In this document: positions 1 to 17,583 of the stretch, piece by piece
Position numbering within the stretch: position 1 is the first letter of the stretch
Layout of the letters: each line of letters begins with the position of its first letter
Source: a virus
Lineage: Duplodnaviria > Heunggongvirae > Uroviricota > Caudoviricetes
DNA length: 17,583 nucleotides
Direction: 5' to 3' (one strand)
IMG/VR virus record: IMGVR_UViG_2585427735_000005
The notes under the pieces: model-generated
What the model saw: the letters and a program-made list of their open reading frames with translations, nothing else
Told to the model about the DNA's origin: nothing
Databases searched by the model: none
Program-made: the position numbers and the translations under genes

Positions 1-58
1 CACGCGCGTAACGTGACAGGGATTAAGGGTAAACTAATTGATTTTGCAAGTTTTTATT

Positions 59-1345
59 TTACCCAGCTTTCTTATGGGGCATACATGGGACACTTTCAGA
101 TAGTCTTTTGTTAAGGAGTTCTATCTGTTCGTGATTGTTGTCTTTCATCCATGCTCCGTAAACATTGAATACCATTTGTGCGTTTGTGTGGCCCATCTGG
201 CTTGCGATAAAACTAGGATTAGCTCCAGCGGCAAGTGACCAGCATGCATAAGTATGCCTGGATTGGTACGATTTTCTGTGTCTCAGACCTGCGCGTTTTA
301 AGATACTTGTCCATGACTCCCTGATGGAGTCAACCTTATAGTGCGGTCCGGAAAACTGCCGCTGTTTTATTACCTGAGGACTAAAAACAAAAGTGCATTT
401 ATGCACAGTACTTCTCCCATATTCCCTCTGCTTTACCTCTACAGAATGTTGCTTTCCAAGCATGGTCATTTCCGCCTGACTTTTAAGAGCATCAATAGCT
501 GGTTGAACCAGATGAATTGTCCTTCCGGTGCCAGCATCGGTTTTTGGTGGAGTGAATTCGCCAAGTTTTGTATAATTCCTACGGATGGTTATAGTCCTTG
601 CTTTAAGATCTATATCTTCCCATGCCAGCGATACCAGCTCCCCGTGACGAATACCCGTGTATACAGCGAGAATCCACAGGTTTTTTGTTTGTTGATGACG
701 GCAAGCCTCAATAAAACGAATAAATTCGTCACGGGTGAGAGGATCTGGTTTTACCTTGGACTTTTTTAAGGGTGCCAGACCGTTAAATGGGTTTCCTGAG
801 GTATAACCATTATCTGTTGCAAATTGAAACATTCCAGCTATGGTTGTCATATAGTAGTTTACTGTGACCACTGAGCGCCCTTTTATGGAAGAAATCTTTC
901 CATTAGAAAGCTTTTGGTAACCGGTCAACAAATCTCTCCTTGCGAAAAGTAAATCCTCTTTTGTTATGGATGAAACCAGTTTTTTCTCACCCAACATAGG
1001 CAACATGTTTTTAATTACTGACTGGTAACGATTAAGTGCATTCGCACAAATCTCAATTTTCTTAAGGTCCAACCATTTTTCCGAAAGTGCCTTAACGGTT
1101 ATCTCTCTTTTTCCCAGACCAAAGTGTTTCAGGTTAGGGGAATTAGGGAACTGCGCGGCGTAGTCGAAACTCCCCATTCTGATTGCAAAACAAACGGAAG
1201 TGCGAAGTTCACCAGCGATCTTCCGGTTTTTGGCTGTGTCAGGAACACCGAGGTTTTCTCTGACACGTTTGCCATTATAGTGAAACCATATACGGAGTGA
1301 TCCTCCATGGTTTTCAACGCCTGTCGGGTATGATGCGTTACTCAT
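59..1345 (-). CDS. int: Phage tyrosine integrase (site-specific recombinase)
   Basis: 428-aa ORF. The C-terminal region (...LRHRKSYQSRHTYACWSLAAG...HTNAQMVFNVYGAWM) has the R/H-x-x-R-H...Y arrangement typical of tyrosine recombinase catalytic domains. It sits at the element edge directly downstream of an excisionase-like gene on the same strand. Confidence 0.85.
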   Translation of the reverse strand: MSNASYPTGVENHGGSLRIWFHYNGKRVRENLGVPDTAKNRKIAGELRTSVCFAIRMGSFDYAAQFPNSPNLKHFGLGKREITVKALSEKWLDLKKIEICANALNRYQSVIKNMLPMLGEKKLVSSITKEDLLFARRDLLTGYQKLSNGKISSIKGRSVVTVNYYMTTIAGMFQFATDNGYTSGNPFNGLAPLKKSKVKPDPLTRDEFIRFIEACRHQQTKNLWILAVYTGIRHGELVSLAWEDIDLKARTITIRRNYTKLGEFTPPKTDAGTGRTIHLVQPAIDALKSQAEMTMLGKQHSVEVKQREYGRSTVHKCTFVFSPQVIKQRQFSGPHYKVDSIRESWTSILKRAGLRHRKSYQSRHTYACWSLAAGANPSFIASQMGHTNAQMVFNVYGAWMKDNNHEQIELLNKRLSESVPCMPHKKAG

Positions 1346-1378
1346 TAAACCTCCCAGACGTCCAGGAGCATTAACAGG

Positions 1379-1633
1379 TTAACCGGAACTTGCATTTTTG
1401 GCACCTGGTTGTTTCTGGTTTTCGATCCATCGCATAATTTCTTCGATGTTGTACAGGCATTCACTGTAGTGCCCCGGATCACCTTCTACAGCGTAATGGC
1501 GGTATTCTTTTCCCTGCATCCATGACTTTCTTCTTGCCCGCTCAATGGTGCCAGGCTTTAGCCCTGTTGATGCAATGAGGACTCTCTCCGTACACCATTT
1601 GCTGGGGGTTATCTGATAGATGATTGTCTGCAT
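1379..1633 (-). CDS. xis: Excisionase-like small DNA-binding protein
   Basis: 84-aa basic protein immediately upstream of int, co-oriented. The N-terminal segment (ITPSKWCTERVLIASTGLKPGTIERARRKSWMQGKEY) resembles lambdoid prophage excisionases as I recall them. Not verified by search. Confidence 0.55.
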   Translation of the reverse strand: MQTIIYQITPSKWCTERVLIASTGLKPGTIERARRKSWMQGKEYRHYAVEGDPGHYSECLYNIEEIMRWIENQKQPGAKNASSG

Positions 1634-1651
1634 GCCAACCTCATAAAATTT

Positions 1652-1786
1652 TCATCCACGGCAGTGGCACCACACTTCAAACATTCGCTTCACAACTTCA
1701 CGACAGTAGAAGCCGTCAACATCTCGCGTCAGGTCATAGCGATTGCCGTAACGCTGGTGGACCCATCGTTCAAATGCTTTATTCAT
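1652..1786 (-). CDS. Small hypothetical protein (44 aa, Cys/His-containing), below the ORF-track size cutoff
   Basis: ATG at 1786 preceded on the minus strand by AAAGGAAG with about 7-nt spacing. It reads MNKAFERWVHQRYGNRYDLTRDVDGFYCREVVKRMFEVWCHCRG and stops at 1652. It starts 4 nt after the stop of the upstream 92-aa ORF, filling an otherwise unexplained gap before xis. Confidence 0.3.
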   Translation of the reverse strand: MNKAFERWVHQRYGNRYDLTRDVDGFYCREVVKRMFEVWCHCRG

Positions 1787-1789
1787 TCT

Positions 1790-2068
1790 TTACTTCCTTT
1801 TTATGGCTCGTAATTTTTTCAGGTGCTTTTCCTGCTCAGTGTCCGCGAGAATTTTGCGGTACTCCTGGTGGTCAATATGTTCGAACAGGCAGTTTAACTC
1901 ACCAATGCGTACCCGCCCGGATCGTCCGTCCATCCGTCGAAAGAACACTGAGTGCTCAGTGATGCGAGTAATCACCACGGGGTATCCAGCTCTGTCCGTG
2001 TATATCTGACCGCGTTGAATCAAAGCGAACATGTGGTTATCCCCATCGACAAATCGAGAACACAACAA
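1790..2068 (-). CDS. Hypothetical early-left protein
   Basis: 92-aa ORF in the operon orientation. The annotated start at 2068 is TTG; an internal ATG at 2032 is preceded by GGGGA, so the true start is uncertain. No domain recognised. Confidence 0.45.
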   Translation of the reverse strand: MLCSRFVDGDNHMFALIQRGQIYTDRAGYPVVITRITEHSVFFRRMDGRSGRVRIGELNCLFEHIDHQEYRKILADTEQEKHLKKLRAIKRK

Positions 2069-2116
2069 ACGCTGCTGCGAATACCACCCCCAGAGTTACG
2101 ATTGCATCAGGCCAGC

Positions 2117-3061
2117 TCATTGATTCACCTCCTGCCTGTCGTCCGGCATTCGCTCACTACAGCTTATCCAACCATCCGGAGTTACCGGAACTTGTGGAAT
2201 GGCTGTCTGCTCTCGAACGTCATTAGGCGCTATAGGTTCTGCTGCCAACTGACTGGCATATTTGTTAATGGTAACGATAAGCTCTTGCTCAGCCTCATCC
2301 AGACAATCACCGATACCTCGCCTGTCACCGTCAAAATCATCGAAATCGGCACGAATCCTGGCAACCTTCAGGATTGCGGACAACACCTCACTAGGAATTG
2401 CCGGATAGTTGGTTGACGTTTCCGCGATTTCCCGAAAATTATTGGTTGACGAATTCTTGTTTTCCCGAAAGTTTCCGGACTGAAGCATGGCGGCGCGGCA
2501 GGCGTTCCATATTTCGGCAGCAATATCGCGCTCGCTATCGGTTAATTTGTACGTTGAAACATAGCCAGAGAGCATTTCTACGTTTTCCGGAGTTGCTTCT
2601 TCAGGCACTACCGGTGCTGGCTCACGTATTACAGGCTCGCCCATGCGTGATTCTCCCTGCGCCTCTTTCACCATGTGGTCATTGATTTGCTCCAGTCGCC
2701 GAACGTGCTCATCAGCTTCAAGCGCTCGCCGTTTCCAGATGGACAGGTCTTCACGAGCGCCCTGATATGCGTCACCGTATTCGCCGTTAAATACTGGCGC
2801 TGGCGGGGCGATGCGTCCAAGCAACTTATTTACCTCTTTCGCCATCGCGTCATATTTATCTAAATAGCGATTAGCTTCTAAGCAGACTCGGTGCATCTGA
2901 TCTGAGTTAACTCGTTTAACTGGATCTGCTTCCAATGATGCCAGTGCAATCCGTGCCAGTTCTTCCGCTTCTTCTGCTGGCAGTACAACGTTGCTACCCG
3001 GTCCGTATGTTTCGCGCCACTGCTTGATTGTCAGCAGTCGCCCTTTGGTAATAGTGATCAT
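2117..3061 (-). CDS. Hypothetical protein, 314 aa, acidic and Ala/Glu-rich
   Basis: Long ORF co-oriented with the early-left operon. Its start overlaps the stop of the upstream gene in an ATGA arrangement (3058-3061). The extreme C-terminus (PDGWISCSERMPDD) loosely resembles the start of a DUF551-type domain; weak recollection only. Confidence 0.55.
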   Translation of the reverse strand: MITITKGRLLTIKQWRETYGPGSNVVLPAEEAEELARIALASLEADPVKRVNSDQMHRVCLEANRYLDKYDAMAKEVNKLLGRIAPPAPVFNGEYGDAYQGAREDLSIWKRRALEADEHVRRLEQINDHMVKEAQGESRMGEPVIREPAPVVPEEATPENVEMLSGYVSTYKLTDSERDIAAEIWNACRAAMLQSGNFRENKNSSTNNFREIAETSTNYPAIPSEVLSAILKVARIRADFDDFDGDRRGIGDCLDEAEQELIVTINKYASQLAAEPIAPNDVREQTAIPQVPVTPDGWISCSERMPDDRQEVNQ

Positions 3062-3573
3062 GCCGCGTTTCCTTCTTTCTTATTAACAATCACACCGTCA
3101 TATATTTCATTAAGGTGCCCTCTCAACTCCATGCGCCTTAATGCAGATAACATGTAATCGCATTCAACCTGCTTATTCCCGGTAAATGGCTTATCGTCAG
3201 GATTACCCCAACAGCAATTACCCCTGGGCCATCCATGTACTTTCCGTACTCTTCCGTTAACAACGTGAAGTAATCCCCAGCCGGGAGGTAAATCCTCAAC
3301 TGAAATAATTTCCGGCTCACTAATAAAGAATCGCCAGTCGCCCATGCCAAGTGAGGGATTTTTACGGAAACGCTTTTTTCTATCTGCCAACAAGTCAGCA
3401 CGAGAACACTTCGCCTCTATCAGGCATGATGCTGAATTTCTGAATCCCATAGCATCTGGCTGTTCTCCGGTACTGGTTACAGCAACAAAGCGGTCATGAA
3501 AGCAAACCTTGAACCCGTTGCGCTTAAGGAACTTGTACGCAATCTGACAGAGTTCGTGGTGTGTTAACGCCAT
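3058..3573 (-). CDS. Putative PD-(D/E)xK-family nuclease-like protein
   Basis: 171-aa ORF with AAGGAG 6 nt upstream of the ATG at 3573. The segment ...GEQPDAMGF...SCLIEAKCSRAD has the D...(D/E)-x-K spacing of PD-(D/E)xK (restriction-endonuclease-like) active sites. Motif read by eye only. Confidence 0.45.
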   Translation of the reverse strand: MALTHHELCQIAYKFLKRNGFKVCFHDRFVAVTSTGEQPDAMGFRNSASCLIEAKCSRADLLADRKKRFRKNPSLGMGDWRFFISEPEIISVEDLPPGWGLLHVVNGRVRKVHGWPRGNCCWGNPDDKPFTGNKQVECDYMLSALRRMELRGHLNEIYDGVIVNKKEGNAA

Positions 3574-4111
3574 ATAACTCTCCTTTGATGCGAATGTCAG
3601 CGACGCGTAATGCGTGTTCTAGGTCAATCAGGTAAAGCCAACTGCCATTTTCTTTAGGTATCATGACTTGTCGCTCATCTGCATTTATCGGGTGTCCATA
3701 TCGAAGGTCGTAGCGAGTCGGTAATTGAACTTCCCGCGCTTCCAGTTCAGCAATACGCTTGCACTCATCAGAGATAACTCCCTCGTAATACTCGCGCTGC
3801 TCGTTGAGTTTTGATTTTGCTGCTTCAAGCTCAACGCGCAGCTTCCCAACCGTAAGCGCAATATCCTCGTTCTCCTGGTCGCGGCGTTTGATGTATTGCT
3901 GGTTTCTTTCCCGTTCATCCAGTAGTGCCAGCACGGTTTCTGGTCCGGTCAGAAATTTGAAGGCATTGAGCGCATCAATATCCACACCGTAATCTTTAAG
4001 TTCCTGTTCACTTAACAAATCATCATCAACTGGCAACATTAACAGGCGTTCCATTGCTGGAATTGCACGTTCCGCCACCTCACGCAGTGCCTGGTAATTA
4101 ATTTCGCTCAC
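3524..4111 (-). CDS. Ea22/Ead-like early protein, paralog 1
   Basis: 195 aa with a GTG start at 4111 preceded by GGAGG at 6-nt spacing. The N-terminus MSEINYQALREVAERA matches the conserved N-terminal signature of Ead/Ea22-like lambdoid proteins as I recall it; the centre is coiled-coil-like. The ORF runs 50 nt into the next gene. Confidence 0.55.
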   Translation of the reverse strand: MSEINYQALREVAERAIPAMERLLMLPVDDDLLSEQELKDYGVDIDALNAFKFLTGPETVLALLDERERNQQYIKRRDQENEDIALTVGKLRVELEAAKSKLNEQREYYEGVISDECKRIAELEAREVQLPTRYDLRYGHPINADERQVMIPKENGSWLYLIDLEHALRVADIRIKGELYGVNTPRTLSDCVQVP

Positions 4112-4788
4112 TGATTGCCTCCTTTGCGAAGCTGGGCAGCAAAGTCAACTAACCACTCAGTCATTTCAACCTTCCCTACCAGGTCTGAACCAGGGTGCAT
4201 ACAGCAATCACTCTGCGCCGCTTTGAAATCCTTACACTCATATTCTTGGGCCACCAGATTTTTTGCAGCTTCTATAGCAGCATCCACCCCCTGCGCCCGG
4301 ACTTCAGCCAGGAAAGCATCAGTGGTTGGCGTTTCAGGTATCTGTCTCCTCATCCGTTCTATTGCATGATTGAACCCGAAGTCTTCCGCGAGAGATACGT
4401 CATCCATATTGTCATTGTCATCCTCAATATCCCGTGATTTTGGAATTGCAGACTTTATTCCCGCATTCTCAGCAGCCAGCGCCGCGCACTTGGCCTCAAG
4501 AGCGGCAACCACTTCCTGATGGTCTTTGTACTTAACGTATGAGCCGGAGATGTCATCACCTTCGGTGTTTAGCCATGCGTCATTGCAATTCACTGCGTAG
4601 GTTCTGATGCTGATGCTCTCCCGCCCCTGACAGACGCCAGGCCAGTCAATAAAGTATCCGCAATGCCTACCCTCAGACGTGCGCGCAGGATAAATGCCGT
4701 TATGACCCGGCAAAATATATGCTACCCATTCATCTTGCGTTGCCTGTTCCGCCGCCTCGCGCAGTTCTTGATAGTCAATCTTGCTCAC
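4108..4788 (-). CDS. Ea22/Ead-like early protein, paralog 2
   Basis: The ORF track gives 4108..4821. I prefer the GTG at 4788 because it sits in the same GGAGG-N6-GTG context as paralog 1 and overlaps the upstream stop in a GTGA arrangement, giving N-terminus (M)SKIDYQELREAAEQA. The C-terminus ends ...QLRKGGNQ, like the upstream gene. Confidence 0.5.
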   Translation of the reverse strand: MSKIDYQELREAAEQATQDEWVAYILPGHNGIYPARTSEGRHCGYFIDWPGVCQGRESISIRTYAVNCNDAWLNTEGDDISGSYVKYKDHQEVVAALEAKCAALAAENAGIKSAIPKSRDIEDDNDNMDDVSLAEDFGFNHAIERMRRQIPETPTTDAFLAEVRAQGVDAAIEAAKNLVAQEYECKDFKAAQSDCCMHPGSDLVGKVEMTEWLVDFAAQLRKGGNQ

Positions 4789-5129
4789 TGGTTGCCTCCT
4801 TTGCGAATCTGTTCCGCCCATTCTTCTAGGGATTTCTCCGCATATTCACCGGACAGGCCATCAATCGGGTGTGGTTCATTAGCCAACTCTTCTTTCGCTG
4901 ACAGAATCATGCGTGTAACGTCGAAAACTTCACGTAAAGACTTATTGATAAATCCGTGATTGAAAGCCGCAGCAAGACGGCTTGCGGTATAGTTAATACC
5001 CTCGTTGCGAGCCTCAGCACGTACTTCATCGAATTTACGCACCAGATACTCAGCATTTGTTTCATTCACTTTCAGATCTCGTGGTACACATTTCCCGCGA
5101 AGAAACCCTTCCATTTCGAAAACATTCAT
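4785..5129 (-). CDS. Hypothetical protein, last gene of the yfdPQRS-like module (YfdS-like)
   Basis: About 114 aa. The ATG at 5129 overlaps the upstream stop (ATGA); the ORF track uses the ATG at 5135. The C-terminus ...EQIRKGGNQ is encoded by the recurring junction cassette. Size and position match YfdS of CPS-53; recollection only. Confidence 0.5.
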   Translation of the reverse strand: MNVFEMEGFLRGKCVPRDLKVNETNAEYLVRKFDEVRAEARNEGINYTASRLAAAFNHGFINKSLREVFDVTRMILSAKEELANEPHPIDGLSGEYAEKSLEEWAEQIRKGGNQ

Positions 5130-5662
5130 GCGCATTTGCGTAACTCCGATAACTCGTTAAAACGTTCCATAAACATCCCGTAGGCATGGCCTGGCGACAG
5201 TGGAATCACTTTGAACATCTCTGTTGCCGGGATACCTTCCAGTACAGGCCAGAAAGAGCTATCATCAAGCCCGAGATCGCGGCGTTCGGTTGCCAGCATG
5301 ATGAGATCGGCATATTTCACGGGCGTGCTCATAACCGGGGGTAACCCGTATTTCTCACGGATTACGGCGTCTATTTTTTCTTCCATCCGTTTATAGTCAG
5401 GAAGAAGGCGTTTCAGTGGAGCGGGAATATCCTGGCAATACGCTTCTGTTGCATCATGCATTAACGCTTCAAAAGCAAATTCCTGCGGCACCAGCTGGCT
5501 GCAAAGCACCGCATGTTGGGCGACACTGTAGAAGTGAGAAAGATGACCGGCAAAGCGGCAGATATTTGAAAGGGAAACCGCGATATCGTTAATCACGATG
5601 TCGTCTTTATTTATCCTGTCATAATAAAAATGCTTCCCGGAAAAAGTTTTAATAAATGACAT
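5126..5662 (-). CDS. HD-domain phosphohydrolase (YfdR-like 5'-deoxynucleotidase family)
   Basis: Contains the HD motif in ...EALMHDATEAY... with His-containing stretches upstream (FAGHLSHFYSVAQHAV). I prefer the ATG at 5662, preceded by GGAGAA, over the GTG at 5689 used by the ORF track; this gives 178 aa, the length I recall for YfdR. Confidence 0.6.
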   Translation of the reverse strand: MSFIKTFSGKHFYYDRINKDDIVINDIAVSLSNICRFAGHLSHFYSVAQHAVLCSQLVPQEFAFEALMHDATEAYCQDIPAPLKRLLPDYKRMEEKIDAVIREKYGLPPVMSTPVKYADLIMLATERRDLGLDDSSFWPVLEGIPATEMFKVIPLSPGHAYGMFMERFNELSELRKCA

Positions 5663-5789
5663 TTTGTTCTCCACGTATATGCGCTGCACCGCGCTGAGTT
5701 TGGGTAAAAGGAAGCCCTCACCATCCGGTGATTATTGAGTTAATTACGTTTCCATAAATGCCCCCGCAGGGGCATTTGCAGTAATGAAA

Positions 5790-6614
5790 TCAGGCGGTGA
5801 AAGTACCAATAAAGGTTTCTACTTTGCTGTCTTTGAATTTCTTAACAAGCAGATCACGAAATTCGTTAGCCATATCTTCCTGCACCGCTTCCAGCTGAAT
5901 AATGCGCATAACCAGTACAGGACGATCGCCAGTGATAATGCTGAGGCGTAATTTAAACGGACGTTCTTTCAGACCTTCAAACGGAACGCATTTAAATTCA
6001 AATGTCACTGGCATAATGTCTTTGGTCTTCGCTTCGACAGATTCCATCAGGGAGCGTTTGCCGCTGAAGTCATTATCTTCAAAATCAGCGGTCTGGTTTG
6101 CTTCAATCGTGATTTTACGGACTGCCGCAGCCGCTTTTGTTGCCTGAATAGCGTCACCATTAGCATCAAAGCCCACAAGGTAGTCGGCCCAGTCTTCAAT
6201 CCATTCTGCCAGTGACTTCTGGGAGTTACGCTCGCCGTTAACAGACAACAGGGCAGAGAACGGTGCTGTCTTTTTCAGTTTGAGAGTGGCGGTGTTATCT
6301 GCGTGACCTGGTTCATCAATAGTACCCAGGTTAAGTACACTGACGGCACGCATATTATCAGCATCGATAAAGCAGCGGGTGCCTTCATCTGCAAGATCTT
6401 TAGAATAACGGGTAAAGTCATCGATGCTGGCAGTGGAAAGCGCACCACGGAAACGGAAGCGATTTAAATTAAATTTTTCCAGATCATGAATGCGGAAATT
6501 CTCAGGCAATGCCACAGCATCGGCACCAATCTTACTGATAATTTCATTAACACCCTGAGCAGAAATAAGGGCATGGATTTGATTAATTGCGGTTGCGTCT
6601 AAGTTCTGAGACAT
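5790..6614 (-). CDS. DUF2303-like protein (YfdQ-like)
   Basis: 274-aa ORF sitting between the YfdP-like and YfdR-like genes, with the same length and position as YfdQ of CPS-53. Assignment is by synteny and length recollection, not by a recognised motif. Confidence 0.5.
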
Positions 6615-6679
6615 AATAAGTCCTCACTATATAAAGATATTCAGTGATGAGATAAATAATCAGTTAATTAAGAACGATA

Positions 6680-7042
6680 TTAATGACCTGCTGCGCGTAG
6701 TTTTCCGTCAGGTTCACCGGCAAGAGTCAGTAATTGTCCCTGGTCTTCCTGCAGAATAGTCAGGCGACCACCGCGATTGACATACATCGGCGTTTCGGTG
6801 GTGTCTTCTTCGGAAATTTTCCCGCGGTTAGTCGGGCGAACATATGAGAGTTTGTGTTTGATTTTCACACGGTTCTCATCAAATGGTTCGATTTCCAGGT
6901 TGAGCGAGACCTTACCTTTGGTTTTCGTATTCATCACACCGGAAGCGACTTCACTGAGAACAGCGCCGATTTTGGTTTCAAATACGCCGCCGTCCAGCTC
7001 CCCGATAAATGCCTGCACATCAGTACTGCGTTCGCTAGCCAT
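6680..7042 (-). CDS. Hypothetical protein (YfdP-like), first gene of the module
   Basis: I prefer the ATG at 7042 (MASERSTDV...), preceded by GAGGAG at about 7-nt spacing, giving 120 aa. The ORF track's start at 7060 lacks a ribosome-binding site. Confidence 0.45.
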   Translation of the reverse strand: MASERSTDVQAFIGELDGGVFETKIGAVLSEVASGVMNTKTKGKVSLNLEIEPFDENRVKIKHKLSYVRPTNRGKISEEDTTETPMYVNRGGRLTILQEDQGQLLTLAGEPDGKLRAAGH

Positions 7043-7090
7043 TTTGCTGCTCCTCATCATATCGACCCTGCAAGATCGGTTGGTTTATCC

Positions 7091-7179
7091 ACAAAACAGA
7101 GAAGAACACCTGCGGTGGCAGCCGCCAGGATGGATTGGGTTATGAGCCCGTCGGCCGGTGATGCTCTTCTCTGTTTTGT
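7091..7179. repeat. Perfect 15-bp inverted repeat (ACAAAACAGAGAAGA at 7091-7105, TCTTCTCTGTTTTGT at 7165-7179) with a 59-bp GC-rich spacer
   Basis: Read directly from the sequence. It lies in the leader just upstream (in transcription) of the YfdP-like start; the spacer holds GC-rich imperfect palindromes (CTGCGGTGGCAGCCGCCAG). Confidence 0.6.
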
Positions 7180-7180
7180 A

Positions 7181-7226
7181 AAAAGAGCGGTACCAGCCGG
7201 AAGCAAGTGTACAAACTGGTACCGCT
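7181..7226 (-). terminator. Putative intrinsic terminator for leftward transcription (tL-like)
   Basis: Perfect 11-bp stem (AGCGGTACCAG 7186-7196, CTGGTACCGCT 7216-7226) with a 19-nt loop, followed on the minus strand by CUUUUU (plus-strand A-run 7181-7184). The loop is large, so function is uncertain. Confidence 0.4.
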
Positions 7227-7670
7227 AAAGCAGTGGCTGTTGTGGTGACCGGTGCTGATCTCCGGCTTGCGGTTATTTCAGACTCTCACGGGCGTTTAAT
7301 TGCCCCGCCGAACAGCTCTTTTCCGCAATAGCTGCAATGTCTTTCGCGCATCAGCCTGCGCATTCACCACAACGCTGAGAGCACTTAGCCAGTTACGGCA
7401 CCACACTTTGTCGCGGTTCCATAAATGCCCTCATCGTTGCACCCTAGTCTCTTCCCAGGTGTCAAATCGAACCGCCACGCTGGTTAGGCGTCTTATCAGC
7501 ATCATCATTGACTTGCACATTCCGGCTACCTGGTTTGTTTGCCCGAGCAAGGAGTGGATTGTCCCCTTTAACGTCCCCAGACCGCTAACGACGCATGTGC
7601 CATACGCCGTGTTACAACCAAATTTTGTTAGTACCTTGTTTGTATGTCTGGAAAGAAAGATAAAATGAAG

Positions 7671-7709
7671 TTGCGCATTATGCAAGTGTTTTTATTGCGA
7701 GATATGCAA
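7671..7709. promoter_or_regulatory. Putative OL operator pair and pL region
   Basis: Two 15-bp palindromic sites, TTGCGCATTATGCAA (7671-7685) and TTGCGAGATATGCAA (7695-7709), 9 bp apart, share the form TTGCG-N5-TGCAA with a site in the cI-cro intergenic region. pL hexamers could not be placed confidently. Confidence 0.45.
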
Positions 7710-7722
7710 TTTGGTGGGTAAT

Positions 7723-7744
7723 GAAAAGCCACCTTCTGGTGGCT
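7723..7744 (-). terminator. Putative terminator downstream of cI
   Basis: Hairpin AGCCACC-TTCT-GGTGGCT (7727-7744) lies 22 nt past the cI stop. On the minus strand it is followed by only about 4 U, so it is a modest terminator. Confidence 0.35.
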
Positions 7745-7765
7745 AATTGATATTGAGGTAGGGGG

Positions 7766-8458
7766 TTAATTGTGTCGCTTAAGGGTTTGTGACTGACTGA
7801 TTAAGACCTTTCCAAAGACCATAAACCGATGTTCGTTTTCGCTGGTAATTCCCCATTCGCGGTAAATCTGATTATCAGAAATTACCAGCAGTTTATCAGG
7901 TATCATTTGCAGTCGTTTGACGTAAATTTTATCATCAAAACCAAATACATATATACCATCCCCATCAAACTGATTGATACTGATATCAACGAAGATGAGA
8001 TCTCCTGGCTCAATGGTTGGACACATACTGTCCCCACGAACGTTGATAACTTTAATGTGATTTGCTGGTCGTCCACCAAACATCGATACAGCATTATCAG
8101 TTCTGTATTCAATGGCATGAATCACATCAATGACATCACCGCCCTGGATAAGGCCATTTCCCGCACTGGCACTGACATCCAGCATTTCAATACGGAATAC
8201 ATCCTTCACCTGCGCAACATCCTCACTAATACTGTTTTTACATACAGTATTACTTTTGAGGTCTGAGGTAAAGAGATCAGCAATATCAACACCTAAGCTC
8301 CTGGCAATATTACTCAGGGCTTGTTCAGTGAATTGTTTCTGCTTACCTGTTTCGAGGCGCGAGATATTCGCCGCATCCACTCCTATTGCTTCAGCGAGAT
8401 CGGCGATTTTCATGTTCTTCGCCTGGCGAAGTTGTCTGACTCGATTTCCTATGTTCAT
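7766..8458 (-). CDS. cI: CI-type phage repressor (N-terminal HTH, C-terminal S24/LexA-like autopeptidase)
   Basis: 230 aa. The N-terminus has an XRE-type HTH (MKIADLAEAIGVDAANISRLETGKQ). The C-terminus has an Ala-Gly candidate cleavage site (SASAGNG), catalytic Ser in GDSMCPTI and Lys in YVKRL about 38 residues later, as in LexA/lambda CI. It is divergent from cro. Confidence 0.9.
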   Translation of the reverse strand: MNIGNRVRQLRQAKNMKIADLAEAIGVDAANISRLETGKQKQFTEQALSNIARSLGVDIADLFTSDLKSNTVCKNSISEDVAQVKDVFRIEMLDVSASAGNGLIQGGDVIDVIHAIEYRTDNAVSMFGGRPANHIKVINVRGDSMCPTIEPGDLIFVDISINQFDGDGIYVFGFDDKIYVKRLQMIPDKLLVISDNQIYREWGITSENEHRFMVFGKVLISQSQTLKRHN

Positions 8459-8555
8459 GCGTTTATTACATTTCTTTATTGCGCGTTAAGCAAATCAACT
8501 TGCGCAAAATATTTGCGTGAAATAATATGCTCATCACGCAATATGTGGAGGTTAT
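8459..8555. promoter_or_regulatory. OR / pRM / pR divergent control region
   Basis: Operator-like elements: TTGCGCGTTAAGCAA (8479-8493), the palindrome TTGCGCAA (8500-8507), and the inverted repeat TTGCGTGA (8513-8520) / TCACGCAA (8534-8541). Candidate pR: -35 TTGCGC (8500-8505), 17-bp spacer, -10 TAATAT (8523-8528). GGAGG precedes the cro ATG. A leaderless-type pRM is possible on the other strand. Confidence 0.5.
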
Positions 8556-8816
8556 ATGCAATCACCATTACGGAATGTGCGTAAGGCGCACGGATTTACT
8601 TTGCAGCATGTTGCTGCGGGCGTTCAGGTCAATCCAGCGACGCTGAGTCGTATTGAAAGACTGGAACAAATTCCATCTATCGATCTTGCAGAACGTCTGG
8701 CCAATTTTTTTAAGGGTGAAATCAGCGAAATGCAGATTCTTTATCCGGCACGTTTTCAATCTAGCCAAAACCAGAATGGGTTTAAACCACAGGAACAGGA
8801 GGTAAGCCGTGGGTAA
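8556..8816 (+). CDS. cro: Cro-like HTH regulator
   Basis: 86 aa, first gene of the rightward operon, divergent from cI. XRE-type HTH (FTLQHVAAGVQVNPATLSRIERLEQ). Confidence 0.75.
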   Translation: MQSPLRNVRKAHGFTLQHVAAGVQVNPATLSRIERLEQIPSIDLAERLANFFKGEISEMQILYPARFQSSQNQNGFKPQEQEVSRG

Positions 8817-9366
8817 TCATCACTGGAAAGTGGAAAAACAGCCTGAGTGGTACGTGAAAGCTGTCAGAAAAACTATCGCGGCGTTGCCGGGGGGTTACGC
8901 TGAAGCTGCTGAGTGGCTGGATGTAACAGAGAACGCATTATTCAACCGCCTTCGTGCAGATGGCGATCAGATTTTCCCGCTGGGATGGGCAATGATTTTA
9001 CAACGTGCTGGTGGAACTCACTTCATTGCTGACGCTGTGGCGCAGTCTGCAAATGGCGTCTTTGTGTCTCTTCCTGACGTCGAGGATGTGGACAACGCCG
9101 ATATTAACCAGCGTCTGCTGGAAGTCATCGAACAGATCGGGAGTTACTCAAAGCAGATTCGTTCGGCAATCGAAGATGGGGTAGTGGAACCGCATGAGAA
9201 GACAGCAATTAACGACGAACTGTATCTTTCAATTTCGAAGCTCCAGGAGCATGCAGCACTGGTCTACAAAATCTTCTGCGCTCCAGAAAAGAGTAACGCC
9301 CGCGAGTGTGCAGCTCCGGGCGTCGTGGCGTCGATTGCTTCTGGTTGTGGAGAAACTAACGCATGA
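8809..9366 (+). CDS. CII-like / YdaT-family regulatory protein (putative)
   Basis: 185 aa with a GTG start 6 nt after AGGAGG, overlapping the cro 3' end. Its position right after cro and my recollection of YdaT/CII-like proteins of Rac-type prophages suggest this call. Not verified. Confidence 0.4.
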   Translation: MGNHHWKVEKQPEWYVKAVRKTIAALPGGYAEAAEWLDVTENALFNRLRADGDQIFPLGWAMILQRAGGTHFIADAVAQSANGVFVSLPDVEDVDNADINQRLLEVIEQIGSYSKQIRSAIEDGVVEPHEKTAINDELYLSISKLQEHAALVYKIFCAPEKSNARECAAPGVVASIASGCGETNA

Positions 9367-10514
9367 ATAGTTTAACGGCAAATAACCGTTTGTCGCAACA
9401 GCTGGTGGTCAGCGTCGCTGAACACCTGTTGTTACGGCATGAATGCAGATTACCAAATCACCTGGCTGTAAGTAACCACAGAGAACTTTACCTGACTGTG
9501 GGGGGCGAGTTGTGCAGGAACTTAACCGCTGGTTTCGTGACGGAAGAGGACTTTATGTTCATGTTATTCGTTGGGAGCCAGAAACACAGCGCGTTATCTA
9601 TCTTCGCAAAGACTACCCGCATGAGTGCTTTAGTCCTTTGTGGAAATTCAGGCGTGATTTTGTTGAGTGTGAAGGACCACCAGCATATTGATTCTGCAAT
9701 TCCGGGACGTTACACTGCTCAGGCACCTTATAAAGCGGGTGCCGGGCGTGGAAACCCGAAATTCAATATAGAGCACAACCGCGCTCATGCGGTTTTTTCG
9801 TGTCATGAGCATCGTTACGCCCAAATTATGGTGGGGCGTGCAGGGCCAACTTCGGTTGGGCCGGGTTCTATGTTGACCGGTATTTCCACCCCTGTACGTC
9901 TCACCACCTATATGGTCGTGGAAAGCCTTGGTGGTGAGTTCATTGAATTCAACATAGGGGCTGTCACCATGACTACTCTCCCAACCCAATCTCACCCTGA
10001 AATCACGATTATCAATGGTCGCGTTGTCACCACATCTCTTGCAGTAGCTAATTACTTTACTAAACGGCATGAGCGGGTTTTAGATAGAATTAGAAACCTC
10101 GAATGTTCCGCTGAATTTACTGAACACAATTTTGTGTTAAGTGAATACACCGACGCATCAGGCCGCAAACTCCCTTGTTACCAAATCACCCGCGACGGTT
10201 TTGCGTTTCTTGCCATGGGCTTCACTGGTAAACGTGCTGCCCGGTTCAAAGAGGCATACATAAATGCCTTTAACCAGATGGAAAAACTGCTTTCAAAGCC
10301 ATCCACGCTGAGCGATGCCGCAGATAACGCCAGCGTGCTTTACTCCCACCTGTCGGTAATCCACAAGGTCTGGCTGCAGCAGCTTTATCCCATGTTGGCA
10401 AAAGCCGAATCCCCGCTGGCTGTAAGTCTGTATGACCGCATCAACGACGCGGCGCTACTGGCCAGTCTCATAAATTTGTCGCTGAACCCTTCAGAGGTAA
10501 GGGGGCGCAAATGA
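9363..10514 (+). CDS. Rha-family phage regulatory protein, annotated with a roughly 200-codon N-terminal extension (true start may be the ATG at 9970)
   Basis: Residues from about 205 (ITIINGRVVTTSLAVANYFTKRHERVLDRIRNL...YQITRDGFAFLAMGFTGKRAARFKEAYINAFNQME) match the Phage_pRha signature, which normally lies at the N-terminus. The ATG at 9363 is ATGA-coupled to the upstream gene, but the extension has no recognisable features. Confidence 0.6.
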   Translation: MNSLTANNRLSQQLVVSVAEHLLLRHECRLPNHLAVSNHRELYLTVGGELCRNLTAGFVTEEDFMFMLFVGSQKHSALSIFAKTTRMSALVLCGNSGVILLSVKDHQHIDSAIPGRYTAQAPYKAGAGRGNPKFNIEHNRAHAVFSCHEHRYAQIMVGRAGPTSVGPGSMLTGISTPVRLTTYMVVESLGGEFIEFNIGAVTMTTLPTQSHPEITIINGRVVTTSLAVANYFTKRHERVLDRIRNLECSAEFTEHNFVLSEYTDASGRKLPCYQITRDGFAFLAMGFTGKRAARFKEAYINAFNQMEKLLSKPSTLSDAADNASVLYSHLSVIHKVWLQQLYPMLAKAESPLAVSLYDRINDAALLASLINLSLNPSEVRGRK

Positions 10515-10735
10515 TCCGGAATATTTTCAAACGGTTTACCAATCATACTTTCCGTTGTCCTCGTCCGGGTCAGTGGTACACCACGCCTGCAGGGCATGTT
10601 CTACGTGTTAGCCTGGTTGACCGTGAATGTCAGAAGGTGATTTGTGAACCGCTGGGCCGTAATTACCGCGTCAGTATGCCGCTTATAGCCTTTCGCTCCG
10701 GAAAAAACATGAAGCATCTCGGAGGTGCTGCATGA
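10511..10735 (+). CDS. Small hypothetical protein (74 aa)
   Basis: ATGA overlaps at both ends (with the Rha stop and the O-like start) indicate translational coupling inside the operon. Basic and Cys-containing; no domain recognised. Confidence 0.5.
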   Translation: MIRNIFKRFTNHTFRCPRPGQWYTTPAGHVLRVSLVDRECQKVICEPLGRNYRVSMPLIAFRSGKNMKHLGGAA

Positions 10736-11550
10736 GTATGGAGTTGATGGTTAAAGCGATGAAAATTCGAGTGGGAAATCCATTGCGAAAACTGGTTCTG
10801 ATTAAGCTGGCTGATAATGCCAGCGATCAGGGTGAGTGCTGGCCCAGCTACCAGCATATTGCTGACCAGTGCGAGATTAGCAAACGTTCTGTGATGAATC
10901 ATATTGCGGCCCTTTGTGAGTCCGGGCTGGTAAAAAAAGTCACCCGGAAAGGTGAAAAAGGTAACTCAAGTAATATCTATCTCCTTCATCTTGATGGTGC
11001 AGGAGATTCACTAGGGGGTAGTGCAAATAATTCACTATCTGGTGCAGCAAATTCACCAGGTAGTGCAGGAGTTGCACCAGGGGGTAGTGCAGGAGATTCA
11101 CCCAGAACCAGTCACTCTTTTGAACCAGTCAAAGAACCAGTCAATGAACCAATAGCTGTTGGTGCATCTGCTGATGAGTCTGTGCGAGTTCGTTCAAACC
11201 GACCGGAATACTCTCCGGAGTTTGAGCAGGCATGGCTGGCCTATCCAAAACGTGCTGGTGGCAATTCAAAATCTGCAGCCTTCAAAGCCTGGAAAGCCCG
11301 TTTGAATGAGGGGGTAAACCCCGAAACCATGCTGGAAGGTGTGAAACGCTACGCGGGCTGGGTATCTGCGATGGGTAACAGCGGCACACAATTTGTGAAA
11401 CAGGCTGTCACGTTCTTTGGCCCGGATCGTCATTTCGAAGAATCCTGGGAAGTTCCTGCGGTATCTGCAGTCAGACGCGAGGACCCGTACTTCAAAGCCA
11501 GTTACGACAACGTGGACTACAGCCAGATCCCGGAAGGATTCAGGGGGTGA
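10732..11550 (+). CDS. Replication initiator (lambda O-like: N-terminal HTH, Gly/Ser/Ala-rich linker encoded by iteron-like repeats)
   Basis: The N-terminus (LRKLVLIKLADNASDQGECWPSYQHIADQCEISKRSVMNHIAALCESGLVKK) resembles the HTH N-terminal domain of phage replication initiators. The central low-complexity linker is encoded by the direct DNA repeats below, as in lambda O where ori-lambda lies inside the gene. Confidence 0.6.
   Translation: MSMELMVKAMKIRVGNPLRKLVLIKLADNASDQGECWPSYQHIADQCEISKRSVMNHIAALCESGLVKKVTRKGEKGNSSNIYLLHLDGAGDSLGGSANNSLSGAANSPGSAGVAPGGSAGDSPRTSHSFEPVKEPVNEPIAVGASADESVRVRSNRPEYSPEFEQAWLAYPKRAGGNSKSAAFKAWKARLNEGVNPETMLEGVKRYAGWVSAMGNSGTQFVKQAVTFFGPDRHFEESWEVPAVSAVRREDPYFKASYDNVDYSQIPEGFRG
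10996..11153. repeat. Iteron-like direct repeats inside the O-like gene (candidate replication origin)
   Basis: Five copies of a roughly 17-20 bp unit, GGT(AGT)GCA(G/A)(G/C)A(G/A)(A/T)T(T/G)CAC(T/C), at 10996-11012, 11017-11036, 11041-11057, 11059-11078 and 11083-11102. These are followed by four copies of GAACCA(G/A)T at 11105-11114, 11122-11131, 11134-11143 and 11146-11153. Confidence 0.6.
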
Positions 11551-11552
11551 TC

Positions 11553-12026
11553 ATGAGTCTTTTGAATGAAGTTCAGAAATTCATTGAAGCCCATCCGGGC
11601 TGTACTTCCGGAGACATTGCGGATGCTTTTGCAGGTTACTCACGGCAGAGCGTACTGCAGTCAGCAAGCAAGTTACGTCAGAGTGGGCGTGTGGCTCACC
11701 GTTGTGAAGGGGATACACGCAGACATTTCCCGCGTCTGAGTGAGAGAGCGCAGGAGCCGGAACCACAACCAGTTCGTGAAACCAGACCTGTGCGCAATTT
11801 CTATGTCGGCACTAACGATCCCCGGGTGATTTTGTGCCTGACCCGCCAGGCTGAAGAACTGGAGTCAAGAGGCTTATACCGTCGTGCTGCAACCGTGTGG
11901 ATGGCGGCATTCCAGCCAGAACGAAACAATTTTCTGGCACGTCGTGAGCGGTGCTTACGGAAAAGCAGCAAGCGCGCTGCATCGGGTGAAGAGTGGTATC
12001 TGTCAGGGAATTACGTGGGGGCTTAA
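11553..12026 (+). CDS. Hypothetical protein with a possible PerC-like C-terminal region
   Basis: I prefer the ATG at 11553, preceded by AGGGGG, over the GTG at 11547. The C-terminal LESRGLYRRAATVWMAAF...RRERCLRK resembles the conserved core of PerC/Pch-type activators as I recall it. Low certainty. Confidence 0.4.
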   Translation: MSLLNEVQKFIEAHPGCTSGDIADAFAGYSRQSVLQSASKLRQSGRVAHRCEGDTRRHFPRLSERAQEPEPQPVRETRPVRNFYVGTNDPRVILCLTRQAEELESRGLYRRAATVWMAAFQPERNNFLARRERCLRKSSKRAASGEEWYLSGNYVGA

Positions 12027-12679
12027 TGAGTAATAAATATTGCCGGGCGCTGGTGGAACTGCGGAACAAACCAGCCCATGAACTGAAGGACGTGGGCGAT
12101 CAGTGGCGCACGCCGGATAATATTTTCTGGGGAATTAACACCCTGTTTGGTCCGTTTGTTCTGGATCTGTTCACTGACGGTGATAACGCCAAATGTGCCG
12201 CGTATTACACGGCGGAAGACAACGCGCTGGCGCATGACTGGTCAGAACGTCTTGCGGAGCTTAAAGGTGCTGCCTTTGGCAATCCCCCGTACAGCCGCGC
12301 CAGTCAGCATGAGGGGCAATACATCACCGGCATGCGTTACATCATGAAGCATGCCAGTGCCATGCGTGATAAAGGCGGGCGCTATGTTTTCCTGATCAAA
12401 GCTGCCACCAGCGAAGTGTGGTGGCCGGAAGATGCAGATCATATTGCTTTTATTCGCGGGCGTATTGGTTTTGAACTGCCTGCCTGGTTTATCCCGAAAG
12501 ACGAAAAGCAGGTGCCAACAGGTGCTTTCTTCGCTGGTGCTATTGCTGTTTTCGACAAGACCTGGAAGGGACCGGCAATCAGCTACATCGGGCGCGATGA
12601 ACTTGAGGCATGTGGTGAGGCATTTCTGGCGCAGGTTCGCCAGCAGGCGGAAAAACTGGTCAGGGAGATGGTGGCATGA
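12026..12679 (+). CDS. Phage-type DNA N6-adenine methyltransferase (Dam-like, orphan)
   Basis: The ATG at 12026 overlaps the upstream stop (TAATG). The catalytic NPPY motif is present (AFGNPPYSRA), with a DWRTPDNIF N-terminal region typical of phage N6-adenine methyltransferases. No partner restriction gene is seen. Confidence 0.8.
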   Translation: MSNKYCRALVELRNKPAHELKDVGDQWRTPDNIFWGINTLFGPFVLDLFTDGDNAKCAAYYTAEDNALAHDWSERLAELKGAAFGNPPYSRASQHEGQYITGMRYIMKHASAMRDKGGRYVFLIKAATSEVWWPEDADHIAFIRGRIGFELPAWFIPKDEKQVPTGAFFAGAIAVFDKTWKGPAISYIGRDELEACGEAFLAQVRQQAEKLVREMVA

Positions 12680-13065
12680 AGCTAATACTGCCTTTTCCGC
12701 CCAGCGTGAACACGTACTGGCGACACCCCAACAAAGGGGCATTTGCTGGTAAGAGCCTGATAAGCGAGGCGGGGCGAAAATTTCAGAGCGCGGCGTGTGC
12801 CGCCATCATTGAGCAGTTACGTCGTCTGCCGAAACCAACGTCGGCACCTGCTTCAGTGGAGATCGTGTTGTTTCCTCCGGATAACCGGATCCGCGATCTG
12901 GACAACTATAACAAGGCGGTGTTTGATGCCCTGACCCACGCGGGTGTGTGGGAAGACGACAGACAGGTGAAAAGAATGCTGGTGGAGTGGGGACCGGTTA
13001 TCCCGAAAGGGAAGGTCGAGATCACTATCAGTAAGTATGAGAAACCGGCGGGTGCAGCCGCCTGA
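12676..13065 (+). CDS. rusA: RusA-family Holliday junction resolvase
   Basis: 129 aa. PFPPSVNTYWRH...RIRDLDNYNKAVFDALTHAGVWEDDRQV...GKVEITI parallels E. coli RusA (PPSNNRYYRH...RRDLDN...FDALT.AG.W.DD.QV). ATGA overlap with the methyltransferase. Confidence 0.85.
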   Translation: MKLILPFPPSVNTYWRHPNKGAFAGKSLISEAGRKFQSAACAAIIEQLRRLPKPTSAPASVEIVLFPPDNRIRDLDNYNKAVFDALTHAGVWEDDRQVKRMLVEWGPVIPKGKVEITISKYEKPAGAAA

Positions 13066-13084
13066 TTAAGAGGAGAAACGAAGT

Positions 13085-13894
13085 ATGAATAATCTGATGG
13101 TCATTGATGGTATTGAAGTTCGTCGTGATGCTTATGGGCGTTACAGCCTGAACGATCTGCATCGCGCAGCAGTAGCATCTGGTGCAAATGCTAGAACCAA
13201 GGAGCCAGGAAAGTTTCTTTCCAGCCAACAAACTGTTGAGCTTGTGCATGAATTGACCAACACCCAGAATTTGGGTGTTGACCCGGTGAGTGTGATTCAT
13301 GGGGGAAATGAACGGGGAACGTATGTCTGCAAGGAACTGGTGTATGCCTATGCAATGTGGATCAGCCCGTCATTCCATCTGAAGGTGATCCGTACTTTCG
13401 ATATGGTAACCAGCGCACCGGAAAAATTATCCGGGCAGGCTGCTGACAAGATGCAGGCTGGTGTGATTCTGCTGGACTTTATGCGTCGGGAATTAAACCT
13501 GTCTAACTCATCTGTGCTTGGGGCTTGTCAGAAACTCCAGGAGGCTGTTGGCTTACCGAATCTGGCTCCGCGCTATGCAATTGATGCTCCTGCCGATGCA
13601 CCCGATGGCTCAAGTCGCCCTACGCTGTCACTGAGTGCACTGCTGAAGCAGTATGGTATCCGCCTGACGGCTAATCAGGCATATCACCAGATGGTGAAGC
13701 TGGGGATCGTCGAGCAGCGCGAACGATACAGCCGTACCGCGATTAACAACATCAAAAAATTCTGGTCGCTGACAGCGAAAGGCTGCATGTTCGGCAAGAA
13801 CATCACCAGTCCTGCAAATCCGCGCGAGACGCAGCCGCATTTCTTCGAATCCCGATTCCCTGAGCTGTTAAAGCTGCTCGATACCGTTCACTGA
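13085..13894 (+). CDS. KilA-N domain protein
   Basis: Strong AGGAGA ribosome-binding site. The N-terminus (VIDGIEVRRDAYGRYSLNDLHRAAVASG...PGKFLSSQQTVELV) matches the KilA-N DNA-binding domain pattern. The C-terminal half is unassigned. Confidence 0.6.
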   Translation: MNNLMVIDGIEVRRDAYGRYSLNDLHRAAVASGANARTKEPGKFLSSQQTVELVHELTNTQNLGVDPVSVIHGGNERGTYVCKELVYAYAMWISPSFHLKVIRTFDMVTSAPEKLSGQAADKMQAGVILLDFMRRELNLSNSSVLGACQKLQEAVGLPNLAPRYAIDAPADAPDGSSRPTLSLSALLKQYGIRLTANQAYHQMVKLGIVEQRERYSRTAINNIKKFWSLTAKGCMFGKNITSPANPRETQPHFFESRFPELLKLLDTVH

Positions 13895-13909
13895 TGGGAG
13901 GCGTGGAGC

Positions 13910-14425
13910 ATGAGAATTACACCACCCCATCTGCAGCCAGTTTTATCCAGGGTTAAACGTTTTGTTGAACGAATGCCGGAAGGCGCAACACTGACCCAGA
14001 TATCACAGAAAGTGCAGGCGTACAGTCTACTGAATAAAAGGGATAAGGAGATACTCATTGGCATTATCCGCGACAGTGGACTTCTGGTCGTTGCGAATGA
14101 TGGAAGAACTACAACGTTACATCATCCTAAATTTGGACATCAGGCAGTAAATAGTGAAATACCAGTAAAAACAGAGGAACCCGTTGTGATTAAAAAGACC
14201 GTTACTCCGGATGAATTACGCAGGCATGCTGAGGAGCTGATCAGGGCTGCGGAAGAAGCAGAGAAGAAATTTAATGATCGCGCGGAAATTAAAAAGCAAC
14301 TGGATCCTCTGAAACTGGAAATCCTCCAGGCGTATGGAATGGCAAGTCGTAAATTTGATGAGTTTGTTGATGCTATGGCGGATATGGGGAAAGCGGTACA
14401 GAAACTGAAACAGATTGTGCTGTGA
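13910..14425 (+). CDS. Hypothetical protein (171 aa, C-terminal coiled-coil-like)
   Basis: ORF in operon orientation with a GGAGG-like sequence upstream. No domain recognised. Confidence 0.5.
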   Translation: MRITPPHLQPVLSRVKRFVERMPEGATLTQISQKVQAYSLLNKRDKEILIGIIRDSGLLVVANDGRTTTLHHPKFGHQAVNSEIPVKTEEPVVIKKTVTPDELRRHAEELIRAAEEAEKKFNDRAEIKKQLDPLKLEILQAYGMASRKFDEFVDAMADMGKAVQKLKQIVL

Positions 14426-14434
14426 GGTTCTACG

Positions 14435-15424
14435 TTGAGAGCACTGCTGACCCCTGAAATTGCCCCGCGTATGGGGATCGTCTTGTTCAGACCCGGTTCA
14501 GAGCTGATGCCTCTGTTTATGCAGGGGCGTGTCCTGCTGGAGCCTGAGCCGGAACGTTATTCATCTTTTGCCAGTGGTGCCGTTCCGGCAGCATCACAAC
14601 CGCTGGCGGATGATCCTGCCGTTCGGGCCGTGTTCCGCCATGAGGCGGTGATCCGTCGTGCTGGTGGCGTGGAATGCCTTGAGAGCTGGTTACTTCGTGA
14701 AAAGGGCTGTCAGTGGCCTCATTCCGACTGGCACAGCGAGAACATGACCACAATGCGGCACGCGCCAGGCGCAATCCGTCTGTGCTGGCACTGTGACAAT
14801 CTTCTCCGTGACCAGTTCACGGAACGGCTGGAATCAATGGCAACGGATAACTGTGCCCGCTGGGTGTTGTATGTTGTGCGTCGGGATCTCGGTTTTGATG
14901 ACAGTCACGTTGTGACAATGCCGGAACTGTGCTGGTGGCTGATTCGTAATGACCTGGCGGATGCCTTACCGGAAAGTGCAGCCCGTAAGGCACTGAGATT
15001 ACCGAAGCCTGTTGTGCCGTCTGTCACCCGGGAAAGTGACCTTGTGCCTTCGGTTCCTGCCACCAGCATCATCCAGGATAAGGCGAAAAAGGTGCTGGCG
15101 CTGAAAGTGGATCCGGAGTCGCCGGAGTCTTTTATGTTACGCCCAAAACGTCGCCGCTGGGTTAATGAAAAGTACACGCGCTGGGTTAAGACACAGCCGT
15201 GTGCATGTTGTGGAAAGCCTGCTGATGATCCCCACCACCTGATAGGCCACGGTCAGGGTGGTATGGGGACAAAAGCGCATGACCTTTTTGTGTTGCCGTT
15301 GTGCAGAAAACACCATGACAAACTGCATGCGGATACCGTGGCATTTGAAGAGAAGTATGGTTCCCAACTGGAGCTGATATTTCGTTTTATCGATCGCGCG
15401 CTGGCGATTGGTGTGCTGTCCTGA
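14435..15424 (+). CDS. DUF968-like protein (Cys/His-rich HNH-like C-terminus)
   Basis: The C-terminus ([49 protein letters not shown]) resembles the DUF968 family found in lambdoid nin-like regions (for example YdfU of the Qin prophage, as I recall). The start is TTG at 14435 and uncertain. Confidence 0.5.
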
Positions 15425-15441
15425 TTTTGTGGAGAAAGTTG

Positions 15442-15834
15442 ATGCGTGATATTCAGATGGTTCTCGAACGCTGGGGAGCATGGGCGGCAAATAATCATGA
15501 GAATGTTAGTTGGTCGCCAATTGCTGCGGGGTTTAAAGGCCTCATCCCCTCAAAAGTAAAATTTCGACCGCAATGTTGCGATGATGATGGTCTTATCATT
15601 AGTTCAGTTATGGCAGTTCTCAAGAAAAAGGAACCATATCAATACCAATTACTGGAAATGTATTATGTATATGGGATCACATTACGAGCGTTAGGGGCGA
15701 AAATGGGGATATCGCTTAATCAAGTTGTTATTAGATTGCAGAAAGCTGAAGGGTTTGTTGAAGGGTGTCTGGCAATGCTCGAGGTATCTTTAGAAATGGA
15801 TTGCTATATGAATCACGAAAATGATTCAAGATAA
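15442..15834 (+). CDS. Q-family late-gene antiterminator (phage 82 / QuuD-like)
   Basis: I prefer the ATG at 15442, 7 nt after GGAG, over the TTG at 15427. The N-terminus [20 protein letters not shown] matches the Q antiterminators of 82-type lambdoid phages as I recall them. It sits at the end of the early operon. Confidence 0.7.
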
Positions 15835-15900
15835 ATGAACAGTTACTAGTTATATTTTACAGTAATCTCCTGATGATACACGTTCAGCAGGAGGTTATTT

Positions 15901-16518
15901 ATGAATGAAAATGTAAGACACATATTGCTGGATGCAATTGAAAATAAGAAATCTTTAACGGTAATTTACTTAGGAGGTAGTCAGCCAGGAACATTGAGAG
16001 ATATATCTCCGATAAGCATATCAGAAGATAAACTTAGGGCAAGATGCCATAGTACTGATGCTGTAAAGTTTTTTAATATTGGGAAAATACAACTACCTAG
16101 TGACTCGTCCATGATAACTGTGCCATATGGAAGTTTAGAGCTTAAAGTTTATGAGACGATGCAGAGTGTGTATGAGGACTTTCATAGCCTGTATCCGGAA
16201 GGTCGATGGGGAGTTGAATTTAATGATCATGAATTTGCTCTATTTGATTTTTTCAAAAATGGAAAAAGAAAAAAAACAGCATTTATGGCAATTCAGTTTA
16301 TGGAAAGACATGAGGATGAAACAAGAACGGAGATAACAATTGATGTCAGTCTATCAGGTGTTGTGATTTCGGAGGGAGCCAGAACACCTAAAAGACGTCC
16401 GTGGGTTGTGACTGGTCCCGGGCGTGGAGAGCTAAGAACTTATTCAACGTTAGACAAAGCTGCTACAGAGTTTTTTAAGCGACTTTCATTGATGGTATCT
16501 ATGGCGATTGAAACATAA
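15901..16518 (+). CDS. AT-rich hypothetical protein (205 aa), candidate moron / cargo gene
   Basis: ATG at 15901 with AGGAGG 8 nt upstream. Two 60-nt samples I counted gave 17/60 and 23/60 G+C, far below the flanking phage genes. Contains a Lys/Arg-rich stretch (KNGKRKKTAF). A hairpin plus U-tract follows. No domain recognised. Confidence 0.6.
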   Translation: MNENVRHILLDAIENKKSLTVIYLGGSQPGTLRDISPISISEDKLRARCHSTDAVKFFNIGKIQLPSDSSMITVPYGSLELKVYETMQSVYEDFHSLYPEGRWGVEFNDHEFALFDFFKNGKRKKTAFMAIQFMERHEDETRTEITIDVSLSGVVISEGARTPKRRPWVVTGPGRGELRTYSTLDKAATEFFKRLSLMVSMAIET

Positions 16519-16607
16519 GGGATATAAAGATACCGAGGAAATGATTTGTGTTATAACAAAAACCATCTTAATCTGTTAAGAGTGGTCACTCCGTCATACA
16601 GCTTAAA

Positions 16608-16629
16608 CCTGCCGCCTGGCGGGTTTTTT
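16608..16629 (+). terminator. Putative intrinsic terminator after the AT-rich gene
   Basis: Stem CCUGCC (16608-16613) pairs with GGCGGG (16618-16623), with one G-U pair and loop GCCU, followed by UUUUUU (16624-16629). Confidence 0.5.
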
Positions 16630-16749
16630 ATGCCCAAAATCGCGTCAGTACAGTAAACACGCTGGTGGTTGCGAATACGGGTCTTTCAGCTTGCTGGCTT
16701 TTTCGACAAGAGTTATTGGTGTGTCACGTTAACCGGAAAAGGAAAAGAC

Positions 16750-16947
16750 ATGCTAAAACAGCAGGATATGACCGAAACCGCCAGAGTGGTGTTTAATGAA
16801 TTAAGCGTCACCGAACCGGCGACCGTCGGGGAGATTGCGCAGAATACTTACCTTTCACGTGAACGCTGCCAGTTAATACTGACTCAGCTTGTTATGGCGG
16901 GTCTGGCAGATTATCAGTTCGGTTGTTACAGACGCCTTCAGCCCTGA
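16750..16947 (+). CDS. Small hypothetical protein (65 aa) with HTH-like segment
   Basis: ATG at 16750, 6 nt after AAGGA. The segment TVGEIAQNTYLSRERCQLILTQLVMAGL looks like a helix-turn-helix. The ORF-track start at 16669 is TTG and reads through the upstream terminator region, so I prefer the internal ATG. Confidence 0.45.
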   Translation: MLKQQDMTETARVVFNELSVTEPATVGEIAQNTYLSRERCQLILTQLVMAGLADYQFGCYRRLQP

Positions 16948-16961
16948 AGGCTTTTTTATTT
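16934..16961 (+). terminator. Strong intrinsic terminator
   Basis: GCCTTCA (16934-16940) pairs with TGAAGGC (16945-16951), loop GCCC, followed by TTTTTTATTT (16952-16961). It overlaps the stop codon of the small ORF. Confidence 0.65.
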
Positions 16962-17097
16962 GTGGTAATGGGCGGCTGGTGGGTGTTAGCGGCACCTGCC
17001 AGCCATCTGCTCATGCGTTGGGGTCACAAGCAAACCTCAGGCCCATCTGCTTTGCGCAAAAGCAGAATGAGCCTATCAGAGACAGGCTTAATGATCC

Positions 17098-17583
17098 ATG
17101 CTTAACACTGTAAAAATATCCAGTTGTGAGTTAATCAACGCCGACTGCCTGGAATTTATCCGGTCGTTACCCGAAAATTCTGTTGACCTGATAGTCACGG
17201 ACCCGCCGTACTTTAAAGTGAAGCCCGAGGGCTGGGATAACCAGTGGAAGGGCGACGATGATTACCTGAAGTGGCTGGACCAGTGTCTGGCGCAGTTCTG
17301 GCGGGGGCTGAAACCTGCCGGAAGTCTTTACCTGTTCTGTGGTCATCGCCTGGCATCTGATATCGAAATCATGATGCGTGAACGCTTCAGTGTGCTGAAC
17401 CATATTATCTGGGCGAAGCCGTCCGGACGCTGGAACGGATGCAACAAGGAAAGCCTGCGGGCGTTTTCCCCCGCCACAGAGCGCATTCTGTTCGCGGAAC
17501 ATTATCAGGGGCCGTATCGTCCGAAAGATGCCGGGTATGCGGCGAAGGGCAGTGCACTGAAACAGCATGTGATGGCCCCGCTG
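17098..17583 (+). CDS. DNA methyltransferase, N6-adenine/N4-cytosine (beta-class), 5' partial (runs off the window)
   Basis: From the ATG at 17098 the frame is open to the window end (162 codons). The DPPY catalytic motif lies near the N-terminus (DLIVTDPPYFKV) and a downstream GSLYLFCG segment follows, as in beta-class amino-methyltransferases. Absent from the ORF track, presumably because there is no stop in the window. Confidence 0.7.
   Translation, partial: MLNTVKISSCELINADCLEFIRSLPENSVDLIVTDPPYFKVKPEGWDNQWKGDDDYLKWLDQCLAQFWRGLKPAGSLYLFCGHRLASDIEIMMRERFSVLNHIIWAKPSGRWNGCNKESLRAFSPATERILFAEHYQGPYRPKDAGYAAKGSALKQHVMAPL

Follow-up and report, generated by a model that had tools for sequence, protein, structure and literature searches.

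ORF calling on the minus strand of the window (the whole stretch of 17,583 nt that was analyzed) bore out the four consecutive co-oriented genes that an earlier note had proposed from the sequence alone. These are yfdP (6680-7042, 120 aa, family PF27127/phrog_204), yfdQ (5790-6614, 274 aa, DUF2303), yfdR (5126-5662, 178 aa, HD-domain phosphohydrolase) and a mosaic fourth gene (4785-5135, 116 aa), which combines a YfdS N-terminal head (residues 1-42) with what is probably an Ea22-type C-terminal tail. The longest form of the yfdP reading frame spans 6680-7060 (126 aa), but the ATG at 7042, with a GAGGAG Shine-Dalgarno sequence 7 nt upstream, yields 120 aa; for yfdR the longest form (5126-5689) has 187 aa and the ATG at 5662 gives 178 aa. 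The stop of yfdR and the start of the fourth gene overlap by 10 nt, as in K-12. In BLASTP comparisons with K-12 CPS-53, YfdP, YfdQ and YfdR share 99.2%, 98.5% and 97.2% identity with their namesakes over 120, 274 and 178 aa, and these matches, together with Pfam and megablast, support the assignments to YfdP, YfdQ/DUF2303 and YfdR/HD made before. The search for similarity to YfdPQRS, one of two checks on which the earlier note had staked its reading, thus returned significant matches. The lengths of 120, 274 and 178 aa also held, whereas the 114 aa given for the fourth gene did not, as the start homologous to that of K-12 YfdS results in 116 aa. The whole 2276-bp block recurs with 95-99% identity in about 3000 E. 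coli records (megablast), where it is annotated as yfdP/yfdQ/yfdR; of 5426 complete E. coli genomes, 3173 (58%) contain it. It is essentially certain that the four genes are very common, already described early genes of a CPS-53/SfV-type prophage. The block in itself adds little, given its annotation in thousands of genomes and the work done on it in K-12.

The fourth gene, previously taken for yfdS, is not an orthologue of it. The match to YfdS (88% identity, BLASTP) is restricted to the 42-residue head and does not include DUF551. The head is likewise covered by phrog_583 (residues 1-42), whereas the Ea22-type tail families phrog_614 and phrog_368 span residues 36-116 and also match the next downstream, Ea22-like gene. 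A Pfam scan of the fourth protein gave no match, neither to DUF551 nor to PF13935 (Ead_Ea22). In K-12 YfdS the C-terminus is formed by DUF551 (22.2 bits) instead of the probable Ea22-type tail, and two Ead/Ea22-like genes stand here in place of the K-12 gene yfdT. Both forms of the fourth gene are joined in a 165-aa variant via an AKCAAL coiled-coil segment, and what follows yfdR varies within a set of 78 loci that are otherwise nearly identical. The fourth position is a slot prone to recombination and swapping, probably of the Ea22 mosaic family.

The prophage is an intact lambdoid one of the CPS-53/SfV/ST64B type, and the four genes open its CI-repressed early-left (PL) operon. A CI-type repressor gene (7766-8458, minus strand; Peptidase_S24, E = 6e-19; HTH_3, E = 1e-10) is located upstream, and 101 of 172 related loci have an S24 repressor gene upstream on the same strand. 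An operator-like site with a TTGC-N7-GCAA core (7691-7709), the probable OL/PL region, is situated to the left of cI, immediately downstream of the cI terminator (7727-7744). It forms a 19-nt direct repeat with 8475-8493, the second copy being positioned between cI and cro. Between cI and yfdP, ORF, Pfam and PHROG scans revealed no further plausible gene. This interval harbors an intrinsic-terminator-like hairpin, T1 (7179-7226, minus strand), in which a 13-bp stem is followed by CUUUUUA, directly before a three-way-junction leader RNA (7083-7186, minus strand) that lies between PL and yfdP. A small hairpin, H4 (7063-7078, minus strand), appears in the minimum free energy fold after the leader RNA and ahead of the ribosome-binding site of yfdP. 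The fold of 7043-7230 has an energy of -71.2 kcal/mol (z = -4.78). The sequence of T1 varies across genera, but the hairpin and the T-run are kept, and H4 has a counterpart in other genera (CGGCGG...CCGCC) at the same place. The remaining leader, from PL to T1, aligns poorly and contains two short conserved blocks only.

PMC12315714 treats genes of the yfdPQR type as frequent, functionally uncharacterized members of early-left operons. The same P-Q-R order directly after the repressor, with the same leader RNA upstream, occurs in SfV (orf31 region), ST64B (sb37-sb35), LLS (gp39-gp37), Stx2c and mEp460; in ST64B and LLS, P and Q are only about 57-61% identical, and for these early-left clusters the downstream genes differ. 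K-12 CPS-53 (KplE1, yfdP-yfdQ-yfdR-yfdS-yfdT) agrees in gene order, in the 10-nt yfdR overlap and in the 97-99% identity of P, Q and R, but no longer has cI, cro, the leader RNA or the left end of the right operon. The setting bears on whether the genes could instead benefit the lysogen in a moron-like manner, raising the stress tolerance of the host while the prophage is dormant. Sensitivity to H2O2 or acid is reported to be increased by deletion of CPS-53, yfdQ or yfdS in K-12 (Wang 2010, as cited in PMC4776307), and the retention of the block in 58% of the complete E. coli genomes points in the same direction. However, behind a CI-controlled promoter region, a leader of roughly 600 nt and a terminator-like hairpin the genes should be off in the lysogen. 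In addition, the immunity region of K-12 is deleted, hence the K-12 phenotypes are not comparable, and the P-Q pair also occurs in phage genomes from many hosts. A role in the lysogen is thus very improbable.

The genes adjoin each other, as expected for the single four-gene module suggested earlier, but only YfdP and YfdQ are tightly linked. Of 165 diverse loci, 153 encode a YfdP homologue immediately upstream of YfdQ (8/8, 74/77, 67/76 and 4/4 in the individual locus groups), whereas YfdR follows the pair in 2/7, 54/74, 31/66 and 0/3 loci of these groups. YfdP-YfdQ is therefore an obligate pair and the real conserved unit, and YfdR is a facultative neighbor that often, but not always, adjoins it. 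Temperate phages that carry the pair include those of Enterobacterales, Vibrio, Pseudomonas, Xanthomonas and Psychrobacter. YfdP matched phrog_204 (E = 1.3e-50), and PF27127 is carried by its homologues, including a 99%-identical cluster representative; this family is missing from the Pfam copy used, which accordingly gave no match for YfdP. The AF2 model of YfdP shows a helix (residues 9-39), a three-strand meander (44-87) and a C-terminal tail without structure, which is the most conserved part of the protein, yet has a pLDDT below 50. In YfdQ, residues 7-272 cover positions 2-269 of the 269 of the DUF2303 model PF10065 (E = 1.3e-91, 307 bits, cut-off 26.6). The YfdQ family comprises 1739 clusters at 50% identity. 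Nearly all of the best 150 representatives are 250-300 aa long, and neither extra domains nor DUF2303 fusions occur among them. PDB entry 9o7m ('YfdQ Protein', 36 chains) matches YfdQ at E = 3e-44; no paper describing it was found in the searchable literature. Foldseek against the PDB gave no fold relatives of YfdP or YfdQ at E <= 0.001; the fold library spans releases up to 2026-04-08, yet 9o7m was not among the matches. No biochemical activity for either protein emerged from the structure or fold matches. An interpretation of yfdQ as a plasmid leading-region gene was rejected: only 23 plasmid records carry it, 20 of them predicted to be non-mobilizable, and several exceed 3.6 Mb, i.e. are chromosome-sized. 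A hidden recombination module (Red-beta/RecT/Erf, exonuclease, Gam/Abc) was rejected as well, because no Pfam, PHROG, NCBIfam or fold match was found and because the literature argues against it: the cluster has also been noted in phages whose Rec module is complete, and a hidden recombinase has been judged unlikely (PMC12315714).

YfdR matched phrog_318 (E = 6e-111) and PDB entry 2gz4 (Atu1052, E = 1e-13). The motif LMHDATEAY noticed before corresponds to residues 67-75, and the metal-binding His/Asp residues, the second check named in the earlier note, are present on alignment. His50, His69-Asp70 and Asp119 align with the HD residues of 2gz4, and at least 90 of 94 family members retain them. 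By sequence, YfdR belongs to the superfamily of HD-domain metal-dependent phosphohydrolases with the metal ligands H...HD...D kept, a signature it shares with Atu1052 and with YfbR, the E. coli 5'-deoxynucleotidase, and it is predicted to be catalytically intact. YfdR represents an HD family separate from YfbR, because its scores with the YfbR-type model PF12917 (24.2 bits, cut-off 25.9) and with NCBIfam PRK03826 (YfbR; 19.8 bits, cut-off 122) are below the cut-offs.

The earlier statement that the function of the module is not established misses published work on DnaA and oriC. In K-12, multicopy suppression of hda-185 needs yfdQ, yfdR and one of yfdS/yfdT, and multicopy yfdQR with yfdS or yfdT inhibits initiation at oriC; extracts inhibit oriC replication in vitro (PMC4776307). 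Purified YfdR binds DnaA in a Phe46-dependent manner and competes moderately with DiaA and DnaB, and a 5'-deoxynucleotidase activity as well as binding to DnaA domain I have been described for the YfdR orthologue (PMC4776307). DnaA binding and inhibition of initiation have thus been shown for proteins that are 97-99% identical to those studied here, in multicopy and in vitro. On this basis, the best explanation, to which we assign a probability of about 45%, is that these CI-repressed early-left genes throttle the host oriC through an interaction of YfdR with DnaA. Accordingly to this proposal, yfdPQR and the fourth gene would be silent in the lysogen and be made first upon induction or infection. 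YfdR would then bind domain I of DnaA at the Phe46 surface that DiaA and DnaB also use, and together with YfdQ and the fourth protein would throttle new initiations at oriC. The outcome would be a host-takeover step comparable to the binding of DnaA by lambda P. Of these steps the action of YfdR on DnaA is the best-supported mechanism, and we infer the timing and the role during induction. With less confidence we infer that YfdP and YfdQ assemble into a large oligomer that acts in DNA replication or recombination; this is hinted at by the 36 YfdQ chains in 9o7m, the nearly uniform size of the single-domain best family hits and the conserved C-terminal tail of YfdP.

Small proteins that bind DnaA and block initiation at oriC are known from lambda (P) and Bacillus subtilis (SirA), and both SirA and YfdR depend on the Phe46/Phe49 surface of domain I (PMC4776307). 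However, neither lambda P nor SirA has a sequence or fold relationship to YfdR; lambda P binds domain III, whereas YfdR has the fold of an enzyme and in vivo depends on partner genes. The effect on DnaA was seen only on overexpression, an artefact is allowed for by the authors, and deletion had no phenotype (PMC4776307). Moreover, this prophage may not fulfil the gene requirement seen in K-12, because the fourth gene is neither yfdS nor yfdT. yfdP is not required for the DnaA effect (PMC4776307), although it is the tightest partner of yfdQ.

It is possible, if rather doubtful, that the selected function of YfdR is the enzymatic hydrolysis of nucleotide phosphoesters, either of dNMPs or of a signalling or modified nucleotide, so that pools are reshaped or a defense signal is removed and DnaA binding is incidental. 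The conservation of the H...HD...D residues is consistent with this, as are the annotations as dNMP phosphatase (PHROG) and 5'-deoxynucleotidase (RefSeq). Proteins of the YfdR family are encoded in 337 phage records, among them phages that infect Bacillus, Caulobacter and Rhizobium, and this distribution across distant hosts points to a conserved enzymatic role rather than to a specific contact with DnaA. Furthermore, 35 loci encode an Rv2179c-like 3'-5' exoribonuclease in the vicinity, and YfdR still adjoins the leader RNA where yfdPQ is absent. The sub-threshold scores with the YfbR models argue against an enzymatic role, as does the lack of a PADLOC match: the PADLOC protein models matched 0 families among all seven proteins tested, and a known defense or anti-defense system was therefore rejected as the identity of the genes.

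Compared with throttling of oriC by YfdR, a different role for the pair itself is suggested by what lies behind the leader RNA in other phages. RdgC modulates RecA and binds DNA as a ring. The leader RNA occurs without yfdP in 18 loci, and in 10 of these the first gene encodes RdgC (PF04381, E = 1e-113), followed by a YfdR-like gene in 7 of the 10. Behind the same leader RNA, P-Q and RdgC therefore occupy the same slot. Since P-Q also lies beside SSB, RecT, Erf and exonuclease genes in distant phages, and the YfdQ structure in the PDB is a large assembly of many chains, YfdP-YfdQ might be a DNA-binding accessory of recombination or repair that is interchangeable with RdgC, and not a replication inhibitor. 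This is unlikely, as slot sharing is weak evidence in mosaic phages and the cluster is also present where a complete Rec module exists, with a hidden recombinase considered unlikely (PMC12315714). For two orphan families with about 1700 clusters, the alternation of P-Q and RdgC is nevertheless a testable lead.

The leader RNA heads the early-left operon irrespective of the first gene. It consists of a 22-bp closing helix (P1), an element with an invariant apical hairpin (P2) and a variable hairpin (P3). With covariance model R1 the sense strand scored 99.7 bits, compared with 32 bits for the antisense strand. Paired cells amount to 95.2%, compared with 39-60% in slid controls, and 14 pairs show compensatory changes; 0 of 500 shuffles attained the observed value. 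The structure agrees with the prediction of RNAalifold. The element is a conserved structured RNA that has not been described previously and is supported by covariation. An alternative explanation of the conservation by a small protein gene was considered, as a 49-aa ORF (7057-7206) matches phrog_33599. It was rejected because the length of the T-run (5-8) and the P3 insert, whose length differences across genera (2-25 nt) are not multiples of 3, break the frame between genera, because the conserved core has no start codon, and because the variation is compensatory across helices.

Assignments of the leader RNA to an Rfam family or to the put element of HK022 were both rejected. With cmscan no Rfam match was obtained at the gathering score, and none at E <= 1 over 6950-7800. 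Like put, the leader RNA is a structured RNA that acts in cis and belongs to the early-left leader of a lambdoid phage lacking N, and its hairpins P2 and P3 are adjacent without a spacer, as are the two hairpins of put. However, put is V-shaped, about 70 nt long and positioned at the PL transcription start, with a second copy after PR, whereas the leader RNA has 104-130 nt and a 22-bp closing helix and lies about 500 nt from the operator-like site, after the terminator-like hairpin; model R1 detected no second, putR-like copy within the window. The HK022 immunity region gave no match to model R1, and blastn found similarity only in cI. A put-like RNA has been speculated for lambdoid phages without N and put (PMC12315714). 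On the question of how early terminators are read through in such phages, the leader RNA is a tangible case, suitably placed and supported by covariation, and it could be part of an RNA-only antitermination device. This side finding may outweigh the gene block.

The apical hairpin of P2, CGGGCUCAUAACCC (7137-7150, minus strand), equals positions 28-41 of the E. coli initiator tRNA-fMet. All 14 nt of the anticodon stem-loop, three G-C pairs and the CUCAUAA loop, are identical, whereas 0.01 matches to this core (with up to 1 mismatch) are expected by chance in the window. A check across the 5426 genomes found the tRNA-fMet sequence at 100% in every one. Positions 37-38 of the hairpin (tRNA numbering) differ among genera. 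The leader RNA was rejected as a tRNA itself: ARAGORN found 0 tRNA genes within the window, acceptor, D and T arms are lacking, and only the 14-nt anticodon-arm core matches. The copied arm might serve as decoy or sensor for nucleases that cut the initiator-tRNA anticodon, such as VapC/MvpT, or else interact with the 30S P site, IF3 or MetRS. A joint reading would combine a new class of phage cis-acting RNA, which heads the early-left operon of N-less SfV/ST64B-type phages and in which the tRNA-arm copy is functional, with a large YfdP-YfdQ assembly functionally interchangeable with RdgC; we hold it at low confidence. A mimic of the initiator tRNA anticodon arm is unexpected, and it occurs in phages whose hosts carry initiator-tRNA nucleases. 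Shigella and Salmonella, which bear VapC/MvpT, are hosts of the SfV/ST64B-type phage group.

The four consecutive, co-oriented genes described in the earlier note were recovered as minus-strand ORFs at 4785-7060. They comprise yfdP (6680-7060; 126 aa in its longest form, 120 aa with the ATG start at 7042), yfdQ (5790-6614; 274 aa), yfdR (5126-5689; 187 aa in its longest form, 178 aa with the ATG start at 5662) and a fourth gene (4785-5135; 116 aa). In BLASTP comparisons with the CPS-53 proteins of E. coli K-12 MG1655, YfdP, YfdQ and YfdR were 99.2% (120 aa), 98.5% (274 aa) and 97.2% (178 aa) identical to their counterparts. DUF2303 covers YfdQ end to end (E = 1.3e-91), the newer family PF27127 was found on YfdP homologues, and YfdR matches phrog_318 ('deoxyribonucleoside 5' monophosphate phosphatase', E = 6e-111). 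These identities and the DUF2303 match bear out the names proposed for three of the four genes. The fourth had been taken for YfdS, but its similarity to K-12 YfdS (88%) is confined to residues 1-42, and a Pfam scan detected no DUF551 domain in it, whereas K-12 YfdS has one. By megablast, 3173 of the 5426 complete E. coli genomes searched contain the 2276-bp block, mostly at 95-99% identity and annotated as yfdP, yfdQ and yfdR; the four-gene block is very common, already named and already known.

The fourth gene is a mosaic. Its residues 1-42 form the head of YfdS (phrog_583), and residues 36-116 match phrog_614 and phrog_368, tail families that also occur on the adjacent Ead/Ea22-like gene. 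Two such genes follow in tandem on the minus strand (4108-4821 and 3524-4111), and the product of the former ends C-terminally in ...LRKGGNQ, in common with the fourth gene, which is a sign of recent recombination in the Ea22 mosaic family. Among 78 viral contigs with P, Q and R nearly identical to those of the window, the slot after yfdR is occupied in the majority by canonical YfdS and in about 8 by the 116-aa form of the window. The other contigs harbor forms of 195 and 165 aa that share the YfdS head, or unrelated occupants, namely a 296-aa hydrophobic protein, probably a membrane protein, and a 292-aa protein. Because the 165-aa form joins a coiled-coil segment (AKCAAL) of the kind typical for Ea22 proteins to the same tail, the fourth gene of the window looks like a deletion derivative within this family.

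Four sets were used to analyze gene linkage: annotated phages of different hosts (n=8), loci of bacterial genomes chosen as species representatives (n=80, with two from a few species), Pseudomonas-type viral contigs (n=80) and Xanthomonas CP2-type contigs (n=4). YfdP was located directly upstream of YfdQ in 8/8, 74/77, 67/76 and 4/4 cases, respectively, so that a YfdP homologue on the same strand and at most 200 nt upstream of YfdQ was found in 153 of 165 loci in total. A YfdR-family gene followed downstream in 2/7 annotated phages, 54/74 genome loci (49 adjacent), 31/66 Pseudomonas-type contigs (none adjacent) and 0/3 CP2-type contigs. The block claimed as one four-gene module does exist, but it is composite, with the linkage of P and Q being stronger than that of YfdR. 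In 101 of 172 loci, the gene of an S24 repressor is found upstream in the same orientation, and a position of P-Q early in the left operon therefore recurs widely. On plasmids YfdQ is rare (23 records, 20 of them predicted to be non-mobilizable). A gene for an Rv2179c-like 3'-5' exoribonuclease (PF16473) was observed about 1 kb downstream of yfdQ in 35 loci (L159, L086 and 33 others), often near the HD gene and in Enterobacterales and Pseudomonas-type phages alike; it is not present in the window.

The window covers the section from integrase to Q of an intact lambdoid prophage. Its top genomic match is E. coli TOE17, in which the prophage adjoins mlrA. Integrase (59-1345) and excisionase (1379-1633) are followed by a DUF4222 protein and two proteins without assigned function (2117-3061 and 3058-3573), and a stretch of about 700 bp without credible genes separates the four genes from the gene of a CI-type repressor (7766-8458). 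Past this gene lie cro, a CII-like protein, a Rha/Ash protein (9363-10514) and an O-like initiator (10732-11550), followed in this order by PerC/YfdN, Dam methylase, RusA, KilA-N, DUF968 and the Q antiterminator. A 19-nt operator-like repeat with a TTGC-N7-GCAA core occurs just past the cI terminator (7691-7709) and between cI and cro (8475-8493), and the two copies probably represent the CI operators OL and OR. As operator-like repeats lie on either side of cI, the four genes are the first genes of a CI-controlled early-left operon. CPS-53 of K-12 is a remnant of such a phage, which has lost the immunity region and retains yfdO, yfdN and yfdM as leftovers of the right operon. A 13-bp terminator-like hairpin followed by CUUUUUA (7179-7226, minus strand) precedes the four genes; its sequence varies among genera while the hairpin and T-run are maintained, and it resembles an intrinsic terminator through which early-left transcription has to read. 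Since a repressed promoter and this hairpin stand before the genes, a benefit to the lysogen is the least likely of their conceivable roles in the intact prophage.

Experimental data exist for near-identical proteins. Noguchi and Katayama found that yfdQ-yfdR-yfdS-yfdT in multicopy suppresses the over-initiation of hda-185. This suppression requires yfdQ, yfdR and either yfdS or yfdT, whereas yfdP is dispensable (PMC4776307). Binding of purified YfdR to DnaA depends on Phe46, oriC replication in vitro was inhibited by extracts, and deletion had no phenotype; the authors concede a possible overexpression artefact and propose that the ancestral role was in phage growth, analogous to that of lambda P (PMC4776307). 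Together with the composite block and the mosaic fourth gene, this DnaA work is one of the most useful corrections to the earlier note, which regarded the function as not established; the biochemical purpose is indeed still only partly understood. Host takeover through a hold on host initiation is the reading with direct experimental support from near-identical proteins, and we assign it, tentatively, a probability of about 0.45. The genes stand first in the repressor-controlled early operon; after induction, YfdR would bind domain I of DnaA and, together with YfdQ and the fourth protein, would hold back host initiation. The replication region (10732-12679, plus strand) encodes the O-like initiator (HTH_36 / DnaD_N), then PerC/YfdN and Dam, and neither a helicase nor a helicase loader was detected in it. 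It belongs to the poorly understood 'O-only' lambdoid replication type mentioned in PMC12315714. As a speculation, freeing of DnaB from DnaA by YfdR could matter to O-only phages.

The main rival of host takeover is that the conserved HD chemistry of YfdR is the selected function. The motif LMHDATEAY reported from the sequence corresponds to YfdR residues 67-75, and the H...HD...D ligand set (H50, H69-D70, D119) is intact. These ligands are kept in at least 90 of the 94 homologues collected and align with their counterparts in Atu1052 (PDB 2gz4; E = 1e-13), the sole solved relative. Assignment as a YfbR-type enzyme was ruled out by curated models, as both scores are below the cut-offs (24.2 versus 25.9 bits in Pfam, 19.8 versus 122 in NCBIfam). 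The invariant ligands, the wide host range of the family (337 phage records, among them Bacillus, Caulobacter and Rhizobium phages) and the Rv2179c-like exoribonuclease as recurrent neighbor favor such chemistry, which we nevertheless consider somewhat unlikely to be the explanation.

For YfdQ, a profile search of 1.84 billion representatives yielded 1739 clusters, the best 150 of which are nearly all 250-300 aa long without an extra domain. A sequence search of the PDB found one entry, 9o7m ('YfdQ Protein'; E = 3e-44), in which a 274-aa homologue is present in 36 chains; judged by eye, the aligned sequence is nearly the same as ORF37 of Xanthomonas phage CP2. The entry was not among the fold-search matches (library releases up to 2026-04-08), and a literature search found no paper on it. 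Its 36 chains suggest that YfdQ is a large homo-oligomer.

The approximately 125 nt just upstream of yfdP show 78-92% DNA identity to more than 30 loci of other genera, whereas YfdQ protein identity in the same loci is only 55-68%. In an alignment of 24-26 distinct sequences, a leader RNA (7083-7186, minus strand), immediately preceded by the terminator-like hairpin, forms a three-way junction of a 22-bp closing helix (P1), an arm with an invariant apical hairpin (P2) and a hairpin of variable length (P3). Among its 35 base pairs, 14 are changed on both sides (compensatory), compared with 2-7 in slid controls; paired cells reach 95.2% on this structure versus 39-60% with partners slid by 1-3 columns, and none of 500 shuffles attained the observed values. 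A covariance model of the element, R1, scores 99.7 bits on the minus strand and 32 bits on the antisense strand of the window, which fits an RNA read in the operon sense. R1 gave 30 strong matches in the set of 80 genome loci, just upstream of yfdP in every case. It gave none in K-12 CPS-53 or in the immunity region of HK022, and the window yielded a single copy; the RNA is present in 62 phage records and has no match in Rfam. Downstream of it come a small hairpin and then the ribosome-binding site of yfdP; the whole 188-nt stretch, from the strong terminator-like hairpin to this site, folds with -71.2 kcal/mol (z = -4.78). A 49-aa ORF with a TTG start (7057-7206, minus strand) overlaps the element, matches phrog_33599 and is annotated as 'hypothetical protein' in several phages. 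A protein-coding leader was rejected: the frame is shifted among genera by T-run length and the P3 insert, the conserved core has no start codon, and substitutions are compensatory. The ORF is probably a spurious call over RNA.

In the otherwise variable leader, blocks at 7342-7385 and 7239-7270 (minus strand) are 90-100% conserved among genera. The former reads GUGCUCUCAGCG...UGCGCAGGCUGAUGCGCG, a boxA-like run and then a small hairpin, and is suggestive of a nut site, but an N-like gene was not observed. A put-like RNA in N-less phages of this group is a speculation in PMC12315714, and the leader RNA sits in the operon where it was expected. It differs from put, the HK022 antiterminator RNA, in size, architecture, position and copy number, and may be the one item here that is new.

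A 16-nt core of the leader RNA was sought in viral contigs, and matches with at least 700 nt downstream were kept (n=68). The next gene was yfdP in 44. Among the other 24, 18 are full elements (92-116 bits), followed by RdgC (PF04381) in 10 (L295, L303, L334, L302, L288, L309, L261, L286, L266 and L300), directly by a yfdR-like gene in 6 and by something else in 2; a YfdR-like HD gene comes after RdgC in 7 of the 10. Since yfdP, rdgC or a yfdR-like gene may come next, the leader RNA belongs to the operon leader rather than to yfdPQ in particular. P-Q and RdgC alternate in the first slot, and the YfdR-like gene is the more constant follower. This alternation would agree with P-Q acting on DNA or RecA as RdgC does, which we regard as improbable. 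A hidden recombinase was judged unlikely, given that early-left operons commonly carry these genes whether or not the phage has a Rec module (PMC12315714).

The tip of P2 (7137-7150, minus strand; CGGGCUCAUAACCC) is invariant, and its 14 nucleotides all agree with the E. coli initiator tRNA-fMet (positions 28-41), whose sequence was confirmed at 100% identity in 5426/5426 genomes, where it is annotated as tRNA-Met. The match, with a chance expectation of 0.01 in the window, covers the loop CUCAUAA with its CAU anticodon and three G-C pairs, which are a mark of initiator tRNAs. ARAGORN detected no tRNA gene in the window. C32-U33-C34-A35-U36 are kept in all aligned sequences but one (Scandinavium), and positions 37-38 vary among genera. 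Hosts of this phage group include Shigella and Salmonella. This, and the cleavage of tRNA-fMet in this very stem-loop by the VapC toxins encoded by Salmonella LT2 and by the virulence plasmid of Shigella flexneri (PMC4705866), suggest that the P2 hairpin may be a decoy or sensor, e.g. for VapC/MvpT-type initiator-tRNA nucleases. Equally, it may bind IF3, MetRS or the P site of the 30S subunit, or be a mere YUNR kissing loop.

Inside the Rha/Ash ORF, on the plus strand, matches to isrK (9723-9799, 61.6 bits) and to C4 antisense RNA (9824-9911, 82.4 bits) were obtained at the Rfam gathering score; they constitute an antisense immunity element of the P1/P7 type in the right operon.

Follow-up and report, generated by a model that had tools for sequence, protein, structure and literature searches.

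In the phage lambda N leader, a large stem-loop between nutL and the N ribosome-binding site is reportedly a processing site for RNase III. RNase P releases two small phage RNAs, the C4 antisense RNA of P1 and P7 and the M3 RNA of phi80, from longer precursors. Two prophage sRNAs that bind Hfq, PasD and STnc100, have been described as related in structure but different in their seed regions. The put RNA of HK022, with which the PL transcript begins, consists of two stem-loops and is ~70 nt long (PMC9378689). sRNA-17, a 193-nt RNA of E. coli K1 RS218, was characterized by 5'/3' RACE and Northern analysis (Front Microbiol 2020, PMC7719688). Its authors regarded it as a stand-alone sRNA of an intergenic region, transcribed from a promoter that ArcA represses, and they listed yfdP and yfdR as its possible trans targets.

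The 17,583-nt stretch of phage DNA analysed here (the window) contains sRNA-17 at the same locus as in RS218, in an mEp460-like prophage type with yfdP and yfdR downstream. All 14 primers and probes of PMC7719688 matched the window at 7044-7623 with 0-1 mismatch, and the primers for full-length sRNA-17 matched 7181-7212 (plus strand) and 7342-7374 (minus strand) with 0 mismatches. The Northern probe is equal to the plus strand at 7263-7312, and sRNA-17 is therefore a minus-strand RNA. The 3' end determined by RACE in RS218 is equivalent to 7181. The full-length row in the published alignment, UTI89 (CP000243.1), differs from the window by one A/G difference, at the base of the terminator stem. 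An initial annotation of the window had noticed a hairpin here and had given a regulatory RNA as the third of its options; by sequence, the hairpin is the terminator of sRNA-17 (7374..7181, minus strand), so that this option proved right and the RNA had already been published. The placement of sRNA-17 in the PL leader, its scaffold, and its wider family go beyond what is described in PMC7719688.

We consider it probable (roughly 0.7) that positions 7061-7650 of the window represent the untranslated leader of the PL operon in an N-less E. coli prophage of the mEp460/SfV/CPS-53 type, and that this leader consists of a series of conserved structured-RNA modules carried on the minus strand. The features of the region are as follows.

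6680..7055, minus strand: yfdP, the first early-left gene (RBS GAGGAG 7055..7050, ATG 7042..7040; PGAP annotation of a 98.9% identical locus; phrog_204)
7091..7179, minus strand: three-way-junction RNA (RNAalifold, 19 distinct homologues)
7180..7226, minus strand: intrinsic terminator, the 3' end of sRNA-17 (fold; 3' RACE end at 7181)
7239..7374, minus strand: body of sRNA-17, a tRNA-like scaffold (MFE fold, covariation, primer and probe mapping)
7370..7439, minus strand: leader helix, CAACGAUGAGGGCAUU at 7439..7424 with AAGUGCUCUCAGCGUUG at 7386..7370, with a 37-nt insert (covariation)
7440..7623, minus strand: upstream leader module (homology; inside the 'promoter' fragment 7374-7623 of PMC7719688)
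7657..7685, minus strand: putative PL, -35 TTGCAT at 7685..7680, 17-nt spacer, -10 TATCTT at 7662..7657
7671..7709, no strand: operator-like palindromes TTGCGCATTATGCAA at 7671-7685 and TTGCGAGATATGCAA at 7695-7709, presumed OL
7727..7744, minus strand: terminator-like hairpin just 3' of the cI-like repressor gene, 7-bp stem with 5 G-C pairs, then UUUCAUU (terminator scan)

The initial annotation had placed this gap at the position of N and nutL in lambda and had found no N-like gene in it. Both statements held: in N-encoding lambdoid phages the scaffold module of sRNA-17 lies between nutL and the N start codon, and no N-like gene emerged in the gap from annotation, Pfam/PHROG, codon-position, and Arg-rich-motif checks. 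RefSeq/PGAP annotates no feature from yfdP to the repressor in the 98.9% identical locus. No Pfam or PHROG family matched the 122-aa, 84-aa, and 36-aa ORFs, the first of which lies on the plus strand (7300..7668) instead of the minus strand given initially. Variable sites in 15 homologues are evenly spread over the three codon positions (16/15/17, 19/20/21, and 6/12/8), and indels of 21-25 nt separate the homologues of the inverted-repeat element. An Arg-rich N-like motif is absent from all real genes of the window, and the downstream ORFs of N-type relatives, used as positive controls, matched Pfam N36 or N_peptide. The small unrecognised antiterminator considered initially, as a hidden protein, is not supported by the Pfam/PHROG, codon-position, and Arg-rich-motif results. 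A 29-aa frame within 7431..7685 was also dropped; the P1 and phiV10 homologues do not conserve it and carry unrelated inserts in its place.

The 49-aa ORF 7057..7206 matches phrog_33599, a family of unknown function, and is probably a spurious call because the terminator and the conserved junction both fall inside the frame. ORFs called across the leader in several phage records (for example, gp36 and gp37 of mEp460, three in phiSTEC1575, and phrog_33599) are very likely not genes. The start of yfdP, initially put at 7060, is most likely 7042, the PGAP start, which follows the RBS. ARAGORN found 0 tRNA genes in the window, and no Rfam family, the tRNA model included, matched 6950-7850 even at E up to 10; AgvB, AsxR, and STnc100 were among the models scanned. 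The block 7133-7612 is almost invariant in 15 distinct homologues, and the variation lies in both flanks.

The hairpin of the initial annotation, an 11-bp stem with a U-tract, was confirmed and is conserved. Its arms (7186-7196 and 7216-7226) are 11 nt long and 100% complementary, with a 19-nt loop, and the minus strand continues 3' of it with C and UUUUU (7185-7180); the stem has 13 bp in the MFE fold. In relatives, the sole variable position of the stem switches from A-U to G-U. The terminator scan did not list the element, since its loop limit was 3-8 nt and the loop of 7180-7226 is too large. A G+C-rich stem, a U-tract, and a mapped RNA 3' end thus coincide at 7226..7180. The folding of the minus-strand RNA that had been proposed as a check was run on 7260..7040 and gave -81.7 kcal/mol versus a shuffle mean of -60.7 (z = -4.29; none of 200 shuffles as low). 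The proposed comparison with relatives showed that the hairpin and the adjoining inverted repeat are conserved with compensatory changes, and they are therefore more than chance.

The inverted repeat, noted as a perfect 15-bp one and found to be so (7091-7105 and 7165-7179), extends to 25 nt at 84% (7091-7115 and 7155-7179). Its RNA forms a three-way junction composed of a 17-bp closing stem, an anticodon-like arm, and a variable third arm, in which RNAalifold predicted 30 pairs, and compensatory changes were seen at 7 of these. No homologue departs from the GGG/CCC pairs, the CUCAUAA loop is nearly invariant, and the third arm varies by 21-25 nt. The arm GGGCUCAUAACCC (7149..7137) copies the anticodon stem-loop of the initiator tRNA. 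The closing stem lies ~50 nt upstream of the yfdP start.

The body of sRNA-17 is closed by a 10-bp stem (7373..7364 with 7248..7239) that encloses a 5' hairpin (7361..7346, loop GGCUGA), a hypervariable centre (7345..7267), and a 3' hairpin (7266..7249, loop AGAUCAGCA). The loops of the two hairpins are complementary (GCUGA/UCAGC), and this complementarity is conserved. Among 96 distinct family members, 14 of the 24 pairs are changed on both sides, 0 of 500 shuffles matched the alignment, and 95.1% of the cells are paired, a percentage that is inflated by the choice of 3' partners partly for their ability to pair. The compensatory stems include GUUGG/CCAAC, GCAGG/CCUGC, and GUCAG/CUGAC, and one double compensation, GUCGA/UCGAC, was found in the loop-loop contact. 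G-U pairs occur as UG 12 times at one pair and as GU 10 and 9 times at two others; because these would be C-A mismatches on the opposite strand, the scaffold is strand-asymmetric. An anti-sRNA mimic of GcvB was considered in view of the GU-rich sequence GUUGUGGUGA at the 5' end and the CA-rich stretch 7248..7239, and was dropped since these two sequences together form the conserved, covarying closing stem.

As judged from homology searches, this family is much wider among phages than was reported in PMC7719688. Each scan of IMG/VR returned at least 120 contigs, and at least 160 distinct copies were found in phage and prophage DNA. The family was also found in 53 species genomes, including those of Janthinobacterium, Massilia, and Aeromonas. 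Enterobacterales and Burkholderiales share the 25-nt 5' motif without a single difference, and the length of the centre varies from 15 to 190 nt. The copies lie at operon heads, upstream of terminators (in 76 of 160 copies), tRNA arrays, or genes. Universal adjacency to tRNAs was considered and rejected; a tRNA is found within 450 nt downstream in just 17 of 160 distinct copies.

A tentative extension, which we regard as possible but for now doubtful, is that sRNA-17 is one copy of a phage-wide, tRNA-derived scaffold cassette that is excised by host tRNA/rRNA-processing enzymes and releases stable cargo RNAs. The acceptor-like stem of 7-10 bp would stack on a T-arm-like hairpin, the D- and T-like loops would kiss, and the centre would be swapped freely. 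If so, transcripts of early genes, late genes, or tRNA clusters would be cut to free the scaffold, the operon would be punctuated by this cut as well, and the cargo would be seeds, or decoys like the adjoining copy of the initiator-tRNA anticodon loop. The nucleotide-level conservation across bacterial classes suggests a conserved host partner.

Upstream of sRNA-17, the leader helix has the consensus CACAACAGGUAAGAGCAUU ... CAGUGCUCUUUCCGUUGUG, with at least 16 of 17 pairs formed in 40 of 111 distinct flanks and in 0 of the reversed-sequence control, and many of its pair types are compensatory. A boxA-like UGCUCUCA at 7384..7377 is base-paired within it and is replaced in relatives by compensatory variants. 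The case for a module in 7375-7650 rests on homology because its folding energy is weak (z = -0.81). The upstream module (7623..7440) also occurs in spacers of phage tRNA clusters: its identity is ~79-89% with the spacer between trnI and ban in P1 and P1-like plasmids, and ~81% with the tRNA-Arg leader of phiV10-like phages. It contains a boxB-like hairpin, CCUGG-GAAGAGA-CUAGG (7459..7443, minus strand), whose stem covaries in relatives, and comparison of homologues placed a mosaic joint with the immunity module near 7612. Exact matches to TTGCRNNNNNNGCAA in the window are confined to the presumed OL and to 8479-8493 beside cro. PL was read by analogy with the PR arrangement; it has 7/12 consensus positions and falls under the scan threshold, and its start would be near 7650. 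For the hairpin at 7727..7744, the record of phage SfII has a homologous feature that bears a terminator annotation.

The position of sRNA-17 suggests another interpretation of the published data, which describe transcripts of the RS218 lysogen. Since yfdP and yfdR sit directly downstream, an effect of sRNA-17 on these genes in cis is more likely than one in trans. In RNA-seq of the wild-type lysogen, yfdP had 0.49 reads and yfdR 0, as compared with 47 and 8.5 in the deletion strain (PMC7719688). Because yfdP has ~0.5 reads in a lysogen in which the Northern blot shows sRNA-17, the terminator does terminate; the block that the initial annotation had predicted on the leftward path is thus a real intrinsic terminator. 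Primer mapping indicated that the deletion spans about 7231-7348 and leaves the terminator intact, so the rise of yfdP in the deletion strain could be due to read-through from the resistance cassette. No good sigma-70 promoter was found beside the RACE 5' end, either by the promoter scan or by eye, and this end may therefore be a processing product. The 'promoter' fragment (window 7374-7623; EMSA primers at 7374-7396 and 7602-7623) contains the upstream leader module. The source of sRNA-17 in the lysogen could be its own ArcA-sensitive promoter, as its authors proposed, leaky PL, or read-through of the cI transcript.

In the model that we propose, a minus-strand transcript from PL would pass through the upstream module (7623..7440), the leader helix (7439..7370), sRNA-17 (7374..7181), and the junction (7179..7091) before reaching yfdP. 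In the lysogen, a leftward transcript stops at the terminator and accumulates as sRNA-17, and yfdP and yfdR are silent (PMC7719688); the terminator therefore insulates the early-left operon. By analogy with STnc100 and PasD, sRNA-17 might act in trans through its variable centre. Upon induction, PL transcripts would cross the terminator by partial read-through, no dedicated antiterminator being evident in the leader. The long helices may serve as processing sites, as the lambda N-leader stem does, and would then separate the yfdP mRNA from its structured leader; the 10-bp closing stem of sRNA-17 is short for RNase III, and that of the junction has at least 17 bp. This provides a testable model of how the early-left operon is gated in N-less lambdoid phages.

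Two alternatives would assign an antitermination function to the conserved elements. In rrn leaders, boxC lies in the GU-rich strand of a long-range stem, and rrn-type complexes act mainly on Rho and not on intrinsic terminators. An rrn-type antitermination or RNA-folding site using host Nus factors only, in which the boxB-like hairpin 7459..7443 and the boxA-like UGCUCU(C/U) recruit NusB/NusE, would keep Rho off this long untranslated transcript and promote the closure of its long-range stems, as happens in rRNA leaders. Most family members indeed read GUGCUCUUUCC, the first 8 nt of which are the rrn boxA UGCUCUUU; the GU-rich strand of a long-range stem follows, like boxC; a subset has, just upstream, a covarying hairpin whose loop is GAAGAGA or GAAAGA; and the N-type relatives have a true nutL there. 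We nevertheless regard this site as unlikely. The boxA-like stretch is base-paired, and the variants UACCCUUA, UGUCAUUU, and GCAGCUUU lose boxA and keep the pairing by compensation, which argues that the helix itself and not boxA is under selection; given these variants, the boxA reading of UGCUCUUU was kept as a minor rival. In addition, the window version reads UGCUCUCAGC, the boxB-like hairpin is found in only 23 of 219 leader helices, and the terminator in the gap is an intrinsic one. A cis-acting, put-like processive antiterminator RNA, which would modify RNA polymerase and so carry PL transcripts across the hairpin and later terminators without N, appears distinctly improbable, although the scaffold stands at operon heads, the identity of its 25-nt motif across bacterial classes hints at a binding partner in host machinery that is conserved universally, and the leftward operon is long, contains terminators, and lacks N. 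The scaffold shows no similarity to the HK022 immunity region holding putL and putR, and its closed form with a variable centre differs from two stem-loops. The RNA bearing the element ends in vivo at its own terminator with yfdP silent, and phages that encode N carry the module 3' of nutL, where a second antiterminator would be redundant. An efficient antiterminator acting by itself is not supported, as yfdP has ~0.5 reads in the published lysogen in which the Northern blot detects sRNA-17.

Other readings would leave the RNA folds with little or no function. The region may look like the decaying remnant of a phage tRNA cluster, made of pseudo-tRNAs and spacers, with no function beyond a fortuitous sRNA, since segments of it match tRNA-gene spacers of P1-like plasmids and of phiV10-like, T1-like, and Klebsiella phages, a T-arm-like GGUUCGAxUCC is often found at the end of the insert in related leader helices, and a true tRNA occupies the same slot in three phiV10-like loci (L007, L140, and L208) and in Massilia; the anticodon-arm copy at 7149..7137 would also fit. 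Neither ARAGORN nor the Rfam tRNA model found a match, however, and the near-invariance of 7133-7612 between variable flanks, the compensatory changes in the stems, and the expression and stability of the RNA (PMC7719688) make decay very improbable. We give still less credence to the conserved ends acting as DNA, that is, as homology 'linkers' or terminal repeats for the swapping of variable cassettes, with the RNA folds being incidental. The unrelated centres between conserved flanks and the coincidence of mosaic joints with module edges would be explained in this way, but the frequent G-U pairs are mismatches on the other strand, the conserved loop-loop complementarity is needless for DNA repeats, and transcription has been shown (PMC7719688). 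A linker role in the DNA and a role of the RNA could coexist.

The interpretation as a PL leader built of structured-RNA modules can be set against the known systems. HK022 putL and putR resemble the present elements in that an N-less lambdoid phage encodes them in cis, as structured RNAs 3' of its early promoters. The HK022-like element suggested initially was not supported: a blastn-short comparison of the HK022 nun-cI-cro region with window 7040-7770 gave only chance matches of 9-11 nt, and the two adjacent stem-loops of put contrast with a closed scaffold that has a variable centre and its own terminator. The C4 and M3 RNAs share with sRNA-17 a small size, stability, and tRNA-like features, and their ends are made by processing; RNase P might possibly process sRNA-17 too. 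They belong to different families, and a C4 copy is matched by Rfam at 9824-9911 of the window, outside the gap.

The closest similarity in layout is to STnc100, whose consensus (RF02076) reads caUGGUG-AAU-(5-bp hairpin, 6-nt loop) ... CCGGG-AGGCA-CCCGG-CACCAug, compared with GUGGUG-AAU-GCGCA GGCUGA UGCGC ... GCCGG AGAUCAGCA CCGGY-CACCAC in the scaffold family. The hairpin sequences and loops differ, and the STnc100 model (gathering threshold 47 bits) failed to score anywhere in 6950-7850, even with E values up to 10 allowed; in our reading of the architecture, sRNA-17 thus looks like STnc100 in sharing its layout and is not a member of that family. PasD is located near the Q gene, whereas sRNA-17 lies in the PL leader. 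The lambda N leader occupies the same position 3' of PL, and the scaffold flanks of N-type phages, CAUUCAAAGCAGAAGGCUUUGGGGUGUG ... CACACCACCAAAGCUAACUGACAGGAG-AUG, show homology with this PL leader of lambda. Both have a cargo enclosed by a long closing stem, but lambda lacks the two conserved hairpins. The window differs from the lambda leader in having boxA- and boxB-like stretches without an evident nutL, no N, a terminator after the module, a 10-bp closing stem, and different flanks. A virulence-linked sRNA of neonatal-meningitis E. coli would accordingly belong to the leader that precedes the early-left genes in a lambdoid prophage, and its reported targets yfdP and yfdR are its cis neighbours. 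With a scaffold common to the nutL-N RNA of N-encoding phages and a layout common to STnc100 and PasD, prophage sRNAs that have been given separate names may be linked with the N-leader stem of lambda into one structural class.

The window belongs to the mEp460/SfV/CPS-53 type of lambdoid prophages of E. coli, and its segment 7000-7800 is 98.5-98.9% identical to phage mEp460 and many STEC chromosomes.

Features of the window (position, strand, description)
6680..7042, minus: yfdP, first gene of a leftward operon of ~7 kb
7377-7384, minus: boxA-like stretch UGCUCUCA (UGCUCUUU in most relatives), base-paired and not strictly kept
7439..7424 with 7386..7370, minus: leader helix, a long pairing directly 5' of sRNA-17
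7443-7459, minus: boxB-like hairpin with loop GAAGAGA; its stem covaries in relatives
7671-7685, 7695-7709 and, beside cro, 8479-8493: operator-like palindromes TTGCRNNNNNNGCAA, exact matches at these sites only
7744..7727: terminator-like hairpin 3' of the repressor gene (terminator scan)
7766..8458, minus: repressor gene
8556..8816, plus: cro
8809..9366: CII-like gene
15427..15834: Q-like late antiterminator gene

From the operator-like palindromes and the hairpin after the repressor gene, we infer that OL/PL lies at ~7657-7709, with a leftward start near 7650; the putative PL matches 7 of 12 consensus positions. Elsewhere in the window, Rfam matches above the gathering score were found for isrK (9723-9799, plus, 61.6 bits) and C4 antisense RNA (9824-9911, plus, 82.4 bits), both within an annotated 383-aa Ash/Rha-family ORF (9363..10514). 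Either 9723-9911 is an embedded P1-type C4/antirepressor control module or the start of this ORF is over-extended.

The gap between the repressor gene and yfdP is non-coding, with its stems under selection. PGAP annotates zero genes there, and no N-like Arg-rich motif was found in any real gene of the window, in agreement with the initial annotation, which had seen no N-like gene. The two long ORFs that it denied gene status, of 84 and 122 aa, have no Pfam or PHROG family match; the 122-aa ORF lies on the plus strand and not, as had been implied, on the minus strand. Among 15 distinct homologues, the variable sites of the gap ORFs show no third-position excess, and a near-invariant block (7133-7612) is flanked by variable sequence on both sides, with a mosaic joint to the immunity module near 7612. 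ORFs have been annotated on this RNA region at 7057..7206 (minus), 7300..7668 (plus), and 7431..7685 (minus); the corresponding calls (mEp460 gp36 and gp37, three in phiSTEC1575-Stx2k, and one PHROG, phrog_33599) are likely spurious and propagated. A 49-aa ORF recorded by PHROGs in the junction RNA (7091-7179) is ruled out by indels among homologues.

The hairpin with U-tract and the 15-bp inverted repeat noticed initially are both present, and the minus-strand transcript 7260..7040 folds far more stably than shuffled sequences (z = -4.29). Of the explanations offered for them, HK022 put-like antitermination found no backing, as the region has no similarity to put, while a regulatory RNA proved correct: the central element is already published. 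It is sRNA-17 (PMC7719688), found in an mEp460-like prophage of E. coli K1 RS218 and delimited there by 5'/3' RACE and Northern analysis as a 193-nt RNA. Each of the 14 primers and probes in Table S2 of that paper finds its site in the window with 0 or 1 mismatch. The full-length primers delimit 7181-7374, so sRNA-17 ends at the hairpin and U-tract, which form its intrinsic terminator; the Northern probe corresponds to the plus strand, which places sRNA-17 on the minus strand (7374..7181). The observation was confirmed and its interpretation partly supported.

In the wild-type lysogen, RNA-seq gave 0.49 reads for yfdP and 0 for yfdR, while sRNA-17 was Northern-positive (PMC7719688), so termination is efficient. 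In the sRNA-17 deletion strain the values were 47 and 8.5 reads, and yfdP (96-fold up) and yfdR are the two strongest "up-regulated targets" in Table 1 of that paper (PMC7719688). The published deletion spans ~7231-7348 and leaves the terminator untouched, and yfdP and yfdR lie directly downstream of sRNA-17 on the same strand (5126..7042). The rise is probably a cis effect, for example cassette read-through or loss of the upstream structure, rather than regulation in trans. The "promoter" fragment used for the ArcA gel shift in the same paper is 7374-7623. This segment is homologous to the phage P1 spacer that begins directly behind the CCA end of tRNA-Ile2 and extends to ban (locus L008, 1501-1682) and to the phiV10 tRNA-Arg leader, and it looks like a transcribed structured leader rather than a dedicated promoter. 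Its part 7623..7440, homologous to the same P1 trnI-ban spacer and phiV10 leader, has no significant folding energy by itself.

Of 111 distinct flanks in the family, 40 have the leader helix CACAACAGGUAAGAGCAUU ... CAGUGCUCUUUCCGUUGUG with no fewer than 16 of its 17 pairs (control, 0); compensatory variants are numerous, and a T-arm-like hairpin is often found at the end of the insert. A tRNA-Arg follows the helix directly at three loci, replacing the sRNA-17 body, and a tRNA-Gly lies within it in Massilia. The leader helix and the closing stem of sRNA-17 compete for a GUUGUG strand that both include, and the 5' end reported for sRNA-17 falls exactly at their boundary. The boxB-like hairpin and boxA-like stretch lie 5' of a GU-rich stem strand, an order resembling the boxB-boxA-boxC of rRNA leaders.

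Segments of the region match non-coding DNA beside tRNA genes in P1-like phage-plasmids and in phiV10-like, T1-like, Klebsiella, and Erwinia phages. Two IMG/VR scans (at least 120 contigs each) and one species-genome scan yielded at least 160 distinct copies of one architecture: a 5' half, (U)GUGGUGA-AU-GCGCA GGCUGA UGCGC; a centre of 15-190 nt, unrelated among copies; and a 3' half, A(A/U)GCCGG AGAUCAGC(A/G) CCGG(C/U)-CACCACA. The ends pair as a 7-10-bp closing stem stacked straight on the 3' hairpin, a predicted 12-bp geometry like that of the tRNA acceptor and T arms, and, as in tRNA, 2-3 unpaired nucleotides follow the 5' strand of the closing stem. The hairpins have mutually complementary loops (GCUGA/UCAGC), which one member has changed jointly (GUCGA/UCGAC). 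Once the variable centre was taken out, the alignment had 96 distinct rows, all carrying a recognisable GCCGG...CCGGC-CACCAC motif; 95.1% of its cells are paired, and both partners have changed at 14 of the 24 pairs. The 3' halves were chosen partly by pairing, which inflates the percentage and hardly affects the compensatory counts. None of 500 shuffles reached these values, and slid controls did not exceed 5 doubly changed pairs. The strand of the RNA is fixed by its frequent G-U pairs. The exact 25-nt 5' motif GTGGTGAATGCGCAGGCTGATGCGC occurs in 53 species genomes; together with the 3' half it is found in Burkholderiales (Janthinobacterium, Massilia, Undibacterium, Xenophilus, and Noviherbaspirillum) and also in Aeromonas, Marinobacterium, and Lysobacterales (eleven genome loci). 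In Massilia it lies between tRNA-Gly and tRNA-Pro. Such sequence conservation is unusual for a phage non-coding element.

The leader helix has a paralogue in the 15-bp inverted repeat. For 19 distinct homologues, RNAalifold gave a three-way junction with 30 base pairs, of which 7 show compensatory changes; its closing stem has 17 bp, and one arm is variable, differing by 21-25 nt. The third arm, GGGCUCAUAACCC (7137-7149, minus; ~90 nt 5' of the start of yfdP), has invariant GGG/CCC pairs and a nearly invariant loop, and its sequence is exactly that of the anticodon stem-loop in E. coli initiator tRNA, including the CAU loop and the three G-C pairs. The loops of relatives are CCCAUAA, GUCAUAU, or UUCAUAU, always keeping U33, CAU, and A37. 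This copy may act as a decoy or be bound by the 30S subunit/IF3, MetRS, or VapC-type nucleases.

Among the at least 160 distinct copies listed, 76 are followed by a terminator-like hairpin within 170 nt (the sRNA arrangement, as in the window), 17 have a tRNA gene downstream (12 of these within 60 nt), and 18 lead into a ribosome-binding site and ORF; 49 have another context. At least 11 of the 18 downstream ORFs are Arg/Lys-rich at the N-terminus, and four of the five tested match Pfam N36 or N_peptide, indicating that those ORFs are N antiterminators. The N-type copies have the order nutL boxA/boxB, CAUUCAAAGCAGAAGGCUUUGGGGUGUG, cargo, CACACCACCAAAGCUAACUGACAGGAG, and N start codon, with flanks homologous to the lambda PL leader. 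The sRNA-17 module is thus the RNA normally located between nutL and N, as its position had suggested initially; in the window a terminator follows instead of N. The terminator stem, GGCGGUACC / GGUACCGCC-CUUUUUAC, is kept at six other loci, with a loop of 19 nt in the window and ~50 nt elsewhere, and a second conserved hairpin, AUCACG-YUUAGGAC-CGUGAU, often lies 5' of it there. Further modules with a conserved stem and variable insert exist.

In the lysogen the terminator would insulate the early-left operon; after induction it would attenuate PL transcription. The long stems may be processing sites, and sRNA-17 may act in trans via its variable centre, by analogy with STnc100 and PasD. The existence of sRNA-17, its end at 7181, and the silence of yfdP and yfdR in the lysogen were shown previously (PMC7719688). 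The present analysis adds its place in the PL leader, the scaffold and its family, the junction RNA and its copy of a tRNA loop, and the connections with STnc100/PasD and the N-leader stem.

Lambda has the same long closing stem as the N-type members with a different cargo inside; in the lambda N leader, this stem is the element sensitive to RNase III. The Rfam STnc100 consensus, read from a sub-threshold match in a P1-like plasmid, has the same layout as the scaffold (caUGGUG-AAU-hairpin ... CCGGG-AGGCA-CCCGG-CACCAug). Within or next to their tRNA clusters, P1 (2493-2612) and P1-like plasmids (L004, 1825-1944; L005, 3081-3201) have STnc100 matches of 33-39 bits, below the gathering score of 47; those of P1 and L004 are located between tciA and upl. 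The one inspected, in L005, has the sRNA-17 scaffold layout; P1-type phage-plasmids thus carry several unannotated paralogous modules of this class. Since the STnc100 model gives no score on the window, we claim a shared architecture and not membership for sRNA-17. STnc100 and PasD, two prophage sRNAs that bind Hfq, are described in a 2026 preprint as structural relatives with different seeds.

What the first reader, a model, noticed from the sequence alone, without database searches (positions are those of the whole stretch)
10996..11153. Iteron-like repeats embedded in the replication initiator gene: candidate origin
Five copies of a roughly 20-bp unit and four copies of GAACCA(G/A)T lie inside the O-like gene, where they encode a Gly/Ser/Ala/Pro low-complexity linker. 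This mirrors phage lambda, where the ori-lambda iterons sit inside the O gene and are bound by O protein. No P, DnaC-like or DnaB-like helicase loader gene follows, which is unusual for this module type; the downstream gene is a PerC-like hypothetical instead.
Basis: partly seen in the sequence, partly recalled or inferred. Interest (0 to 1): 0.5.

Follow-up and report, generated by a model that had tools for sequence, protein, structure and literature searches.

The report
Replication origin inside prophage initiator gene
The repeats are real and are almost certainly the replication origin of an SfV/ST64B-type ("Eru6") lambdoid prophage, laid out like the phage lambda origin inside its own initiator gene; the kind is known, but this widespread family's origin, its invariant GAACCAGTCA box and its lack of a helicase-loader gene do not seem to have been described.

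Summary
Observation confirmed. Window 10995-11103 holds five 19-bp dyad-symmetric units (T[A/G]GTGCA-N5-T[T/G]CAC[C/T]N) spaced 24, 21, 21 and 24 bp. Window 11105-11153 holds three exact and one degenerate GAACCAGTCA. Both lie in the linker-coding part of ORF 10732-11550, which encodes an HTH_36 winged-helix protein that PHROGs labels a replication initiator.

The constraint acts on the DNA, not on the peptide:
- The same 10-mer is read in two reading frames.
- Across 63 non-redundant relatives, third-codon-position identity is 0.83 in the box and 0.43 in the HTH domain.
- The arms are palindromic.
- Copy number varies in frame: 4-7 dyads and 2-5 box units among 80 near-identical relatives.
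- The dyad half-site changes with the recognition helix in several lineages (...M-R-H-I with GTGAC; ...[MI]-[NS]-H-I with GTGCA/GTGAA; K-S-A-V with TGTGC).

Nearly all 74 relatives are followed directly by a lambda-P-like, DnaC/IstB-like or DnaB gene, which fixes the protein's role as an O analogue. This window has no such gene. Instead the protein ends in SQIPEGFRG, 8 of 9 identical to the invariant C-terminal tail of host DnaT, which suggests it recruits host DnaB-DnaC.

Verdict: a lambda-style origin, a new variant of a known kind. No binding or replication assay exists.

The parts
10732..11550 (+). Replication initiator gene (272 aa). It has an N-terminal HTH_36 winged-helix domain, a repeat-encoded linker, a helical C-domain and a DnaT-like tail.
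   Evidence: Pfam HTH_36 scores 44.1 bits against a cut-off of 25. phrog_270 'replication initiation protein' E 3e-88. About 98% nt identity to SfV orf39, mEp460, cdtI and Stx2a_WGPS2. Relatives are followed by P-like, DnaC-like or DnaB genes.
10732..10994 (+). Coding region of the N-terminal DNA-binding domain (aa 1-88). The presumed recognition helix is around aa 47-60 (CEISKRSVMNHIAA).
   Evidence: The Pfam HTH_36 match covers aa 17-67. Helix residues covary with the dyad half-site across the family.
10995..11013 (.). Iteron 1: TGGTGCAGGAGATTCACTA
11019..11037 (.). Iteron 2: TAGTGCAAATAATTCACTA
11040..11058 (.). Iteron 3: TGGTGCAGCAAATTCACCA
11061..11079 (.). Iteron 4: TAGTGCAGGAGTTGCACCA. 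It matches the pattern on both strands with 0 mismatches.
11085..11103 (.). Iteron 5: TAGTGCAGGAGATTCACCC. Its right arm abuts the conserved box.
11102..11153 (+). Family-wide conserved box with direct repeats of GAACCAGTCA at 11105, 11122 and 11134, plus degenerate GAACCAAT at 11146. It is A+C-rich on the top strand. It marks the boundary between the swappable N- and C-terminal modules.
   Evidence: Present in 78 of 80 genome loci from many gammaproteobacterial genera. Third-position identity is 0.83 against 0.43 in the HTH domain. Copy 1 is read as AGA-ACC-AGT-CAC and copies 2-4 as GAA-CCA-GTC. AT skew is +0.33 to +0.36 and GC skew down to -0.44. Mosaic matches end here.
11194..11451 (+). 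Coding region of the conserved helical C-domain (aa ~155-240; YSPEFEQAW..YPKRAGGNSK..KAWKAR..FVKQA.TFFGPDRHF).
11521..11547 (+). C-terminal tail SQIPEGFRG, matching the C-terminus of host DnaT (SQIPPGFRG).
   Evidence: BLASTP 8/9 identical, E 0.009. IPxGFRG is invariant, with x variable, in 107 DnaT orthologues. It is also conserved, with the same variable position, in 80 phage relatives. The same type of tail precedes a DnaC orthologue in L091 and L092.

Best explanation
Window 10995-11153 is the cis-acting replication origin of an SfV/ST64B/'Eru6'-type lambdoid prophage, embedded in the gene of its own initiator (10732-11550).

Inferred mechanism:
1. Dimers of the protein's N-terminal winged-helix (HTH_36) domain bind the five 19-bp dyad iterons. 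These are spaced about two helical turns apart and would build an O-some-like nucleoprotein complex.
2. The adjoining invariant box of GAACCAGTCA direct repeats is a second origin element. It is tied to this N-domain subfamily and is most likely the site where the duplex is opened and the helicase enters, or a second binding site for the conserved part of the initiator.
3. Because no phage loader gene is present, the initiator's C-terminal domain and its DnaT-like tail (SQIPEGFRG) recruit the host DnaB-DnaC complex directly.

What is shown here: the anatomy, DNA-level selection, copy-number variation, helix/half-site covariation, and the gene context in relatives.

What is inferred: binding, unwinding, and host-loader recruitment.
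For: (a) The repeats are non-random and unique in the window.

(b) The constraint is on the DNA.
- Against Aeromonas phage AsXd-1, the HTH domain carries many synonymous differences, while the repeat region has essentially only non-synonymous ones (one synonymous CCA/CCC codon).
- Vibrio phage D67, at 48% aa identity, keeps TCACCCAGAACCAGTCACTCTTT.GAACCAGTCAA.GAA identical.
- In 63 non-redundant relatives, third-position pairwise identity is 0.43 in the HTH domain and 0.83 in the box.
- In the dyads, invariant columns fall on codon position 3. Spacings of 22 and 23 bp put 43 of 300 dyads in another reading frame.
- GAACCAGTCA is read in two frames within this one gene.

(c) Every family member examined that retains the conserved box carries 3-7 tandem dyads at the same place.

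(d) The half-site covaries with the recognition helix in independent lineages.
- SV[MI][NS]HI pairs with GTGCA/GTGAA.
- MRHI, MRKI or MRAV pairs with GTGAC (D67, D96a, L135/L146, L147, mEp013).
- KSAV or RSTVRK pairs with TGTGC/TGTAGG (S137, ZF40, L161, L149 group).
- F403 pairs with GGGCA.

(e) Copy number varies in frame among near-identical relatives. There are 4-7 dyads and 2-5 box units, and cdtI carries an extra 66 bp.

(f) Gene context. Of 74 relatives, 18 are followed at once by lambda-P-like genes (PF06992), 26 by DnaC/IstB-like ATPases (often followed by DnaB), and 18 by a conserved 265-aa ORF.

(g) The layout matches lambda. Lambda's iterons lie at nt 349-433 of O with spacing 20, 24 and 23. 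Here they lie at nt 264-372 with spacing 24, 21, 21 and 24.

(h) Mosaic breakpoints fall at the end of the box, so N-domain, iterons and box are inherited as one unit.

(i) Tail. It is 8/9 identical to DnaT. IPxGFRG is invariant in DnaT orthologues. Tail type tracks loader type, even on one and the same C-domain. In L091 a DnaT-type tail sits directly upstream of a gene 51% identical to E. coli DnaC.
Against: - There is no experimental evidence (binding, autonomous replication, marker frequency) for this family in the literature I could search. The Eru papers state that nothing is known about replication of these modules.
- There is no strongly AT-rich unwinding tract. The box is only about 55-60% A+T and ranks at the 81st-82nd percentile of helix instability. 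The least stable 40-mer of the gene lies just left of iteron 1 (10955-10994) and shows no DNA-level conservation.
- The role of the box is unassigned. It matches no DnaA-box or IHF consensus.
- The covariation counts are not corrected for shared ancestry.
- The function of the extreme DnaT tail is unknown, and no direct contact of DnaC with PriA, PriB or DnaT has been shown.
Confidence: 0.8

Rival explanations
1. The repeats are only a coding-level low-complexity expansion of a flexible Gly/Ser/Ala/Pro linker, produced by slippage, with no function as DNA.
For: The region does encode a low-complexity linker. Copy number varies in frame, as slippage would produce.
Against: - Third codon positions are as conserved as positions 1 and 2: 0.83 in the box against 0.43 in the HTH domain.
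- Invariant dyad columns fall on codon position 3.
- The same motifs occur in two reading frames and encode different peptides.
- The units are palindromic, which has no meaning for a peptide.
- The rare AGA codon and A/T-ending codons are kept in GC-rich Pseudomonas prophages.
Confidence: 0.03
2. The dyads are operator sites through which the HTH protein regulates transcription (autoregulation or a roadblock within the early-right operon). The true origin would lie elsewhere.
For: HTH_36 is a generic DNA-binding fold. The Pfam hits include MarR and ArsR-type regulators at weak scores. Dyad sites are typical of operators.
Against: - No promoter-like site occurs on either strand in 10300-11700.
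- An array of 3-7 phased sites inside the coding region, always at the domain linker, is the lambda, P22 and L origin pattern.
- The gene is coupled to P, DnaC or DnaB genes in relatives.
- PHROGs groups it with replication initiators.
- No other repeat cluster or candidate origin was seen in the window.
Confidence: 0.08
3. The invariant GAACCAGTCA box is kept not for origin function but as a 'linker' of homology. It would promote recombination between the N-terminal (specificity) and C-terminal (loader-matching) modules of different phages.
For: Mosaic matches end at the box. E. coli hits cover nt 1-407 only, and phage protein hits end at aa 136-142. The same N-domain, iterons and box are joined to at least five different C-termini.
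Against: About 40 bp kept at 0.82 identity from Pseudomonas to Vibrio, Shewanella and E. coli argues for direct selection, since these hosts are too diverged for frequent exchange. The internal direct-repeat structure and variable copy number are not needed for a homology patch. The box is absent from other initiator subfamilies in the same hosts (D96a, L171). A boundary at a functional origin is also what lambda-type hybrids show (my own knowledge of lambda/phi80 hybrid O genes).
Confidence: 0.06
4. The module is a defective or domesticated remnant that no longer initiates replication, as proposed for DopC, so the repeats are relics.
For: E. coli K-12 CPS-53 carries a truncated relative, yfdO. 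Brezellec 2017 describe HTH_36 plus DnaT-motif proteins that have lost their iterons.
Against: The same gene at about 98% identity is present in viable, plaque-forming or inducible phages: SfV, mEp460, Ayreon, cdtI, ST64B and Stx2 phages. The ORF is intact. Iterons and box are under purifying selection.
Confidence: 0.03

Closest known systems
ori-lambda inside gene O of phage lambda, with the analogous origins in P22 gene 18 and phage L gene 18
   Same: - Tandem dyad iterons of about 19 bp lie inside the initiator's own gene, in the linker after the N-terminal DNA-binding domain.
- Spacing is 20-24 bp against 21-24 bp here.
- The iteron sequence differs between phages along with the N-terminal domain, while the adjoining segment is shared (for lambda, P22 and L; here).
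- The C-terminal part is matched to the helicase-delivery partner. Relatives of this protein are followed by lambda-P homologues.
   Different: - No sequence homology to lambda O is detectable here: no PF04492 hit and hhalign probability below 5%.
- The segment next to the iterons is not a strongly A+T-rich tract. It is a box of GAACCAGTCA direct repeats.
- No P, DnaC or DnaB gene follows in this window.
- The protein ends in a DnaT-like tail.
'Eru6' replication unit of Shiga-toxin phages (BMC Genomics 2022, PMC8951638; type phage Stx2a_WGPS2)
   Same: The gene order next to cI is the same: a Rha/Ash protein followed by an HTH_36 protein. The initiator gene is 98.3% identical to that of the type phage (H8/H9).
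   Different: That work classifies gene content only. It names no origin, iterons or loader mechanism, and says replication of Eru phages is unstudied.
DopC/DopE and HTH_36 plus DnaT-C-motif proteins (Brezellec et al. 2017, PMC5509034)
   Same: An HTH_36 N-domain is joined to a DnaT-related C-terminal element and derives from lambdoid O-like genes. That paper's HHpred places lambda O's own N-terminus in HTH_36.
   Different: DopC has no iterons and is not an origin. It is followed by a P-like gene. Here the iterons are intact, only the last ~9 residues resemble DnaT, and no loader gene follows.
E. coli DnaT (primosomal protein, PF17948) and the dnaT-dnaC operon
   Same: The C-terminal motif IPxGFRG is the same. 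In prophages L091 and L092 an initiator with this tail sits directly upstream of a DnaC orthologue, mirroring dnaT-dnaC.
   Different: There is no homology outside the tail. No PF17948 hit was found and no PDB sequence hit to DnaT. DnaT acts at forks with PriA and PriB, not at a sequence-specific origin.
Iteron origins of theta plasmids (RepA, RepE, TrfA, Pi)
   Same: Phased direct repeats are bound by a winged-helix initiator. There may be a second, conserved element next to the iterons where the duplex opens.
   Different: Plasmid iterons are usually intergenic and asymmetric and are bound by monomers. Here the units are dyads inside the coding sequence. No WH1-WH2 Rep family hit was found.

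Membership tests
Lambda-type origin (iterons inside the initiator gene) | Three or more tandem dyad-symmetric repeats of ~18-20 bp, spaced about two helical turns apart, inside the initiator's coding sequence | tested here: met
   Five dyads spaced 24, 21, 21 and 24 bp, with 0 of 200 shuffles reaching this count. Lambda is spaced 20, 24 and 23 bp.
Lambda-type origin (iterons inside the initiator gene) | The repeats lie in the linker between the N-terminal DNA-binding domain and the C-terminal partner-binding domain | tested here: met
   HTH_36 covers aa 17-67, the repeats encode aa 89-141, and the conserved C-domain spans aa ~155-240.
Lambda-type origin (iterons inside the initiator gene) | The repeat sequence is specific to the initiator's N-terminal domain (type specificity) | tested here: met
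   The half-site covaries with the recognition helix in several lineages. This is comparative evidence only, not corrected for phylogeny.
Lambda-type origin (iterons inside the initiator gene) | A strongly A+T-rich unwinding region lies next to the iterons | tested here: inconclusive
   The box is 55-60% A+T and ranks at the 81st-82nd percentile of instability. The least stable 40-mer lies left of the array. In 41 of 74 relatives the least stable 40-mer of the gene coincides with the box.
Lambda-type origin (iterons inside the initiator gene) | A helicase-delivery gene (P, DnaC or DnaB type) lies directly downstream | tested here: not met
   The next genes are PerC/YfdN, Dam and RusA. No such gene is found elsewhere in the window. 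The feature is met in nearly all relatives.
Lambda-type origin (iterons inside the initiator gene) | The initiator binds the repeats, and the fragment supports autonomous replication | not testable with these tools
   Needs EMSA or footprinting and a replication assay.
Lambda O protein family (Pfam PF04492 Phage_rep_O) | A significant match to the family profile or to lambda O itself | tested here: not met
   No PF04492 hit at E <= 0.01. hhalign of A1 and A2 against lambda O gives probability 4% and 1.6%. Published HHpred links lambda O's N-terminus to HTH_36, so remote homology is possible but was not shown here.
HTH_36 (PF13730) winged-helix proteins | A profile match above the gathering score | tested here: met
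   44.1 bits against a cut-off of 25, covering aa 17-67.
DnaD-like C-terminal (DDBH2) domain | Sequence or fold match to the DnaD C-terminal domain | tested here: inconclusive
DnaT (PF17948) | Homology over the DnaT domains | tested here: not met
   Only the last 9 residues match, 8/9. No Pfam hit and no PDB sequence hit.
Eru6 replication unit of Stx phages | A Rha/Ash-domain gene followed by an HTH_36 gene on the cro side of cI, with near-identity to the type phage | tested here: met
   Rha plus Ash at 9363-10514 and HTH_36 at 10732-11550. 98.3% identity to Stx2a_WGPS2. The definition is in PMC8951638.

The most novel reading that the evidence does not exclude
The last 7-9 residues of the initiator (IPxGFRG) are a short linear motif copied from, or shared with, host DnaT, and they dock the DnaB-DnaC complex, most simply DnaC itself. 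This would let a lambdoid phage initiate at its own origin with no loader gene. More generally, the extreme C-terminal tail of these initiators would be the determinant that selects the loader type (P, IstB/DnaC, DnaB).

If so, the same peptide in DnaT is the missing contact by which the PriA-PriB-DnaT preprimosome recruits DnaB-DnaC, a step the recent structural and biochemical papers still call unknown. In addition, the invariant GAACCAGTCA box would be a sequence-specific opening or loading element recognised by the conserved part of the initiator.
Probability: 0.3. Interest if true: 0.75.

Novelty: new variant of a known kind. Interest (0 to 1): 0.5.

Why it matters
This replication module is common. 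A match to the gene is found in 2689 of 5426 complete E. coli genomes, 897 of them with a near-full-length copy. It occurs in serotype-converting Shigella phages, cdt phages and Shiga-toxin phages (type Eru6), for which the literature says replication is uncharacterised.

Locating the origin and the initiator's specificity determinants gives three practical things:
- a handle on phage induction and toxin gene dosage;
- a set of natural, orthogonal initiator/iteron pairs with a readable recognition rule;
- a way to predict replicon incompatibility among co-resident prophages.

The loader-less design with a DnaT-type tail offers a concrete, cheap test of how DnaB-DnaC is recruited outside oriC.

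Tried and rejected
- Sequence search of the whole protein against PDB chains gave only spurious low-complexity hits.
- NCBIfam gave nothing above cut-off.
- hhalign of the N- and C-domain alignments against lambda O found no homology.
- Promoter and terminator scan: no promoter on either strand in the origin region. This rejects the idea of an antisense promoter despite the TTGACT words in the box.
- Rfam found only a chance miRNA hit well below threshold.
- DnaA-box and IHF consensus searches found none in the region.
- Full-text searches for the motifs, for SfV or ST64B origins, and for HTH_36 with iterons turned up no description of this origin. The SfV genome paper is not held.
- The IMG/VR scan returned only near-identical N-domains. 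It was useful for copy number but not for diversity.
- The upstream 74-aa ORF has no similarity to the equally placed ZF40 gp13.
- I first read the blastp label 'EcDnaT' for L091 and L092 as homology of the whole C-domain. Pairwise alignment shows it is only the last 19 residues.
- PerC/YfdN as a hidden loader is rejected, because phage cdtI has the same initiator and tail without it.
Full report
WHAT IS THERE

ORF 10732-11550 (+) encodes a 272-aa protein. Between nt 264 and 422 of this gene lie two repeat arrays.

The first array has five 19-bp units of the form T[A/G]GTGCA-N5-T[T/G]CAC[C/T]N. They start at 10995, 11019, 11040, 11061 and 11085, so the spacing is 24, 21, 21 and 24 bp. Four of the five also match the pattern on the opposite strand, which makes each unit a dyad. 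The pattern occurs nowhere else in the window. It is expected 0.2 times by chance, and 0 of 200 shuffles reached the observed count. The repeat finder and TRF report the same periods.

The second array follows directly. GAACCAGTCA occurs exactly at 11105, 11122 and 11134, and a degenerate GAACCAAT lies at 11146-11153.

Together the arrays encode the Gly/Ser/Ala/Pro-rich segment at aa 89-141.

WHAT THE GENE IS

The N-terminus matches Pfam HTH_36 at 44.1 bits against a cut-off of 25, with a weak DnaD_N match. No Phage_rep_O match appears.

PHROGs places the whole protein in phrog_270, 'replication initiation protein' (E 3e-88). Its C-terminal third falls in phrog_1701, 'DnaD-like helicase loader', and phrog_9327, 'primosomal protein'.

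The gene is about 98% identical to the 'replication protein' of several phages:
- Shigella phage SfV (orf39);
- coliphages mEp460, Ayreon, cdtI and 1720a-02;
- several Stx2 phages.

Salmonella phage ST64B encodes an 88%-identical protein.

It is very common. A match occurs in 2689 of 5426 complete E. coli genomes, and 897 of these hold a near-full-length copy.

The gene order is cI (7766-8458, -), cro, a CII-like gene, a Rha/Ash protein, a 74-aa ORF, this gene, PerC/YfdN, Dam, RusA, KilA-N. This corresponds to the 'Eru6' replication unit defined for Shiga-toxin phages. Its type phage, Stx2a_WGPS2, is hit H8/H9. The paper defining Eru6 states that nothing is known about how Eru phages replicate, and it mentions no iterons.

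ARE THE REPEATS A DNA ELEMENT OR A PEPTIDE EXPANSION?

Five independent lines point to DNA.

(i) Reading frame. The first GAACCAGTCA is read as A-GAA-CCA-GTC-AC in the frame AGA ACC AGT CAC (Arg-Thr-Ser-His). The next copies are read GAA CCA GTC (Glu-Pro-Val). So one DNA word encodes two different peptides.

(ii) Codon alignment with relatives.
- Aeromonas phage AsXd-1 is 69% identical at the protein level. Its HTH domain carries many synonymous differences, whereas its repeat region has essentially only non-synonymous ones (one synonymous CCA/CCC codon).
- Vibrio phage D67 is 48% identical, yet keeps TCACCCAGAACCAGTCACTCTTT.GAACCAGTCAA.GAA letter for letter.

(iii) Family-wide statistics. A scan of one genome per species gave 80 loci from many genera. 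These include Pseudomonas, Enterobacter, Aeromonas, Shewanella, Xenorhabdus, Marinomonas, Proteus, Erwinia and Aliivibrio.
- 78 of the 80 keep the box CCCAGAACCAGTCACTCTTTTGAACCAGTCAATGAACC at the same place.
- In 63 non-redundant sequences, pairwise identity at third codon positions is 0.43 in the HTH domain, counting only codons whose amino acid is conserved.
- In the box core the same measure is 0.83, equal to the other codon positions.

(iv) A weight matrix from 300 dyads in 63 loci gives T R G T G M A N5 T K C A C Y. The invariant columns fall on codon position 3. Spacings of 22 and 23 bp are frequent, which puts 43 dyads in a different reading frame.

(v) The units are palindromes, a property with no meaning for a peptide.

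The low-complexity linker is therefore a by-product of the DNA element.

ARE THE DYADS BOUND BY THE PROTEIN ENCODED AROUND THEM?

This cannot be shown by computation, but the comparative signal is the one expected of initiator-iteron pairs.

Every family member examined that retains the conserved box has 3-7 tandem dyads just after the HTH domain. The half-site changes with the presumed recognition helix:
- Helices of type ...RSV[M/I][N/S]HI... go with GTGCA or GTGAA.
- Helices with Arg at that position (MRHI, MRKI, MRAV) go with GTGAC. This holds in Vibrio phages D67 and D96a, in Erwinia and Izhakiella prophages (L135, L146), in Aliivibrio prophages (L147, L159, L163), and in coliphage mEp013.
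- Helices of type C-E-C-S-K-S-A-V or ...RSTVRKHI... go with TGTGC or TGTAGG. Examples are S137, ZF40, L161 and the L149 group.
- Stx phage F403 (type Eru5) has GGGCA-N5-TGCCC.
- Aggregatibacter phage S1249 has yet another unit.

These cases are documented. The associations are not corrected for shared descent, although several recur in distant hosts.

Among 80 near-identical relatives from IMG/VR, the copy number ranges from 4 to 7 dyads and from 2 to 5 box units, always in frame. Phage cdtI has an exact 66-bp, three-unit duplication.

IS THE PROTEIN A REPLICATION INITIATOR?

Gene context answers this. I examined the 74 relatives that had enough downstream sequence. In nearly all, an ORF begins within a few bases of the initiator's stop codon. 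These partner ORFs fall into classes:
- lambda-P-like (PF06992): 18;
- DnaC orthologues: 12;
- IstB-like ATPases, often followed by a DnaB helicase: 14;
- a conserved 265-aa ORF in Pseudomonas: 18;
- a few others.

Phage ZF40 has a DnaB-like helicase next to its copy, and S137 has a primase/helicase.

So the N-domain, iterons and box form an origin-recognition module that is combined with different C-termini matched to different helicase-delivery partners. This is exactly the logic of lambda O and P.

Mosaic matches end at the box. E. coli hits cover nt 1-407 only, and phage protein hits end at aa 136-142. The module is therefore inherited as a unit.

COMPARISON WITH LAMBDA

In lambda the four annotated iterons lie at nt 349-433 of O, spaced 20, 24 and 23 bp. 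They are followed by a purine-rich A+T tract. The layout here is the same, but with three differences.

- No sequence homology. None is detectable to lambda O. Published HHpred does place lambda O's N-terminus in HTH_36.
- A different adjoining segment. It is not strongly A+T-rich: 55-60% A+T, and the 81st-82nd percentile of helix instability in the window. It is, however, strand-asymmetric, with AT skew about +0.35 and GC skew down to -0.44.
  - In 41 of 74 relatives the box is the least stable 40-mer of the gene.
  - In this window the least stable stretch is 10955-10994, left of the array. That stretch shows no DNA-level conservation.
- No loader gene. None follows the initiator.

The box matches no DnaA-box or IHF consensus. 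It is absent from more distant initiator subfamilies living in the same hosts (D96a; the O157/CPS-53 type L171). I therefore infer that it works with the conserved part of this N-domain subfamily rather than with a universal host factor. It is most likely the opening or helicase-entry element. That step is inference.

THE MISSING LOADER

No P, DnaC/IstB, DnaB or primase domain appears in any ORF I scanned in the window.

PerC/YfdN is not a hidden partner. Phage cdtI has the same initiator followed directly by dam.

The protein ends in SQIPEGFRG. E. coli DnaT ends in SQIPPGFRG, which is 8 of 9 identical (E 0.009 for the pair).
- In 107 DnaT orthologues, IPxGFRG is invariant with only x variable.
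- In the 80 phage relatives the same position varies, as A, E, T or V.

Across the family, the extreme tail tracks the partner class:
- ...DPEDPLI and ...W.DF[IL] go with P-like genes;
- DYG.S.CNW and ...ANF go with IstB-like plus DnaB genes;
- RQAG.RNEYL goes with the Pseudomonas ORF.

The same helical C-domain as in this window carries three different tails according to partner.

In Enterobacter-group prophages L091 and L092, an initiator with a DnaT-type tail (13 of 19 identical to DnaT) lies directly upstream of a gene 51% identical to E. coli DnaC. This reproduces the host dnaT-dnaC arrangement.

A second E. coli initiator type (L171; the K-12 CPS-53 yfdO remnant is its truncated form) carries its own dyads (GTCAGATTCTGAC), the same tail, yfdN downstream, and again no loader.

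My reading is that the tail is a short docking peptide for the DnaC-type loader, and that these E. coli phages use the host's DnaB-DnaC. This is a hypothesis. The function of DnaT's last residues is not established: truncation to residue 153 only weakens cooperative ssDNA binding. No direct contact of DnaC with PriA, PriB or DnaT has been shown. The 2026 preprimosome structures leave DnaB/DnaC recruitment open and favour the DnaT N-domain.

ALTERNATIVES

- A pure coding expansion is excluded by the frame, third-position and palindrome evidence.
- An operator or roadblock role is unlikely. There is no promoter on either strand, the array has the lambda-type position, and the gene is coupled to loader genes in relatives.
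- No RNA family matches the region.
- The box could be a homology patch for module shuffling. This fits its position at the mosaic boundary, but it does not explain the conservation across very distant hosts or the internal repeats.
- A defunct relic is unlikely, because viable phages carry the same gene.

NOVELTY AND SCORE

The following are not described in anything I could search:
- the origin of this particular and very common module;
- the invariant GAACCAGTCA box shared by prophages of many gammaproteobacterial genera;
- a readable helix/half-site relationship;
- the loader-less design with a DnaT-type tail.

I rate the finding a new variant of a known kind, with interest 0.5. The tail hypothesis, if true, would deserve more.

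Noticed in passing
window 11521-11547 (last 9 codons of the initiator): The C-terminal peptide SQIPEGFRG is 8/9 identical to the C-terminus of host DnaT. IPxGFRG is invariant in 107 DnaT orthologues and in 80 phage relatives, and the same middle position is the variable one in both sets.
   Followed up: partly
L090-L169 (genome loci), L004, L006, L007, L174: The last ~7-10 residues of these initiators fall into classes that track the type of the adjacent gene: P-like, IstB/DnaC-like plus DnaB, or a Pseudomonas 265-aa ORF. This holds even when the preceding C-domain is the same, which suggests a tail-encoded partner code.
   Followed up: partly
L091:2501-4197 and L092 (Enterobacter-group prophages): An HTH_36 initiator with iterons, the box and a 19-residue DnaT-like tail is followed immediately by a gene 51% identical to E. 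coli DnaC. This is a phage copy of the dnaT-dnaC arrangement.
   Followed up: partly
L171:2135-3076 (E. coli O157:H7 prophage); L172:2369-3076 (CPS-53 yfdO remnant in an E. coli genome, strain THB42-F3): A different winged-helix initiator has its own 15-bp-period dyads (GTCAGATTCTGAC / GTCAAAATCTGAC) in its linker and no GAACCAGTCA box. It has the same final 25 residues as the window protein and the same yfdN-dam neighbours. About 1800 E. coli genomes match the window gene only over nt 744-819.
   Followed up: partly
L002:2501-3385 (phage cdtI): An exact in-frame 66-bp duplication of three iterons gives 8 dyads and a 294-aa protein. This phage also lacks the PerC/YfdN gene between the initiator and dam.
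   Followed up: yes
window 10511-10735 (+): A 74-aa ORF (phrog_1153, no known function) overlaps the stop codon of the Rha/Ash gene and the start codon of the initiator. It is conserved in cdtI. It has no Pfam hit and no similarity to the equally placed ZF40 gp13.
   Followed up: partly
window 9363-10514 (+): A 383-aa protein with Ash and Rha domains lies between the CII-like gene and the replication gene. The Eru papers treat it as part of the 'replication unit', but nothing here links it to replication.
   Followed up: no
window 5126-5689 (-) and 5790-6614 (-): A YfbR-like 5'-deoxynucleotidase gene and a DUF2303 gene lie in the early-left region. They are the same pair as yfdR and yfdQ of the K-12 CPS-53 cryptic prophage (compare L172).
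   Followed up: no
window 8109-8138: TRF reports 3.3 copies of a 9-bp unit (TCAATGACA) inside the cI repressor ORF (7766-8458, - strand). Score 39; not examined.
   Followed up: no
window 7085-7093: A perfect DnaA-box consensus TTATCCACA lies between the early-left genes and cI. The count in the window is at chance level (2 found, 1.8 expected).
   Followed up: no
L097:3417-4214 and equivalents in 18 loci, mostly Pseudomonas: A conserved ~265-aa ORF with no Pfam hit overlaps the stop of the initiator in the position where other relatives have P or DnaC. It is a candidate new helicase-loader family.
   Followed up: no

What the first reader, a model, noticed from the sequence alone, without database searches (positions are those of the whole stretch)
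15835..16629. AT-rich 205-aa gene of unknown function between Q and the late region, a classic moron position
The Q-to-lysis junction is where lambdoid phages carry cargo such as Shiga toxin genes. Here a 205-aa ORF (15901..16518) has its own AGGAGG ribosome-binding site, is followed by a hairpin plus U6 terminator, and is far more AT-rich than the flanking phage genes (17/60 and 23/60 G+C in two stretches I counted). That composition suggests recent horizontal acquisition. I recognise no domain, so it is a candidate novel single-gene defence, abortive-infection, toxin or lysogenic-conversion function. If the late promoter lies in the 66 bp between Q and this gene, it would be transcribed in lysogens.
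Basis: partly seen in the sequence, partly recalled or inferred. Interest (0 to 1): 0.75.

Follow-up and report, generated by a model that had tools for sequence, protein, structure and literature searches.

The report
WYL-domain cargo gene beside phage Q
The AT-rich 205-aa gene is real and conserved, and it encodes an uncharacterised sensor-type (WYL-domain) protein that sits between the Q antiterminator gene and Q's late promoter in a small subset of E. coli prophages, some of them Shiga-toxin phages; its function is still unproven.

Summary
ORF 15901-16518 (205 aa) has an AGGAGG site, 37.7% G+C against 48.8% elsewhere, and a hairpin plus U-run downstream.

The interpretation needs correcting in four places:
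- **Late promoter.** It is not in the 66-bp gap. The block homologous to the Q-proximal promoter-leader-terminator of related prophages, laid out as annotated in phage 21, lies after the gene (about 16540-16629).
- **Terminator.** The hairpin-U6 belongs to that leader, not to the gene.
- **AT-rich block.** It starts inside Q. In 74 of 5,426 E. coli genomes, Q's C-terminal half and this gene always occur together, as two alleles (dS 0.8, dN/dS 0.22). This is an old module, not a recent insertion.

A conserved hairpin also hides the ribosome-binding site.

Full-length relatives (at least 148 clusters) lie in prophage lysogeny modules and defence islands, with no fixed partner gene. My best guess (about 0.4) is a non-enzymatic sensor of single-stranded nucleic acid that protects lysogens. 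Rival readings are a counter-defence decoy or a developmental regulator.

The parts
15442..15834 (+). Q antiterminator of the phage-21 (Q21) family. Its C-terminal half (about 15590-15834, 36.7% G+C) belongs to the same co-inherited AT-rich block as the 205-aa gene.
   Evidence: Pfam PF06530, E 5e-49. phmmer to Q21 structures 6p18/6jnx, E 1.4e-8. Composition. Segment 15590-15900 is found in exactly the 74 genomes that carry the gene.
15858..15863 (+). Candidate -10 hexamer TACAGT (TATTAT or TATAAT in allele 2) with no convincing -35. A start about 7 nt downstream would fall just past the anti-SD arm of the hairpin.
   Evidence: Alignment of the two alleles and their haplotypes. The consensus scan found no full sigma-70 site on this strand. 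This part is inferred and weak.
15861..15899 (+). Conserved stem-loop whose 3' arm contains the Shine-Dalgarno sequence, with a UUAUUUAU tail. It is either a translational gate or a terminator-like element between Q and the gene.
   Evidence: RNA fold -17.7 kcal/mol, z -5.25. The allele-2 equivalent gives -23.0 kcal/mol, z -6.4. The inverted repeat is reported. Every arm substitution among five haplotypes keeps pairing.
15889..15894 (+). Shine-Dalgarno AGGAGG, 6 nt upstream of the ATG and paired in the hairpin.
   Evidence: Sequence and fold.
15901..16518 (+). 205-aa protein (RefSeq WP_024236046). Residues 1-66 (15901-16098) form a WYL/Sm-like barrel, residues 67-84 a variable linker, and residues 85-205 (16153-16515) an alpha-beta(7)-alpha domain with no confident relative.
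16541..16566 (.). 26-bp imperfect palindrome ATGATTTGTGTTATAACAAAAACCAT. Its core TTGTGTTATAACAAAAA is identical in both alleles, and it overlaps the upstream part of the putative late promoter.
   Evidence: the repeat finder pair I2 and alignment A5. Function unknown.
16545..16604 (+). Putative late promoter pR' with Q-binding region and start of the leader. Hexamers could not be assigned at base level.
   Evidence: Homologous to the sequence that directly follows the Q stop codon in gene-less Q21-family prophages L003 and L004. The compact layout matches the annotated phage-21 cassette of -35, QBE, -10, TSS, SDPE and terminator within about 90 bp of Q.
16605..16629 (+).
   Evidence: Fold. 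Conserved behind Q genes in Stx2 phages, phiP27 and SfV; SfV annotates it as a putative rho-independent terminator after an unrelated 250-aa Q.
16750..16947 (+). 65-aa winged-helix (TrmB/MarR-like) protein, the first gene after the leader terminator. It is common to many lambdoid prophages with or without the 205-aa gene.
   Evidence: Weak Pfam TrmB/MarR hits and phrog_331. The same protein accession, WP_000917767, occurs in gene-less prophage L003.
16934..16958 (+). Second terminator-like hairpin plus T-run, overlapping the end of the winged-helix gene.
   Evidence: Terminator scan.
17098..17583 (+). 5' part of a DNA methyltransferase gene that runs off the window. In the source genome it is followed by tRNA-Ile/Arg/Arg, the stx slot (empty here) and the lysis genes.
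   Evidence: Pfam PF01555 and the annotated source region L001.

Best explanation
**Shown**
- The gene encodes a soluble two-domain protein: an N-terminal WYL (Sm-like) barrel followed by an alpha/beta domain with no confident relative.
- It has no DNA-binding HTH, no conserved acidic or histidine residue, and no membrane segment.
- It belongs to a widespread family of about 196-aa proteins.
- In E. coli it is embedded inside the late-switch module of certain lambdoid prophages. The order is Q (Q21 family), this gene, then pR', leader and terminator, then the late genes (stx2 in some).
- It is always inherited together with Q's C-terminal DNA-binding half.

**Inferred (about 0.4)**
- The WYL barrel binds single-stranded DNA, or another single-stranded nucleic acid, as it does in DriD, CapW, BrxR and PafBC.
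- The C-terminal domain carries a conserved Lys/Arg/Trp patch. It either completes that binding pocket or contacts a target.
- The protein acts stoichiometrically, by binding and blocking or by assembling, not by catalysis.
- Its role is to benefit the lysogen by interfering with superinfecting or competing phages. This would be a single-gene exclusion or defence function triggered by replication or damage intermediates.

**Expression (inferred)**
- The gene lies upstream of pR', so it is not a late gene.
- Read-through transcripts from the early operon carry a hairpin that hides the ribosome-binding site.
- A weak -10-only promoter just upstream of the anti-SD arm could give shorter, translatable transcripts in lysogens.
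For: **Fold and domain**
- The AF2 model has pLDDT 86.8.
- The family profile matches DriD in the PDB at E 8e-5.
- 45 of 129 family members hit Pfam WYL.

**Ligand site**
- DriD's ssDNA contacts Y168, S172 and R178 (PMC9186387) align to Y23, S27 and R33. These are invariant or nearly so in 129 sequences.
- K56-x-F58 mirrors DriD's R204-x-W206.

**Probably not an enzyme**
- The conserved C-domain residues are W103, K119, N120, G121, K125, R166, P167, W168, Y181 and F191.
- No D, E or H is conserved.

**Real gene**
- dN/dS is 0.225 overall: 0.13 for the N domain, 0.23 for the C domain and 1.25 for the linker.
- The representative search found 886 clusters at E<=1e-3 and 148 at E<=1e-30. The best 150 are almost all full-length matches.

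**Lysogen or conflict context of relatives**
- Several lie directly beside CI-like repressors or the integrase in temperate phages (L012/L013, L016/L017, L073, phage PY3).
- Others lie in defence islands, next to nSTAND3-Mrr plus AAA_13, or HD plus OLD-TOPRIM.
- Others lie beside IS elements or integrases.
- Rare fusions carry transmembrane helices.
- No partner gene is conserved.
- Only 2 distant hits appear among 50,697 phage genomes, so the family is carried mainly by prophages and cells, not by virulent phages.

**Position and expression**
- Searches place pR' and tR' downstream of the gene.
- Searches cover the hairpin and the -10-like hexamer.
Against: - No experiment bears on this protein, and I found no paper about it.
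- It matches no known defence model apart from weak WYL hits.
- It has no recognisable effector domain, and most single-gene defences have one.
- In E. coli it sits in the early rightward operon after Q. That position is normally silent in lysogens.
- The proposed own promoter has no -35 and was not picked up by the consensus scan.
- The context sample of distant relatives is small (about 15 loci) and was not tested statistically.
Confidence: 0.4

Rival explanations
1. Developmental regulator. The protein senses ssDNA, a DNA-damage or replication signal. It passes that signal to the phage switch, either by acting on the repressor (as an antirepressor or induction sensor) or by acting at the late promoter next to which it is encoded. 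In the second case it might bind the conserved palindrome at 16541-16566 through its C-terminal domain.
For: - All characterised WYL proteins of this type (DriD, PafBC, CapW, BrxR) are ssDNA-responsive transcription regulators (PMC9186387, PMC11662680).
- Relatives sit directly beside CI/Cro-type genes. In L012 and L016 they lie downstream of short repressors that show no peptidase-domain Pfam hit.
- In E. coli the gene is strictly linked to Q and to a promoter-proximal palindrome whose core is identical in both alleles, although the flanks differ by about 20%.
- The conserved basic and aromatic residues of the C-domain would suit DNA binding.
Against: - There is no HTH or other recognised DNA-binding domain.
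- Relatives also occur in defence islands that contain no phage switch genes.
- Gene-less prophage L003 also has a (different) small palindrome at the same place, so the palindrome may belong to Q and not to this protein.
- The linkage to Q is explained more simply. Any gene lying between Q's DNA-binding domain and its cognate binding site is hard to separate from them by recombination.
Confidence: 0.2
2. Counter-defence decoy. The protein is an HTH-less copy of the sensor part of host WYL repressors, made early in lytic growth. It soaks up short ssDNA fragments, or poisons the host repressors. As a result CapW- or BrxR-controlled systems (CBASS, BREX) are not derepressed during induction or infection.
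For: - The architecture is a WYL domain with ligand residues kept but without the DNA-binding domain.
- The gene sits in the delayed-early operon.
- CapW-controlled CBASS cuts lambda yield about 100-fold on prophage induction through ssDNA sensing (PMC11662680), so a phage would gain from blunting that signal.
Against: - The family is nearly absent from sequenced virulent phages.
- It is found in chromosomal defence islands and next to prophage repressors, which are positions typical of lysogen-expressed genes.
- Early read-through transcripts would carry the hairpin that hides the ribosome-binding site.
- The C-terminal domain does not superpose on the WCX dimerisation domain, so forming mixed dimers with host regulators is not obviously possible.
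Confidence: 0.15
3. Toxin or abortive-infection enzyme, such as a nuclease or RNase, in which the C-terminal domain is catalytic and the WYL domain switches it on.
For: - WYL domains are fused to nucleases and helicases in other proteins (stated in PMC9186387).
- A few family members are fused to membrane segments, as abortive-infection effectors often are.
Against: - No acidic or histidine residue is conserved in 129 sequences.
- There is no adjacent antitoxin-like partner gene.
- Most members are soluble proteins of about 196 aa.
Confidence: 0.05
4. Functionless hitch-hiker: a decaying gene kept only because it is trapped between Q and its promoter.
For: - It is linked without exception to Q's C-terminal half.
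- It is rare, occurring in 1.4% of complete E. coli genomes.
- A few copies are disrupted or cut off from Q by insertions.
Against: - dN/dS is 0.13-0.23 in both folded domains at dS 0.8.
- The upstream hairpin is conserved with pairing-compatible changes.
- The full-length family is conserved across several phyla.
Confidence: 0.03

Closest known systems
wHTH-WYL-WCX transcription regulators (DriD, PafBC, CapW, BrxR)
   Same: - Shared motif Y-x-G-G-S-x-P-G-x-x-R, containing DriD's ssDNA contacts Y168, S172 and R178.
- Associated with phage-host conflict loci.
   Different: - No N-terminal winged HTH.
- The C-terminal domain does not superpose on WCX. Matches cover only the barrel, and the longer Foldseek alignments have rmsd 13-14 A.
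- It does not sit next to an operon that it could repress.
- It is about 100 residues shorter.
Other HTH-less WYL proteins: WYL1, the Cas13d accessory protein (PDB 6oaw), and the WYL module of bacterial PIF1 helicase
   Different: WYL1 carries a ribbon-helix-helix domain and works with Cas13d, and PIF1 is a helicase. This protein has neither partner. Its C-terminal domain is unrelated to either.
Phage 21 Q - pR' - tR' late-switch cassette
   Same: - The Q here is a Q21-family protein.
- A compact promoter-leader-terminator block is present and conserved.
   Different: - In phage 21 and in gene-less relatives the -35 starts a few bases after the Q stop codon.
- Here a 618-bp gene plus spacers (about 700 bp) is interposed.
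- The Q recognition helix and the promoter-proximal sequence differ from those of the gene-less relatives.
Lambdoid morons and lysogenic-conversion cargo (stx downstream of pR', lambda bor/lom, rexAB)
   Same: An accessory gene of deviant G+C carried by a temperate phage. Relatives in other phages sit beside the repressor, as rexAB does.
   Different: - It is not in the late operon and not at the stx slot.
- It has no terminator of its own.
- A promoter of its own is unproven.
- It is co-inherited with part of an essential regulator gene and is not a free-standing cassette.
Non-enzymatic prophage exclusion proteins that target replication intermediates (P2 Tin, BstA)
   Same: This is a functional analogy only, drawn from my knowledge of the literature. 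These are single prophage genes that block other phages by binding DNA or ssDNA-binding machinery, not by catalysis.
   Different: There is no sequence or fold relationship, and the analogy is untested.

Membership tests
WYL domain superfamily (Pfam PF13280) | Sm-like five-stranded beta-barrel preceded by a helix | tested here: met
   [not shown]
WYL domain superfamily (Pfam PF13280) | Sequence match to the family profile above the curated threshold | tested here: inconclusive
   The query alone scores 16.5 bits against a cut-off of 21.8 (E 0.0087). 45 of 129 family members match at E<=0.01, the best at 4.8e-8. The family profile hits DriD at E 8e-5. Newer RefSeq records name the protein 'WYL domain-containing protein'.
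WYL domain superfamily (Pfam PF13280) | [quoted passage not shown] | tested here: met
   Y23 and R33 are invariant, S27 is 91% conserved and K56 98%. They align to DriD Y168, R178 and S172, which contact the ssDNA phosphates. R176 of DriD is not conserved here.
WYL domain superfamily (Pfam PF13280) | Binds single-stranded nucleic acid | not testable with these tools
   Needs purified protein and binding assays.
wHTH-WYL-WCX regulators (BrxR/CapW/DriD/PafBC) | N-terminal winged helix-turn-helix DNA-binding domain | tested here: not met
   The WYL helix starts at residue 3. No HTH family matched in Pfam, NCBIfam or PADLOC.
wHTH-WYL-WCX regulators (BrxR/CapW/DriD/PafBC) | C-terminal WCX dimerisation domain | tested here: inconclusive
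   [not shown]
wHTH-WYL-WCX regulators (BrxR/CapW/DriD/PafBC) | Encoded next to, and repressing or activating, a defence or damage-response operon | tested here: not met
   In E. coli the neighbours are always Q and the late leader, in 57 of 57 loci. Distant relatives have no constant neighbour.
Lambdoid moron (autonomous cargo cassette) | Base composition different from the surrounding phage genes | tested here: met
   37.7% G+C against 48.8%. The deviant block also covers Q's C-terminal half.
Lambdoid moron (autonomous cargo cassette) | Own promoter active in the lysogen | tested here: inconclusive
   Only a -10-like hexamer (TACAGT/TATTAT/TATAAT) conserved in position was found. The scan reported no full promoter. 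There are no transcript data.
Lambdoid moron (autonomous cargo cassette) | Own terminator | tested here: not met
   The hairpin-U6 is homologous to the leader terminator that follows Q in phages lacking the gene.
Late-operon cargo at the stx position (downstream of pR'/tR') | Lies downstream of the late promoter and its terminator | tested here: not met
   The promoter-leader-terminator homologue is at about 16540-16629, after the gene. stx2A starts 2.64 kb downstream of the gene's start in L002, L022, L078 and L080.
Known anti-phage defence systems (PADLOC-DB v2) | Match to a model of a described defence protein | tested here: not met
   Only weak hits to the two generic CRISPR-associated WYL models, E 1.5e-4 and 7.7e-4. 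The same holds for fused relatives.

The most novel reading that the evidence does not exclude
A previously unrecognised class of stand-alone WYL proteins: an ssDNA-sensing barrel joined to a new C-terminal domain and acting without any DNA-binding or enzymatic module. Temperate phages would use it as a one-protein switch. It could work as a new single-gene exclusion system or as a decoy that blinds host WYL-controlled immunity. Synthesis would be gated by transcript-specific unmasking of the ribosome-binding site, and in Stx2a phages the gene is placed inside the Q-pR' switch that controls toxin release.
Probability: 0.2. Interest if true: 0.8.

Novelty: new variant of a known kind. Interest (0 to 1): 0.5.

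Why it matters
- WYL domains are so far understood as the ssDNA-sensing part of transcription regulators that switch on DNA-damage responses and anti-phage systems. A large, uncharacterised family that keeps the sensor but swaps everything else for an unknown domain would widen what WYL signalling can do. That this family is carried mainly by prophages and defence islands adds to the point.
- In E. coli the gene sits inside the Q-pR' late switch of some Stx2a phages of LEE-negative STEC (O113:H21, O104:H21). Any effect on induction, late transcription or superinfection could bear on toxin production and phage spread.
- The arrangement also shows how a cargo gene can be locked in place. It lies between a regulator's DNA-binding domain and that regulator's binding site.
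- The masked ribosome-binding site suggests transcript-specific expression, which is easy to test.

Tried and rejected
**Searches that found nothing useful**
- Near-identity DNA search of 50,697 phage genomes: no match. tblastn found only two distant hits.
- Pfam, NCBIfam, PHROGs and PADLOC on the protein and on 129 relatives: only WYL and a PHROG of unknown function. No family covers the C-terminal domain.
- Family profile against all PDB sequences: only WYL proteins.
- The extra 170-aa extension found in some relatives: no PDB match.
- Rfam on 15400-17100: nothing.
- Literature searches for this gene, for phage WYL proteins and for the Q-stx region: no description of it.

**Ideas considered and dropped**
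- A conserved partner gene: all-against-all comparison of neighbours in 10 contexts found none.
- pR' in the 66-bp gap after Q: rejected by homology.
- Base-level assignment of -35, QBE, -10 and SDPE in 16545-16604. I tried several registers against the phage-21 annotation, and none was consistent across the three promoter variants, so I left it unassigned.

**Technical failures**
- The search for related loci with the 129-sequence alignment failed because it has no conserved stretch. The 4-sequence alignment recovered mostly the two E. coli alleles.
Full report
**1. The observation**

The window is 100% identical over the finding to a lambdoid prophage of E. coli UPEC 26-1. ORF 15901-16518 (+, ATG, 205 aa) is present. 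AGGAGG lies 6 nt upstream of the start.

The ORF has 37.7% G+C (GC3 28%), against 48.8% for the window outside the block. No 618-bp stretch elsewhere in the window falls below 39.8%. A hairpin with a U-run lies at 16605-16629.

The neighbours, in order, are:
- a DUF968/HNH protein;
- a Q antiterminator (PF06530, E 5e-49);
- the ORF;
- a 65-aa winged-helix protein;
- a DNA methyltransferase.

In the source genome these are followed by tRNA-Ile/Arg/Arg, an empty stx slot, nanS-p and the lysis genes. So the description is correct. Two details change its meaning: the low-G+C block starts inside Q at about 15590 (Q's C-terminal half is 36.7% G+C), and the hairpin-U6 is not specific to this gene (section 2).

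**2. Where the gene sits relative to the late promoter**

Most E. coli prophages share homology with the window only from about 16603-16620 onward. That stretch covers the terminator, the winged-helix gene and the methyltransferase.

Two prophages with a related Q but no 205-aa gene (L003, L004) have Q, then 215 bp, then the winged-helix gene. When aligned, the roughly 90 bp that directly follow their Q stop codon match window 16540-16629, which lies after the 205-aa gene. They do not match the 66 bp after the window's Q.

The Q is a phage-21-type protein (E 1.4e-8 to PDB 6p18/6jnx). The phage 21 genome record annotates the -35, the two-part Q-binding element, the -10, the start site, the sigma-dependent pause element and the terminator. 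All of these lie within about 90 bp of the Q stop codon.

The same terminator sequence follows an unrelated 250-aa Q in SfV, where it is annotated as a putative rho-independent terminator. It also follows Q in many Stx2 phages.

My conclusions:
- pR', its Q-binding region, the leader and tR' are at about 16545-16629.
- The gene lies between Q and Q's own promoter, at the end of the early rightward operon.

I could not assign the promoter hexamers at base level; this part rests on homology of position and sequence. The sequence alignment to phage 21 itself is poor; what matches phage 21 is the compact layout.

**3. Linkage and population picture**

| Segment searched | E. coli genomes with a match (of 5,426) | Breakdown |
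|---|---|---|
| Gene, 15901-16518 | 74 | 22 near-identical, 52 at about 78% nt identity |
| Q C-terminal half plus spacer, 15590-15900 | 74 | same 22 / 52 split |
| Combined, 15590-16602 | 74 | contiguous (at least 80% covered) in 72 |

- In 57 of 57 fetched loci the gene is next to Q and the late leader. The offsets are fixed (Q at -459 or -447; leader at +675 or +718) in all but three. In two of those, insertions have split the gene from Q or truncated it; the third lacks a leader hit.
- The upstream replication modules and the downstream cargo differ between carriers.
- stx2A starts 2.64 kb downstream of the gene's start in 4 of 13 allele-1 loci, including O113:H21 FWSEC0010 and O104:H21 94-3024.
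- Between the two alleles dS is 0.81. dN/dS is 0.225 overall: 0.13 for the N domain, 0.23 for the C domain and 1.25 for the linker.
- The two alleles share an identical Q recognition helix and an identical promoter-proximal core, TTGTGTTATAACAAAAA. Gene-less L003 differs in both.

The simplest reading (an inference) is that Q's DNA-binding half and its cognate site must stay together. Whatever lies between them is therefore carried along. This is an old module, not a recent insertion.

**4. The protein**

With a 129-sequence alignment, AlphaFold2 gives pLDDT 86.8.

*N-terminal domain (residues 3-64).*
- It is a helix plus a beta-barrel.
- The family profile hits DriD at E 8e-5 through the motif Y-x-G-G-S-x-P-G-x-x-R.
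- In DriD, Y168, S172 and R178 of that motif contact the ssDNA backbone (PMC9186387). The aligned Y23, S27 and R33 are invariant or nearly so here.
- K56-x-F58 resembles DriD's R204-x-W206.

*C-terminal domain (residues 85-205).*
- It is an alpha-beta(7)-alpha sandwich.
- Its conserved residues are basic or aromatic: W103, K119, N120, G121, K125, R166, P167, W168, Y181 and F191.
- No acidic or histidine residue is conserved. This argues for binding, not catalysis.

There is no HTH and no membrane segment.

**5. The family and its contexts**

An exhaustive profile search found 886 clusters at E<=1e-3 and 148 at E<=1e-30. The best 150 are almost all full-length proteins of 187-210 aa. None of them carries an informative name.

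| Context | Loci |
|---|---|
| Directly downstream of, or convergent with, CI-like repressors in prophages | L012/L013, L016/L017, L073 |
| Between integrase and a LexA-family repressor in a temperate phage | Pseudoalteromonas phage PY3 (L081) |
| At operon boundaries near the terminase genes | L082, L083 |
| Defence islands, beside nSTAND3-Mrr plus AAA_13, or HD plus OLD-TOPRIM | L014/L015, L072 |
| Beside IS elements or integrases | L070, L071 |

No neighbour is conserved across these contexts. Rare variants carry N- or C-terminal transmembrane helices, zinc ribbons, a second WYL barrel or a 170-aa extension.

**6. Expression**

A stem-loop at 15861-15899 pairs UCUCCU (15866-15871) with the AGGAGG.
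- It folds at -17.7 kcal/mol (z -5.25). The allele-2 version folds at -23.0 kcal/mol (z -6.4).
- Every substitution in the arms among five haplotypes keeps pairing: U.G to C-G, U-A to U.G, G-C to G.U or G-C, and A/G mismatch to A-U.
- The region from the conserved ATATTTTA to the start codon is about 79% identical between alleles by my count on alignment A6. About half of the synonymous sites in the gene differ (pS 0.495).

A -10-like hexamer (TACAGT; TATTAT or TATAAT in allele 2) sits 2 nt before the anti-SD. A start about 7 nt downstream would therefore give an mRNA without the masking arm.

I propose, as an untested idea, that short transcripts from the gene's own promoter are translatable while long early-operon transcripts are masked. 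The hairpin with its UUAUUUAU tail could alternatively be a terminator after Q, or an RNase III site.

**7. Function**

Nothing here proves a function. The weights I assign are:

| Reading | Probability |
|---|---|
| Lysogen-benefiting exclusion or defence protein: senses single-stranded nucleic acid through the WYL barrel and acts stoichiometrically | about 0.4 |
| ssDNA-responsive developmental regulator acting on the repressor or the late promoter | about 0.2 |
| Early-expressed decoy that blunts host WYL-controlled immunity | about 0.15 |
| Enzyme or toxin | about 0.05 |
| Functionless hitch-hiker | about 0.03 |

- the ligand site is retained;
- catalytic residues are absent;
- relatives cluster around lysogeny modules and defence islands;
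- the family is nearly absent from virulent phages.

**8. Comparison and novelty**

The protein is a member of the WYL superfamily by fold and by ligand-site residues. It fails the defining features of the wHTH-WYL-WCX regulators, having no HTH and no demonstrable WCX domain. It also fails two of the three features of an autonomous moron, and it matches no described defence model. I found no publication on it.

I classify it as a new variant of a known kind. It is an uncharacterised architecture built on a known sensor domain, in an unusual position inside the Q-pR' switch.

Noticed in passing
window 15861-15899: A conserved stem-loop buries the gene's Shine-Dalgarno sequence (-17.7 kcal/mol, z -5.25; allele 2 -23.0 kcal/mol, z -6.4). 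All arm substitutions between haplotypes are pairing-compatible. The UUAUUUAU tail makes it also look like a weak intrinsic terminator after Q.
   Followed up: partly
window 16541-16566: A 26-bp imperfect palindrome ATGATTTGTGTTATAACAAAAACCAT overlaps the upstream part of the putative late promoter. Its core is identical in both gene alleles. Gene-less prophage L003 has a different small palindrome (GCGGTCCGC) at the same place. It could be a Q-type-specific binding site or an operator for another protein.
   Followed up: partly
L003 about 3575-3590 (sequence AGTATGTCAGTATGTT), aligned to window 16562-16577: The gene-less Q21-family prophage has a 7/8 tandem 8-bp direct repeat just upstream of the invariant AAGAGTGG. 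This resembles the two-subsite Q-binding element annotated in phage 21 (ATTGAGCA AATGAGCA). The window's equivalent, CCATCTTAATCTGTTA, repeats only weakly.
   Followed up: partly
L002 8067, and also L022, L078, L080: In the Stx2a-phage copies of allele 1 the start codon is GTG instead of ATG (TTTGTGAATG). The rest of the leader is unchanged.
   Followed up: no
L042 (Q 1,225 bp upstream instead of 447), L068, NZ_CP026723 and NZ_CP144926: A few copies are disrupted or separated from Q by insertions. In L042 the insertion replaces the 5' (anti-SD) arm of the hairpin, leaving the ribosome-binding site unmasked.
   Followed up: no
window 15442-15834 compared with L005 6554-6925: Q is mosaic. Between the two alleles the first 50 codons have dS 1.49 and the rest 0.56. 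Megablast similarity to most other E. coli Q genes stops at about 15587, the point where G+C drops.
   Followed up: partly
window 16934-16958: A second terminator-like hairpin plus T-run overlaps the end of the 65-aa winged-helix gene. Late transcription would therefore have to pass two terminators before the methyltransferase gene and the tRNAs.
   Followed up: no
window 16576-16629: If pR' is constitutive, as in other lambdoid phages, a short leader RNA of about 40-50 nt ending at the hairpin-U6 would be made in lysogens. That would be analogous to the StxS small RNA described for Stx phages (PMC7547250, seen). There is no Rfam match.
   Followed up: no
L001 14707-14832; L079 7286-7878; L006 9392-9987: The slot after the three tRNAs, where stx2AB sits in L002, L078 and L080, holds only a gene remnant in the window's source strain. 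In other carriers it holds TerB-family and DUF3927 genes. This illustrates cargo turnover at the true stx position.
   Followed up: no
proteins P0085, P0138, P0089, P0196, P0177, P0066, P0149; L081 2006-3115: Rare family variants are fused to transmembrane helices, zinc ribbons, a second WYL barrel or a shared extension of about 170 aa with no known relative. The extended form occurs between the integrase and the repressor of Pseudoalteromonas phage PY3.
   Followed up: partly
L082 3040-6071: In one metagenomic phage contig, two different WYL-containing genes (649 aa and 356 aa, the latter with a C-terminal membrane anchor) sit side by side just upstream of the terminase gene.
   Followed up: no
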